A model generated the notes under the pieces. The model saw only the letters and a program-made list of their open reading frames with translations, was not told the DNA's origin and searched no databases. A DNA stretch of 64,000 nt. Origin: Curvularia clavata. Taxonomy: Eukaryota. This document shows positions 1 to 64,000 of the stretch, in pieces. Location: NCBI GenBank assembly GCA_023920165.1, contig CP089274.1, forward strand, positions 1,612,001 through 1,676,000, written 5' to 3'. Within the stretch, counting starts at the first letter, position 1, and each line of letters starts with the position of its first letter. The position numbers and the translations under genes were made by a program.

Positions 1-166
1 GTGACGAATATGATGTACCACAACGGAATCGGTGCAAAGACAGACGAGGTACTGAAACAGATCTTTTCTTTGAGGGATGACGTTATGGATTAGCTTGCAT
101 AGCATCGGAGTCTATGACTCTCGGAGCTAGCTCATTACTGTACTTCATCGATGCCATGCATCAAGT

Positions 167-1516
167 TCATGGCTTCATGAGCTTCTGTGCCTGTGTTAAC
201 TGTGCCTCCAAATCAATATCCCATATCCAGTTCATCCTCTGCCGAAAATTTTCCTCAATCTTATCGAGGTCGTCCCCAAATAGCTCAAAGTCGTACAGCT
301 GGCCTGCCTCATAGCTTGTAGTCACATTCTTCTGTGTCCTCTCCCGTCTCACTTGGTCAAAAGCGCTGAATGCTCGTTGTAGCTCTTCCGTGTTGTTCGC
401 GTCTTTGATGAGATTGGCCAGAATGTACGAATCTTCTATGCACATACCAGCGCCGGCGCCCTGGTGTGGGGTCGTCGCATGTGCAGCATCGCCTAGTAGA
501 CACACGCGGCCTTTGGTATAAGTGTCACATGGCGGGTGCATAAACAGGGCCCATATGTCCGGCTTTTGCATAGCACCAACGATCTTTTGCACATGGGGCC
601 CCCATTCGGCGAAGTCGGCCTGCATGTCTTCTTTAGACGTGGAAACGACCCACTTCTCGTCTTCCCATGTATCGCGTGACCTAAACGCAACGACTGTAAT
701 GACACTATCAGTAAGACATTGGGATATTGGAGCGGTGAGAATACCATTCATGACTTTTCCGTGAGAGATAGGGAATGTGAGGAGGTGACCATGATACCCT
801 AGGTACATCTGACTGTTCCTAGCCGCCTCATTGCCGAGCAACTCGACTGCTTCATCCATGGGTATCAGTCCTCGGTACGCATACTTCCCTGAAAAGACAG
901 CCTTTGATGCATGGTTGTCTCTCCCAACTAGCCATTTCCTCGTCATGGATTTAATTCCGTCACAGCCAACGACTGCAGTATGTTGTGCTGTAGAATCATC
1001 CGCAAATTTCAGCACAATGTCACCAGACCCGTCATCTGCTTCATCGATGTCTACGAGTCTCTTGTCAAACTTGGCGACATTATCCGGTATATCCTTTACC
1101 AGTTCGTCCAGAAAGTGGGCTCTGTACACACCGCCACGTCCTCCGCCTGAGGGTAGGGGTATATCGAACAGGGCATCACCCACCTTCTTGCCCTCCCTAA
1201 CGTAGCCATCTTTATTTGCCTTCCTAGCATCTCCTACCCGAATCGTGAACCAAGAATTCCTCTTTGAATCATCGGCATTCCCGGTCTTGCATTTTAGAAA
1301 CGCCTGGTAAATCTTGGGTGACATGAGCTCCATTGCGCGCCCTGCATTTGGCCCAAAGGCGACGCCAGCACCAATCTCGCCAAAATGCGGTGCTGCTTCA
1401 TAGACGGTGATGGGGATGTCGTACTGGAGGAGGGTTATGGCCAGGGCTAGACCTGATATGCCACCGCCAACTATGGCAAGGGAATAAGGTTTTGAAGAAG
1501 AGTTTGCAGACGTCAT
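167..1516 (-). CDS. FAD-dependent monooxygenase, salicylate hydroxylase-like (2 exons; in-frame intron 694-744)
   Basis: GxGxxG motif (IVGGGISGL), FGEIGAGV, VVGCDGIKS and LLGDAAHATTPHQGAGAGMCIED fingerprints; 51-nt GTATTC...CTGAT...TTACAG intron read through in the ORF track. Confidence 0.9.
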   Translation of the reverse strand: MTSANSSSKPYSLAIVGGGISGLALAITLLQYDIPITVYEAAPHFGEIGAGVAFGPNAGRAMELMSPKIYQAFLKCKTGNADDSKRNSWFTIRVGDARKANKDGYVREGKKVGDALFDIPLPSGGGRGGVYRAHFLDELVKDIPDNVAKFDKRLVDIDEADDGSGDIVLKFADDSTAQHTAVVGCDGIKSMTRKWLVGRDNHASKAVFSGKYAYRGLIPMDEAVELLGNEAARNSQMYLGYHGHLLTFPISHGKVMNGILTAPISQCLTDSVITVVAFRSRDTWEDEKWVVSTSKEDMQADFAEWGPHVQKIVGAMQKPDIWALFMHPPCDTYTKGRVCLLGDAAHATTPHQGAGAGMCIEDSYILANLIKDANNTEELQRAFSAFDQVRRERTQKNVTTSYEAGQLYDFELFGDDLDKIEENFRQRMNWIWDIDLEAQLTQAQKLMKP

Positions 1517-2275
1517 GGTGATGTGGAAAGTGGTCGGTCAAGATCAAGGTCAAGAGACTGTCGAGGCCAGTTTGAATGTCAAGTCAACCTACAAGCTGAA
1601 AATGAGCAATGATCGTTAATATGTAGCCCGACTGCGCTCACTTGGATTCTTAGCTTGCTTTTTCGGGCCTTTATTCTCGATGAGGCATGAGGCAAAGAAC
1701 GTCATTCGGCACAGGTGTGATGCAGTAGTCCTTGCAGTTATATGGAAATGCGCATGTCTTAAGGTGGGCCACGTCGGAAGAAGTTCGGTACGTGCGTATA
1801 CATTATCCGATGCCAAATGCCTTGAGAAGGCGGACTTCTCGCCACGGCATAGCTGCCCAGCGCGATGTGGGGTGCATCGATGAACGTGTGGGGTATATTG
1901 AGTTGAGATGTGACCATCACACCAATTCGGCTAGCGGATTAGCCAACCACATCCATAGCTATCTTACATCCAGACCGAGGCAGAAATAACGACAGGGCTG
2001 ATATCTTATCGATTCCGCACATTGGACTCGCACATTTCTCAGCGGTATCCGTTGTCATGTAGGTTTTATCTCCCGTGTCATGGTGGAGCTATTCTGCCAC
2101 TGTCCGCCATGTCGTCATTGCAGGGGAACTTCCGTCCGACGGCATTACTCCCAAAGACATGGTCCAGACATGTCCAATCGAGTATTCCGCGGTTTATCGC
2201 TAACGTTTTGATAGCTTTAATCCCCTGCAGATCACTTACTGGAAGCATAACGTGCGATAAATACAACCATCATTC

Positions 2276-3254
2276 ATGGCACCGTCGTATGCTGCACCAC
2301 AACCTCCCGGTGAGCAAGGCGAGGAGCCGGTCACAGTGCTGGTCACTGGTTTTGGTGTATGTGTCATTCTACTTGTACATGTTTCCAAACTTTCATATCT
2401 TCTTTTTATCCATTAGTCTCGTACGCTTCGTGACCCGATACACTTGGCTTCGGATTCTATATACTGCAAGTGAACTAACAATTACATAGCCATTCTTAAC
2501 AAAATTCCCCAAAAACTCATCATGGGAGATTGCTTCCACTCTACCTAGCGTCATCCCTGTCTCCCCGGAGAATAGAACGCCGATTCATATACACGTCCAC
2601 CATGAGCCCATTCGAGTAGCCTACAACGTAGTCCTGGACCTCGTCCCTAGATTGCTGCCACCTGGCAACCGCATGTACCCAGCTCCAGATATCATCTTGC
2701 ACATCGGTCTCGCGGCAGGCCGAAACTATTTCGCCATCGAGCAAGGCTCACACAGTCGTGGCTATGGAAACATCTTGGACGTCGACCGCCAACGCTTCGA
2801 AGACTCCGCCTCGGAAAAGCACTTTCCGTCTTCCAGGTTCCCAACCAAGTTATCAACTAGCTTCGACACCACGGATGTTCTCGAGTGCTGGAAAGCGAAC
2901 CTGAATTCGACAGCATCCGACCAAGACACTACCACAACAAACAAAAAGACATCCCCCGATGTACGAATTAGCACCGATCCCGGCAATTTCTTGTGTGGCT
3001 TCATTTACTACAACAGCCTTGCACACTACTTCAGCATCAAAGAAGACGAACGACCAGTCATTTTTCTCCACGTACCCGATCTAACTAGTAGTGAAGAGAA
3101 GATGAAAGAGGGGTGGAACGTCACAGTTGCCCTGATCAAAGCGCTTGTGGAGAGTAGGCGGAAAGCCGGCGGGATGGTTTTAGATGCGAAGAAATACGAT
3201 GGGAAAGTACAAAATGGAATGGATGGGGCACAAACAGACAACAATTTTGCATAA
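2276..3254 (+). CDS. Pyroglutamyl-peptidase I (peptidase C15); intron 2357-2489
   Basis: Spliced N-terminus VTVLVTGFG|PF..NSSW; ILHIGLA, AIEQG (catalytic E), DPGNFLCGFIYY (C), FLHVP (H). Confidence 0.9.
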
Positions 3255-3783
3255 GCTTAGAGTGGAGTTCTCGCGTTGTAACTGGTGTATTCGCAGAAGG
3301 AAACTTGTCAGGTATTGTATGGCGCATGAAAAAGTACATACAGCATTCAACAAGTTTCAGTGATACATGATAGGCGTATATAAGACTGGTAGAAACATGA
3401 AGTCAATAGTCATCCGAGGCCTGCTATGATTGTACAATGACAGATCATGATATAAACCCGCGGTGGGTTCAGGGACTGGAGAGTTCAGAAAAGATCTGAG
3501 GCAGATGTCGGATATAACCTTTACAGAGGTAAAATAGCGTAAGGAAGGCTTTGTGTTTTGTTCCGGATGTGAAAATCACAACTGATAAGCCATTGGAAGC
3601 TCACTTTACAGAATAACATCAAATGACATGTCATTCCAGCAGCATCAAAACAGATCCAAGCCAAAGTTGTTGTTAATTGAAACATGACGTGTAGCCAGAC
3701 ACCATCTGCTCAGACGCTCCATGGAAAACTCTCTTCTAGACTGCTCTAATGAATAAAAGACAATCAAACTCAAAGGCAATTGC

Positions 3784-5133
3784 TCATGATCGCTTCCCCC
3801 AGAGACCCTGTTGTGTCTCTCTAATTCTTCGCTCTTGTTCCTGAATCATCTCTTCAGTTTGACCGTGGCCGTTTCCTCTGCTGTCGATTTCCATTGGATC
3901 GTCAGGCTCATCTGCCGGCTGGGGAATACGCGCGTGAGGGGCTCCTCGTCGAGGTTCAGCTGATCGCTGGCCGTCCATCATGCCTGCAGCGCCACCAGCC
4001 CGAAGCTGGTTGATAGCACGGATGGTGTCGATAGCGGCATGGAGCGTGCGCCGAGCATTAAAGTTCTTCTTGACGGTGGGCAGAAGATCCTCTTCACCAT
4101 CAGCGTTGTTCTTGCCGAGCTCGGTGATCCAAGGGTGAGATAGAGCCTCGTGGGCTGTCATGCGTGCTGCAGGGTCAACAGTCAGGCATCGACGAATGAA
4201 CTCGCGTGCCGTAAGGGAGACGCCTCTCCAGTATTCCAAAGGTGTAAAAGAGTAGTCAGCAACCAAGATGGCCTGCATCTCTTCAAGGTTGGAGTCGCGG
4301 TCGAAGGGGGTATAGCCGCAGAGTAGGAAATATGTGATGACACCGATAGCCCATATATCGCTATGGATTTGTCAGCGGTAAGCTCTTATGATTTGTTGGT
4401 TTTCTTACACTGGCTTGCCGTGGCCCGTCTTCCTAAATATCTCAGGTGCCATATATCCTGGCGTGCCACAGGTTGTCGTTAGAACATGGAATTGCTCCTC
4501 GTCCATGATGCGAGAAAGTCCAAAGTCAGCAATAAGCAGGTCAGCGTTGTCCTCTGGTGTCCGGAACAACAGATTCTCTGGCTTCAAATCTCGGTGCACG
4601 ATTCCGTGGTCGTGAAGATATGCGACGGCAGAAAGCGTAGCCCGGATTAAGTCGCCGGCGTCGGACTCGTAGTAGTTTCCTTTGCGACAGATTCGGTCAA
4701 AGAGCTCGCCTCCAAGCGCAAGATCGGTGACCAGATACACTATTTTCTGTGTGAGCCATGAGTCCAGCTCTGAGCAAGTCAATACATACGATTGTTCATC
4801 GTCTCGAAATAGTCGACCAGTGTCAGAATGTTCCTGTGGCCCATGGACACTCTTTTCAAAACTGCGATCTCGTTCCTGACCTAGGGCCCATGTCAGCAAA
4901 TGCATTCTATCACCACTCGATGCTTTACCAACCATGTGTTCTCGACCAGCCATAAGCCTCTTGTTTATAACCTTTGCGGCATAGTATCTCCCTGTATCGA
5001 TATGGACACACTCCTTGACTACCGAGTAGCTTCCTGCGCCCAAAGTCTTGCCCGTCTTGTATCTGCAAGGCTGAACCTGGGGTGTTTGTGGTGGCTGCGA
5101 TCCCGATCCGCCGTTCGAAGTCTTGGTTGCCAT
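3784..5133 (-). CDS. cmkB: Calcium/calmodulin-dependent protein kinase, CmkB type (4 exons)
   Basis: VQPCRYKTGKTLGAGSYSVVKEC, HRDLKPEN, DFG, TTCGTPGYMAPE; C-terminal NARRTLHAAIDTIRAIN autoregulatory/CaM segment; three GT-AG introns restore the frame. Confidence 0.93.
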
Positions 5134-5896
5134 GTTTGCGCTTCGCTCGGTGTCTGAAGGACGTGATGGTAAGATTTTCAGCAGAGTGGCGCAACGTGTA
5201 GTGTGGGAAGATGGGCCTTGTGAGGACGCAGTTGGGCGCTGAGATCTCGAGCTGGGTATCGACCACTGGCACGACGAAATTCGCGAGAGAAAGACGGGCG
5301 GGCAGGCGAAGTTTTGAGCAGCGTTTCTAGAAGTAAACTCCGCTGTTCAACAGTGGGGACAAGGGCTCGGTGTAGGGTCGATGTGTTTGATCTGGTTCCT
5401 ACACTATGCAGACAGCATGGATAGCCTCGTGATGTGCGCGGCAGGGCGTTTTCTTCGTAGCCAGCGTTGATTGAGAAAACCAAACTTGCAGAATGTGTTG
5501 TATGAAGAATAAAGTGCAGCACATGCAAAGCAGAGCGAGAGCTAGAAGAAGAAGACTGGTGTGATACGCAACGCCCTGTGAGCTGGAGGAGGGGTCCACA
5601 CGATGCCCCCGCTGGGAGATCACCCTTGTCGTTGCCAAGACAAGGCGAATGTTGATTGGTGACCAAGGCTACAAATCAGCCGCATGGCGGGAGTGCCTAT
5701 GCCCAGAGCGATCTATGTACCAAAAGATATCGTATGCAGGACTTCATAACAATCAAATGTCTATTGCTGTTGATCTAATGCCGTCTACCTCTTAGAACAA
5801 ACGTCTTCGCGTCAAATGCGTATGACAACGAAACAACAGGCGAAGTTGTCAGTACTGGGACCAAGAATAGGCAGAGAATCTGATCATCCTCCCACC

Positions 5897-7563
5897 TTAC
5901 GACTTGATGAGCAAGCTGTGGCAGTCCATATCTTCTGGCTGTTGGAGACCCATGACTGCAAGTACGGTAGGGGCGACGTCACCTAGCACGCCGTCTGTCT
6001 TCTTGAGGCTCCAGCCTTGAGGGGCGTTGGCCATGACGAAAGGCACCTTGTTAGTTGTGTGCGAAGTCTTGGGCGTGCCCTCTTCGGTAAGCATCTCCTC
6101 CGCGTTACTGAACAATTGTTAGCTCTCTCTTTTCCGCCAATAAAAGTATCAAACTTACCCGTGATCGGCAGTAACGAACAAGACATATCCACTCTCTTTG
6201 CACTGGTCGTACACCTTCTTGATGGCTTTGTCGGTCTCCGTGCACGCCTCAATAGCTGCCTTGTAGACTCCAGTGTGGCCAACCATGTCTGGTGGGGCAA
6301 AGTTGTTCATGAGGAACTCAAACTTGCCTGTTCGGATACGCTCGCAGAGCTTGTCGGCCACCGCCATAGCACTCATCTTGGGCTCTAGGTCGTACGTTGC
6401 TACCTTGGGCGATGGAACCATTTCGCGCTCTTCATTTTCAAACTGCTTTTCTACACCACCGTTGAAGAAGAAAGTAACGTGAGCGTACTTCTCCGTCTCT
6501 GCAACGTGACACTGCTTCACGCCCTGCTTGCCAAGTGTCTCAGCAAGAACATCCGTCATGCGCTGGGGCTCAAATGCAATGTTGAATGTGTATTTGGGGT
6601 TATACGAAGTCATCGTCGTGAGGTGGATGTTCTTGGGGTATGGGAAATCGGGCTTAGGCGAGCGATCGAAGTCACCCAGCAGTTGGGTAATCTCGCGTAC
6701 ACGGTCGGAACGATAGTTGAAGAAGAAGACGGTGTCGTCATCTGAATGGACGAATCAGCAGTTAGACATGTAGGTACTCCATCTAGCGACTCACCTTGTA
6801 TTCTTCGCTCTTTTCCTCCCACAATGATAGGCTTCAAAAACTCGTCGTTCTCGTCCTTTGCGTATCGCTCCTTGATGGTTGCAACTGGATCGCTGCTCTC
6901 CTCGCCCTCTCCTGTAACCAGTCCCTTCATGCCCAATTCTACACGGTCCCATCGCTTGTCACGGTCCATGATGTAGTAACGGCCGACCACTGTCGCGATC
7001 TCACCGAGACCAATCTCCTTGGTTGCCTTGAGTAGAGTCTCCATGTATCCAACGGCCGACTTGGGGTCTGTGTCTCGGCCATCTCCAAAAAAGTGAATGT
7101 AGGCCTTTGGAACGCCCTGCTCCTTCGCAACCTTAAGCAGTGCGATCAGGTGATCCATGTGGGAGTGCACACCTCCATCCGAGACAAGACCGCAGAAGTG
7201 CAGCCTGCCGTTTCCATCAATGGCGCGCTGAAATGACTTTTTGATGTTCTCGACATCCTTCAGCTTTCCGTTCTTAATCGTTTGGCCAATCCGGACCGAG
7301 TCTTGCCATACAACGCGTCCTGCACCGATGTTTAAATGGCCGACTTCGCTGTTGCCCATCAGGCCTTCGGGAAGACCGACAGCAAGGGACGAAGCCTCCA
7401 ATTCAGTGTATCCTTGCGCAGTCTTGGAACCTTCCCGCGCAAACTCGTCCATGGTAGGCGTATCGGCCGCAAGAATGGCGTCGCCATCTTTGCGCGACTT
7501 CTCAGTCGCAATACCCCAACCGTCAATGACGATGAGAACGGCTTTCTGATCGACTTTGGCCAT
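5897..7563 (-). CDS. gpmI: 2,3-bisphosphoglycerate-independent phosphoglycerate mutase (3 exons)
   Basis: LIVIDGWG, GLMGNSEVGHLNIGAGR, SDGGVHSH, DGRDT, AETEKYAHVTFFFNGG, PDMVGHTG, TADHG|NAE. Confidence 0.96.
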
Positions 7564-8200
7564 GATTGCAGATCAATCACGCAAAGCAATAGAGGCGAGA
7601 ATAAATGAGGATATGATTAATCAAAGGAACCAAAGAACTCGAGGAGTGGACGATGAATTTGGTTATCGGCGGAGGGGCAGGGCTGGTGGGGCCAGGTCGG
7701 ACTGCGAAAATGCATGGCCGACCACCGTCACCCCATCTCCGACCTCCGCCTTGGCGCACGCTTCTCTGCCCACTCGCAGTTACACTAACGTTTCATTCTC
7801 TCAAATGCCAACAATACTGCCCTGTCTCTCTTCATGTAGCCTTGTTTGCAACACTCAATTTATGCCAAGGCTTTCAACACCTCTTCGCTAATACTGCTTC
7901 TACACATGGCATGACTTCAAAGCACACACCGTAGGCAAAAGTGTTAGATATAGACATCGATGTCTCTTCATCGTGTTCTTGCATCTGGTAATCTTAATAC
8001 ATAGACTGCTGTGTGTTTCTTTTCTCGTGCAACTCCTGTTTCCAATTTCAGTTCCCAGCCCGTTTGAGTATGATAGTAGATCAGGTTTAGTATTGTGCTC
8101 GAAATGATGAGGGTTCAAGATAGACATAATTCGAGGTACCAAGGTAGCCATTCATTACTTGTAGCAAACAATGCATGAGTCTAGCTTTCCGGTCGCTCGG

Positions 8201-8525
8201 CTATTCATTGATTGGCTGTACATAGTGTTCGTGAGGAGGACTAGGAAAAAAACAGCCATCGCAGTCTACACGAGAGTATTGCTCCCAAATGCCTCCTTGC
8301 ACGTATCCGAGATCTGGAAATACAACTTTCCATCTTTGTTGTATGCACACATATGTCCACTGAGCTTGCCATAGGTAATCAATGTCATCAAAGAACTTCT
8401 GACATTGCGACCGCAATCCGAACAACGAGCAGCTATAGGGGCAACATAGGCATGAGATGGAGAACGTTCTGCGGGATTTTGTTAACTATTTTACCATGCA
8501 ATTATAGGTGATGATGAAAACAGAC
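8201..8525 (-). pseudogene. Decayed third module (intron 8525-8469 plus pseudo-exon) of the effector-like gene
   Basis: Intron ends match intron 2 (GTCTGT...TTAAC...TCCCGCAG); exon begins ...IAARCSDCG; several Cys positions now Tyr; apparent frameshift near FG/EQYSRVDC. Confidence 0.6.
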
Positions 8526-8529
8526 CTCT

Positions 8530-9340
8530 CTAAAGTTCATTCAGGTTGAGCCCGTCTTGATCATTGAGTTTTGGATTAGTGCAATTCTTATAATCAGATG
8601 TGCAGCCGATTCTGCCGCACTCTCTCCCAAATTCTGCGTTGGTCAACCTGGAATTCATGCAGCTCACACCTGAATTAGATCCACAAGGCTGAACCAAACC
8701 ACCGGATTGATAACAGATCACAGTTGTTCGTTGGTCATTGGTGGCTTGGTTACCGCAATCGAAACAATAACGGCGCACATTCTGGCTATTGGTATTGGAT
8801 ACGACTTTCTCTGCGGGATCACGTTAATTGTATGCTAATAAGATTAGGTTAGGTGTGGACAGACCTTCTTGATCATGGGGTTGGGAAGACGCAGAGCAAG
8901 TCTCGACTTGTGATATGCAGCCAACTATACCGCACTGTCTCGCAAATTCGGTTTTGGTAAATTTGGAATCCGTGCAACCCACGCCATCTCCCTTAGATCC
9001 ACATGGTTTGATCTTACCACCAGCTGTTTTACAGACAGCAGTTGTTCGTAGGTCGTTGGTGGCTTGGTTGCCGCAGTAGTAACAACGGAAAGCCGAACTA
9101 GTGTCAGATACAGGTGCTTCTGCAGGACGAAAGTTAGATACATTCAAAGAGGAATGAAAGCTCCAATGGTTGTAACGAAGGACGTTTCTCACCTCCATTC
9201 AAGTAGACGTTGATTTCGACGTGTGGAGAGTTGCCGTCATGTTCGTCAGACACGGCAGAAGTGTCTATGATCACCTGATTCTCTGGAGCTGGCGCTGCAA
9301 AGGCGATAGCAAAGATTGCAAGAAGAGCAATGTACTTCAT
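8530..9340 (-). CDS. Secreted cysteine-rich effector-like protein, ~227 aa, two tandem 8-Cys modules; exons 9340-9193, 9119-8865, 8810-8530
   Basis: Signal peptide MKYIALLAIFAIAFAAPA; phase-1 introns GTGAGA..CTAAC..CAG and GTCTGT..TTAAC..CCCGCAG join in frame; modules share CxxCGNQATNDxRTTxxC...GG...PCGS...C...EFxRxCGxxGC...C. Confidence 0.8.
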
Positions 9341-10592
9341 GGTTGGATACAAAGAAGTGACTCAAAGTCTTCGGAAAGGTTCTTGATAAGGATATGAAGA
9401 GAGTCCCTGGAGTCTGTCGTGATGCCTCAGAGGTGCCATCTGGACTGTTATTTATGCCTTTTCGGGCCTCATACGTCTTCTCACATATCTGCACTACAAT
9501 GGAAGCTAACTAGAATTGTAAATAGCAGACAAACATACTTTTCCAAGACGTTCATGTCGATCAAAAAGCATTTATAAGCACTAATGCTAGTAACATAGCT
9601 TACAGTGGGAGCTCATGCAGCTCTGATAGAAAAATTGATCGTTCGCCGTTTCTTTTTGAGCAGCTTATCCCTTCAAGAAGGCTGTTCTTCGTCGTAACCT
9701 TCAGTACATCCATGTCACGGCCATTGCCACTCTACAGAGTCTAGATACCTCCGATGAACTTTGGAATTATGTCTATGAACTACAGCCTAGCAATGCTTGC
9801 TTTCGCTACTGGGATTTCATTGGGATCCCGATGTGGCGTTTGTTGCGTAAGCCTTTGCAGCAGTGCACCACCTGGTGTATGCCACATTATCGTGCAGATG
9901 CGACAACTAGAGTATCATCAACATAAGCTCTTTCAATGGCTGCATAAGATGCCTTTTGGTTATATGCTTTTTTTCGACTTGACCTTGGAAAGACCTGTAT
10001 TCTCTGACGTTTTCGGCAGGCATATGCTACTGTAGTCTAGTTGCAGACATGCATCCGTACATTGGATCTCCAGCATAGTTTGCTATGAAGTGGTGTACCC
10101 GTTTCCGGCAGCCAACGACCTGATCCAGCGGAGCACTTGGTACGGTGTGAGATTGGACCGCGATTTCACGCGTAGTACCGACATCATGGGTCTCTTTGAG
10201 AGTATCCATTTCGGATTCGCTAACTAGAAGGCGTAGGTGGAGTAAACTGCACCTGGGACTGGCATAGTGTTTGACAAGTCTTTAGTCACAGTTGCACAAC
10301 TGGACGTTTACTTTGTTAGCGTTCTTGCTAAGCATCGAAGTCATGCCTAGCGCTTGATCTTCCCTTACGATTACTGGAAGCGGCTGGCAAGCACTCTACG
10401 TAGCTTGTAATTGGACCAAATTGATAGCTGCATATTGGCACCAGGTGCGCGCTATGCCTCTTTCACTCAGCGCTGAGCTGAGCTGGAGCTGCCTATCAGC
10501 CTAACCGAACTGACTGATTCACATCTATCTGAGATTCCTCTAGCCTCATGACCAAACTTGGCATACTTTCCCTAACGTTAAAGGCTGCGAAA

Positions 10593-10610
10593 CCCCCCCC
10601 CCCCCCCCCC
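10593..10610. repeat. Poly-C tract (18 nt)
   Basis: Direct reading. Confidence 0.95.
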
Positions 10611-11140
10611 ACAAGCGGTAACGGAACTGAAACTGAAACGGGCAACCAAACATATCCTAATGGTTCATCCGCATTTCTATCCGATGGCCAAACAAACGGT
10701 ACCAAAGACTCGACCAGCTAGTTTCAGCCCAGCTGAGTGGTTATTTCTTGAGTACGAAGATAATTCAACCACTTTGTAGTCATTTGTTGGAATAACGCGA
10801 TGTTGAACGTTGTGAACTGGTCTAGACTTTAGGAATAAGAAACAGTCGACAATAGCGAATAGCCATTCCGGATACCAGTTCCTCACTGAAAGAAAAACAA
10901 AAACATCTTTTCTACCCCGCTGTGCTTGTAGAGTGGTAGATGGCTTACTTTTTTTCTCGTGGCGGAGCTGATGGTACGAATCTGCGAGTGTGGTAGTACA
11001 AAGGATACCTCAGCTGAGTATGGGGAAATTGGCCAATCAGTGGCCTCCGTTTCCACATCACCCAACTGTCTACGAGGGCGCGTCATCCCCCGCGTCGAAA
11101 GTCAACACCACTCCACCCGGCTACCTGGAAATTTACACAT

Positions 11141-11605
11141 ATGTCTGCAGCAGCGACGCCATACGCCGCCACCTCTGCGCGAGCCTCCGTTCCGCCTGCG
11201 GGTTCAACCACACCGGCTCACCCGCCCCCGCCTTCCGCAACTGCACCAGCACCCCCTGCGCCCTCTGCATTCGACGTTCTGCCCGACCTCCACAAGCTGC
11301 TCAAGCGAATCCTCGAGACTTCTGCCCAACCGCCTGCCGCAACCCCTACCCCAGCGCAGCCTTCTGCAGACGGCCCTCTGGAAATCCAGCATGTCGCGAC
11401 GGCCGCGAACGACATACGCCTAAAGATCCAAAAGGCACGACGTGCCGTCATGTTGCTACCGGATATTGACCGTTCGCTGGAAGACCAGGAGGACGAGATT
11501 GAAGACCTGGAAGCGCGTATTGCTCAACTCAAGGCTTCGCTGAAGGAACTCGGCCAGCCCACTCCAGCTGAGGACCGAGGCGGTGACCAGGGTATGACGG
11601 GTTGA
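11141..11605 (+). CDS. MED9: Mediator subunit Med9
   Basis: FDVLPDLHKLL...AANDIRLKIQKARRAVMLLPDIDRSLEDQEDEIEDLEARI coiled-coil pattern of fungal Med9/Cse2. Confidence 0.8.
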   Translation: MSAAATPYAATSARASVPPAGSTTPAHPPPPSATAPAPPAPSAFDVLPDLHKLLKRILETSAQPPAATPTPAQPSADGPLEIQHVATAANDIRLKIQKARRAVMLLPDIDRSLEDQEDEIEDLEARIAQLKASLKELGQPTPAEDRGGDQGMTG

Positions 11606-12333
11606 GAGATGGCCGCCAGGACTACGATTCATCCTTTGCAGGGCCTTTGTCGATTGATTGCATGGACGCGCTCGACTTTGCGCTTGCTCGAGGATCTTGA
11701 AGGTAGGTGGACGTGAGCATAGTTGCGAAAAGCTTGTGGAGCCCAGTCAGGACTGACATATCAACCAGCTATGGCATGTCCTTTGTCATACTAGACATCT
11801 CTCGAACAAGACTGTGGTGTGCGCACCCAGTCAGCAGTCAACAGGTTCTCATGTCTCACATAACTGCGGTAGCGCACTGAGCGCATCGGAGATTCACACC
11901 CTATCTGTCGGCTCGTGTGAGAAGCGAGCAGGCTTAGTTAGACTTTGCCGAGTATCAAGTAGCTTGCTTCTCTCGAATCAGACCAGCTCGTCAAAGGGCA
12001 GCTAGGCCAACCGATCACATAGAGGAAGCCAGGTTCAGAAGTGGCACGGTGGTGTACGATGAAGGGATAGGAGTAATTGAGTTGTCGTCAGTTGGTTCTT
12101 ATATAAAGACCCCCAAAGATATGCACTGCCCATATTCCAATTACCTCATCAACTTGCTCTTGCGCCATTTGAAGTACCAGTTTCTTCACGTATTCGAGTT
12201 GAACAAATAATGTTGGACTGAGAATCGTTGTTCCGTATGGGTATGTTAATGACTACTAATTTGAAGAATTTTACCCCAAAATCTCCCAGAGAAACCAGCT
12301 GCACCCCATGAACACCTTGCTCACACCAACAGC

Positions 12334-15002
12334 CTATGAACGCTGCGGCAAATACGCACCGCCAGCGAGCACCAAGTTCATCCTAGTAAACTGCACTTTG
12401 TACACGGGGCTGTCCTTGGTAGGAAATACACTGATCTGATCAGCTGACACGCCAGTCTCCTTATTTGCCTTCTTGCTAGTGACTGTCGTCCCGCTGGCAC
12501 CCTTTGTCGTCATTGCGCCGTCCGTCTTTGCAGCTGCACCATCAGCAGCCTTGTCACTAGTCTCTTGCAGCACGTCCCAGACTCGAACAGTTTTGTCTGC
12601 ACCAGCCGAGACGAGCACACTCGACTCGACGCTCCAAGACAGAGACCAAATACCGCCCTTGCCATGTCCGCGCATACGCTTCCGCCTACGACCCGTCTCC
12701 AGTGTCCAGAGAATAATGTTGCCTGCGTCATCTGCAGATGCCAGTGTCTTGCCGTCGGGAGAACAAGATATAGCTGTGACGTTGCCTGTATGGCCGGTGA
12801 AGAGACGCAGGCAGTTGCCGCCAGCAATATGCCACATGCGTACTGTGCGGTCACACGACCCTGTGAAGACATACAGGTTGTTAGGATGGAAAGCAACGCA
12901 ATCGACATCATTATCGTGGCCAACGTAAATACGAAGAGGCTCAATGTGATCTGTCGACCACAGACGCGCGGTTCGGTCGTTCGAGCCAGTCAGGAAGTAG
13001 TGGCCATAAGGTCCCCATTGGAGATCCCAGACAGGGTTATCATGGCCGCGGTAAGCAACAAGGCAGGTGAATGTCTCCAAAGACCATAGGCGAATGGTCT
13101 TGTCTTCTGAGCAGGAGAGCAGGCATTCTGAATTTGTAGGAGGGCCTGAAGGATAGGGGTTGGCTGTGGAGGGGGAAAAGGCAACTGCGTAAACCGGGCC
13201 CGAGTGACCGACCAACCGCCTAGAGGATGATGGTTGGGTGTCCGGGTTGTCAGTCGGTGAAGTGAGAGGGCTGCCGTCCATGGACCAGACGCGAATATAC
13301 GACTCACTCATCCCAGCAGCAACGAGCTTGTTGTCCCCAGAGAAGTCTATGCAGTTGATACTGCCATACCGTCAATAACACGGCGTACGTACTGGAACCT
13401 GGACAACTTACCTGTCGTATGTGTTGTGAAAAGTGTACATAGTGACACTGACAGCGGGCCCTACGCCGCCAGTTCTTCCCTCCATCTTGTATCGATCTCG
13501 GTGCTCGATGATCTTTTGTACTTCCATGGACACATCGCGCGCAAGTGAAGGTGGCAGAGGAACGAATTCACGCGAGGGCCCATCCTCCGTAGGCTCGCGC
13601 TTGATACGTTGCTCAAACTCGTCCACCAAACTTGACTGCCCTGGTCTCGGCGCAGCTTTGGCGTCTTCTTCTTGTAATGCAGCACGTACATCATCTTGTA
13701 GTTCCGGCTCTTGTGGATACGTACCCAGTTGTAACCGTATTCGCGCAGCATCTGCTTCGGGGTCGTGACGTGCTGTAAGGGGGTGGCCGGGGGCGTGCCC
13801 TGGGATACCTTCGTCTTCGGCAGGGAGCTCGTCGTCACCTTGCCCACTAGCAAGGATCGCAGCTATGCTCTTCTCCGCGGTTGCTGTCCTGTCGACTGTG
13901 ACAATGTTGAGGTGTTCCCGAATGACATCTATTATAGTCGAACCGCCGTCAAAGTGCTTAGATTCCAGGAACTGAATAAGGTTGAAAAATGGCATCGTCG
14001 TCAAAGTTATTCGATACTTGTTGTCAAGGTAGAGTTTGGCGATTCTGCTCTCCTGCAGATGTGATTGTAGCCGCACTTGCCGGAGCGTCTTGACGTCCTC
14101 GTCGTGATCACGCTCAAACAAGCCCTGGTACGCTGCAAAGAATGTCTCTGCATCTTTGGTATAGAAGTCGCGGACCAAGTCTAAGAAAGAGTAGACGAAG
14201 ACAGGCCACAACAGCTTCCGCAGCTCCGGTCTATACAGGTCCAGGTTGTCCTCTGTGTATTTACGCAAGAGCTCGAATGCCTTTGTATACTTTGCGCCGC
14301 CCGCTTCGGTGCTCTGCGCTGTGAGAGGCTGGCCATTGGCTTGCGGCTCGGACTCCTTGCGGAGCATCGCTTCGGTGCGGACATAGCCCTTCTTAGAGAG
14401 ATACTCAAGGACCTGTGGTATACGTCAGCAAGGACATTCTGGATGTGTTACGATTTCCTCATTTTGGAAAACAATGAATCATCGTTACCTGGGCGCGTCT
14501 ATGATCAGGGACAGCAGTCGACCAGTATTGACTGTCGACAAGGGTATTCATGGGTTATGATCGCGACGCGCCGCTCATAACGTGCGAGATGGTTCGTAAA
14601 CCTGATCCCTCAACGCTTGGAAATTCGGACAAGAGGAATAATATTCCAAAGTCGCGTGCCGTATGTGTTCTCAAGTCGAAGGTGAGACTATTAAAAAAAT
14701 GCATGCTATTGTAGAGCAAAAGCGACAATAGAAGTCGCAGCAAACACCCGCTTTCACCAACAATAACCACTGCCCCAAGCATAACTTAAAATAAAAACAG
14801 AGAATGGTGAAATATGAAGCGAAAGGGAAGTGCGACCTACTATTTGGTTCAGATTCTGCTGCGATTGCGGCCCTGAGGAGCCAGGCGGCGGAGGACCACC
14901 TTGTGGTGGCATGGCTGCGTGTGGTGGCAGGCCTGCGCTTGGAGGACCATTGCCTACACTCATCGCCCTTACAGGCCCGGGCCCTGGAGGGGGGCCCGAC
15001 AT
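12334..15002 (-). CDS. TAF5: TFIID/SAGA subunit Taf5; exons 15002-14841, 14412-13412, 13360-12334
   Basis: LisH-like QNLNQI|VLEYLSKKGY, NTD2 domain (ELRKLLWPVFVYSFLDL), WD40 repeats (GHSGPVY, GHDNPVWD, GHTGNV). Confidence 0.95.
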
Positions 15003-15462
15003 GGCTGTGTGATTCCTTCTCTTCTATGCGAGCGCGCAGCTGCTCTCTAGCTCCGTTGTACCTAGATGCCAGTCGCAATGGTTGTAGAGGGTCGTATACG
15101 GGATATGGCTGTCGCGTGCCAGTCGCACAGGGTTGGTTCGTGTATCGACGCGTGGGGTGAAATTCACAAGAGGCGGATCGCGTTTGAAGCTGATCAGAAC
15201 GTCATCCAGGCTGCCTGTGTTGCGGAGTGGAAGACGGAGGTTAGGTTCGCATCGCGCAGGCTGCCAAGATGTGGCGGTGCGCAGGCGGTGCGTATGTGGG
15301 GCTAGAGCTTCCCCAGCTTTCATGGCTTTCTGCCATCCCTAGCACAAATCGCTTGCTTCGGTATCGCATTGCTGACAAGTCTCTCTATGGTTCTAGTCGG
15401 AACATATCTGGCTGGCACAGTTTTCAAATCGCTCCTTTCTTCCAGCTCCCAAACACACCACC

Positions 15463-16089
15463 ATGTCAACTGAAGCCGATCAACAGAATGCAGCCGATAC
15501 AAACCAGCAACCCGAGAATAACAGCTCCTCAGAACGACACCTCGAGGAACCGAAAACCTACCGCCAAATCGCAGCTGAACACATCGACACGCTGAATGAA
15601 ATCAACCATCAAATTCCCAAACTGCTCAAATACTTTGCGACTGCCTTGTCGCAACTGACCAACGACCCCATCCCCTTCCAGCATGATGCTATGCAATGCG
15701 AGCCTGGTACTCTGGAAGCACGCAAGGAAGCCTTTCGCATCAACGCACTCTTCTGTGGTACATCATGTGAGATCATCAGACAGGAGCTGGTGAAACAGAT
15801 CAATGCCTTGGAGAGATACAAAGTTATTCCGAAAAGCCATCCCAAATTCGCAGTTACGCAGAGTCAGGCGCGAAAAGGAAAGGAGGACGATAGCGAGGTT
15901 GTGGATCCGGAGAAAGATGTCAAGAACGGCGGCTATGGCGACTTTGATGTGGGCGTGCTGAACGCGAGGGCAAGTTCTGGTCAGGTCGGCGCTAAAGACG
16001 TATTGGATCGGGCCAAGGCAATACTGGAGGAGTTGCAAAGGCGGACTGGAGAAGCTACCAACGCGGACGAGATGGCCATTGATGGGTGA
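15463..16089 (+). CDS. MED11: Mediator subunit Med11
   Basis: HIDTLNEINHQIPKLL..ALSQLT, LVKQINALE and GYGDFDVGVLNARA motifs typical of filamentous-fungal Med11. Confidence 0.7.
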   Translation: MSTEADQQNAADTNQQPENNSSSERHLEEPKTYRQIAAEHIDTLNEINHQIPKLLKYFATALSQLTNDPIPFQHDAMQCEPGTLEARKEAFRINALFCGTSCEIIRQELVKQINALERYKVIPKSHPKFAVTQSQARKGKEDDSEVVDPEKDVKNGGYGDFDVGVLNARASSGQVGAKDVLDRAKAILEELQRRTGEATNADEMAIDG

Positions 16090-16124
16090 CCGTATCGGGA
16101 GACCGCGCAAGAGGCGCCTTTGCG

Positions 16125-16148
16125 CACACACACACACACACACACACA
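16125..16148. repeat. (CA)12 microsatellite
   Basis: Direct reading. Confidence 0.95.
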
Positions 16149-16509
16149 TGAACAACTTGCGTCTGGTGACTCAGAGGTCCTCTGGGCTCAAGCGTGACGA
16201 AGGTCGAAGAAACCTACATGGTTTTCAAATATAATGTTTCTTGAAGGAACATCAAAAGCCAAGACGAGCCATGATGGTCAAACGCAGATAATGCAAGAGA
16301 AGACGTGGCACCATCATGTTGAACCCAGGCCAAGCTCGAAGGAGCTGGTTGCACATCTCAGTCTTCAGATCGCATTCTGTTCCGGCCTGCAACTAGTTTC
16401 CGCCGGGCGATATATACAAAAGATCACAACGTGATTGCGTCGGATGGGAAGCTTTGGTTACATCATTTACAGTATTGATAATCATCAACCCAGCTATATT
16501 TTCATGTTT

Positions 16510-17490
16510 TCATCGAGTGTCTGACAAAGCCAATGCCTTCTTCATAACCGATATATCCTCTGGCGTAGTCCGACAACATCCCCCGATCAATCCCGCTCCA
16601 GCAGTTCTCCATTCATCGGTTTTCTTCGCCAGTGTCGAACCTTGAGTCCGAGTCCCCTCCCATTCCCTTGCTTTTGCGTTCCACTGCTCTCCAGAGTTGG
16701 GGTACACTACCATGGTTCCCTTCTTCACCAATGGTTCTAGTACTTGAAGCGCAGCGAGTGCAACATCGTCCGGGACACAATTGAATCCCAAAGAAACAAC
16801 TTGGTCTACACCGCCAAAAAGCGCAGCGATCTCTGACAAAGGCGTGCCGTCACTGATGTGGCTGCTATCTCGAAGTGTAAAGCTAAACCAGGCTTCTGAC
16901 GAAGGAAACTCGGAGGTAAGCAGGTCAATGAGGGCTTCAGTCTCGGCTTTGGATGGTATTGTCTCGCATGCCAGAATGTCGACACCGGCTTCGACAAGTG
17001 CTTGAATGCGTCCGCGGTGAAAATCCTTCATCTCTTCCTTCGGCACCACGTAATCTCCTCGATATTCGGACCCATCAGCAAGAAACGCTCCGTACGGTCC
17101 TATACTTCCCGCGATAAAGAGTTCGTTTCGAACATTTGCATCTGCTTCGCTCGCGTATTGATCCCTCGCTTCCTGAGCGAGCTCGGCGCTCTTCTTCACT
17201 ACGTCCTTGGCCTCCTTTTCGCTCAACGCTAGGTGTTTGACCAGGCCAGCAATAGATGCCTGGTAGGACGCAGTGATAGCAACATTCGCACCGGCACGGT
17301 AATAGTCCAAGTGTGCTTGCTTGATCAGCAAGGGGTTCTCAATGAGAATTTCGGCAGACCATAGTGCGCCGCTTATGTCTGCCCCTAGTGTTTCCAGATA
17401 TGTTGCCAGCGCACCGTCCAGAACGATTGGTGTGCCCTTGGCGATGAGATTTGAGAGCTTATCCAACTGTGGAGGTCTCGGATTACTCAT
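16510..17490 (-). CDS. mmuM: Homocysteine S-methyltransferase (S-methylmethionine/SAM-dependent), intronless
   Basis: VLDGALAT, HLDYYRAGA..AITASYQA, AGSIGPYGAFLADGSEYRGDY, LACET, GFNC, VVYPNSGE, IGGCCRTTP (Zn-binding Cys). Confidence 0.93.
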   Translation of the reverse strand: MSNPRPPQLDKLSNLIAKGTPIVLDGALATYLETLGADISGALWSAEILIENPLLIKQAHLDYYRAGANVAITASYQASIAGLVKHLALSEKEAKDVVKKSAELAQEARDQYASEADANVRNELFIAGSIGPYGAFLADGSEYRGDYVVPKEEMKDFHRGRIQALVEAGVDILACETIPSKAETEALIDLLTSEFPSSEAWFSFTLRDSSHISDGTPLSEIAALFGGVDQVVSLGFNCVPDDVALAALQVLEPLVKKGTMVVYPNSGEQWNAKAREWEGTRTQGSTLAKKTDEWRTAGAGLIGGCCRTTPEDISVMKKALALSDTR

Positions 17491-18000
17491 TTTGGTTTCA
17501 AAGAAATCTTGGCTTTTTGGAGATGAAGAGTTTTACTTTGAAGTCAAATGTTGAGGGGATTCCAGATTCATACTATTTAGTGCGATTGACGATGGCCAGA
17601 GCTGTAATTGGCTAGTCGCTGACTTCCCCGCTTCCGGCAGTATCCTTCCCTCTAGAATTAGAAAATGATGTTCTTCTGCTTCTGACTCACGTGCTTTACG
17701 CCGTCGCCCAAGTCGCCCAATTTCAATACCAGAATCGCGGATACGGTGGGGGAAGGTGGAGGGGTACCACGTACCTAGCACTAGCCATGTTTGTGGGGCC
17801 GCCGGCAACGCGTTAGGGATTACACGATCTTGTACCAAGTCCTCAACGCACTACACCGTCGCCTCAAATCCTCGGCGCGCTCACTCTCCTCTTTTGCGCT
17901 CCACTGACATTGAGCGCCTTGACATTTGGAAACAGCTCGGTAACCATCGTATTTTCTGTCTTCCTCGAGCAGTTTGTTAGCCCTCCGGGCAAACCGAGAG

Positions 18001-19226
18001 ATGGCGCGATTCAATCCATCATCTGGTCTAGTCTATCAAGAGACGCTGACACCTGTCCGTTCGATGGTGCCCAAATGGACCACTGATTCCAGGGGTAGAA
18101 AAGTTGATCCTTCAAAGTTGCAGCAGCCATACTGTGACACTCTCCAGTCAATGGCACTTCGTGCTTGCGTCTGGAATATACACAATATGGAACCTGGGGC
18201 TCTACAATGGCTTGGATGGTGGTACGCAAGTCGTCTATACAGTCACCTCAAATCCAAGTGGGTCAAGGATCCCATGATTGAGCCAAGGTGGACACTGATT
18301 GACCTGCAAACAGTGATACACTTACCTTCCATGCGTGGAACACTTTCAGGAATGCATATCCAGAAGAAGTCGATCAGCATGTGACGTTCCGGGTCCAAGA
18401 ACAGGACCTCGAATCAACGCAGTTTGTTTCAGTAGTTGATCGACTCTCTAGGCTTGACGTTAGCTTGCTAACATTTCTTTGTGTGCGAATTCGCAGTCTT
18501 TCCATTGACCACCTCGTTGCACTTACCAAGATCCAGACTCTGGCCGTGCTTGTGGTCGAGAATGGGACATCTGCTCACCAACACACAATGGACAGGCCTC
18601 TTGCTGAGACGTTGCGAGATTGGGGCCGCAGTGTTGGTGAAAGTGATACTCTCAAAAAGCTGAGAGTGCTTGTGCTAAGCGGATATGACATACATCAGAT
18701 GAACGGTTTTTTCAAAAGCCTTTCCTCATTTCCTGCCCTGAATCTCATCGGCATCGATGGTTTGTTCATCCAATCCGGAGCTGGGAACTTCTGGGGAGAC
18801 TGGACCAATCATCTCCCAAAATGGTAATGACGAGCACCATGTCTTGATGGCTTTGTTATTGACGTTACCTGAAACAGCCCAAACCCGACCAAGGCGTCGC
18901 CTGATGCCATCTGGGAAACGACTGCAACCACTACAGCGTCTAAGATGCGTCAGCTGTACAAATGCTCACTGGAGATGGCCCCACTTGAACTTGGAGAAGC
19001 AGCTGAGATCCGATCCATTGCTATGATATACTCTCAGTCCTACGAGTCTGTTCCCAGGTGTCATACTGAGTGGTTTTATCGAGAGCTACGAGATGGGCGT
19101 GATGCCAGGATGAAACGATCTCAAAGAGCAGACCACCAGGATCGAAGAGAGACACAGAGCAAAAAGCTCAAGGTTCGAAACAAGAACAAAGTCGGCATGG
19201 ATTCGCTACTTGGAACCTTCATGTGA
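18001..19226 (+). CDS. Hypothetical protein (3 exons; LRR-like central region, basic C-terminus)
   Basis: ORF pieces joined in frame by GTGGGT..AAACAG and GTAATG..AAACAG introns; LKKLRVLVL, LSSFPALNLI patterns; start codon uncertain. Confidence 0.6.
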
Positions 19227-20404
19227 CCAAAACAATTTCCGAATTAGTCTGATCATTTACGGCACCTCAGGCAGACCTTTTGGCAGATCACCCTTTCTAT
19301 TTTATGTCCCAGACCACACGAAATGCTTGACGAAGTATTACGCTATCTATATTGGCTGTTTACAAATGAAGCGAGATCCAGAAGGAGAGTACGAAATAAG
19401 CCATAAGTCTTTTTTTGAACCAAGATACTGGATACGAGGAACATTGGAGACGCGTTAGTCTGCTGTTCACATCCATCGACGCCGCCATGCGATCTTGAAA
19501 GACCAACTTCCCTGGGGCTCCGATTCGCTGAGCGTGTATTCAGTAGGCCTTTCGAAGAAGCTAATGGGGCATGTGTGGATTTTTGAAGCAACGGAAAGAT
19601 AATCGAGGGAGTTATCTAGCTTTGTTCTAGGTTAAAGCTCGGCGTCCAATATAATAATGTGGGTGTTCCATCTTTGCATGTTTACCCTACATGAGAACTA
19701 AACATACCACTCTGTATTTTCCAGAAAAGCTTTTCTAAGCTGCAACAAGATCAACTGCATCTCGCTTGGCTATCCAAGATCTTAGCTCGGAGCGTTTCGA
19801 GACGCAGGTCCAAGCGCTCGTATACTTTTAATGGGTAGTTGCGCTAATGGCACGGTACCGCTGTCGTGAGCAGGTACAAAGTGGTCACATGCAGGAGATT
19901 CATGGTACCTCAGATGATGCTAATGCTTGATTATGTATCAGCACTTCACGACGCAGATATGCTGCTACTTGCCCAAGCAGTGAAAGTCCTCTCACGTGAC
20001 ATACTGTAGCGTGTCTTCATCACCGCTACTGCTGCTCTTTCTCTAGCTAAAATGCACATCAAGAAATCGCAGGTATGTAACTCCTGGTTTCGAGCACCTG
20101 AGACTACCTATTCCTGTACCGTAAGGCGGCATCTTTGTTGTCATGAGGAGCGTACCTTCTCTAGGCCCAACCCAACACCGACGCGCTTGCTCGGGCTGTA
20201 CCCATCTTGGCAGCCCTCATCCTCCGATAAATATGCCCCTCCAGCCCCCAGCGGTTCTTTTCTCTTCGCCCACTTCCTACACTCGTTCACCACCCTACCA
20301 TCCGCCCTCAGCAGTCGATCCACGTTCTTTGGTATTTTGCTTCCTTTGCCATCAAGCACACCTTCCAATAGTCCCTCGCTACTTCAGCTGCGCCCACGCT
20401 CGCA

Positions 20405-22200
20405 ATGAAGCCGGCTCAGCTTGTCGCCTTCCTTGGGGCTGCTGCCCTCGGAGTTCAGCCCCTTGCAGCTCGTCGTAAGTCATCAGTAGTACTCCGTCAC
20501 ATTCCCATCGAGGCCCTCTTCATACAAGCCAGCTGTTTTTTCATTCGTTGATCATCTCTGATATGCAATCAGATGTCCAGCGTGCCCTGGCCGACACCCA
20601 CTCCACAGTTGTCACGATCACATCCACACACCTGGTCTCCGAGATCTGTACCGACATTGCGAGATGTCCCCCTTATACCACCGAGGCCGAGACTTCGACC
20701 ATCTACACCACAGAGACTACCACCATCTGTCTTCTTTCCTCAACGCCTCCGGGATACGGACTACCAATCACTCCGACTACAACTTTGTCAGTTCCGGTCC
20801 CGATCTATCCCACTGGTTCGGACATCTCTTTCAGCTTCATCCCAGGTACTTCCTTGTCTGAGCATTCAAGCATCAGCGTTTCTCTTCAGACGAGCGGATT
20901 GCCCACAAAGATTGCCTCTTCAAGCATCTACGCCATGCCGCCTACTGTGTCCCCACAGCCGTCTAGCCCGAAGAGCTCTGTTGTCACTGCAACTTCGAGT
21001 ACGTCCAGGGGGTACAATGTTTCCACAATGACGCTCTCTGGCATCGTTTCAGTTCCAGGCACTGTCACAGCCACTTCTACACTCATTGCGACAGAGCCAA
21101 GTGCTCCCGTTACGATCCCTCCAGTCTCGAACACGAACAGCGTTGGCACTTCCTACCCCATCTCTGCGTCTGGCAGTAGCACCATTAGCGCTTCCACTGG
21201 ATATGCCATACCTCCTGTCATCTCGGCAACTCCGTCGTATGTGAGCTCTGGTTTGGTTCCGTCTGGAAGCTCAACAAGCCAGTCCAACTCATACCCAGGC
21301 TCAATCATACCAAGCAGCTCAACGGGAACGTTTAACACTGTTTCAGGCTCAGTTCCTGTCTACAGCTCCACTACTGCCTCAGTGTCAAGTTACGTGGCAT
21401 TCTACCCATCCATGCCATCGAGTTCCGGCACGCATTCTGTGTCTACCTCTTATCCAGCGTCAAGCCCAGGCGCTAGCTTTGCAAGTTCATCTTCCAGTGA
21501 ATACGCTGTCCCGCCAGTCATTGTCGTTGCACCGACTTCCTCTGCAGTTTCGTTGTCGATGTGGTGGTCCTCGGGTGGGTACACACCGTCATCCAACTAC
21601 CCGGCTATGTCTTCACAGTCCATCAGCCCCCCTTCGAGTGGATATGCAGTGCCATTCAGCAGTTCAATTCCACCTCCAGCTGCATATCCGAGTAGCTCAA
21701 CTCCACCGCCGCCTGCTTATCCGAGCAGCTCTTTGACAACTGTTCCCGGTACGTATCCAGCTGTGACCACTGGGACTTCCGGTTATCTCAGCTCTTCGTT
21801 GCCAGCATCCTTCAACTCGACCGTGCTTGATAGCACGATTCTGCTTACCAGCTACCAGACACAAACGTCCACACCCTACATAACCATATCGTCTTCTTCC
21901 GGTAGCCCTGGCAACTACACTGAGACTGCTTCTTTCGAAGTACCAACATATATTCGGTCCAGCAGCTCCGCTGGTCACACTGGGTCTGGGTAAGTCCTTG
22001 GCGATGACTTGGTGTCTGTTCGAGCGCTCACTAACTGCAACTCCAGTTACCACACCCCCTCTATCAGCGCAAACGTATCCGTCGTTGCCCCCACGCCCAG
22101 CCTCATCGAGGTTCCCATCAACACGGGTCCTCGCATGGGTGCTAGGGGATGCTCCCTTGCTGCCATATCTGTACTTGTTGCCCTGGTCTACCTGGCATAG
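20405..22200 (+). CDS. Ser/Thr/Pro-rich GPI-anchored cell-wall glycoprotein (3 exons)
   Basis: Signal peptide MKPAQLVAFLGAAALG; intron 20475-20572; S/T-rich body; last exon ends INTGPRMGARGCSLAAISVLVALVYLA (GPI signal-like). Confidence 0.85.
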
Positions 22201-22597
22201 TTCGTTCGACTGATTTCTTTTCGTGTGGCCTCATATGTGATGAGGGAAGTATGTTGTTGTGGAGGGACATGGGCCTGATGGTACATTCTTGTATCTCCTA
22301 TAAGGCACATTCTAGCGCCATTCAGCTCTTCATACATAGTTAGGAGGTGAAACTAGGGGTAACGGGGTAGTGGTATAATCTTGCTAGGGATCGTTCATTA
22401 GCGGTGCAGGGTTTTCTTCTCAGATATGTTACCAGCTAGCACATCAGGCATCAGAGTAGCATCATGTCATGTAAACAATTTTCACTGCAACATTCAACTC
22501 TTGTCTTTTGTTCTTTCTGTACTGTAATCGTTCTTTGCGAGACTTGTCCAAGGGAAGCATTTGGGATTTGTTGTCTGAAGAAGGATGTAAGGCCTTG

Positions 22598-23793
22598 TCA
22601 CCGTACATTGACAGCACCTAGAATATCTTCCAGGCTCTTTTCCTTAATTTGAGGCACCACATTTCTCCACACATCATCGGAAATACGCTCGACTTCAGGA
22701 AGAATGCTGAAATGCGGGCTAGGCTCAGACTTCAACCACTTGAAGTCATCAATCTGATCCCACTGGTTCGCAGCTTGCGATGTATCGCTGGCGATCTACA
22801 CAAAGTTAGTTTAAGAAGGAAAGAAAAGAGAGCGCCCAACCCCAGGCAAGTACTTCTGAAAAACTCACAAATGTCTCCGGTAACGGCGCGAACCTCAGCG
22901 CCTCGCAGTCCTCGATAATGGGCCGACTGGCGCTGTGCAGGTAAATGTCGACGCGTTTGCTACCGTGCATGCGGAACTGACGACACACAGTTACAATGAC
23001 GCTGTTGGAGACGTCAGTGATGTGGATGGCGCCGGCGACGCGACCGCAGATGATCAGGCTGTCCTTGATGTTGCGCAGGTAGAGGGTCGCGAAGGGCGTG
23101 CCGCTAGCAGTTGGCGGGGAGAGATCGACGACGCAGCGTGTGAGATGCGAGACTGTGGGTGAGCTGGTGACATATGGCGTTGACGGGAGAGTGATTTGAA
23201 GGGACGACTTGTGTGAGAGTTCAGAAGATGTGGTACTTGGTATGTCATCTGCTCGTGACGGTGCAGACGATGGCGCAGGTGTTTCTCTTGCGACTGATGG
23301 AGCCGTGGTGACTGGTGCTGCGGCTTCTTTTCTCTTGTTCTTGAAACTGAATTTTTTCGGGGGGTCGAAGCTATTTCGTATGTTCTGTAGCTTTTCTGAA
23401 AGTCCCTTGATAGCCTGTTTGCGTGTCAGACCTCTCTCCTCTCCTCTTCTCGTACCAGAACATTGCGCTATCCTTCCTCCTTTTCTGTGCTTCAAACATT
23501 TGAATCATCATACCTCGCTGTATGCCCGTTGGTCGTATGCAGGGAGGAAACTCGACGCGTCCAGGACATCGTGCGACAGGCGATCTATACCCGCAAGACA
23601 TTGCTCTATGGCTTCATTGCGTTCGCGGCTGGCGGCTGGTGTCTCAGGCAGAGAAGAAATCTGGGTCTGGATAGCTGTATGTTGTTGTTAGGAGGCCATG
23701 TATGCTAGGTATTATCGGGAATGACGGCGGCTTACACGCAACATCTTCTTGGAATTTGCGATAGAAGGTTTCCTTCAGGTTGGCTTCGGACAT
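22598..23793 (-). CDS. TBCC: Tubulin-binding cofactor C (4 exons)
   Basis: SSFLPAYDQRAYSE, PPKKFSFK, GAIHIT, VCRQFRMH, SRPIIEDC, NQWDQIDDFKWLK..PSPHF. Confidence 0.9.
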
Positions 23794-24343
23794 GATGGTG
23801 AGGGTTGATGTCAAGATTTAAATATACAGAGGAAGAGGGTCTGCAGGGTGGTATCAGGTAGCTCTCCAGCTTCAATCAGTCATGTGGAGGTGCTTGTGGA
23901 GAGAGATGCTGTGTGTGAGGGTTTGGAGGGATGAGTGGCAGGTGGAGCACATCCAAGGGGAAACATGATGCGGAAGCATTGGGTGTTGGCACAAGGCTTG
24001 AATTGCACAATGTAGTCTGGGCAAAGGTCATTAATTCTGTACGCCAGCTTATATACTGGTCTACAAGGTGTGGAAGGAGGTGACATAGGAGTGCTAGGGC
24101 GTGCCATGATGCAAAAGGTGGGATGCAAGCTACCCCGCGTTTTATCCAATAGCGTTTCGCGTATTGTCCGATGGGAACGAGGCGGGCATGTTGAGTGGAG
24201 CAGTTTGTCTTTGAACTTCAACATGCATCTCGATAATGCCTTTGAATTGTTGACATGGTATATACACAAGCGAGACGCAATCCAGATGGTCGCAATCAGG
24301 TATTTTGATGTGGTAAACGCAAAGGAAAAAGGGTGCATTGCTT

Positions 24344-25094
24344 CTAAGCCGACTCCTGGGCTGCCTTGACGTCAATGCCGTACTTGTCCAGCAGTCGCTG
24401 TCGCCTCCTCTCGTCGTAGCCGGGGCCGTATATTCCTAGCAGAGTCAGTCTCGTCAGGGGTGTATCTGGGTAGTTGTGAATCATACCTCGTCCCTCGCCC
24501 AGCTGCTGAAGCGTCTCGGACATTGGCCGCCTGCGCAACTTCTTGAGCTCTTCCCTGCGCTCCACCTCGCCGTCGTCGTTGACCTGGTCCCTGATGTCTC
24601 CGACACCTCGGAGGCCGCTGGTGTATCGGAACGCAGTGAGGGCGGTCGAGAAGAGGGCTCCGGCACCGAGCATGAAGGGAAGGCTCCGTCCTGGCACGGA
24701 TTAGCATGGCAGCGGGTGTGCAGGCTCGCTGTACGTACTGGAAACACCGACAGCACAGCCGGCAGCGAAACCGGCAATGGCCTCGCTGTAGCAGTCGTCC
24801 TTTCGTCGCAAGTTGCTGGTCGCGTCCAGTGTGAATTGGTACGTGGCACCAACGCCGGCTGCACGTCAATTAGCTCAGGTTGGCGGCAGGGAGCGTGCAA
24901 TTGAGCCGCTACGGACCGTATAGAGCAATGATGCCGCCCGAGCGGGTGAGGATGCCCATGGCTCCGACGTTCTGCTTGCGGAGCGTGTTCTGGACACCGG
25001 CGACGACGGCGCCGACGGCCGTCGTCTGCAGCGTGGTGCTCATGGTGTTTGCGAGAGCATCGCGCGGGTGGAAGGTGGCGTGGTGGTCGGCCAT
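24344..25094 (-). CDS. NDUFA11: NADH:ubiquinone oxidoreductase 21.3 kDa accessory subunit (NDUFA11, Tim17/22 family; 4 exons)
   Basis: FHPRDAL..GVQNTLRKQNVGAMG..SNLRRKDD..LGEGR|GIYGPGYDERRRQRL. Confidence 0.88.
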
Positions 25095-25611
25095 GGCGGG
25101 CGGATGAGGTCGTCGGTGTCGTCTGGGAAGCTCGTCGCTATGTGCATGCGATGTTTGGTGAAGTCGGCTGCGGGAGGACGGCAAGCGTCTTGGCGCTCCC
25201 TCCCGCCTCAGGCCAGCGCCATGGCGGGCACCGAGCACTGCATCATCGTGCGCCGTGTCTCGGCAGCGTCGCAGTCGAATCCAGCCTCACAACGGGCTGC
25301 CCAGTTGCTGTGGCTTGTTGACTTGACTTGGAGGCTGCCCAAGGCTGCTTCTTTGAGTACATACATAGATACAGCCAGCATCCACCCATCCCGACCACGG
25401 CGGCCTGCGCCTCTGCTGCGCTGCATCGTAGTGGTGCGTGTCTCCGTCAGGCAGTTGCCGCCATCAATGCCCTCCTCGTAGACGATTCATTCACGCCTCC
25501 CTCGCTCCCTCGCTGTGCTTTGTCGTGTGCACTCGGTCCCCCTCCTCTCCCCGTGCGTGCTGTGCTGCCCTTGCATCACCATACTATTCTCTCTCCAGGC
25601 ATAAAGCAACC

Positions 25612-28600
25612 ATGGCGCCCGGTAACTTGGTCTCCCCAACTGTCCTGCCCGCATATGCTGATTCAGTGCCACAGGCAAGACGGCGCCACGCCTCCTCCAA
25701 GATCTCTTCACATACGACCCCCGCCATGAAGAGCGAGCCGGCCGCAACCTGTTAACCAGCCCGCCACCGCAGCATGACGCAAAGGCGCCCGCAGTTGCTG
25801 CCGTACCCTTTAGGAACTGCAGGCACAGTCTCTTTACCAAGGACAAGCAGTCGATACCCTTCAGGCCCGGGAGCGAGCCGGACTCGGAATCCATATACAA
25901 GGTCGCCTCGTACTGTCAAAAGTGTCGCTGGCATGTCGACGTGGTCGTCGACCACCGCAATGATGCTGTCAAGAACAAGTGGTGTGGGAGAGGAAACACA
26001 GACTATGCTTTGCACCACTTCCTCTACCAGGGGCAGGAGAGTTCCAACGGCATCAATGGGCTAGAGGCCCAGCTGCTGTCTCGCACCTACATGTTCCGCT
26101 GCTCAGCGCCGCAATGCTCGGTCCAGGTCCGCATAAGCACGAGACCGCCAATCTTCTCCGAGCACGACATTGAGACCATGACAAACCAGGCCAAGCTGAG
26201 GAAGCGATGGGAGGTTGCTCAGCAGCTGGCGGGCGAGCGAGCCGACGCAACCATGGCACGTAGAGTGGATGCTCCCGACTTCCTGAACACGTACCTGCAG
26301 GACTCGCTGAATCCCACCAAGGGCAAGGCTCGCATTCCTCTGCTCAACAAGAAATTCCTCAAAACTTTTGGTCGGGATTGCGATTCTATCCTGAGGCGCC
26401 TGGGGTTCGAAAACCGGCAAGAAGAAGACGAAGAAGGTGCCCTGATAGAAGCCTGGTACCTTCCAAGGCCAGAGAACGCTGCGCATCCTCTCGAGTTCAC
26501 GCTGCGCACAAAGATTGAAGATGCCCGCTACGAGCTCAACACAATAATATTGAGCATTCCTGAGAGCGAACGCGTCAACTGTAGACATCAACCAATGCAC
26601 CCTGTGCCCTCGCGGGACGAGCTCGAGAGGGTGCTAGCATGCGCAGACTGTATGTTCAACTCTGAGCGCCTCGTTGCACATTTGGTCACTGACGAGTTGT
26701 GCAGATGCAAAGGTCAAAGGGCGCGAAACCCGTAGCGCAAGCCATGAAGAGGATCACCCGTCTGTCTCCGCTCCCATCATGACGTATAAATGTTTGTGTA
26801 CTAACAGTGGTTAGCTACTATGCCAGCTTGGGCGCTTTGGCCGACTTTGACGACTCACTGATTCTGTTCTCCTTCTCTCGTCAAGTTGCTGTAGACATTG
26901 AGAACAAAGCCTACTATTTTGAATGCTTGCAGGATCTCGCAGCAGGCCGTGAAAGTGAGACTCTTGGCATGCAAGTAGCTTTGCTAGCCTCTCAGGGACT
27001 CATTAGCAAACGGGACGCCAATCGTGCCTATCAGTATTTTGGTATCGACCCAGCACACGCAAGTATCATCGGCGACGAGCACGTCATTGGTTCGTTCAAG
27101 TCTCGATTGTCTGACATCAGTCCAATGCAGGCCGAGGAGGCACGAAAGCAGCTGCGGGTGCTCGGGGACGTGCGTGACAGTGAGAGGATAAGAGCAGAAG
27201 CCGCAGGTTCTATCGAAACCTATGATCAAGCCATGGCATGGTTCGAGCTTGACCACGGTACAGCGGACGACTTTGTTCAAACCATGTACTCACTCAAGGT
27301 ACCGTCTACAAACAGGGATGTCCATGACGCAAAAACTGACATGCAATAGACTCAAGACAACCCAGCGGAAATCGAAACAGCACAAAAGGCATTGCAAATC
27401 ATCGCGAACCATCGGCAAAGCGAACGACTGCAACACTTCCTCAAGTTCGGCACCATGTCTGAACCGGAAATGGACTTGGGCGATGCATACGCTCACTTTC
27501 AAGTATCAGACAGAAGTGTTGCGCTTGATCCCGCTGTGCTAGATTCTCTGTTGAGCACCTACGAGCTTGGTACAAATGAGAGAGCGAGGATGGAAAAAGC
27601 CCACGCACTCATCCAGCAAGACCAGACCCAGCGGTTCGGCAACCGCCCTGCCAACTCTCCCATGCCCATCGTACGACGCAATAACTACCCTCTCGATTCA
27701 TGGCCTGTCGGCCTCCGCAACATTGGCAATACGTGCTATCTGAACAGCGTACTCCAATTTCTATTCACCATACAACCTTTGCGGGATCTCATTTTGAACT
27801 GTGATATGCACTTGCAAGATCCCTCCCCAGAAGCCTTGAAGGACAAGAAGGTTGGACGCATGGCGGTCACCCCCGAGAGGGTTTTGACTGCGCAGAAATG
27901 TCAGTATATCTTTAGTCGTCACTTACACATACTGATATTGCGCAGTTGTTCACGAGTTGCGAGCTTTCTTTGAACATATGATAACAGCACCCACTGATAC
28001 AGTGCAACCTGAAATAGACCTTGCGTCACTCGCTCTCTGTAAATCAGATATTTCCGAGGAAGCAGAGTTCTCGCCGGATCCAGCTGTCGCCGAAGGCACA
28101 GGTCTTGGTACTATTGATGGGGCAGTAGTAAGTGGTCCCATGCTGCCGCCGAGTGCGGACCTGGCCACTCCAGTCGATCTTCCTGCAGGATCCGTGTCAG
28201 GCACCAGCGACATCGATTCCAAAGACTCTACCATGAAGAATGCCGATACGCCAACAATCACCCCTCCAGACTCGGAGATGAAAGAGGATGCCCTTGGTCA
28301 AGAGAACGGTTCTGCAAAGGAGGCAAAGAAAGACGAGGATAATGTACCTGCGCCACCAACACGTCCACCTCCAGTTCCGCCACGAGCAGACCCCAAGCCG
28401 GCCATCAAACCCACAGTTCCGTCGACCACAAAGATTGGCAGGATTGAAGAGAGCGCTCGGCAGCAGGACGCTGCAGAGGTCATGGCCAATATCTTTGATC
28501 TGATATCTTGTGCAATCGAAGGCGACAGTGTTTTGCGCGAAGGTGAGCAAGGGGACGCTATCAAGAAACTGTTCTTCAGTGATGTCACGACAGTCATGGA

Positions 28601-29603
28601 GAAACCGGATGGTGTGCAGAAGGTTCAAGAGCTCCGAGACCACTTCCTCGTTGCCACTGGCCGTCGCGACCGCTCTCTCTATGCTACTCTGGATGAGGAT
28701 TTCGGTCTTGGTGAGATAGAGGGCGGCGGTGGCACCAGGTACGATTACATTGAGCAGGCGGCACCCATCCAAATCATCAACGTAAAGCGCCTGCAGTACG
28801 AGAAAGGCCAGCCAGTATATGACCACTCACATCTTGGTCTTGAGAAGATCATGTATCTCGACCGATACCTGGCAAAAACACCAACGCTCGACGAGTCACA
28901 ACTGCTGGAACTCCGCAAAGTACAATGGGCAAAGCAGAAGCTGCTGCGAGAGCTAGACGCAAAGCGGACAAGATTACAGACTAGCGGGATCGAGGGCATG
29001 AATCTGCCAGAATGTCTTGAAGCTACCAGTGAATTTGTTTCAAGTTTGTCCATAGACAAGCTCAATGGTGAAGGCCAACTTCTCAGTCTACCGACGCCTC
29101 CTCCCGAGCTCTCTGACACTCTGCATAACCGCGCCTCTGAGCTTGCTTCTGAGCTTGGAGGTATCGATGACCAGATGACGACGCTCGAATCCGAAATCAA
29201 CACCGTCTTCCGCGATTGCATCTCTGTCCCTTACCGCCTGCATGCTATCTTCGTGCATCGTGGCGATGTCAAGGGAGGGCATTACTGGATCTACATTTAC
29301 GATTTTCAGAACAACGAATGGAGAAGCTATAACGACGACAGAGTGGAGAAGGTTGAAGAGAATGCCGTCCTGGAGAAAGAAGAGGGCAAGAGGCCAAAGG
29401 TTAGCACAGGAGTGGTGTACATCCGCGAAGACCTAGCGGAAACATTCACCCAGGCTGTGTGTCGGCGCCCCGAACAACCCGACGATGAGAGCAAGGATGT
29501 TGAGATGAAGGATGTTGTCCATGATGCAGATGTTGAGCTGCCGGATTTAGAACCGGTGGATATGACAAACGCGCCTGTCATCGAGGGTGTAGAGAAGGTG
29601 TAA
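25612..29603 (+). CDS. UBP2: Ubiquitin C-terminal hydrolase, Ubp2 type (6 exons; first coding exon 10 nt)
   Basis: MAP|GKTAPRLLQD start; Cys box PVGLRNIGNTCYLNSVLQ; QQDAAE; His box YRLHAIFVHRG...GHYWIYIYD...YNDD. Confidence 0.92.
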
Positions 29604-31165
29604 GCTCTTCTTAGAGCGCTACTCCCCTAAGTTCATTGTCTCCACCACGCCTACCGACATATGATAAAGCAGTGTCCGTCTATTCACGTGGCTCATATGA
29701 CGACGAATACGCCTTTGCGGCCAAGGGAAGTAGTGCGCGCACGGAATCCCCAGCCTAGAAGCCAAAGTCGAATTCTGATAGCAGCGAGGAAGCTGAGGGG
29801 TGGGACCAGGACTTAGATAAGGGTTGTCTTTTGTAGGATACGGGGTTGAATAAGGTGAGCATGCTTTGGCATTATTAAACAAACCTGGATAGGAAGAAGT
29901 AATACATGATAACGATATGACTGAGATTGTTTCCTTGGTCGATTCCATAGATAGAACTATCGATATAGAAAATCAGATGCTTGGCCGAAGACTATCACGG
30001 CATTGTACTGTCACGTCCCATGGACCCGCTAGCCTCGCCATCCTCGCCATCCTTTTGTGCAGCTAGGAATATCACCATGGCTTTGCTCATGCAGACCAGA
30101 TGCTTTGACTTTCCAGTGGTTTGTATCATGAAGGGTGAGAGCAATCCGAAAACGGCTAGCGTCAGCTGGCCCGAAGGAGCATTATTGCAACACCTGCTTC
30201 AATGGTCAGATGGCGAAAAACTCGTTCTGGGCTCACGCGTATCGCCGCCTCGAAAGAATATCGCCGACTGATATATGGTACATGAGTATTTGTCTGTGTC
30301 GCATTTTGTCGCCCAAGAGTGCTGCGAAGGAAGATAATGTTCCGTGTTTCGGCTTTGTTTGAGTATCGTTTCATCCCACTACAGCCGCCTAGCCATTGCG
30401 GTGGCCTGGCTGCCAACACAGAGCCTAGAACGTTGGGTAATTAGACAAAAGCGCGATTTGTGAGTGAGAGCACATAGTAGGGATGGAAGTATGTACAGTG
30501 TAAGGGCTGGGGCATTCAATGTGAACAGGTCGCTGCAATTGCCCATTAACTGCGCATGAAGCCAATTACATATAGGATACGTCGGCGATGCTACGCTTGT
30601 GACGAGAGAGATAGCGACCGAGAAAACGAGACGCGCGTCGCGTATAATTCAGGAAGCCATCGACGGCTCTCTAACAGGCTTGACACAGGTCAAGACGATG
30701 AATTCCCGACCGTGCCCACCCCGCACACAACCAAGAGGCCCTTAGCCGCCAGGCGCCCAAAGCAGATCGTACTGTATTTGTCCCTACACAGCCAAGAACC
30801 ATGTCAAGGAAATCTAGAACCCGGTTTCAGGTTAGGTGTGATACGATGCACCAAGTAAGATAGGCGAGGGTAGTGATGTATTGTTGAGGATTGATGCCCA
30901 GGCCAAAGGCGTCGTATACTTGCATGTCTTGAGCTTGATTGACAGTTATAAGGTACGGGTTTGCCCGTCAGGCTTGAAGGCTTATTCCTTCCATTCAGCC
31001 TCATTTTCACTGTACTTTCCTTGCCTTCTGTATTCGCTCTCTTTGTCGCCGGGCGACCATTTTGAACAACACACACAAACATACACACCCGTTTCGACAT
31101 TTTTCTTAGTTCGCTCGAATACTTTTCGCCATTCAAATCATAATCACCTAAACACTATTTTCAAA

Positions 31166-31391
31166 ATGAAGTTCTCCATTGTTGCCACCATCCTCTCCAT
31201 GGCTGCCTTTGCCGTTGCTGCGCCCATCGCCAACGAGGGTACGTTTTTTTTTCTTCACAGGAGCAACACCACCAGCAACAAGGCATAAGAAGCTAATGAG
31301 ATGAATTTTAGACATTTCCGCCCGCCAGAACCACGGCATGTGCGTCAAGTCGGACGAGACTGGCACTGTTACCCAGATCCCCGACTGCTAG
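31166..31391 (+). CDS. 50-aa secreted prepro-peptide MKFSIVATILSMAAFAVAAPIANEDISARQNHGMCVKSDETGTVTQIPDC; intron 31239-31311
   Basis: Good start context (caaaATG), signal peptide, GTACGT..GCTAAT..TAG intron, strongly C-ending codons, CT-rich leader. Confidence 0.8.
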
Positions 31392-32276
31392 ATATGATAC
31401 CCCCAGGCAGTGGAGAGGAAGTGCCAAAACAAAGTCAGGATATGGAGGGGGATGGGACCATGGAAGAGCTGACCCGATGGTTCGCGGTAGAAACAAGAAA
31501 AATATAATATTTGTGGCAACCTAGGCGGTGCCTGTTCCAACCACGACGTGCTTGGGTGCGTGATGACCGCATGTGGCCCCAGCCGATGAGAAGACGGGTG
31601 GTAGTCGGTACCAAAGTGCAACAATGGGGAAGAAGTGTTCGATGTCAAATACGGGTAATGGGCTAGGCGGTTGTCAATAGTCTACAAGGCCAAAAGACCC
31701 TGCGTCCCCCCGCTCAGCTGCAAACCATTTGGATATAGTGTACCATGATGTTCTTTGCTTGTTTGCATGCACGGCACGTGACGCTCAGCCTATGGCGTCA
31801 GCGGCAGCGCTATTAATCGGGATCCAGCCTGAGGCAAGCGAGGCGATCGGCGCAGGGATGGGGCTGGCTCGAGTGGCTGGTCTGGGGAGAGGCGGAGCGT
31901 CTTCCTTGGACACTGACTGACGAGGCGAATGCATACACTTGCACGCGTTGCGCCTCGCCGGACCCTGTGCCTGGCCGTTGACGTCCCCATCTCAGGGCTG
32001 CTGGGCATAGCACCAAACCCATGGCCGTCCAAGACGTCCTCCTTTCTCCGCTTCTTGGGTGCACAACAGGCCAGGGCGCAATGCAAAAGGGTTGGCTGGC
32101 GGCCATGTCCCGGCGCAGGATGACGTGCCCCAAGACCAAAAATTCCAGGCTTTGGCACCAATCTGCAGCCGACATCCCGCTTCAGGAACGGCGCCCCTAA
32201 CACGCCCTTAAAGCCATGTTTATCTTGAACGCAGCTCAGGCTGCACTCGTCGTCCGGCTCCAGTTCGGTGTCTTCC

Positions 32277-34403
32277 ATGGACAAGCTAAGGTCCAAGGCG
32301 CGTACGGCGCGCAATAGGCTCGCCGAAGCCACTTCGTCTGCTTCTGCTCAACAGCAATCCCAGACGGACCATCACGACTCCAGCACACATGCCCGTGAAC
32401 CAGGCACCTACGCCCGAGACTTTGGCGCAGCCGCCGGTCAGCCAACCCAGCAACCAGTCCTCGAGCCTCCTACTTCGCTGCAGTCATCCATCGATGCTGG
32501 CAGTCACGTCCCGAAACCCACCAGAGTAAACGACCCCTCGTCCCATGTCACGTATGAGACGCTTGCAGCACAGCGAGCAAGAAGCAACTCTGCGCCAAAC
32601 AGAACGACACCGCCGTTCCAGCAATACCCACGGCGGCCCCCCGCAGCCCGCCAGACCAGCATTGGCATTCGCCGTATGCCCGCTTCCAACGCCCTGAGAC
32701 AGTCCGCTCCACAACCAATCGCATCCACCCAGAGACCCAGCACGCCGTTGCCTGCGCTCGACGAAGAGCAAGAACTAGGCTCCACTCCCTCCAACTCCAG
32801 CCAATCCACCCTCACAAACACACCGTCCGACCAGGGTCGCTTGCGCAGAATCAAGAGCGCCATACCCCTCAGGATACCTTTCTGGGGCAACAAGGACAGG
32901 GAAAAACCTCAGACAACCACTAGTGACAATGCTACCACCCAGGAAGATGCGTCAACCCATTATAGCTCGGGCATGGTCGATGTCCTTGATACACTTGATC
33001 CTGAAGTCGCGACCCTGACCTCCTTGACAAACATGCAAAACTCGCTCTTCGTGCCCAACCTGCCTTTCCTCAACCGCCGACCGACTTATAATCTGCGCCG
33101 CCGGAAGAGCGAGACAGAGAGCCTCGAGGAGATTAATCGGATCCTGCAGCCAGCTTTGGCCGCTCAGGCACAAGAGCAACAGGCCGCTCCAGCCTTGCAA
33201 CGCTCTCCAACTCAAACCACCGCAACCACTGTCATGACGATAGATTCGCAGCTAACCGATTCACGCTACGCTGTTCTTCCAGACAATACTGATCTGTCTG
33301 GGTGGAGCGTGGCGGACAAGAAGGAGGTCAACGATCACGTGCGGCACATGCTTCACTCGCGGCGATCCAAGCTCAAGCGCTCGCTCAAGGGCTTTGGACA
33401 TTATGTTCGTAGACGTGAGTATAGTTTCTTTTCAATTTATTGGGTATTGTCGCTAATACGTCTCAGCATTGGGTTTCCTCGTTACGCTCTACGCAACTCT
33501 CATCACCTTGTTCGGACTTGCGTGGGTTTTGTTCCTGATCGGATGGATCAATGTCGGCGGACAGCAGATTTACGTAGTTCACATCATTGATAGTGTTCTA
33601 GTCGCCCTCTTTGCAATCGTCGGCGACGGTCTCGCACCTTTCCGTGCTGTGGACACCTACCACATGATTTACATTGCACACTACCACCACTACACTTGGT
33701 CACGTCGAAAGAAAGACATGCTCCCCGCGCTCGCCGACCACAACGATCTCCCAGCCGAACATGCTCCTGTTTCTGGACCCAGAACAACCGACCCCAACGA
33801 CCCAGAAAAACAATGGGAGTTCACCGTCCTGACGCCCAAACAGCAAGAGAAGCTCGAACACCACCAGAACAAGTTTTGCAAATCACATTCCTTTTACAAG
33901 CCCCACGAGACGGAAACGCACTACGCCTTCCCTCTCCGTTTCCTTGTCGCCATTGTCGTTCTCCTAGATTGCCACTCACTGCTTCAAATCTCCCTCGGCG
34001 CATGCACATGGTAGGTTTTCCACTCGATTTCTTCTACTAAGGAGAGTTAAGCTTATCGCACACTAGGGGCATCTACTACAAGCATCGCCCCTTTGCCATC
34101 ACCACCGTCATTCTCTGCTGCTCCATCACGTGCAACGCTACCGCTGGCCTGCTCATCTGGCTCGGCGACAAGAAGACGCGCAAGAAGGACGTGCTCGAGC
34201 GTATGAACCGACAGGAGTTGACGCAGGAAGCTATCAAAGAGGTCAAGAAGAAGCGAGAAAAGGAGGGCGAGAGCAGCGGTGATGAGGGGGCTAGAGAGCC
34301 GGAGAAGAGGAGGATTAGTCTCGATGCGTTTAGAAAGAGTGTGGATAAGACGAGGGATAAGAGTTCTGCTCCTGCTCGGGTGGGGCAGAGTGCGTATCCT
34401 TGA
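32277..34403 (+). CDS. Integral membrane protein, DUF2985-like (3 exons)
   Basis: DPEVATLTSLTNMQNSLFVP, GFLVTLYATLITLFGLAWVLFLIGW, GDGLAPFRAVDTYHM, KSHSFYKPHETETHYAFP. Confidence 0.8.
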
Positions 34404-34556
34404 GGAAGTGATGTATGTGTATGTGTCGCATTGCCTTCGCGTGTTGAGCGTTCTTAGCGTTGAGATACCTAGTTTACACATATTTGTGCATGTTTAGCAG
34501 ACTTTTGATAATTAATGACTCTTTCTTTCTTTCTTTGTTCTTTCAAAATTGCGATA

Positions 34557-35981
34557 TCATACAGCGGGCCTCTTTCTTCCACCACCCCGTCGCCAATTCC
34601 ACAAAGCCTCTTGCGCAAACGTGCGTGCAGTGAGATGGCCCCTCTCCTTGTTCGCTTCCTCAGTCAATGTCTCAATCACCTTGCCCTGTTCAATGCAATC
34701 CCATAACCCACCCGCCATGGCGCTGCCTACATCTTCCTCCACCCATTCTCCGTCGTCGTCGTCATCATCATCGTTTTGCACATCCGGGTTCTTTGCCACA
34801 CGCACCGGTCCATCCGTCGTATGTGGCGCGCTCTCAACGCCAAACTGGCCTTTGCCCAGGCGATATAGTATCCTACCTAGTGTCTGATAAGCTATGCACC
34901 GCTGGCTCGGCACTTTGCTCCTCGCCGTCACGGCTAGTTCGGGTATCGTGTAGCCTGCTGCTTCAGGCGCTTCAGCGTGGTGGTGCAGCCCTCGGTCGGT
35001 TGGTATCGCCCTCGCCACGCTGGGGGCGAGCAGGTTGCCGTCAAAATCGAAACGGAGCTCAGCGGGGTTGAGCGCGGTTTGCGAAGGGTGGTATGGAGAT
35101 TTCTTGTCCGAGGGGTCAATGGGCGACATCCATGATAGCGTCGAGGGGTCGTAGGGTAGTGTGGGGAAGTACTTTTCGTGCAGGTTTCTGAGAAAGTTTG
35201 GGTCGTTGGGGTCGAGGTCAGGTGGTTGCGGGGGCTGAGGGAAATGTATCGAGTCGTTTGTTGGCTGCTCGAGGGTGGTTTTTATCGCGTCTGAAGAGGT
35301 TTCGATGGTGGGTGCAGAGGGAGCGGCCGCAGGTTCTTGCGTTTGAGGCTCGTCTTCAGGCTCTGGGGATACAAAAGTGACCTTCTTTGTGCTCGTGGCT
35401 TTGGCTTGCGGCTCTTCCTCATCAGTGGCAGTGGGTGCCACAGTCCTCGATTCAGGTATTTTGGTATCAAAATCCTGCTCGTTGCTTCCCTGGTCGATGT
35501 TGGAGCGCAGAAGCAGCCTCTGTAGCAGTGCAGGGTCGAGACTTGACATAAGCTCCTGTCGCTCTTGTTCAATCTCCGCATCCGACATAGCCGCAATTGT
35601 CCTCTTATTCTCCTCATCAATTGCTCTTCTTTCCTCATCCGGATCTGGGGCAAAAACGCTCCGTGGTTTGGGAGTGGGCTTGTCTTGTGTCTTTGTCGCC
35701 GGTTTCGGTGCTGCGGTAGTCTGCTGTTCTTTTGCAGCACGTTGTTGCTTGAAGGCCGATACTCTTGGTGTACGTTTCTTGTGTGCTGGGAAACCGTTTA
35801 CATTGGGCTTGAGTGAGGGCGCGGCTGGAGGATTCGTCGATGATGGATCGCGCTCTTGGATATCGTTGACGAAAGTTGGGAACGATGGCGTAGGCAGAAC
35901 ATTTTGTTCTTCTGGCTCGAGTTTCTCGACTGCGCCGGTATCGAAGTTGAGGTTTACGCGTTCCCCTCTTTGAAACTCCAT
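34557..35981 (-). CDS. RBA50: RNA polymerase II assembly factor Rba50/RPAP1-like
   Basis: IDEENKRTIAAMSDAEIEQERQEL..LDPAL, LHEKYFP, LRFDFDG, GLHHHAEAPEAAGYTIPEL..RS..PSQRCIAYQTLGRIL; an in-frame ATG also exists at 36050. Confidence 0.9.
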   Translation of the reverse strand: MEFQRGERVNLNFDTGAVEKLEPEEQNVLPTPSFPTFVNDIQERDPSSTNPPAAPSLKPNVNGFPAHKKRTPRVSAFKQQRAAKEQQTTAAPKPATKTQDKPTPKPRSVFAPDPDEERRAIDEENKRTIAAMSDAEIEQERQELMSSLDPALLQRLLLRSNIDQGSNEQDFDTKIPESRTVAPTATDEEEPQAKATSTKKVTFVSPEPEDEPQTQEPAAAPSAPTIETSSDAIKTTLEQPTNDSIHFPQPPQPPDLDPNDPNFLRNLHEKYFPTLPYDPSTLSWMSPIDPSDKKSPYHPSQTALNPAELRFDFDGNLLAPSVARAIPTDRGLHHHAEAPEAAGYTIPELAVTARSKVPSQRCIAYQTLGRILYRLGKGQFGVESAPHTTDGPVRVAKNPDVQNDDDDDDDGEWVEEDVGSAMAGGLWDCIEQGKVIETLTEEANKERGHLTARTFAQEALWNWRRGGGRKRPAV

Positions 35982-36948
35982 GTTGGTGGGTAAAGTGGTG
36001 ATGCGATACAAAAAGTCCCATGGCGGAGACCTCTGAATGGACCCTTGCATGTGGGGGCACTAACACCAGTATGGTAGTACGCCGACGTCACCCTCACTGC
36101 TAGGGCTGAGCTTCTCCCAACCCCACCTACATACACACCCAATAGCCATGTCACCGATTCATGCCGCACTATTTCTGCGGGCGCAATTAAAAAGACCTAG
36201 CTAAAACCACAGTATTCCCGCAACGGTTACAATTATATATGGCCAGCAACACGTATCTCGTGGAGCTACAGGAGGAAGGTGACGGCAATTCATTGCCCCT
36301 GTCAGATGCCGCGCATAATCTATGAACTCGCGCTGGAGCGACTGAACCGGTGGTCTGACACCTTATATCGGGTTTAGTACGCCTCATAATGTTGCGTGAG
36401 TACCGTGGTTATTTTCGAAGAGCCGAGTACGTGGAACGAGAAATTACCAACTGCTAAAGATTATTAACATTACTCGTGGTTACTTGCCCAATATCTTCCC
36501 GCCTAGAACTAGTCTTAGGAAAAGAAATAGGCCATAACTCATAATATGTGTCAGGGCATTGTTTGCAGAGAAATACACCATGGCCACAAAGAAGGGCCCG
36601 ATGACTGACCGTATCGACTTAACGAATACACACATGCATGTCATCTAGAGTGATAGCTAACAATGAGGGGTCTTTTAGGGAGATATTTGGAAAGCGGACC
36701 GGGTATCACTCAAGAAAAATCAGCCCAAATGTACTTATCTGCCAACAGGGGGCGAAAGAAGAGTAGGACCCATTCCGGTAGACACGCTGGCCAGTGTTTC
36801 CCCCCCGCCTTACCCCGCCCATGCCACGTGTACCGGAGTAAGCATATTCAACTTTTTAGGTGTCAGTAGAAGAGAGTTTTAAATGCTGGCTGTAGACCAT
36901 CATTCAGCTCGTCTGTCGTTCCACTGACCTACCGTGATTACAACAGCC

Positions 36949-37669
36949 ATGGCCTCCAACAATGCCAACTTTCCGCCAGGACCGTATGAGTCTGGCGTAC
37001 ACTTTGCCCCTCCTCCTCGGCCTAGCTCTCCATCCACTGCTGGATACAGCCTCAACCATTTTATGATGCGCATCAAGGATCCAAAGAAGAGCCTGGAGTT
37101 CTATTGCGACTGTCTGGGAATGCATGTGGTCTTTATCTTTAATGTTGGGCCATGGACAATCTACTACCTGGGGTCGCGTGATGTGAGTAAGTATAAGATG
37201 AGACCTGCAGCAAACTCTGGGTAACAAAAAGATGGTAGATATGAGCAACATCCGCCAATCCAAGGGTCTGCTGGAGTTGTACCATATCCCGGCAGATTCT
37301 TCTTTGCCGTACGCTTCTGGAAATGACTACTCGGCGCCAGGTGTGGGCTTCGGCCACATTGGCTTTACTGTACCCGATGTAGCTGAAGCTACGAAGCGTG
37401 TTGAGGGCTTTGGTTTTGAAGTCATCAAACCGCTTGGAGAAGCAAAAGAGGAGCAAATGGCTGTGCCAGACGAGATTGTTCAAGGCAAATATGAACCAGT
37501 AGTCGAGGGATACAAGCACATCTTTAAGCAGCTGACATTTGTGAAAGACCCTGACGTGAGTGAATTCTAAGCTTCTCAAAATGGGAGAGGGTGAGTGGCA
37601 CACTAACTTTGATAGGGATACTGGGTCGAACTCCTGCCGCCCAACTTCAAGCTGCTAGGTGAAGAGTGA
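36949..37669 (+). CDS. Single-domain glyoxalase I / lactoylglutathione lyase-like VOC protein (3 exons)
   Basis: LNHFMMRIKDPKKSLEFY, LLELYH, GFGHIGFTVPDV, FVKDPD|GYWVEL. Confidence 0.85.
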
Positions 37670-38169
37670 TGGAAGCAGGGAGAACTCCAACGCGCTAATT
37701 TCGCTCGCGTGGAGCAGAAGCCGTCTTCTAGTTAGCAACTTACTGTCGGCCTCCGCGCTGAGCCTTGGAGAGGGCCTAATGAATTTCTGGGGGCTGCATC
37801 GCTCGTTCCGTCATTTCGTTATGCATGCCATTACAGTCGTATTTTCACAGTACTATAATTGCCCAGCATGGCGTAAGAGTATAAATCACTTTGGAGTCCA
37901 CATGCAGGTTCCGAATCGAGAAGATGGCAGGAGCAATGTTAACATGACGACACTCGCAAACGTCGGCAAATGCAACTCCACTTTGGATGCAGTCAGGTGC
38001 CCAAACCGTAAACGCCCATGCTCTGCTTAGTGAAGGTGGCGCGTCCAGAAGGATTCAGGTGAGGATGAGAGGTGACCACACTACAGCACCTGACGATTGC
38101 TCGCTTTAACCTCTCTTCTCAAGATTCCTTCCCGTCATCTTCATGGTAAGGCAATTATGATCCACTGGC

Positions 38170-39978
38170 ATGGAACTAGACGTTACGCAACTCTTAGGAC
38201 TTACTGTGGCCACGCAGCTAGGCAGAAATCTTGCAAAGGAAAACAACATGCCCGACGGCAAGGGCTGGCGCCTCGGCCACAACAAACATTACAAGAAGCA
38301 GAACAAGACATCTGCCCCACCCAAACCTGATGGCGATGGTTCTGCAGCCCCCGGAGACGCAGGTGACAAGCGCCATCAAACTAGCTGGCTCAAGACTGCA
38401 CAGGGTAGTCGGCCTCCGACTCCGACCAACACTCTGACGACAGCAACGGCACTCGAAGACATCGAGGATGCGCGTAGCGAGCGTTCAGATACACCGGCAC
38501 TACCGCGAGACAGCAAACCCAAGCTCGCACGATATGCGTCTCTCTTTGCCACCTTCAAGGAAACAAGTAAAGGTCCAGAGTTCTTGGAGCCATGGGGTGA
38601 AGAGGCACCGCCACGATTTCAGCCCTACATCGATCCGTTGCAAGTGATTCAATCTGTTCGGTCGCACATTGTCAAATGCTCTACACCGGTGCCTTTGGAG
38701 CACAACAGTGGCCTGCTTCGCCTGTTTGAGGATTATCGCAAGATTCGCGAGCAAAAAGAAGGGCTGGAGAAATTACTTGAAGAGACACTAGAGGATTGGA
38801 CACAAGCTCAAGGACAATGGACACATTCTGAGGATCGGTACACTGCAGAGATACGCCGACTCGAGCTGCTAATAGCCCACGGTACGAGCGGCATGGAAGG
38901 GTCAGTATGTGCACAGCCTTTTGTTGGATATGTGCTGAGTGTAATAGACTTGTACAAGCCCGGCAAGGCAGTGTCTTGGGTCGTCAGCGGAGATATAGGA
39001 AGACCAAATCACACGACAAGTCCTCACATGAGCACAAACAAGTTCCCGCTGAGAAGCTTGATGCGGAGATCAAACTTCTGAGCCAAAAAGGCAAGCCATG
39101 AAATTGAATTCTGCATAGGACAATGACTGACGTAACCTCATTTAGTACTGTTACGCCGACCAGTGTCACCTTCAGGCAACATGATGGAATTGTCTAAGCA
39201 ATATTCGGGTAGTCCACAGTTGATGGTTGGTACTCCTCCTGACGACCAACAAACCAGACTCTTGCGCAAAGTGCAAAGCGAGCTGAACCTGGCTACAATG
39301 CGCAAGGCTAGGAAACGGCCGTCGGTATCGGGTTCTGCTGCCTCTGTTTTTTCAGGAGGGTCTGGAGATACATTAGCGGATGAGGCCTTTGTCTCCAGGC
39401 AGTCTATCATGCAACCAGCGACTGAGTGCAATGCCTTTGTCGCTCTCCGTGAGCTTGGAACGCTTGTGGCAAGACAAAGTGGATTGCAGCCCGAAAGCTT
39501 CAACAAGGGCCTCATGATGTTGGTCTCGCAGTCAAGACCAGTAGAACTGCCCTTAGCATGCCAGGAGGCAAAAGATGCAAACCGGACGATTCGACAGGAC
39601 ACGGACAGCGGGAGGCCATCTCTAGAACGGACCAGAGCACATAAGCGTACGGTAAGGAAATTCCAGTCACAGCCGCAACTCAGCACGCACCAGAAGCATC
39701 ATCGACGGTTTTCCTTTGAGCCGGGAGCCGATGAGCTGCAAGCTCTCACCAAGGAAATGAGCTATGATGGCGTGTCGAGCTCGCCAACACGAAGCTTGAG
39801 CGCAGACTTGGGCAAGCGGTCCAAGATTCCGAGTCCAGTTCATAATCTGGGGCGGAGTCGCAAAGAAGTGTCGACAGCAAGCTTGCACTCGATCTGTGGT
39901 CGGTATCAAGACAGTCGGCGTGGGTCTGGATCCAGTGTGATTACGGCGTTTCGAGAGAGCAGCAGTGGAAGCATGTGA
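38170..39978 (+). CDS. Hypothetical protein with coiled coil and low-complexity C-terminus (3 exons; second intron GC-AG)
   Basis: ORF pieces joined in frame: EIRRLELLIAHGTSGMEG|LVQARQGS...SQK|VLLRRPVSPSG...RRFSFEPG; start may be 38170 or 38248. Confidence 0.6.
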
Positions 39979-40353
39979 CCATGGGCATGAATAGCTCAGT
40001 TGAGAGCTTGGGGACATGGGCATGTCGGACGGTCTCGATGGACTACTCGAGTGGCATAGAGGGCAGTAACAAGACACTAGCTAAGGCAGGAGCGGGTACA
40101 TGAAGCGAGGGAGATGAAAACATGATGGGTCCAGAGGAGTAGTAGTCCCAGACGAACGCCACCACGACGCACGAGCGAGATACAGAGGTGGGGCGAGGAC
40201 AAGAAGAGAGTCTCCACGGAGATGGTACGGGATGGGTATTGGGATGTGCGTAGTAGGTGGTTGATAGACAAAGAGTATCCAATCAACAGCATTGGTTTGG
40301 AATTGATTGGGTGGTGACACAAGGTACGCGGTAACAGGGCTCATGTGAAGGGT

Positions 40354-40371
40354 ATGATGATGATGATGATG
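40354..40371. repeat. (ATG)6 microsatellite
   Basis: Direct reading. Confidence 0.9.
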
Positions 40372-41756
40372 CTGGTGTCACAGAAGAGGCAATTATTCAC
40401 CATGGCAGTCTTTGGAGTGGTCTGGTGTGCGTATCAAGGACAAGTCGGGCCAGAGACTTGAAACGGCGCGGACTGTGGGTGTTTGAAGGGCGGGCGGCAA
40501 TTGTCCAAGCTAAAAAGGCCTGGACGAGGCCAATTGCGTCGGAGTGAAATTACATTTGCTAGGTAATAACCAATCTTAGTGGGCGGACAGTTAGCGAGAT
40601 GAGGAGCTGTGGCTAAAGGGGAAGTTGACATGAAAGGGTGAATTGCACATGACGGTCGCAGCATCACGTCGCTGCTATGACGGCGAGGCGTGGAGAGCGA
40701 TGGCAGGGAAGTGAGTTTATGCTGGGCTGCGTGGTTGTGTGGCTCATGCATCGTTCAGGAGACACGGACAGTTTGGCCGCGGCGCGGAAACACGGCCCTC
40801 TTGACTCGAAGGGCAGCGGGGGATGAGGTCATTTGCAACCTCTAGGCCTTGATGCGACGGTCGAGGACGGTCGATTGAGCGGGCATACGCGTTTCTACAG
40901 ACGCTGTTTGTCGAGGCCGTCTTGGATCGACAAGTGTGGCGCAAAGTGTGGCGAGTGTGGGCGTGTGCCACGGCAGGTCAATCGTTGCCAAAGGTAGGCG
41001 GCAACATGGATTTGTATTCGTGGACGCTGTTCAACGCCGATCGGGAGGGGGGAGAAAATTGCCACATTTATTTTTACAGTATTAGGTACTTGAGTAGAGT
41101 GGAGTGGAGAGCGGGTGACGTTTGTTGGTGGGATTCGGGTAATTCTGATGCTCACGGGTCCGGCAGCTGCAACGACGTCCAAGCGCGATGACGAAAGCCG
41201 TTGGGGAGTGCAACGGACAGAGAAGCGATGGAGCACAGGCAAGCAGACCAAGTGTGTCGGGACAACGCCCACTAAACGAGTCCTTAATCTCGGGTTGGCA
41301 GGTAGGTAGTGGGAGGTTAACGTAGAGAGTCAAGTCTTTCCGAGCAGGCGGATAGCGGGCGAGTGCTAAGGGCAAGCGAGGACGGCGCCAACGGCCGAGG
41401 GTGGGATTGGTCGGCAAGAAGGGGTGCATGGCAGCGCATGGCAAGCGCAGCGCAGCGCAGCACAGCGAGTTGGCGGGGTGGAACCTCGTCTCCGATCCGG
41501 CGCGCAAACGCAGGGGAACATGGCCGGCAGCAGACTGGAAGGGTAAGGCAAGCGGCGAGGGCGAGGGCGAGGGCGGCGGGCCACGGGCCCTGGCCGGCCT
41601 ATGTCATTTCGCATTGAAGCAGCCAGCGCACACGGTGCGATTGCCTGACGCCTGCTTGGGCCTAGCGCGCGAGCGGAGGGCCTCTGGGACGAGTAAATTA
41701 CGGCAATGCACACGGAATGGCTCCAGCAGCCACGGGCCCCGTGCGCCGGGCGTGTT

Positions 41757-41805
41757 GGATGCTGGGTGCTGGGTGCTGGATGCTGGATGCTGGATGCTGG
41801 ATGCT
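41757..41805. repeat. 7-bp tandem repeat (GGATGCT/GGGTGCT) x7 upstream of the CP2/Grainyhead gene
   Basis: ggatgct gggtgct gggtgct ggatgct ggatgct ggatgct ggatgct. Confidence 0.9.
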
Positions 41806-42472
41806 CCATGACGGTAGTAGGCTGGTGCGGTGCGGCGGATGCGCGCGTCGAGGGCGGGATGGCGACAGGTGCAGCGCCAATCTGCTCCCCATGCGGCGAC
41901 GAGAGCCGTAGGGCCGTGGCTGTGCAAAGGAGATCAGTCTGGCACTGGCACCGGCACAGCGCCCATGGCCGGCCTGCCTGTCGCGCCGCCGCCGCCGCAC
42001 GGTGGAGCCTGTTAGCGCCCCAGTAGTCTACACCCAGCGCCTAGACCCGATGCTCCACCCATGCCCACCCATGCCCACGCGCGGCCCTTGGGCTTTGCAG
42101 CGTGCTGCCTCTGCCTGCCTGCCTGCCATCCATATCTGCTAGCTAAAAAGACGTCTGACCACCGGCCCTGGCCACTGGTCTGTGGCTTGACTCTACCCTG
42201 CCCGGCCGCTCTTGTCCTGTCTGGTCTTGTCTTGTCTTGTCTTCTCGTCGCAGCTGCCCTCTGTTTCATCAACTAAAGATCCGCTCCCCAGCCTGCAACT
42301 CACCTCACCCTGCCTGACCTTGCTTTACCTCACCTCCCTCCCTTCCTCAGCCTCCCCCCCTCCAAACCACTCGGCCCACCCCGTCGCCTTCTCCCTCTGC
42401 CACATCCTACAGATGCAACCACAAGTCCCATCCTCCTCCTCCTCCTAATCCCCCGAGTGAAAGCCCGATGCC

Positions 42473-45199
42473 ATGTTTCGAAATCGGTACGTCACGAAGC
42501 TCGCTTGTGATTTGCGCGCGTCGCCTTCCCCTCTGTTGCGACAAGGCCGCCTTTGCTAACTTCGCGCGCCCAGACTCAACAGCCAAAAACCCGACGGAAA
42601 ACTCCTAGAGGACTTCAAGGCAAACTTCCCACACATCCAGCAGCGCTCGCATTCCCTCGCCGCGCCGCCTGGACATTCGCTCGCCGACGTCCTTGATATC
42701 GCAAACCCCTCTCGGTACGTCTTCCCCGAACATGGTCCCCCGTCCCGTCGGCACGCTTTGCCCCCAAAACACCGACATGCAAGCAAACTCGCCATGCACT
42801 CTCCTCTGCAAACTCCACCACCCACATGACTAACTTTTGACCCTCAGACAAGCCGACAACCATGACGACCTCAAGGACCAGGACCCGACTCCCCGCGGCA
42901 ACGCTGAGCCTTGGCGCTTCACGCCCTCGCTGCTGGATCCCAACAGCTTCGCCTTCACCTCTTTCGCAAACCAACCTCCAGGCTACTACACCCCAACTCC
43001 CGGCGGCACAAACACCCTCTACCACAGCCAGGCCGGCGACTTGCACACTCCAGGCTTCAGCTTTGGCCTAGGAACCCCGCTGTCACTGCCCACCTCGGAA
43101 GGCGGAGTCCACGCCGGCCAAATCGCCCCTACCGCCCATCTCCACGGCTTCAACCACCATGCCCTTGGCTCCCATCACTTTCAAAATGTCAACCCCTTTG
43201 GCATGCAGCCTCAGCATTCCCAGTCCTTTGCGCCCCACCAGTTCACCCACCAGCCCTCTGCCTTTGACCAGCGCTCCATGGCCCAGACGCATGAGAACTC
43301 TCCTCTCGACAACATGGTCCCGGACGTTGAGATGCAAGAGCAGTCCCCGCTCATAGGTTTTGCCCCGCATTCGTATGAGAGCAACAACATTGCGGCTGCA
43401 GTTGCACCTGCACCCCCACCACCAAACCAAAAGTGAGTAGCAAACACGCGTCTTTCCCCCCCCCCTCCGTCTCGACATGGACTAATCTTGACAGCTTCCG
43501 ATACCACGTCACGCTGAATGCGCCAACCGCCATGGTCAAGCAGCCAGATGAAGTACCAGTCACGTATCTAAACAAGGGACAGGCCTATTCCATCTCCCTG
43601 GTCGATACAGCACCACTCCAGGCGCCTTCCTCTTCTCTCAAATACAGGACCTTTATTCGCATTTCTTTCGAGGACGAGCAGCAGCGCCAGCGGCCCGCCT
43701 CTTGTTGGCAACTGTGGAAAGAAGGCCGCGGCACAAACGAAGCCCATCAGCGCGGTGGGCGCCTACAAGCCGTCGAATTCGTGGACCCGAGCCAAGTCGG
43801 CGGCGGCGAAGCTCCAGGCAGACCCAGGGTGGAGCTGGAATCCTCCTCGTTTGATGGCTTCGTGGTAACATGGACACCGGTTCCCAACACTTCGCCAGAG
43901 TGTTCCTTGGCCGTGCGCTTCAATTTCCTTTCTACCGATTTTAGCCATTCCAAGGGTGTCAAAGGAATCCCAGTTCGACTTTGCGCAAAGACAGAAGTCG
44001 TCATGGAGACGGCTGGATCATCGCCACAGCGATCAGAAGCGGAGCTTTGCTACTGCAAGGTTAAGCTCTTCAGGGACCACGGCGCCGAGCGCAAGCTCTC
44101 CAACGACGTTGCGCACGTCAAGAAGACGATTGATAAGCTCAAGCAGCAGATTGCCCAAGTCGAATCTGGCATGAAGGATTTTGGCAAGCGCAAGCGCAGT
44201 GGCTCCATCTCAAAGGGCACCATGAGCCAAAGACCTGGCAAGGTGCCCAAGCACAAGAGAACGTGGTCCATGTCTTCTGCAAGCGACAACCAAGGCACTC
44301 GCGCCCCTGCTGAGGAAGATCTCCATATCAAATTGGCCTCTTTGCAGGACATGTTCAGCTCGACCAGGCCTGTCAGCGTTCTTTACCTCAAAGGAGAAGC
44401 CGAGGACGACCCAGACCTTCATCCAGTCGTCCTGAGCGCGTCGTCGCAGGATTTGTCCAAGCTCGACACCAACGTCGACGCACAGATGTGGGATGGCCAG
44501 GATCCACAGACGTCGACCTCTTCAGTCGTGTCGCCAACACCCAGCTCACAATCCCTTCACTCCGAAAAACGTCGGGCTTCGTCGTTCCAACGTCCTCAGC
44601 CATTCCAACCGCCCTCGCGCATGTCCTCGAACGAATGGCGCAATCTTCCACAGACTGCGACAGGCGATCTCAAGGGCATGATCAACATGCACGGAGGTGC
44701 AGACGTCCCAACCAAGGTTCAGCGCCCGTATTCGGATGATCACGCATTGTCTGGATGGATCGAAGCTCTTGGCGTGGATCAGACGTACCAGCCGCCTCCC
44801 GAGCCCTTGCTCAAGCCAGTGGCTTGCTTTTTCGTTCAACCTAGGATTGCCGGTCGCCAACCCGACGATAACTATTTCCGCGCCGTATATCTTATGGACC
44901 GCACGGTCAAGGAGCTTGTCGCTGGCATTGCCATGAAGATCAAAATCGAGCCTAGCAAAGTTACACGGACCATTCGGGTCAACCAAAAAGGATTACAGAT
45001 TTTGATGGACGACGATGCCGTCAGCAGGATACCGGAGCAACAGGACATGACGGCTGAATTTCATGAAATCGGCACGCCTCCGGCGCATTCCATGAAGCGC
45101 GAGTGGGACGCCGGTCCAACAGATGTTCAGGTCGATGGAGACATCAACGTCACCGAAAACGTCCACTCGACCGGCTACGAACTCCGTCTTCTCTTCTAG
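42473..45199 (+). CDS. GRHL: Grainyhead/CP2-family transcription factor (csp-2/grhA-like; 4 exons)
   Basis: MFRNR start exon; FRYHVTLNAPTAM..PVTYLNKGQAY, FLSTDFSHSKGVKGIPVRLCAKT, CKVKLFRDHGAERKLSND. Confidence 0.93.
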
Positions 45200-48100
45200 G
45201 CTGCCGTCTCTGCAGTCGAGCGAGGTGCCGCTCTTTTTCCACTTTGATACCCTGTTTTCTCGGCAAACAACCCACCCTAATGCCCCGTACCATTCGTACT
45301 GCGAGCGTCGCATCGCATAATGCAAGTCGCCATTACTTCTCAGATTCTCATCCCCAGGCACAATCTGACTATTTGGCCAGTGGCGCTTTTGGGTGATGCC
45401 GCTCGCTCGTGCAGAGCGTGACTTGATATTTTCCTATGTTGATACCTTTCTCTTCTCATTTTTGGTGCGACGACGATACCCATTTATACCATTACCACTT
45501 TCAACTTTCCCGCGGCTAAGATTGCACATCGACGATCTGTTACGAACACATAGTGAGATACATATACGCAGTATGAGGAGGCAGCGTTGGGGGTTGTTGT
45601 ATTTTTTCTTTTTCCTTTTCACAGACAACAAGCATGGCAACTTCGTTTCTCCACAGTGCACATATCCAGAATATCCTGGAAGCCTAATCAAAGTCTTTTC
45701 GATCCCACTATTGTCGCAACATGCCCATTTTTCCTTGCAGTCAAATTTTCAAAACATCCATGTCTTAAGATGCGCGCGCTGTGCGACCGAAGCTGGACCG
45801 GATGCTACTACGCACGTACGCGCATTCCACTGACATTATGACATAGTGACATTCTTTGCGCCTCGCAGCAACTTCCATCCGAGCAAGTCCCCGTATCGCC
45901 ATTTATCCATCAATGTCACGTCGCCTGCTCTCGACGCCTTGGCACGCTCTCGAACCTTGACACGCTATCAGCCCCCCGGAAATTACCCTATCCACCTGGG
46001 CGTGCTGAGTTGAGACAAAATGGCGCCTTTGCACGGCCATTTCTGGCAGCGTAGACATCAAGATCGGACATGGGAGTTTCACAATGGACATGACAATTGT
46101 TATTTTTTGAGCGCATGGGAGAAAAAGCAAATAGCATCGGAAACAGACGCGATCCTTTTGTGGGTGGTCAGATGGGGACCCCTGAAAAGTAAGAGATTGA
46201 TGGGGGGGCTGGCGGGTAGTATGGGGGGTAGAGTAGCCGATGCCGCCAAAGTACGTTCCGACCCTAAGGACAGTGTGCCCGAGGCTTGATGTCATACTGC
46301 AGCAAATGGCTCACGAATCACGACGACGATACACGTGAGTCCGAAGAGACAAAGCGGAGGAGCAGGGAGCGGAAGATGCGCTGGCAATTCCAGAACAGGT
46401 GTCGAGTGAGGACGGGCCGATTGGATCTGGAGCGCAACGATGCTGCCGAGTCGTCTCCTCACTTATCGCACATTTGAAACATGTAGGCATCCTACCGACT
46501 GTCACCTGCGACGAATGGGCAGCCTTAGCAATGGGGCCTATGGCTGTTTATGCGAGTGCTCATGCATGAATGGTCTGATGGCACAGGCAAACTGATGACG
46601 GCTCCCGGCTCCGATGCTGACAAGCTATGAAAGCCCATGTGCAAAGGTAGCAGGTGGACTAGAACGAGGACCACTCGGCCTACATAGCCATTGCTCGGCA
46701 GTCGTCTGTAACACCACGCTTTGGCACCAGAGAAGGGTATGGACAACCTGCACGACCACTGGCTCCTTGAAGTATCCTATCATATTCCTTCAAAAGCTCC
46801 GTTTGCCACAACGGACGAAACTGAGCGCATCACGAAGCCCGAGGCGACGTACTGCTACGTTGCCAGAAGACGCGCAAGGAAGTGGTGTAAGTCGAGCTAA
46901 TAATGGAAAACACAGGCATGCCACAACATGGCCCATCTGGCATTGGACAAGAACAAGTCGCGTTACAAGCAGCTTGGTAAAGTTTGTAAGTGTATAACGT
47001 TATGCATGAGCCAATAGGCGGGTGTCATCTAGTCAAAGATCGACATGTGTAATCTAGCGAGCCCGTACTCCCAAGTGGCGAGTTAGTGTGGCTTAGCTCG
47101 AGGGTTCGCCACAACGGCTCGTGAACGCTGGACTGTGCCACATGGTGCGTACGCTTGTACGTACCGCTAGGTTAGAAGAGCTGCGGGTGGTCACAAGGTC
47201 TGACTCACAGAGCAGAAGTTTGTCCCCATGATGGATTGCGTTAGACCGACTTTGCCACTTTGCAAAAGAGATTACAAGGACGCAGGTGTAGCGAGACGGG
47301 GATTGGTGAGTGGGCAACATTCGCACCGCCACATGAATACATAGATTGTTGCACCGATCTTCAATGCTTCACATGCCAGAGTGGGTGCCTCACTTTACAC
47401 AGCTAGGTGGCTGCACAAGGATGGCCGTGCAATGACCGAAGGATCAACTCGGTCGAAGTCTAGACTGTTGGCACCCCACTGCTACGGTACCAGTGCGGTA
47501 GTACAGAAGCGTATCAGCCGTAGTTTGCAGATCGTAGTGTGCACTGGTACGATGGGGTCAATTTGCATTCATGGCCGTTGATCAGACGGAACGATTCCGA
47601 CGCGTTAGCAAAACAAAAAAAAGAAAATCCACTAGGGTTTCTCACAGTCGCATTGCTCAGACGACGATTGGGCTGACGGCTCTCCATGGTTGGACGCGGC
47701 CTTTATCAGTCCGTTAGTGTATTTTGGCTGAGGCCACGGCTTGTCCCATGGAAGCTAAAGTCATTCAAATTGGGGGGCGCTTTTTTTTTTCTTTCTTCGT
47801 TGCGTGGAGATTAGCTACTTTTGTTTGGTGGATCGGGCTCCGATGCAGATTGAGTCAGGTAGGCTTTAGCACTTGTTACTATGATCTGGGTAGATGATGA
47901 AAAAAACCGAGGCGCTTGAGGCGATTTGCATCCATGTCACTAGCCAAAGCGCCGGCAGGACTACCGCTACCAGAGCCAATGCCCGCGCCGTCGATATGTC
48001 GCCAGCCACTCTGGCCTAATCGGGAAGATTGATTCTGCCACCGGGCGCTGTACCCAGAAGCTCAAAATCGGGGTCTGCTTCTATGCCCTGGGCCTTGAGA

Positions 48101-49793
48101 GAGGCGTTGCAATCGACGACTGACACACGGACGCGAATCCGAAGTCGTGGGTGGGTGGAAGCTCCCAGCCTCCTCGTCGTCGTTGTCGTCTCGTTGCCCC
48201 CACTCCCCCCTTGGTGCTTTTCTCCAGCCCTTCCACAGGGCCCGCACGTGGACACGGCCATGATCACGTCGACGGGCAAAATCTTCAGCTTTAGAACAAC
48301 GGCATTTGCAACAATGACCTCATACGTGCGGTCAAGGGAACCAAGCGCCCTGATCACCCGAAAGTGTTTCAGGTGCTGACCTTGCGGATGGCGATCCCCT
48401 CAGTTTGCCATTGCCAGCACAGCGCATTTTCCCCACACAAGCCGACAGGGCTCGCTTCCCAATGCCTGGGAACTTGTGTCTGTGAGCACAGTAACCCCCG
48501 ATCGGCACGCGTGCCCCGTCGCCCAAGCACACTTACTTACTTACATACACACATGTGTGCATACACAGCACTCCCCGCGCACTTGCATCCGCGCCATTGC
48601 CTCGCACAATGTTTCGGCAGAATGCTAAGCAGCCCGAAGACCAAGGGATATACAATATCCCTCGAATGAATGCATCGCGCGTCATCTCGCTTCATCGTCC
48701 GCGGCGAATCAGCAGTGCCCTCATGGGCTGTCATGCGATCAGCCGCCTTATGCGTGGCTGGAATACTGCCGGTTGGGCGATTGGAAGGCGTGAGATAGAT
48801 GGGCGGGCTCTATGTACCTACAGGAGCCACGTCGATGGAGATGCATTAGTACAGGCTCCATGGTACATAGCAGTACCCTCCACCTCCAGGCAGTCAGCTC
48901 AGTCAAGACGCGCCTAATCCGCTCCTTTGTGCCGCTTGACCCATTTGGATTTCCCCGACAGGTGTTCAAGGCCTGATTTGGGATAATGCCCAAATCCATG
49001 TCCACCACTGGGGGGGGGGTGTGGGTATGTATGTGGGCGCCGCTTATTTCCTTATTTCCCCCATCAGTAATCATTGCGAACGAAGAAAAAAAATCGTCAG
49101 ATTAACGCATAGACGACGACTTGTCTTGTGCGCGCTACGTTGGTCATGGCTCGGTCAGCTCTCTATCACCCTCTGTGTCTCTCTTGCCTTCGGCGGAAGC
49201 GCCAGGACGGGAAGATCCCCTTTACCGCTGTCAGACCGGGTTCATGGTACGGCCTGGTAAGCAAGAATCCTTCCGCACCATGATGCACTCTGTACAATAC
49301 GCACGAGCCTAGGTGGATGGCCCAAAGGGCAAATGCGTACAATGAAGGCTACTTTTGTATCTATTGTCCGACGCTCACCCAATATGTACTCTCTCTGCCC
49401 TTGCAGGAAACAAGCGAAAACACGCGATCTGTGGGGTCCAACGTCTTTCCAATATCGCGTGTTTTTTTATATTGACTGGGGTGGTTCTAGACTATAGGCT
49501 TGGGTTGTGAATGATATTACACTAAACAGGAATCTGTGTCACACAAAACGGCAGTAGAAGCCGGCGGCAAAGTATTGGATGAGGAGAAAAAAAAGGGATA
49601 CGGGGTAATGTGGGTATGCATTGGATTCAAGCAGGTGAAGAGTGCACCGCCACAGCTGAGAAAGAGAGAAGATGAAGAGTCTGGGCAATATGTCTGGCAA
49701 TGCGTTTTTGCTTGACTACTTATCCAGATGGGAGAAAAAAGTGTTTAGGGGCCTATTCTGTGTCTGCAACGCAATCAGCTCCCAACACATTGT

Positions 49794-50940
49794 TCAGTCA
49801 TCCAGCTCGCGCCCAAAGTCGACCAAACGCAGCTTGTTCGCGTCCCTAGGATGGAATTGGGCAATCTTTGCTCTGACCAGGAATCTCGAGGCCGCAGAAT
49901 CCCGCTGGAGCTGGAAGTAGGCCTTGCCTCGGCCGGGACCCATCAACGTAGCAAACAGATTTCCTATTAATTGGCGCATCTCTGCGTCGGCGGCCTCAGC
50001 TTCGGTCGGGGGTGGCTGCTCTTCGTCTGCATTGTCGTCGTCGTCTTGATTCGCAACCGCCTTGTTGCTATTGCCCCATATTTGGTCGATTCTGCGTTGG
50101 CGTATCTTATCTGACGGGGCCTTTTTCGAACTCTTTGCTCGCCCTTTCTTAGTGAAGCCAGCTGCCAGTGTGTCGTCGTCGACGTCGAGCATGTCGCCTA
50201 CCACGGGACCGCCCAGTTCTTCGGCGGCAAGCATGGTGGAGAGGTAGTCGTTGATGAAATCGTTCATGGCCTCGCCCAGACGCTGCATCTCCGAGTCGTA
50301 GTACTCCTCTTGCATGCGTTTGGCAGCAATCAGTTCACGGGCGAGCTGGGCAGCCGTCTTCTGTGAGCGATCCTGGTGCTGGGAGCGCAGCCGCTCGATG
50401 CGGTCTTGCATGGCTCCGGTAAGGCTGTTGGCATCGTGCAGGTTGCCTTGTTCGCGACGGAGTATTGTCTCTTTTGCATCCAGTTGAGACTGCGTGCTGG
50501 CAATGGCTTCCTTGGTTCCGTGTACATTCTGCTGAAGGCTACGTGCGGCTAACAGGGCTGGCAGAAGAGATGTCGGGCCAGGCAGATATGTCGCAGTGGG
50601 CTTCAAGCTTGTATATGCGTCCTTGACGGCCACAAGCTGCTGCAGTTTCTGGCGTGGATGCTCTGATGCATAGGCCACGCTCTCCAGGTCAAGATTGGAT
50701 CGAGACCGCAACTGTGTATGGCCAGCTTAGCTTTGGTCCAACGAAACCACGAGCCCAGTCTCTTACCTGGTCCAGCGCGGCTTGTTGCTCCTCTACACGT
50801 GCCTGCAGCTCCTTCACCGTCTGCGCCAGGCGAGCCTCTGTGTCGGACGCATCGAAATCAACCCCATCGTCGAGCAGGTGGCGAGCCTCCTGTGCATAGT
50901 CTCGTATCCGTTGGGCCACCTGATGCGGTGCGTCTGCCAT
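49794..50940 (-). CDS. CENPK: Centromere protein CENP-K (Mcm22/Sim4 family; 2 exons)
   Basis: Coiled coils plus C-terminal RFLVRAKIAQFHPRDANKLRLVDF motif; GTAAGA..GCTAAG..CAG intron. Confidence 0.75.
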
Positions 50941-51845
50941 GTTCTCTCCAATCGCCTAAGCGGGTGTGCTGTGTCGTGGTCGGGCTGGTCACGCTCCTTC
51001 GCTAACAGACGCGTCGAGCCTGGCGCGCGGTACCCTCACCCCCACTCGCTCTTGAACACCTGGGCAGTGCTCGACAGTGAGAGCTCCATCGCCATTTGCC
51101 TGTGTCTCGACGAGGCTTTTTTACTACTCCATATATATATACACACACACACGTGCAGCACCGTGAAGCCTGCCGCACGTGACCTGCCAAGACTTAGCGC
51201 CAATCTCCCCGCGACGGCTTCCTTTTTGCTCCACCGGCCCTTTCTCCCTCGCGCATTTCGCCTGCTGTCCCCAACCATCGCCCCCCAAGCTCCTGCTCCA
51301 TCACCATCCCTCCTCCTCCCCATCATCATCACCCTCTTGGCCCAGCCATTGCCTTCTCGTGCAACAAGACCGGCGCGCAACATCGGACTCTCCTCCACCT
51401 GAGACGCCGGATCGCTGCCGACAAGGTTTGACGAGCGAGCTTTCTTTACTTGGGCCAGTTTCTTCATCTCTCGACCTTTACCACATCCATCGCCCGCATA
51501 CACACATATACTCCATACATCCAACTCTCTCTTCCCGACTCTCCTGCTCCATCACAACACCATCACCTACGACTCCTACACCTCCTGCACGCCCCAAACT
51601 CCGCTCAAGCTCCTGGCGACCTCTCCTCCACCACCAATCTTCACCCGCGCTGTCGCGACCCCCAATCCAGCCCGCCCTCACACCACGCTTTCTTTCACGG
51701 CCCCTCGCTGTACATAAAAAGTCGCAAAGATAAATCGAGATCAATTGAACAAAATCTCAACATTTCGTTTGCGCGCTCGTCGACTGTGAAGAGCGCATAT
51801 AGCCGTTGAAACAACACAAAGACCCAGAACTCATATACAGAAGCC

Positions 51846-53367
51846 ATGTCTGCATCACCCACCATTGCCGCTTCGTCGACCAAGCGACCGCTTGAGGAAC
51901 CTTCGTCGCCTGCCGGACTCAACGACCAGCCTGATGCCAAGCGCCCTGCCCTCGATAAGATGGTCAAGGACGAAGCTCCCAGCGCAGATGCCATCGAGAT
52001 TGCGCAGCCAGTCAAAGCAGAGGCCGTTGCCATTGAAGGCATCAGTGAAGATCAGGCAAAGGCCGCGCCTGACGCAGCTGCCCCCGCTGTTGAAAATGGC
52101 ACTGGTCCCAGCCAAGCCGACACTGTTGTTCCTGATGCTCCCTCTATCCTTGAGACCCAGCCCATCCAATCCACATCTGGTGCTAATGGCCGCCCTGTGA
52201 ACCCCAACCAGCAAGTCGACGAGAGCAACTGGTTGCATATTCGTGCTTGCATTGGCACCAGCGAGGCTGCTACCATTATTGGTAAGGGCGGAGAGAATGT
52301 GACCCAGATCCGACGCCTGTCTGGCGCCAAGTGCACCGTCAGTGACTACTCACGAGGTGCTGTCGAACGCATCCTTACTGTAAGCGGTCAAGTCGATGCT
52401 GTTTCCAAGGCCTTTGGTCTCATTGTACGCACCCTCAACCAAGAAGACCTCGAGACACCTTCAACATCTACATCCAAGGCCTACCCCATGCGTCTGCTCA
52501 TCCCCCACATTCTCATCGGCTCCATTATTGGAAAGGCAGGTGTTCGTATTCGCGAGATTCAGGAGGCTTCCAACGCCAAGTTGAACGCATCCGACACTCT
52601 CCTTCCCAACTCTGGTGAGCGCTCATTGATTGTTCTCGGCGTTGCCGACGCCGTGCATATTGCCGTGTACTATGTTGCTCAGACTTTGGTTGAGCAGCTG
52701 ACAGAGCGATTCGGAGGCCCTGCCGCATCCCAATACGCAACCCGCAGCGGTATGGCTGCCAACGTTGTTCCAGGTGGCATGTCTGTCCAACCTTATGTTC
52801 CCCAGCCTGCTGGCGGCCAGTACTCTCATCCACAGAATTTCCGTCGCCAGGAGCCTCCTCAGCGTACTCCCGCGCATGGCGGTTATGCTGCTCCTCACAT
52901 GCATGGTCAGCCTCCTCAGCAATCGCCATATGGTCATCCCAGCATGCCCTACGGAGCTGCTTCGCCCAGCCGTGGTCCCTATGGCGGCCCTGCTGCCCCC
53001 ACTCCCTATGGAGCCCATCCTGCTGCAGCGCCTGTTGCACACGGTGCGGCGCCTCACGCGGCTGTTGGTGCCATCCCTGGACAGCCTCTAACACAGCAGA
53101 TTTTCATCCCCAACGACATGGTTGGTGCCATTATTGGAAAGGGCGGTGCCAAGATCAACGAGATTCGCCAGCTCAGCGGCAGTGTCATCAAGATCAATGA
53201 GCCTACCGACAATAGCAATGAGCGTCTCGTCACCATCACAGGTACACAAGAGTGCAATCAAATGGCGCTCTATATGCTGTACTCGCGACTCGGTCAGTAG
53301 ACTCCTTCCATCACGTCTTGTACCCGGACTAATACATGTTACAGAATCTGAAAAACACCGTATCTAA
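51846..53367 (+). CDS. RNC1: Triple-KH-domain RNA-binding protein (Rnc1/Pbp2/PCBP-like); short last exon ESEKHRI
   Basis: Three KH GxxG motifs (IIGKGGEN, IIGKAGVR, IIGKGGAK); terminal intron GTCAGT..ACTAAT..CAG. Confidence 0.9.
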
Positions 53368-53580
53368 GCCTGTGTGCTCGTGACATGGAACTTGCAGTCA
53401 TGTATGCAAAAGGTTTGATGGTCGTGCAGAAAGGATAGTAGTGTCTCAATTGTTTGTTTCGTCTTCTTCTCTTTTTCCGGGAACACATCTGAATACGGGT
53501 GCAAGGCGTAGTGGGTCTGGGTGTTACATATACATATATTCCAAAGCCCAGTTTTGGGCGTGTATTTTATGATGCTCTTG

Positions 53581-53599
53581 GTGTGTGTGTGTGTGTGTG
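53581..53599. repeat. (GT)9 microsatellite in KH gene 3' region
   Basis: Direct reading. Confidence 0.9.
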
Positions 53600-54467
53600 C
53601 AAGAGAGACGGTTTATCGGGCACAGAGTGAGGCCTGTGAAAGTGTTGTTTCTAGGTGGTAATTTGTTCAATTCGATCTATGGTTTCTTCTAGTATTGAAC
53701 ACATGTAACTTGATGTGTATAAGGTAATACTATGGCTTTATTTTCATGCAGTCTGATCATGTGCATTATGCTGGTTTTAATTCTCGCTCGTGTTTTTTCC
53801 CTTGTGCCTGTCTTGTCCGTATTATTATATACTTTGACCGCGAGTTCAGTCATTTCGAATCCTAGATCCCAAGTGTCAAGTAGTCGGCACGGAAAGTCAG
53901 AGCAGGACTCGAGTGTCTCGAAGAAATGGTCAAGGGTACACGTGGTATGGGTATCGAGTTAGCTTGACATATGTGAAGACACAGGATAGAAAGCTTTCAG
54001 TCCTAGTAATAGAAGACGGTGTCTTCTCTCTCACATGTATGAATAAGTGAAGCAGCAGCCAAAAAATTTTATGAGATACGAATATGATGGATATAGCGAG
54101 TACACGAGCGAAAGAATTCCAATAGAAGTACTATTTATACTAAGACTTTACTATTTTCTTGTATTATCCTCTCTCTTCAGAGAATCAAGTCTATGTCTTG
54201 GTTTTAACCTCTAGTTCTATTGACTTCAATTCCTATAAAACCGAATAGATAACTAGTTGTGTGGACGGTAAGGAGTAGTTTTGTTTGAACACAGTGCAAG
54301 CAGTAGGACTTTACACATCACAAGCAGGAAATCACTGCAACGATTCCGAGGCAAGCGTAATGTGAATAAATCTTAACAAACCAAAAGAATACAAATCACA
54401 TTGGAGAGCTATGTAAAGATCTGCAATCAACAGATCGTGCATGTATGAATATACAAATCTTTTTTTT

Positions 54468-57400
54468 TCATCTACCAGTGCCAATTGGACTCATCAACCC
54501 ATTGCTACCACTAGTTGAGCTTCGAACCATCATGGGCTTGATGCTTTGAACCGGACTCATGGGATCTCTCTGGCTCGAGCTTTGGCTGGACGTGCCTGAG
54601 CTTAAGCTGCCGCTTCCGTGACTGCGGTTGCGTCCATTGGCAGGTCCTGGAGTGTTGAAAGGATTTCCGAGCGTATAAGGGGCCAAGGAGGAGGGCTCAT
54701 CGAAAGCATCAGTGAAACCAGAGACGTTGGAAAGCATCGAGGAAGAGCGACCGCGACCGCCGCGAATAGAACCAGGGGTGCTGTTGATGTGAGAGTTGAG
54801 CGACGGAAAGGTAAAGCTAGTGAAGCCATTGTTGTGAGGCGACATGCTTGTGCCTGGAAGATGGCCGTCAGGTGTAGTCGGAACAGACATTTGCTGATGC
54901 GCTTGCTGAAGAAGGAGCTCTTCGTAATGCTGCAAGGTTTGCAGTATTTGGCCAGTGGCAATGTTCTGCTCTTCAGTCCGCCTCTCGTAATTGATGATGT
55001 TGCTCCGGTACTGATGCTCGACATCGGCACGTTGTGCTCTTGTGGCTGCACGTTCCTGCTCCCTTCGCTGCTTGGCGGTGAACCCTTCAGCGTTGGCAGT
55101 GACTAGACGGTCATGCTGCTGGTTTAGCTTGGTCTGACGTTGCTGAAGTCGTTCTCTCTTCTGGTAGGCGTTATTGATGTCATTTTGGACGCTCTGAACC
55201 TGGCGCTCGATCTCTTCCTTGGTCTTGTCAAACTCGCTTACAACGGCGTTCTTGTTGTCACGCTCCTTCTTCCACTCTGCTTTCTTTGCCGCAGCCTCCT
55301 TTGCCTCCTCTTCAGGGATACTGCCAAGACTCTCTGCTTGAAGAGCAAAATCCGCAGCTGCGTCGTCGGCCTGGCGGATGTTCTGGGTGAATTGGAGCAC
55401 ACGCTGACGTTGACGCTCATCACTGCCACCGGCATTGGTGAGGCGGTTTCCAAGCGTATCCACCTCTTTCTTGATATTGGTGATGGCGGTCTTGTGGTCT
55501 TTCTTGTTCCGCTTCAAGCGATTTCGTTGCTCTTGGAGTTGTTGATCAGCAGCCGCAATAGAGTTCTTCAAAGTTGTCGTGGGCGAAGAAGGTCGAAGAG
55601 TCTGGTGCGCTGGCGGGGATGCTATGGAAGCTGAAGCTGGCCATGTTAGCAGAGAAACATATAGCATTGACTGCCGTCGTGCTTACCAAGCTCGGTAATG
55701 GGGCTGGCCGAGGTAATAAGGCTTGCTGAGTAGAAGACTTCGTTGTCACTAGTCCGGACAAACTCGCAATAGTAATTGGAGAGTGCAGTCAGACCAAAAA
55801 TCTCTCCTACCCAGTAGCCCGTTCCCTCCTGGCCCTCGAAACCGACGGGCTTGCTTTGCCTGATCCGGGCAGAGCTCCAGTCGGCACCGTTGACACGGAT
55901 GTAGAATGGCTTTGACTTGTCAATCCCAGATCCAACACTGGTATCCTCGTCATCCTGCTCTTGAACCCCAGTTCCACCAGCTAAACTAACACAAAATGAA
56001 ATGTCGGAAAAACCGACTTCTGAAATCCAAACACGATCGTCTCCCGATCTCCAAACAGCATTTCCAATGTGATTTGTGTCTTTTGCATTAGCCTCGTCGG
56101 CGTCGTTTGCCGCCCGACTACTTTCCATCTCTTTTAAAACTGTAACTTTTGTGCTGGCAAGAGCAGCCCAAAACGGCTGCTGGCTTCGAACATGGGTGGC
56201 CTGTTTTCTCTTTCTCCTACCACTGCTCGCTTTGTCCTTTGCATGTGCAGCGGGCGCCGACCCCGGGGGGCGGCCGTCGGTGCTCGAGGAATTGGGCAGG
56301 TCGGCAACCGGTTCGTGGTGGGTTGAGTTTGAGCGCTGAAGCACACCAGACTCGGGGTCTGTTTTCTTGCCAGTGGGCAGAGTCGTGTGTTCTCGTCGAG
56401 ACAGAGAGCGTCGGATGATTCGAACGACACCTTGGGCTAGAATATGAATACCCAGGAGGCTGCGTGGCCATCCATGGGGGGTTGAGAAGCTTTCCAAATA
56501 GGTTGGCGTACTCGCGGGGCTCGTCAAAAATTCCAGGCCTCCCCGGGCGAGCCCTGTCCAAAGAAAGTGGACCATGTGTTGCCGGAGAGGCCTGAATCTG
56601 AAGACGTGATTGGCAAGAATAATGAGAAAGCATATAACAATGCTGTTGGTTGTGCCTTTCTTTCCGGCAGCGGCACCTCCCAGAGCGATAGCAATGACAG
56701 CCTGTGCCAGATCCAGGAAGAAGTTCTGGGCAGGCACCCACAACAGCAACCATATCATCAGGATGACGGTGTCGGCGATGATTGTGGTGAAGAGCGAGGG
56801 CGTGCCGCCAGAGCCCTGGAAGATGTCGGTGAAGGAGGGAAAGGCAGAGAGGGCAGAGAGAGGGGTCCCGGCCTGTGGCGGGACAAAGGTGAGGGTAGCG
56901 AAAAGGAACTGCACAACGGTGAGGACGGCCGGGGGCAGCTGAAGAAGAATAATGAGGATTGCGAGCACGTCCCGCAGCGGACAAGACGTGAGAATGGTGG
57001 CGGGGACCGAGAGCATGGTTGTCATGGACAGGGAGGGCGGCTTGGAGCCATTTGTGTCTGCGCGGGCGAGGACGGAGTGCATGGGGTCAAAGGGCGCGGT
57101 GGCATTGTCGTAGGAGCGGCAGGCCTCTGTGGGATTGTCCATCGAGGCGTCCGAAGCGGCGCGCGTGCGCTCGTGTGGCCGGGCAGAGGAGGACGATGAT
57201 GATGAGGAGGCGGGGACAGCAGCGGCGGTGTTGGCGTGGGTGCTTGTCGCAGTGGGCGTGGCGGCGGTGTTGGTGGACATGGCAGCATCGTGGTGGGCGC
57301 TGGCCGGGGGTGTCATGTCGCTGCTGTCTACATGGCCGGAGCCGGGCTTGGTGGTGTTGGCAGGCTTCCCATTGGCATTGAGGGCTGGGTTGCTCTTCTG

Positions 57401-57484
57401 CTTGTCGATGCGTTTGCCAGGGGCGGCAAGGCCGTTCTCGTGTCGCTTGTCGTGCGCCGCGGTCCTCTTCGACTTTGCTACCAT
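54468..57484 (-). CDS. acrB: Ubiquitination network signalling protein AcrB-like (intron 55637-55686)
   Basis: RHENGLAAPGKRI, CPLRDVLAILIILLQLPP transmembrane block, VRSQQPFWAALASTK, VNGADW, C-terminal coiled coil. Confidence 0.85.
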
Positions 57485-59078
57485 AGACGGCGGTGCGGGT
57501 GCGGGTGCAAGCGGGCAAACCTCTCCCCGGCGAGACTCGACTGCTGGACAGGACGAGCCAGACTGGAAGACGTTGAGCCGCTGCTCGGTGGAGGCTGTGA
57601 GGGCGGGGGAGTGTCGAGTGCTGGGCTTGGAGGGCGGGTGTTTTTGTTAGGGAGCGAGGGAGCAAGAGCAAGCTGCCCTGCGCCTGGCTGGTGGTCGGTG
57701 GGTGGTGCCTTCCGCCGGATGGGCCTGCTGCCAAGCCTCGCGCCTGCCCTGCAAACGTCAAATGCAAAAAAGTCAACCAAGAAAAGCCGGCCGCCGTCTC
57801 TTGACGCCTCGCCGCCACGGCCTGTCCGTGTCGCCTTTGCACCTGCCCGTACCGTGGGTCGCTCTTGCCTTCACATGCCCTCGCCCGCCCGCCCGCCAGC
57901 CCACACACGACCACGACGACACACGACACGACACACGACACCTCGATACACGACAGTCATCACATAAGCAGCCGCCATGCTGCTCAGCCGAACTGACCCC
58001 GATGTCTCTTCACGACGCCGATCGTAGCCACTAGCACACGACGGCTGCTGTTGTTCCCTCGTCGCATACCAGTAGTCGAGCCATGGGCTAGCACGCCCTG
58101 CTACCTTGCCATCACCATCGACATGCCCATTGTCGGCACCTCGCCGGCCTCTCTAACAAGGCACTTCATTTGCGCATGCCAGGACCCCCCCTGGGCCACA
58201 GCCCGCCTGGTAGCGAATAAAGTCGCGCTTCCCATGTCCTACAAGTAGGTCCATCCATCTGCTCCTGTTCACCGCATGCGACAAATCGCCCCTCGCGCTA
58301 TTACCCGCATTGCCATCACGATGCTCTTTTTCAGGCCTCTGAAAAGTGCCGCGGCTGCCAGTAGGGCATGCATGTAAGCTGTGGCCACGACCGTGATTCA
58401 CGTCGCACCATGGCTGCCCTCTCTGCTACATGAGGCTCGAGCGGAACACGGCCCGTCTTTTGCAAAGCCACCGGAGCATTTGCATCTACACCATCTCAGC
58501 GTGTGTGTGTGCGAGTGTGCCCACTCGAGGCGAGCATAGCGTGCAGCCTTCCGCCCGCACATCCATGGCCCTTTTCCGCCATGCACATTATGCCGGCGTG
58601 GAAGCTTAACACAGCTCGCACCAATGGCGGCCGGGCTGCGTTGCAAATAAGGAAAAGCTTGAGCATCACGCGTCCAACGGGCGTGCAGATCTCTGCAAAG
58701 GGCAATTCGCGTTGCCCATCACGTGCAGATCCTTGCCGCCTCCACCATGCGACCGCGACGTCTACCCACTTTGTTGCGTGCCCATTGGCATTCCACTCTG
58801 CTGTCAGCCTAGACAATCATGTGTCTTCTTCATCATGCACTTTTAACCCTTTCTTTGCCAGTCATGACCCAGAGCTGGTCTACAAGCAGCCCCGCATGTT
58901 GCATCGACTAAGCTGCAGGGGCTCATGACGTGATGCGCCTGCGACGCTGCAACTGGCTCCAAACCTGCTCCACCACTGCACTGCTACATTCACCCTGTCA
59001 TGCAAACACGTCAACTGTCACTTCAAATCTGCTATTGCTTGCATGCCTGCCCGCGGCTCCACTGCACGTGCTGCTCTT

Positions 59079-60454
59079 CTATCCGCTGCCCGCACTGCCA
59101 AAATCTTCCTTGGCGTCCGGCCTGTCCCAACTGCTCTTCTCCAATGCCCTGACCCTGTCTAAGAGCACCCTGACCCTTCTGCTGTTTTCTGCTTTGGTCT
59201 GTTCCTGCAGCTTGAAAGTCTCCTGGAACCGCTCAGCCATGAAACGCGGAAGCGGCGACTTCTTGGCTGTCCTGTAGTCGTAAACCACAATGTCTTCAAT
59301 GCAACGCGCGGCCGGACGACGCTGGGCCTCGGAAAGAACCATGACATCAAGGATGAAATGATCGCTGTCTTGGCTAGGCTTCTTGCGGAGTTTGTGGAGT
59401 ACCGTAACCCTAGTGTTTATCTGTCAGAGTACGACTGATGCATAAACTCCATTAGCCATCATACTTATCTGGCCATTTCATAGGCTAAGGTCAACGTCAG
59501 CAAACTCTTGTCATATGTTTTCAAAGCACTGGAAAAGGGAACAACAAAAACAAACAAACAACTAAACAAATAAAAAGAATACATATCGGGAAAAATATGA
59601 AAGAACAAAGGGACCAGGAGTCATATGCATCCACTCACAAACTTGTAGTCGGTCTTGATACTCCGCAGGATCAAGCCAATGCTCTTCGGTGTCATGAGTT
59701 CCAACCACTCGGCTCTATGCTGCGGGTCGCTGGCTGCAAAGTTCAGCGTCCAGTTGACTCTGGCAGACTCTGCGTATCGGTTGTACATGACGTTGTTAAC
59801 GTGACCTGCAAATGCTCAGCACTACGTTACTTGAAGCAGAAGACGGTGACGAGGTAAATACCCTTTGACTTTATCAGCAATCATCCACCAACTCCTTGTG
59901 ATGGGCCTACCATGCTATCCTTTGCGCAATTAATATCCACATTAGTGTCCATTCATAGAAACGTCAGATGATGAAGCTAACCATCTCTCCCCAAACCACC
60001 TCTTGCCGGAACAGTCCCCGCCATTGCTTGCCGGTCAGAAAGCCTTCGCTTCCAGCCACGAGTTCTCTCCCTGGGGTAGATGTGAAAATCAACATTCCAG
60101 TGATTGGTGTACGATACCGAGCAATTATTCAACGGAAGACACTTACAGTTTTCCGATGTCTCCTGCAGTATTGAGCCGGCCTCTTCAACCTGTTCAGGAT
60201 TGATTCCAAAACTAATGCACTTTCCGATGCGCAATTTGACGTCTGAGAGCCACCTTGGACTGAGTGCAGCAGTCGCGGGGGACTTGTCTGCTCAAGAATG
60301 AAAATCAGTCCATCATGTTCTCGACTTCAATCACAACACATTGCTACCTACCACTTGATGTTGACTGATACCGCTCAAAGGAGAGGCGCTGTACCACTGA
60401 AAGCTGCCTAATCGACTTCAATCGGCAGATGGTTGAACGCACCAATGGCGACAT
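59079..60454 (-). CDS. Mitochondrial hotdog-fold (4HBT-like) acyl-CoA thioesterase; exons 60454-60352, 60287-60147, 60070-59982, 59919-59911, 59862, 59805-59639, 59484-59465, 59409-59079
   Basis: Basic presequence-like N-terminus; [89 protein letters not shown]. Confidence 0.88.
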
Positions 60455-60770
60455 GTTGGCAGATAGTACAGTATTGAAGCGTAAGGATTGCACTCTAGAA
60501 ATGGTATCTGTCACCCGGAGGATGCCACAATGCCAGCGCTCTTTTGCCCGAAAATGGCGGAAAAGAAGCCGAGGTTCCGCATCTCCAGGTTCCACCACAC
60601 AACTGCGCAAGGTCGGGAAACCGGGTCCGGGCGTGGCTCCACCTTCGACGATAACTCGTGTAGCAATCGATGACGTTTCACAGAACACTACACTTGACAG
60701 CCCAGCTATCTTTGACGGCAAGCGTCCTTCTCCTCCTGTTGCCTTCTTCAGAAGAAAAGCATTGACAACA

Positions 60771-61218
60771 ATGGCTGCTCCAAACCCAGCGCTTCGCCAC
60801 CAAGTCATCCGAATTTACAAGGGTCTGTCGTCCAAACGCGCCAATTGTTTACAACACGCGTATTCACTTAGAACAGAATTGCTTTACATGGGCCGGGAAT
60901 ATCCTCAGGGATACGACTATTTTCGCACCCGCTTGCACAAGGCATTCGCAAGTCAACGGGATTTGACCGACGAAGCCAAAATCAAGCAAGGCATCGAGAG
61001 GGCAGAATACGTGAAGAAAGGTGAATCTTGAGTAACGGAACCCCACACCTTTTCCCCGCTAATGGTTGATGGTCTAGAAATTGAGGCACTGTAAGCCCGA
61101 GCCGCAGGCCAAAAAAAAGAACAAAAAGTTTTCATGTAAAAGAGCTTTTGCTAACGGATACAGGTACTATCTGAAGCGTTATCGAACTCTGCGCCAGCGC
61201 TACGATCAAAGTGCCTAG
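60771..61218 (+). CDS. LYRM5: LYR-motif protein LYRM5/ETFRF1-like (4 exons, incl. 13-nt exon 61078-61090)
   Basis: [34 protein letters not shown]...[24 protein letters not shown]. Confidence 0.9.
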
Positions 61219-61311
61219 CCACTGAAAGACAACTGAGACTTGACAGTAGTAGGCCTCTGTAAACCAGGATATCATAAACACGAGAAAAAAAAAGGTACAA
61301 CATGACCAACT

Positions 61312-62676
61312 TTACACCTTCTTGCACCACCAGATTCCGATTTCAAGACACTCACCGCTCGAGGCTCCCTTTTGCTCCAGCAGGTCGTTGATCATGGAAT
61401 TCCAATACCGCTGCCACTCCTCCTGGTTCTTTCCGCTGACTTCTTTCAGCAATGGCTCCAGACTCTCAATCAGCTGTATAACCACGAGCAGGGCCGTGTG
61501 TCGCAAAGCCGCTTGCTCCTTGGTCAGCGTCGACCCATCCATTGTCGCACCGCCCATCTTGAGCTTCCCAGCTTCGCTTCCCCGTCGCTTCATTGTTTCA
61601 CCCGCGGCTTCGCGTTCCCATCGTAGCTCGCCTAGGGGAATGGCCACTCTGCGGTTTTCGACATTACATAGCGTCTCCGTCTCTTGGAGCAATATCTGCG
61701 ACATGCGCGAACACGGGGTTGGCGAGAGTTTGCGGCGGTCCAGGGCTTCTTGAATCCAAGCATTGGAATCTTGGAGATATTTGTTTTGTACATCGGTGAA
61801 AGGCGTTATGTGCGAAATCAAAAACGTTCCCGTTGCTACGGCGCAAGCGTACTCCTGGGGATTCTTGCCTGGCGGAGGCGGTGGATGTGGCATAATGGAG
61901 CGGATAATGTGGTCAGTCTCCCAGATCTCGAGCGTGCCGCCAGATTTGAGGATGCGAGTGCATTCGTCTAGGATCCTTTGTGATGGCGATCCAAGAGGGA
62001 TGACCATGCTCATGTCCTTCATGACTACAATGTCAAACTCCTCATCGTCAAAGGGCAAGGGCAACTTGCGCAGATCATGCTGCACGAATTTCCAGTCGAT
62101 GCCTTGGCGCTGCAGGTCTCCAGCTACATGGACAATGTCCAATCCGGTAAAGGAGACGTCTTCGTAGCCCTGGCCTGGCCATGGTCAGCAACGTCGCCAA
62201 CGTCAGCAGCTGTACGTACCGCTCAGCCATTCATGGCATACAGCCGACCAGTATCCGGAGCCGCATGCGACTTCCAAGACCTTTTTCGGAGCCTGGGTGG
62301 GCGTCGAGCCGAGGGCCCTACCAAAGACGGCCTTGGCCAGGAGCGTCTGCAGATTCTGGCGGTGGAGTTCGGGGAGGTCGCATGGTAGCGGGTAGTATTG
62401 GGCGTTTCGGATGTATCGTCGGCCGTGGCGCAGGGTAAAAGGCTCGTTGGGGAGGCCGGCGGCGTCGTCCTTTGTGAATTGGGTGGAGCTGCTGGACATG
62501 GAGCCCCTGGTGATGTCCATTGTGCTGAGGTGGCGGGTGGCAGACGAGGCGCCAGTCGAAGACGCAGAAATGGTTCTACCCAGAGCGTCTGTCGTGGTCA
62601 GATCCCATTGCTTTGCTTCGACAGTCTTGGGCCGAGAGGGAGGGCTGGCCGTAGGGTTGGCGCCGTAATAGCGGTA
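61312..62676 (-). CDS. SAM-dependent methyltransferase-domain protein; true 5' end lies further upstream (unresolved)
   Basis: RHGRRY..YYPLPCDLPELHRQ, KVLEVACGSGYW, FTGLDIV, HDLRKLPLPFDDEEFD, RILKSGGTLEIWETD; acceptor GCTAAT..CCAG at 62677 implies upstream exon(s). Confidence 0.8.
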
Positions 62677-64000
62677 CTGGCAGGTAGATTAGCGACGGGC
62701 GGTTTGAGATGGCGTGTCAGCAGGAGAAGCTTGCCAGCTGCCAGTCTCCCATCGAAACCGTCTGGAAACGTGATTAGAGTTATCCAGCCTACTCCCGACC
62801 CTAGCCCCACTGTTTTAGCGGGAGCGTGATATTGCGCTCGTCCGTCCCTAGTCGAGTCGTCTGATAAGCACGTGTAGGCGAGTCAGCAATTAATGAGCGG
62901 GACAGCAGCAGCAGGCGGGCGCGGTCGTGGTAATCACAGTGGACAAGAGCGGACGCGGACGAAGACGAGGACGAGGACGACGAGGGGTTGCAGCATGGCG
63001 TGCGCGTGAATCTGTCTACATGAGTAATAGGAGCGAGGAATGGACCCGGATGTACAAGGCGGGCCAGGTGAGGAGCTCTAGAGCGTGCCGAGGAGACATC
63101 TCCAATCACCGCGTGCGGCCGTGTGATGCCCCCGGATTTTCAATGGCAGTAACTTGCTGGGCGGCGCTGTGGGTGCCGCGACCGAGCAGCTCTGGACGGC
63201 GCCGTATGCATGGGCGCGGCATCAGCCGAAGGTGCGCGCGCGCTGCAGGTCATTGCATGCTTTGCGTGGGGAGAGCGCCTCAAGGCTGGTGTCGTAGCAA
63301 TGTGTCTCCCAGGTGGTTGTGCCTGGGACCGCGCCTGGGCTGCTACTGCCATGTACATTGCTGCCATTGCTAAGTGCTATTGGCGCATCATTCCCATGGC
63401 CCTCGTGGGCTCGTATGTGTGTCCATGTATTTGTGCGTGCAGAGCCTCCCGCTGCCCCCTCCCTTCTCCAAGTCGGCCAGCTCTCCAGCGAACATGGCCT
63501 CTGCAGAGCGACACGCGCAGCCCAGCTCGAAGACAAGACGCTGACCATGCCCGCCCCGGCGCAGACACTCAGTACGTATGCGGCCAGCTGTGCGGTTTCA
63601 GGACACCAGATCGACGCTGCCACCATGTCACGTGCACCCTCTAGCGGCGCCCCCCATGGATCGGGCAAGGTTCGACTGTCGGTCTTCACGTATCGCATCA
63701 CTACGCTCTCTATTCTTCACAGCGCTGCACTTGGTCCCTCTCCTCGTCCGTCTGGCACAATTGCGATTATACGCCAATTCTGCGCGCCCCACGACAGGCT
63801 CAGCTCTTGTATGTACACGGCTTTCCACCCGCTTCCACCCACGCCCGCTGCAGCTCCAGCCTCTTGATATTCCCCGCCCTATGGACATAGCAGCTGACAA
63901 CTCCAGAACCATACCCTGCCGATATATCAATACCAGCCAGCGCTCTCGCTCCCGCCGTCAACTGCAAACACGCCTTGCCTCGAGCCATCCCGCCCGCCGC

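Follow-up and report, generated by a model that had tools for sequence, protein, structure and literature searches.

Can a single nucleotide serve as an exon of its own, and if so, how do introns that nearly touch come to be removed correctly? The question is raised by a thioesterase gene on the minus strand of the window, by which we mean the whole 64,000-nt stretch of DNA that was analyzed. At positions 59868-59856, the gene reads TCAAAG/G/GTATTT (slashes mark splice sites throughout), so that a canonical AG acceptor and a canonical GT donor have just one nucleotide between them. A sequence-only reading had proposed that this lone G is an exon, and that it joins a 9-nt exon in building an active-site motif. 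Here, we describe the layout of the gene, the junction found in RNA, and the corresponding loci of related fungi, and we weigh the ways in which such a junction could arise.

Gene layout, reading frame, and spliced RNA

We read the minus strand from 59300 to 60700 and fixed the coordinates by pattern search. The gene (59079..60454) begins with an ATG at 60454 and ends with a stop at 59079. Its eight exons measure 103, 141, 89, 9, 1, 167, 20, and 331 nt (the last including the stop) and its seven introns 64, 76, 62, 48, 56, 154, and 55 nt, giving, with the lone G, a coding sequence of 861 nt and a protein of 286 aa. Three of the introns, all short and all GT..AG, lie inside 176 nt. Exon 3 (59982..60070, 89 nt) ends in GTT TGG GGA GAG ATG (V W G E M; GGAGAGATG) and was found in RNA contigs of four public runs, X1, X2, X9, and X20. 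It is followed by intron 3 (59920..59981, 62 nt, GTTAGC..ACTAAT..GCAAAG, phase 0), which is missing from spliced RNA contigs, and by exon 4 (59911..59919), whose 9 nt, GATAGCATG, encode Asp-Ser-Met and supply the Asp of the D-x-x-G-H-V-N-N motif. Intron 4 (59863..59910, 48 nt, GTAGGC..GCTGAT..TCAAAG, phase 0) then leads to exon 5, the single G at 59862, which opens the Gly codon GGT in DSM-G-HVNN. Intron 5 (59806..59861, 56 nt, GTATTT..GCTGAG..TTGCAG, phase 1) is likewise missing from RNA contigs. Exon 6 (59639..59805, 167 nt) starts with GT CAC GTT AAC AAC (GTCACGTTAACAAC) and carries a Pfam 4HBT_2 match. Branch-like sites are present in all three introns, as ACTAAT in intron 3, GCTGAT 11 nt 5' of the AG in intron 4, and GCTGAG in intron 5. 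When we re-read the sequence, the coordinates, lengths, end sequences, and branch-like sites first proposed for introns 3-5 were all correct. The gene also contains a second micro-exon, exon 7 (59465..59484), whose 20 nt encode P M K W P D K-; it is bounded by the RNA joints 59408/59464 and 59484/59639, and record 10 of X20 places a 21-letter piece there.

With the lone G, the protein reads VVWGEMDSMGHVNN. Removal of 59910-59806 as a single 105-nt intron instead yields ..DSMVTLTT.. and a stop at codon 135, which bears out the frameshift predicted for one-intron removal. The domain assignment agrees with the uninterrupted frame. Pfam 4HBT_2 (PF13279) matched exon 6 with an E-value of 3.9e-07 (31.0 bits against a gathering cut-off of 25.5) and exon 8 with an E-value of 2.2e-05 (25.4 bits, slightly below that cut-off). 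A transcript-derived orthologue, P0009 (285 aa), scored 95.5 bits over profile positions 1-122, and its match begins at VVWGEMDSMG. Two solved bacterial homologues show the same arrangement: 2fuj_A reads VRWRDMDSMGHVNNAKY, and its DSMGHVNN aligns with the spliced DSMGHVNN, while 5byu_A reads WGDMDALGHVNN, with DALGHVNN aligned to DSMGHVNN. Because the solved bacterial homologues have the same domain start, the residues contributed by the 9-nt and 1-nt exons are required by homology. The N-terminal Asp of the D-x-x-G-H-V-N-N-type motif is the putative catalytic residue, which we take to be so by analogy with 4HBT/YbgC-type enzymes. Judged by its sequence, the gene product is a predicted 4HBT_2 hot-dog thioesterase, encoded by a nuclear gene of a Pleosporaceae fungus near Bipolaris. 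The closest named protein, Bipolaris victoriae COCVIDRAFT_33382 (P0001), is 100% identical over exon 6 (55 aa) but only ~80% identical over 265 aa, and the window is therefore from a related member of the Pleosporaceae and not from that B. victoriae strain.

We next consider the RNA. Twenty-four public runs matched the 10-kb stretch around the gene, and we aligned four of them, X1, X2, X9, and X20, each from a different study, to 59000-60700. All four consist of assembled contigs, which drop rare forms, and are labeled 'RNA? (a guess)' or '?'. We treated them as RNA because they contain contigs that lack all introns of the gene, alongside minor unspliced contigs (59380-59668 in X1 and 60041-60175 in X2). 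X9 also holds contigs that are 90-95% alike and come from relatives; two X9 contigs carry the same joint. Introns 1, 2, 6, and 7 were confirmed directly by the joints 60287/60352, 60069/60146, 59484/59639, and 59408/59464 in X1, X2, and X20. Every intron of the gene that RNA confirms is GT..AG (CT..AC on the plus strand), and those other than introns 3-5 are 55-154 nt long.

Introns 3-5 were spanned as one composite joint in X1, X2, X9, and X20. The aligner reported a single joint, 59806 to 59976, with three intervening letters (CAT on the plus strand, or ATG on the gene strand), and the aligned piece 59976-60069 contained exactly one mismatch in every run, which was counted without its position being displayed. 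By our reading of this output, 6 + 3 + 1 = 10 letters separate exon 3 from GTCAC in the contigs, as many as exons 4 and 5 supply. Six of the ten letters would have been placed on the GTTAGC of intron 3, one letter off the GATAGC of exon 4, with GATAGC being the likely sequence in the mRNA; the last G appears to have been placed on the final G of intron 5. The loose end of an X9 contig reads TGACCCAT on the plus strand, which is ATGGGTCA on the gene strand, the predicted mRNA junction. Since this loose end spells ATGGGTCA, the predicted junction is present in RNA. The proposal that the mRNA includes the lone G is thus upheld by the ten-letter count in all four runs, from four studies, and by the X9 end. 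Among the contigs of these runs, from which rare forms are dropped, we found no joint from 59911 to 59805, which would skip the G, and no joint of 48, 56, or 105 nt alone was listed.

The same junction could have another origin. A single non-canonical intron of 104 nt, with GT..CA or TA..AG ends, might be removed in one reaction, the inner AG/G/GT being incidental. Such an intron would give the same ATGGGTCAC junction, and because contigs give no half-spliced forms, they cannot separate it from two canonical introns; neither intermediates nor a lariat appeared in the contigs of the four runs, which drop rare forms. Against this account, a branch-like motif is present in each half of the interval, at the usual distance, and the other RNA-confirmed introns of the gene are all GT..AG. 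Further evidence on this point comes from related fungi.

Orthologous loci and the removal of introns 4 and 5

Starting from exon 6 aligned to 14 homologues, we obtained 44 metagenome-contig loci and read and parsed the 330 nt upstream of each. Three loci (L005, L019, and L035) had two candidate parses each, and the choice was made by branch distance or exon-4 homology. The 1-nt exon, in the form ATG/GT..AG/G/GT..AG/GN-CAY, was found in 27 of the 44 loci. A 2-nt exon, ATG/GT..AG/GG/GT..AG/N-CAY, with the second intron in phase 2 and shifted by one base, occurs in eight loci, all Aureobasidium-like. Seven loci read ATG/GT..AG/GGN-CAY, with intron 4 alone and the Gly codon intact. One locus (L017) was too short to parse. 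The last, L030, reads ATG-G-GC-CAT contiguously; it lacks introns 4 and 5 but keeps intron 3. Because L030 is otherwise identical to L031-L033, which have both introns, we take it to be a transcript from a different species that is only partly spliced, and thus independent RNA support for the lone G. The proposal that the 9-nt and 1-nt exons build WGEM-DSM-G-HVNN is therefore borne out by the RNA contigs (four runs from four studies), by L030, and by orthologous proteins that include a solved bacterial homologue (DMDSMGHVNN).

The taxa of these metagenome loci are best-hit guesses against named proteins. Among the loci with a 1-nt exon, L002-L004 most resemble Alternaria conjuncta (93-96%), L008, L009, and L011 A. 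alternata (92-93%), and L006, L007, and L010 Pyrenophora (77-87%). L019 is closest to Parastagonospora nodorum (88%), L024 to Melanomma (72%), L031-L033 to Plenodomus (81% on exon 6), and L035 to Cryomyces (73%). L038-L042 resemble Tuber brumale, T. indicum, and T. aestivum (79-80% over about 280 aa, and 79-86% across the comparisons with Tuber proteins), and these Tuber-like loci share with the window introns 3, 4, 5, and 6, the 9-nt exon (there GATCCAATG), and the 1-nt exon. All eight loci with a 2-nt exon match Aureobasidium (86-99%). The loci with only the first intron fall into different groups: L013 and L016 are closest to Didymellaceae (Epicoccum and Ascochyta), the top match of L012 is Kalmusia sp. 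(48% over 715), followed by Stagonosporopsis and Ascochyta, and L036, L037, L043, and L044 form one separate clade. Intron 3 lies at the same position in most Pleosporales-like and Tuber-like loci and is absent from the Aureobasidium-like loci.

We collapsed the 27 loci with a 1-nt exon by eye, merging identical or near-identical ones, into 16 lineages, to which the window adds a seventeenth. AG/G/GTA is invariant in all 17 lineages, and nearly all other positions from -30 to +12 vary, the branch motif excepted. Because it is invariant while the surrounding intron positions vary, AG/G/GT is more than a chance arrangement. Conservation in orthologues had been named at the outset as a way of checking the exon, and AG/G/GT proved to be kept in 27 of the 44 loci and in every lineage of that type. 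A strict CTRAY motif lies 5-45 nt 5' of the AG in 13 of the 17 copies of intron 4 and in 14 of the 17 copies of intron 5; the other intron-4 copies have CTAAA or CTAAG. The two donors differ at +5, where G is present in 16 of the 17 lineages for intron 4 as against 3 of the 17 for intron 5. This weakness of the intron 5 donor might reflect an unusual route of recognition; recognition may depend on the acceptor one base upstream.

These lineages bear on whether the lone G might be an artifact of the assembly. Were the assembly one G short after GATAGCATG, the real gene would have an ordinary 105-nt intron and no 1-nt exon, and its mRNA would look identical to the one found. None of the four runs could be identified as DNA from the window's species, and no contig in them spans 59855-59968 unspliced, the own-species intron sequence resting on the window with close relatives in support. 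However, the 16 other lineages come from independent metagenome assemblies, some of them about 93-95% identical in exon 6, and all have ATG immediately followed by GT as well as the inner AG/G/GTA. The same error in all 16 is not credible, and we assign a missing base practically no probability.

The relatives also weigh against the one-step removal of 104 nt. The inner AG/G/GTA is invariant in all 17 lineages, whose introns otherwise differ. In seven relatives, intron 4 occurs alone, as a canonical GT..AG intron in the same place; since it is the sole intron at the Gly codon in those loci, it can occur as a canonical intron in its own right. In the eight Aureobasidium-like loci, a one-step intron would need TG..CA ends. 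We consider one-step removal very unlikely.

We conclude that G 59862 is, with high probability, a genuine and constitutively used 1-nt exon between two ordinary short U2-type introns, each recognized separately. The junction would then result from two distinct splicing events and not from a single unusual one. Short fungal introns are thought to be recognized across the intron (intron definition). As introns 3, 4, and 5 each have their own donor, branch site, and acceptor, the length of the exon between two of them should not matter under this mode of recognition. After two separate splicing reactions, the lone G would be flanked by ATG and GTCAC and the thioesterase domain would regain Asp-Ser-Met-Gly-His-Val-Asn-Asn at its start, and removal of introns 4 and 5 in either order would give an identical mRNA. 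Intron 4 and exon 4 both end in G, and intron 5 and exon 6 both begin with G. The -2, -1, +1, and +2 positions of both inner sites are consequently unchanged whichever intron leaves first, and the sequence thus imposes no splicing order. With a single base between the two sites, an acceptor complex on intron 4 and U1 on the next donor could plausibly not be bound simultaneously. The sequence-only reading had gone further and proposed an obligatory sequential splicing; beyond two ordinary reactions, this is unsupported, as the bases of the inner sites are the same in either order.

It had also proposed that skipping the one base acts as an on/off switch. In such a scheme, inclusion of the G would be regulated, and skipping would produce a frameshifted, stop-containing mRNA and turn the enzyme off. 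The stop that arises at codon 135 on skipping is in keeping with this idea, as is the donor of intron 5, which is weak at +5 in 14 of the 17 lineages and is thus the kind of site open to regulation. However, only the G-including joint was listed in the four runs from four studies, at a 1% reporting threshold and in contigs that drop rare forms. Moreover, intron 5 has been lost precisely in two separate groups of relatives, without apparent cost, suggesting that the split has no needed function. The switch is therefore unsupported, and we regard regulated inclusion as improbable; constitutive use of the 1-nt exon appears to be the better account of the data.

Age of the layout and errors in public gene models

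The layout looks old, being common to Tuber-like loci (Pezizomycetes) and many Dothideomycete loci, and sequence comparison suggests that ancestry rather than convergence would explain this distribution. Global alignment scores of the introns between lineages were 1-3.7 SD above those of shuffled sequences, an excess that is partly due to shared splice signals. We built a midpoint-rooted tree from exon 6 and a C-terminal piece, with 27 rows, nine of them less than half filled. Two of its 23 inner branches were well supported, and the Tuber-like row lies on a very long branch. The tree needs three state changes, the first-intron-only state arising in two places and the 2-nt state once. It fits a history in which the 1-nt state was ancestral and intron 5 was later lost precisely on two occasions and shifted by one base on another; the tree is compatible with this history but no proof of it.

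We lean slightly towards the view that the AG/G/GT 1-nt exon and the 9-nt exon were present in the common ancestor of the Pezizomycetes (Tuber-like) and the Dothideomycetes and have been kept since, which would make this the oldest 1-nt exon on record. The relatives would then form a series of a 1-nt exon, a 2-nt exon produced by a 1-base shift (Aureobasidium-like), and no second intron (Didymellaceae-like and another clade). If this view is true, the series records a one-base intron shift and a precise intron loss at a single codon.

To see how the gene has been annotated, we listed 120 homologous proteins, 79 of which are at least 200 aa long, and searched them with the motif pattern WG[DE]x[DE]x[MF]GH[VI]NN. 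Among the matches listed, the motif was kept in 26 of these 79 proteins and missing from 53. In the models of Bipolaris victoriae (P0001), Pyrenophora tritici-repentis, P. teres, Alternaria conjuncta, and Decorospora, exon 2 is joined directly to exon 6 and 33 codons are lost. The frame is preserved in this jump because 89 + 9 + 1 = 99 nt. A joint between exon 2 and exon 6 found no support among the RNA joints of the window's species in the four runs. Gene finders were expected to miss the exon, and they do, with P0001 skipping the 33 codons and the motif surviving in so few of the longer proteins listed.

Other models fail in a different manner. None of the five Tuber models has the motif right. 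The Tuber indicum model reads DSMGNTACHVNN (DSM-G-NTAC-HVNN) and that of Plenodomus lingam DSMGMLLSPGHVNN (DSM-G-MLLSP-GHVNN). We infer that these two models and that of Parastagonospora nodorum represent the G plus a run-through into intron 5 from its GTA.. start (GTAAT.. or GTATG..), in which case those named genomes would have the same layout as the window. Public models of the gene across the Pezizomycotina are mostly wrong at the active-site motif, and family alignments and function predictions inherit the error.

Comparison with known systems

Very short or vanishing exons are known from several settings. In Drosophila, recursive splicing proceeds at zero-length exons, using AG/GT ratchet points. 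The thioesterase gene resembles that system in that an acceptor and a donor are nearly superposed and the removal of a long interval takes two steps; the difference is that nothing is retained at a ratchet point, whereas here one coding base is kept.

Stwintrons are defined by an internal intron that splits a splice signal of an external intron, be it the donor, the branch site, or the acceptor (PMC5587772). Alternative [D1,2]/[A2,3] stwintrons and a proposed 1-nt intron shift have been described (Fekete et al. 2017, PMC5587772), as have stwintrons sensu lato in Lipomyces (PMC7138796). As described in the accessible text of these papers, the similarities are considerable, comprising occurrence in Pezizomycotina, adjoining short introns, consecutive reactions, and introns of relatives that lie one nucleotide apart (PMC5587772, PMC7138796). 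In stwintrons, however, the internal intron interrupts an external signal, or the two overlap by one G, whereas in the thioesterase gene complete introns flank a retained G and neither depends on the other. We considered a stwintron sensu stricto for introns 4 and 5 and rejected it, since each has a full set of splice signals, the retained G keeps the two apart, and no signal is interrupted.

True 1-nt exons have been reported in plants and fungi. The 1-nt exon of Arabidopsis APC11 is described as constitutive and lies between two canonical introns (Guo and Liu 2015, PMC4674806); the thioesterase exon is alike in both respects and differs in that APC11 is a plant gene (PMC4674806). A long-read annotation of Coprinopsis cinerea (2025) lists thirteen 1-nt and 57 2-nt exons, and leaving them out breaks gene models (PMC12230235). 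It likewise documents fungal splicing of 1-2 nt exons, although in a basidiomycete and as genome-wide counts (PMC12230235). The nearest parallel is the 1-nt exon of the Fusarium CYP621A P450, which its authors present as the first fungal case and only the second overall (Nelson and Syed 2026, PMC12940212). According to the available part of that paper, this exon also has the form AG/G/GT, places its G in the Gly codon of a conserved motif, is flanked by two short introns, is supported by reads from public runs, and was missed by gene finders (PMC12940212). In CYP621A, which encodes a P450, the G occupies the middle position of its codon, and the exon is conserved within Fusarium, in 20 orthologues (PMC12940212). 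In the thioesterase gene, by contrast, the G is the first codon base, a 9-nt exon lies 48 nt upstream, and the layout recurs in loci resembling Pleosporales, other Dothideomycetes, and Tuber, together with 2-nt and no-second-intron variants.

The sequence-only reading had called 1-nt exons very rarely documented. They are indeed rare and form a very small class; the statement needs updating for the fungal cases published in 2025 and 2026, as far as the accessible text of those papers goes (PMC12230235, PMC12940212). Our literature search, whose coverage of subscription journals was small, found no papers on a 1-nt or 2-nt exon in this gene or on micro-exons together with thioesterases and fungi.

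Exons of one nucleotide are a limit case for how the spliceosome defines exons and introns. The present case adds an RNA-supported example from a fungal class and an enzyme family other than those of CYP621A, coding for part of a motif at the start of a domain, and its comparative loci offer material on whether introns slide by one base and on how ultra-short exons arise and persist. Overall, the thioesterase 1-nt exon joins a known and very small class, in which it stands out by the breadth of loci that carry it, its apparent age, the series of 0, 1, and 2 nt at one codon, and the scale of its mis-annotation.

Introns flanking the lone G

In the window (59856-59861) and in the 16 other lineages with a 1-nt exon, the donor of the intron following the single-nucleotide exon fits GTA[ACT]NN; position +5 is a G in just 3 of these 17 lineages. 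For the donor of the intron preceding the lone G, +5 G was found in 16 of the 17. In L030, an orthologous locus on a metagenome contig, introns 4 and 5 are removed and intron 3 is kept when compared with L031-L033. The Logan-derived protein P0072 (MQGFGGRIQ-DSMG-HVNN..) appears to show this same arrangement in a further Plenodomus-like species. Together, these two cases hint that the pair of introns flanking the lone G is excised no later than intron 3.

Two-nucleotide exon in Aureobasidium-like orthologues

The Aureobasidium-like loci L020-L023 and L025-L028 carry a 2-nt exon, GG, at the motif (..CAAG/GG/GTGAGT..AACAG/C CAT), located about 60-120 nt upstream of the match start in each locus, and their second intron lies one base further along than in the window. 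Public models from A. pullulans and Aureobasidium sp. either give DSMTSHVNN or read through an intron. Mis-modelling of this motif extends to public versions of the thioesterase from many genera among the homologous database proteins (P0001-P0165). Many of these protein models, including those from Diplodia, Botryosphaeria, Tolypocladium, Hirsutella and Cosmosporella, place S or R immediately before HVNN, as expected from read-through at a phase 2 acceptor (AG/N CAY). As a lead from protein models alone, this suggests that the 2-nt exon may be more widespread.

Second micro-exon and retained introns

RNA joints confirm that the thioesterase gene has another micro-exon, 20 nt long (PMKWPDK; window 59465-59484, minus strand), followed by an intron at 59464-59410 on the same strand. 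Among the loci inspected, this intron was found in Pleosporaceae-, Didymellaceae-, Phaeosphaeriaceae- and Plenodomus-like loci and was missing from Melanomma-, Aureobasidium-, Cryomyces- and Tuber-like loci as well as from L036 and L044. At the Tuber-like locus L038 (1669-1674), GCAGGT opens the intron 3' of exon 6, which appears to be of the GC..AG type. In the public sequencing runs, a minor X2 RNA contig (60041-60175) retained intron 2, and a minor X1 RNA contig (59380-59668) retained introns 6 and 7 at a depth of 17, the spliced form reaching approximately 130-150.

Head-to-head open frame with an LYR match

On the plus strand at window 60369-61028, an open frame matching Complex1_LYR/LYR_2 (E = 4.3e-07) is arranged head-to-head with the thioesterase gene. 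RNA contigs from X2 and X20 begin within this frame, from about 60633. The N-terminus of the thioesterase is basic. Acylated mitochondrial ACP is a binding partner of LYR proteins; taken with the basic N-terminus, this suggests that the pairing of the two genes may not be accidental.
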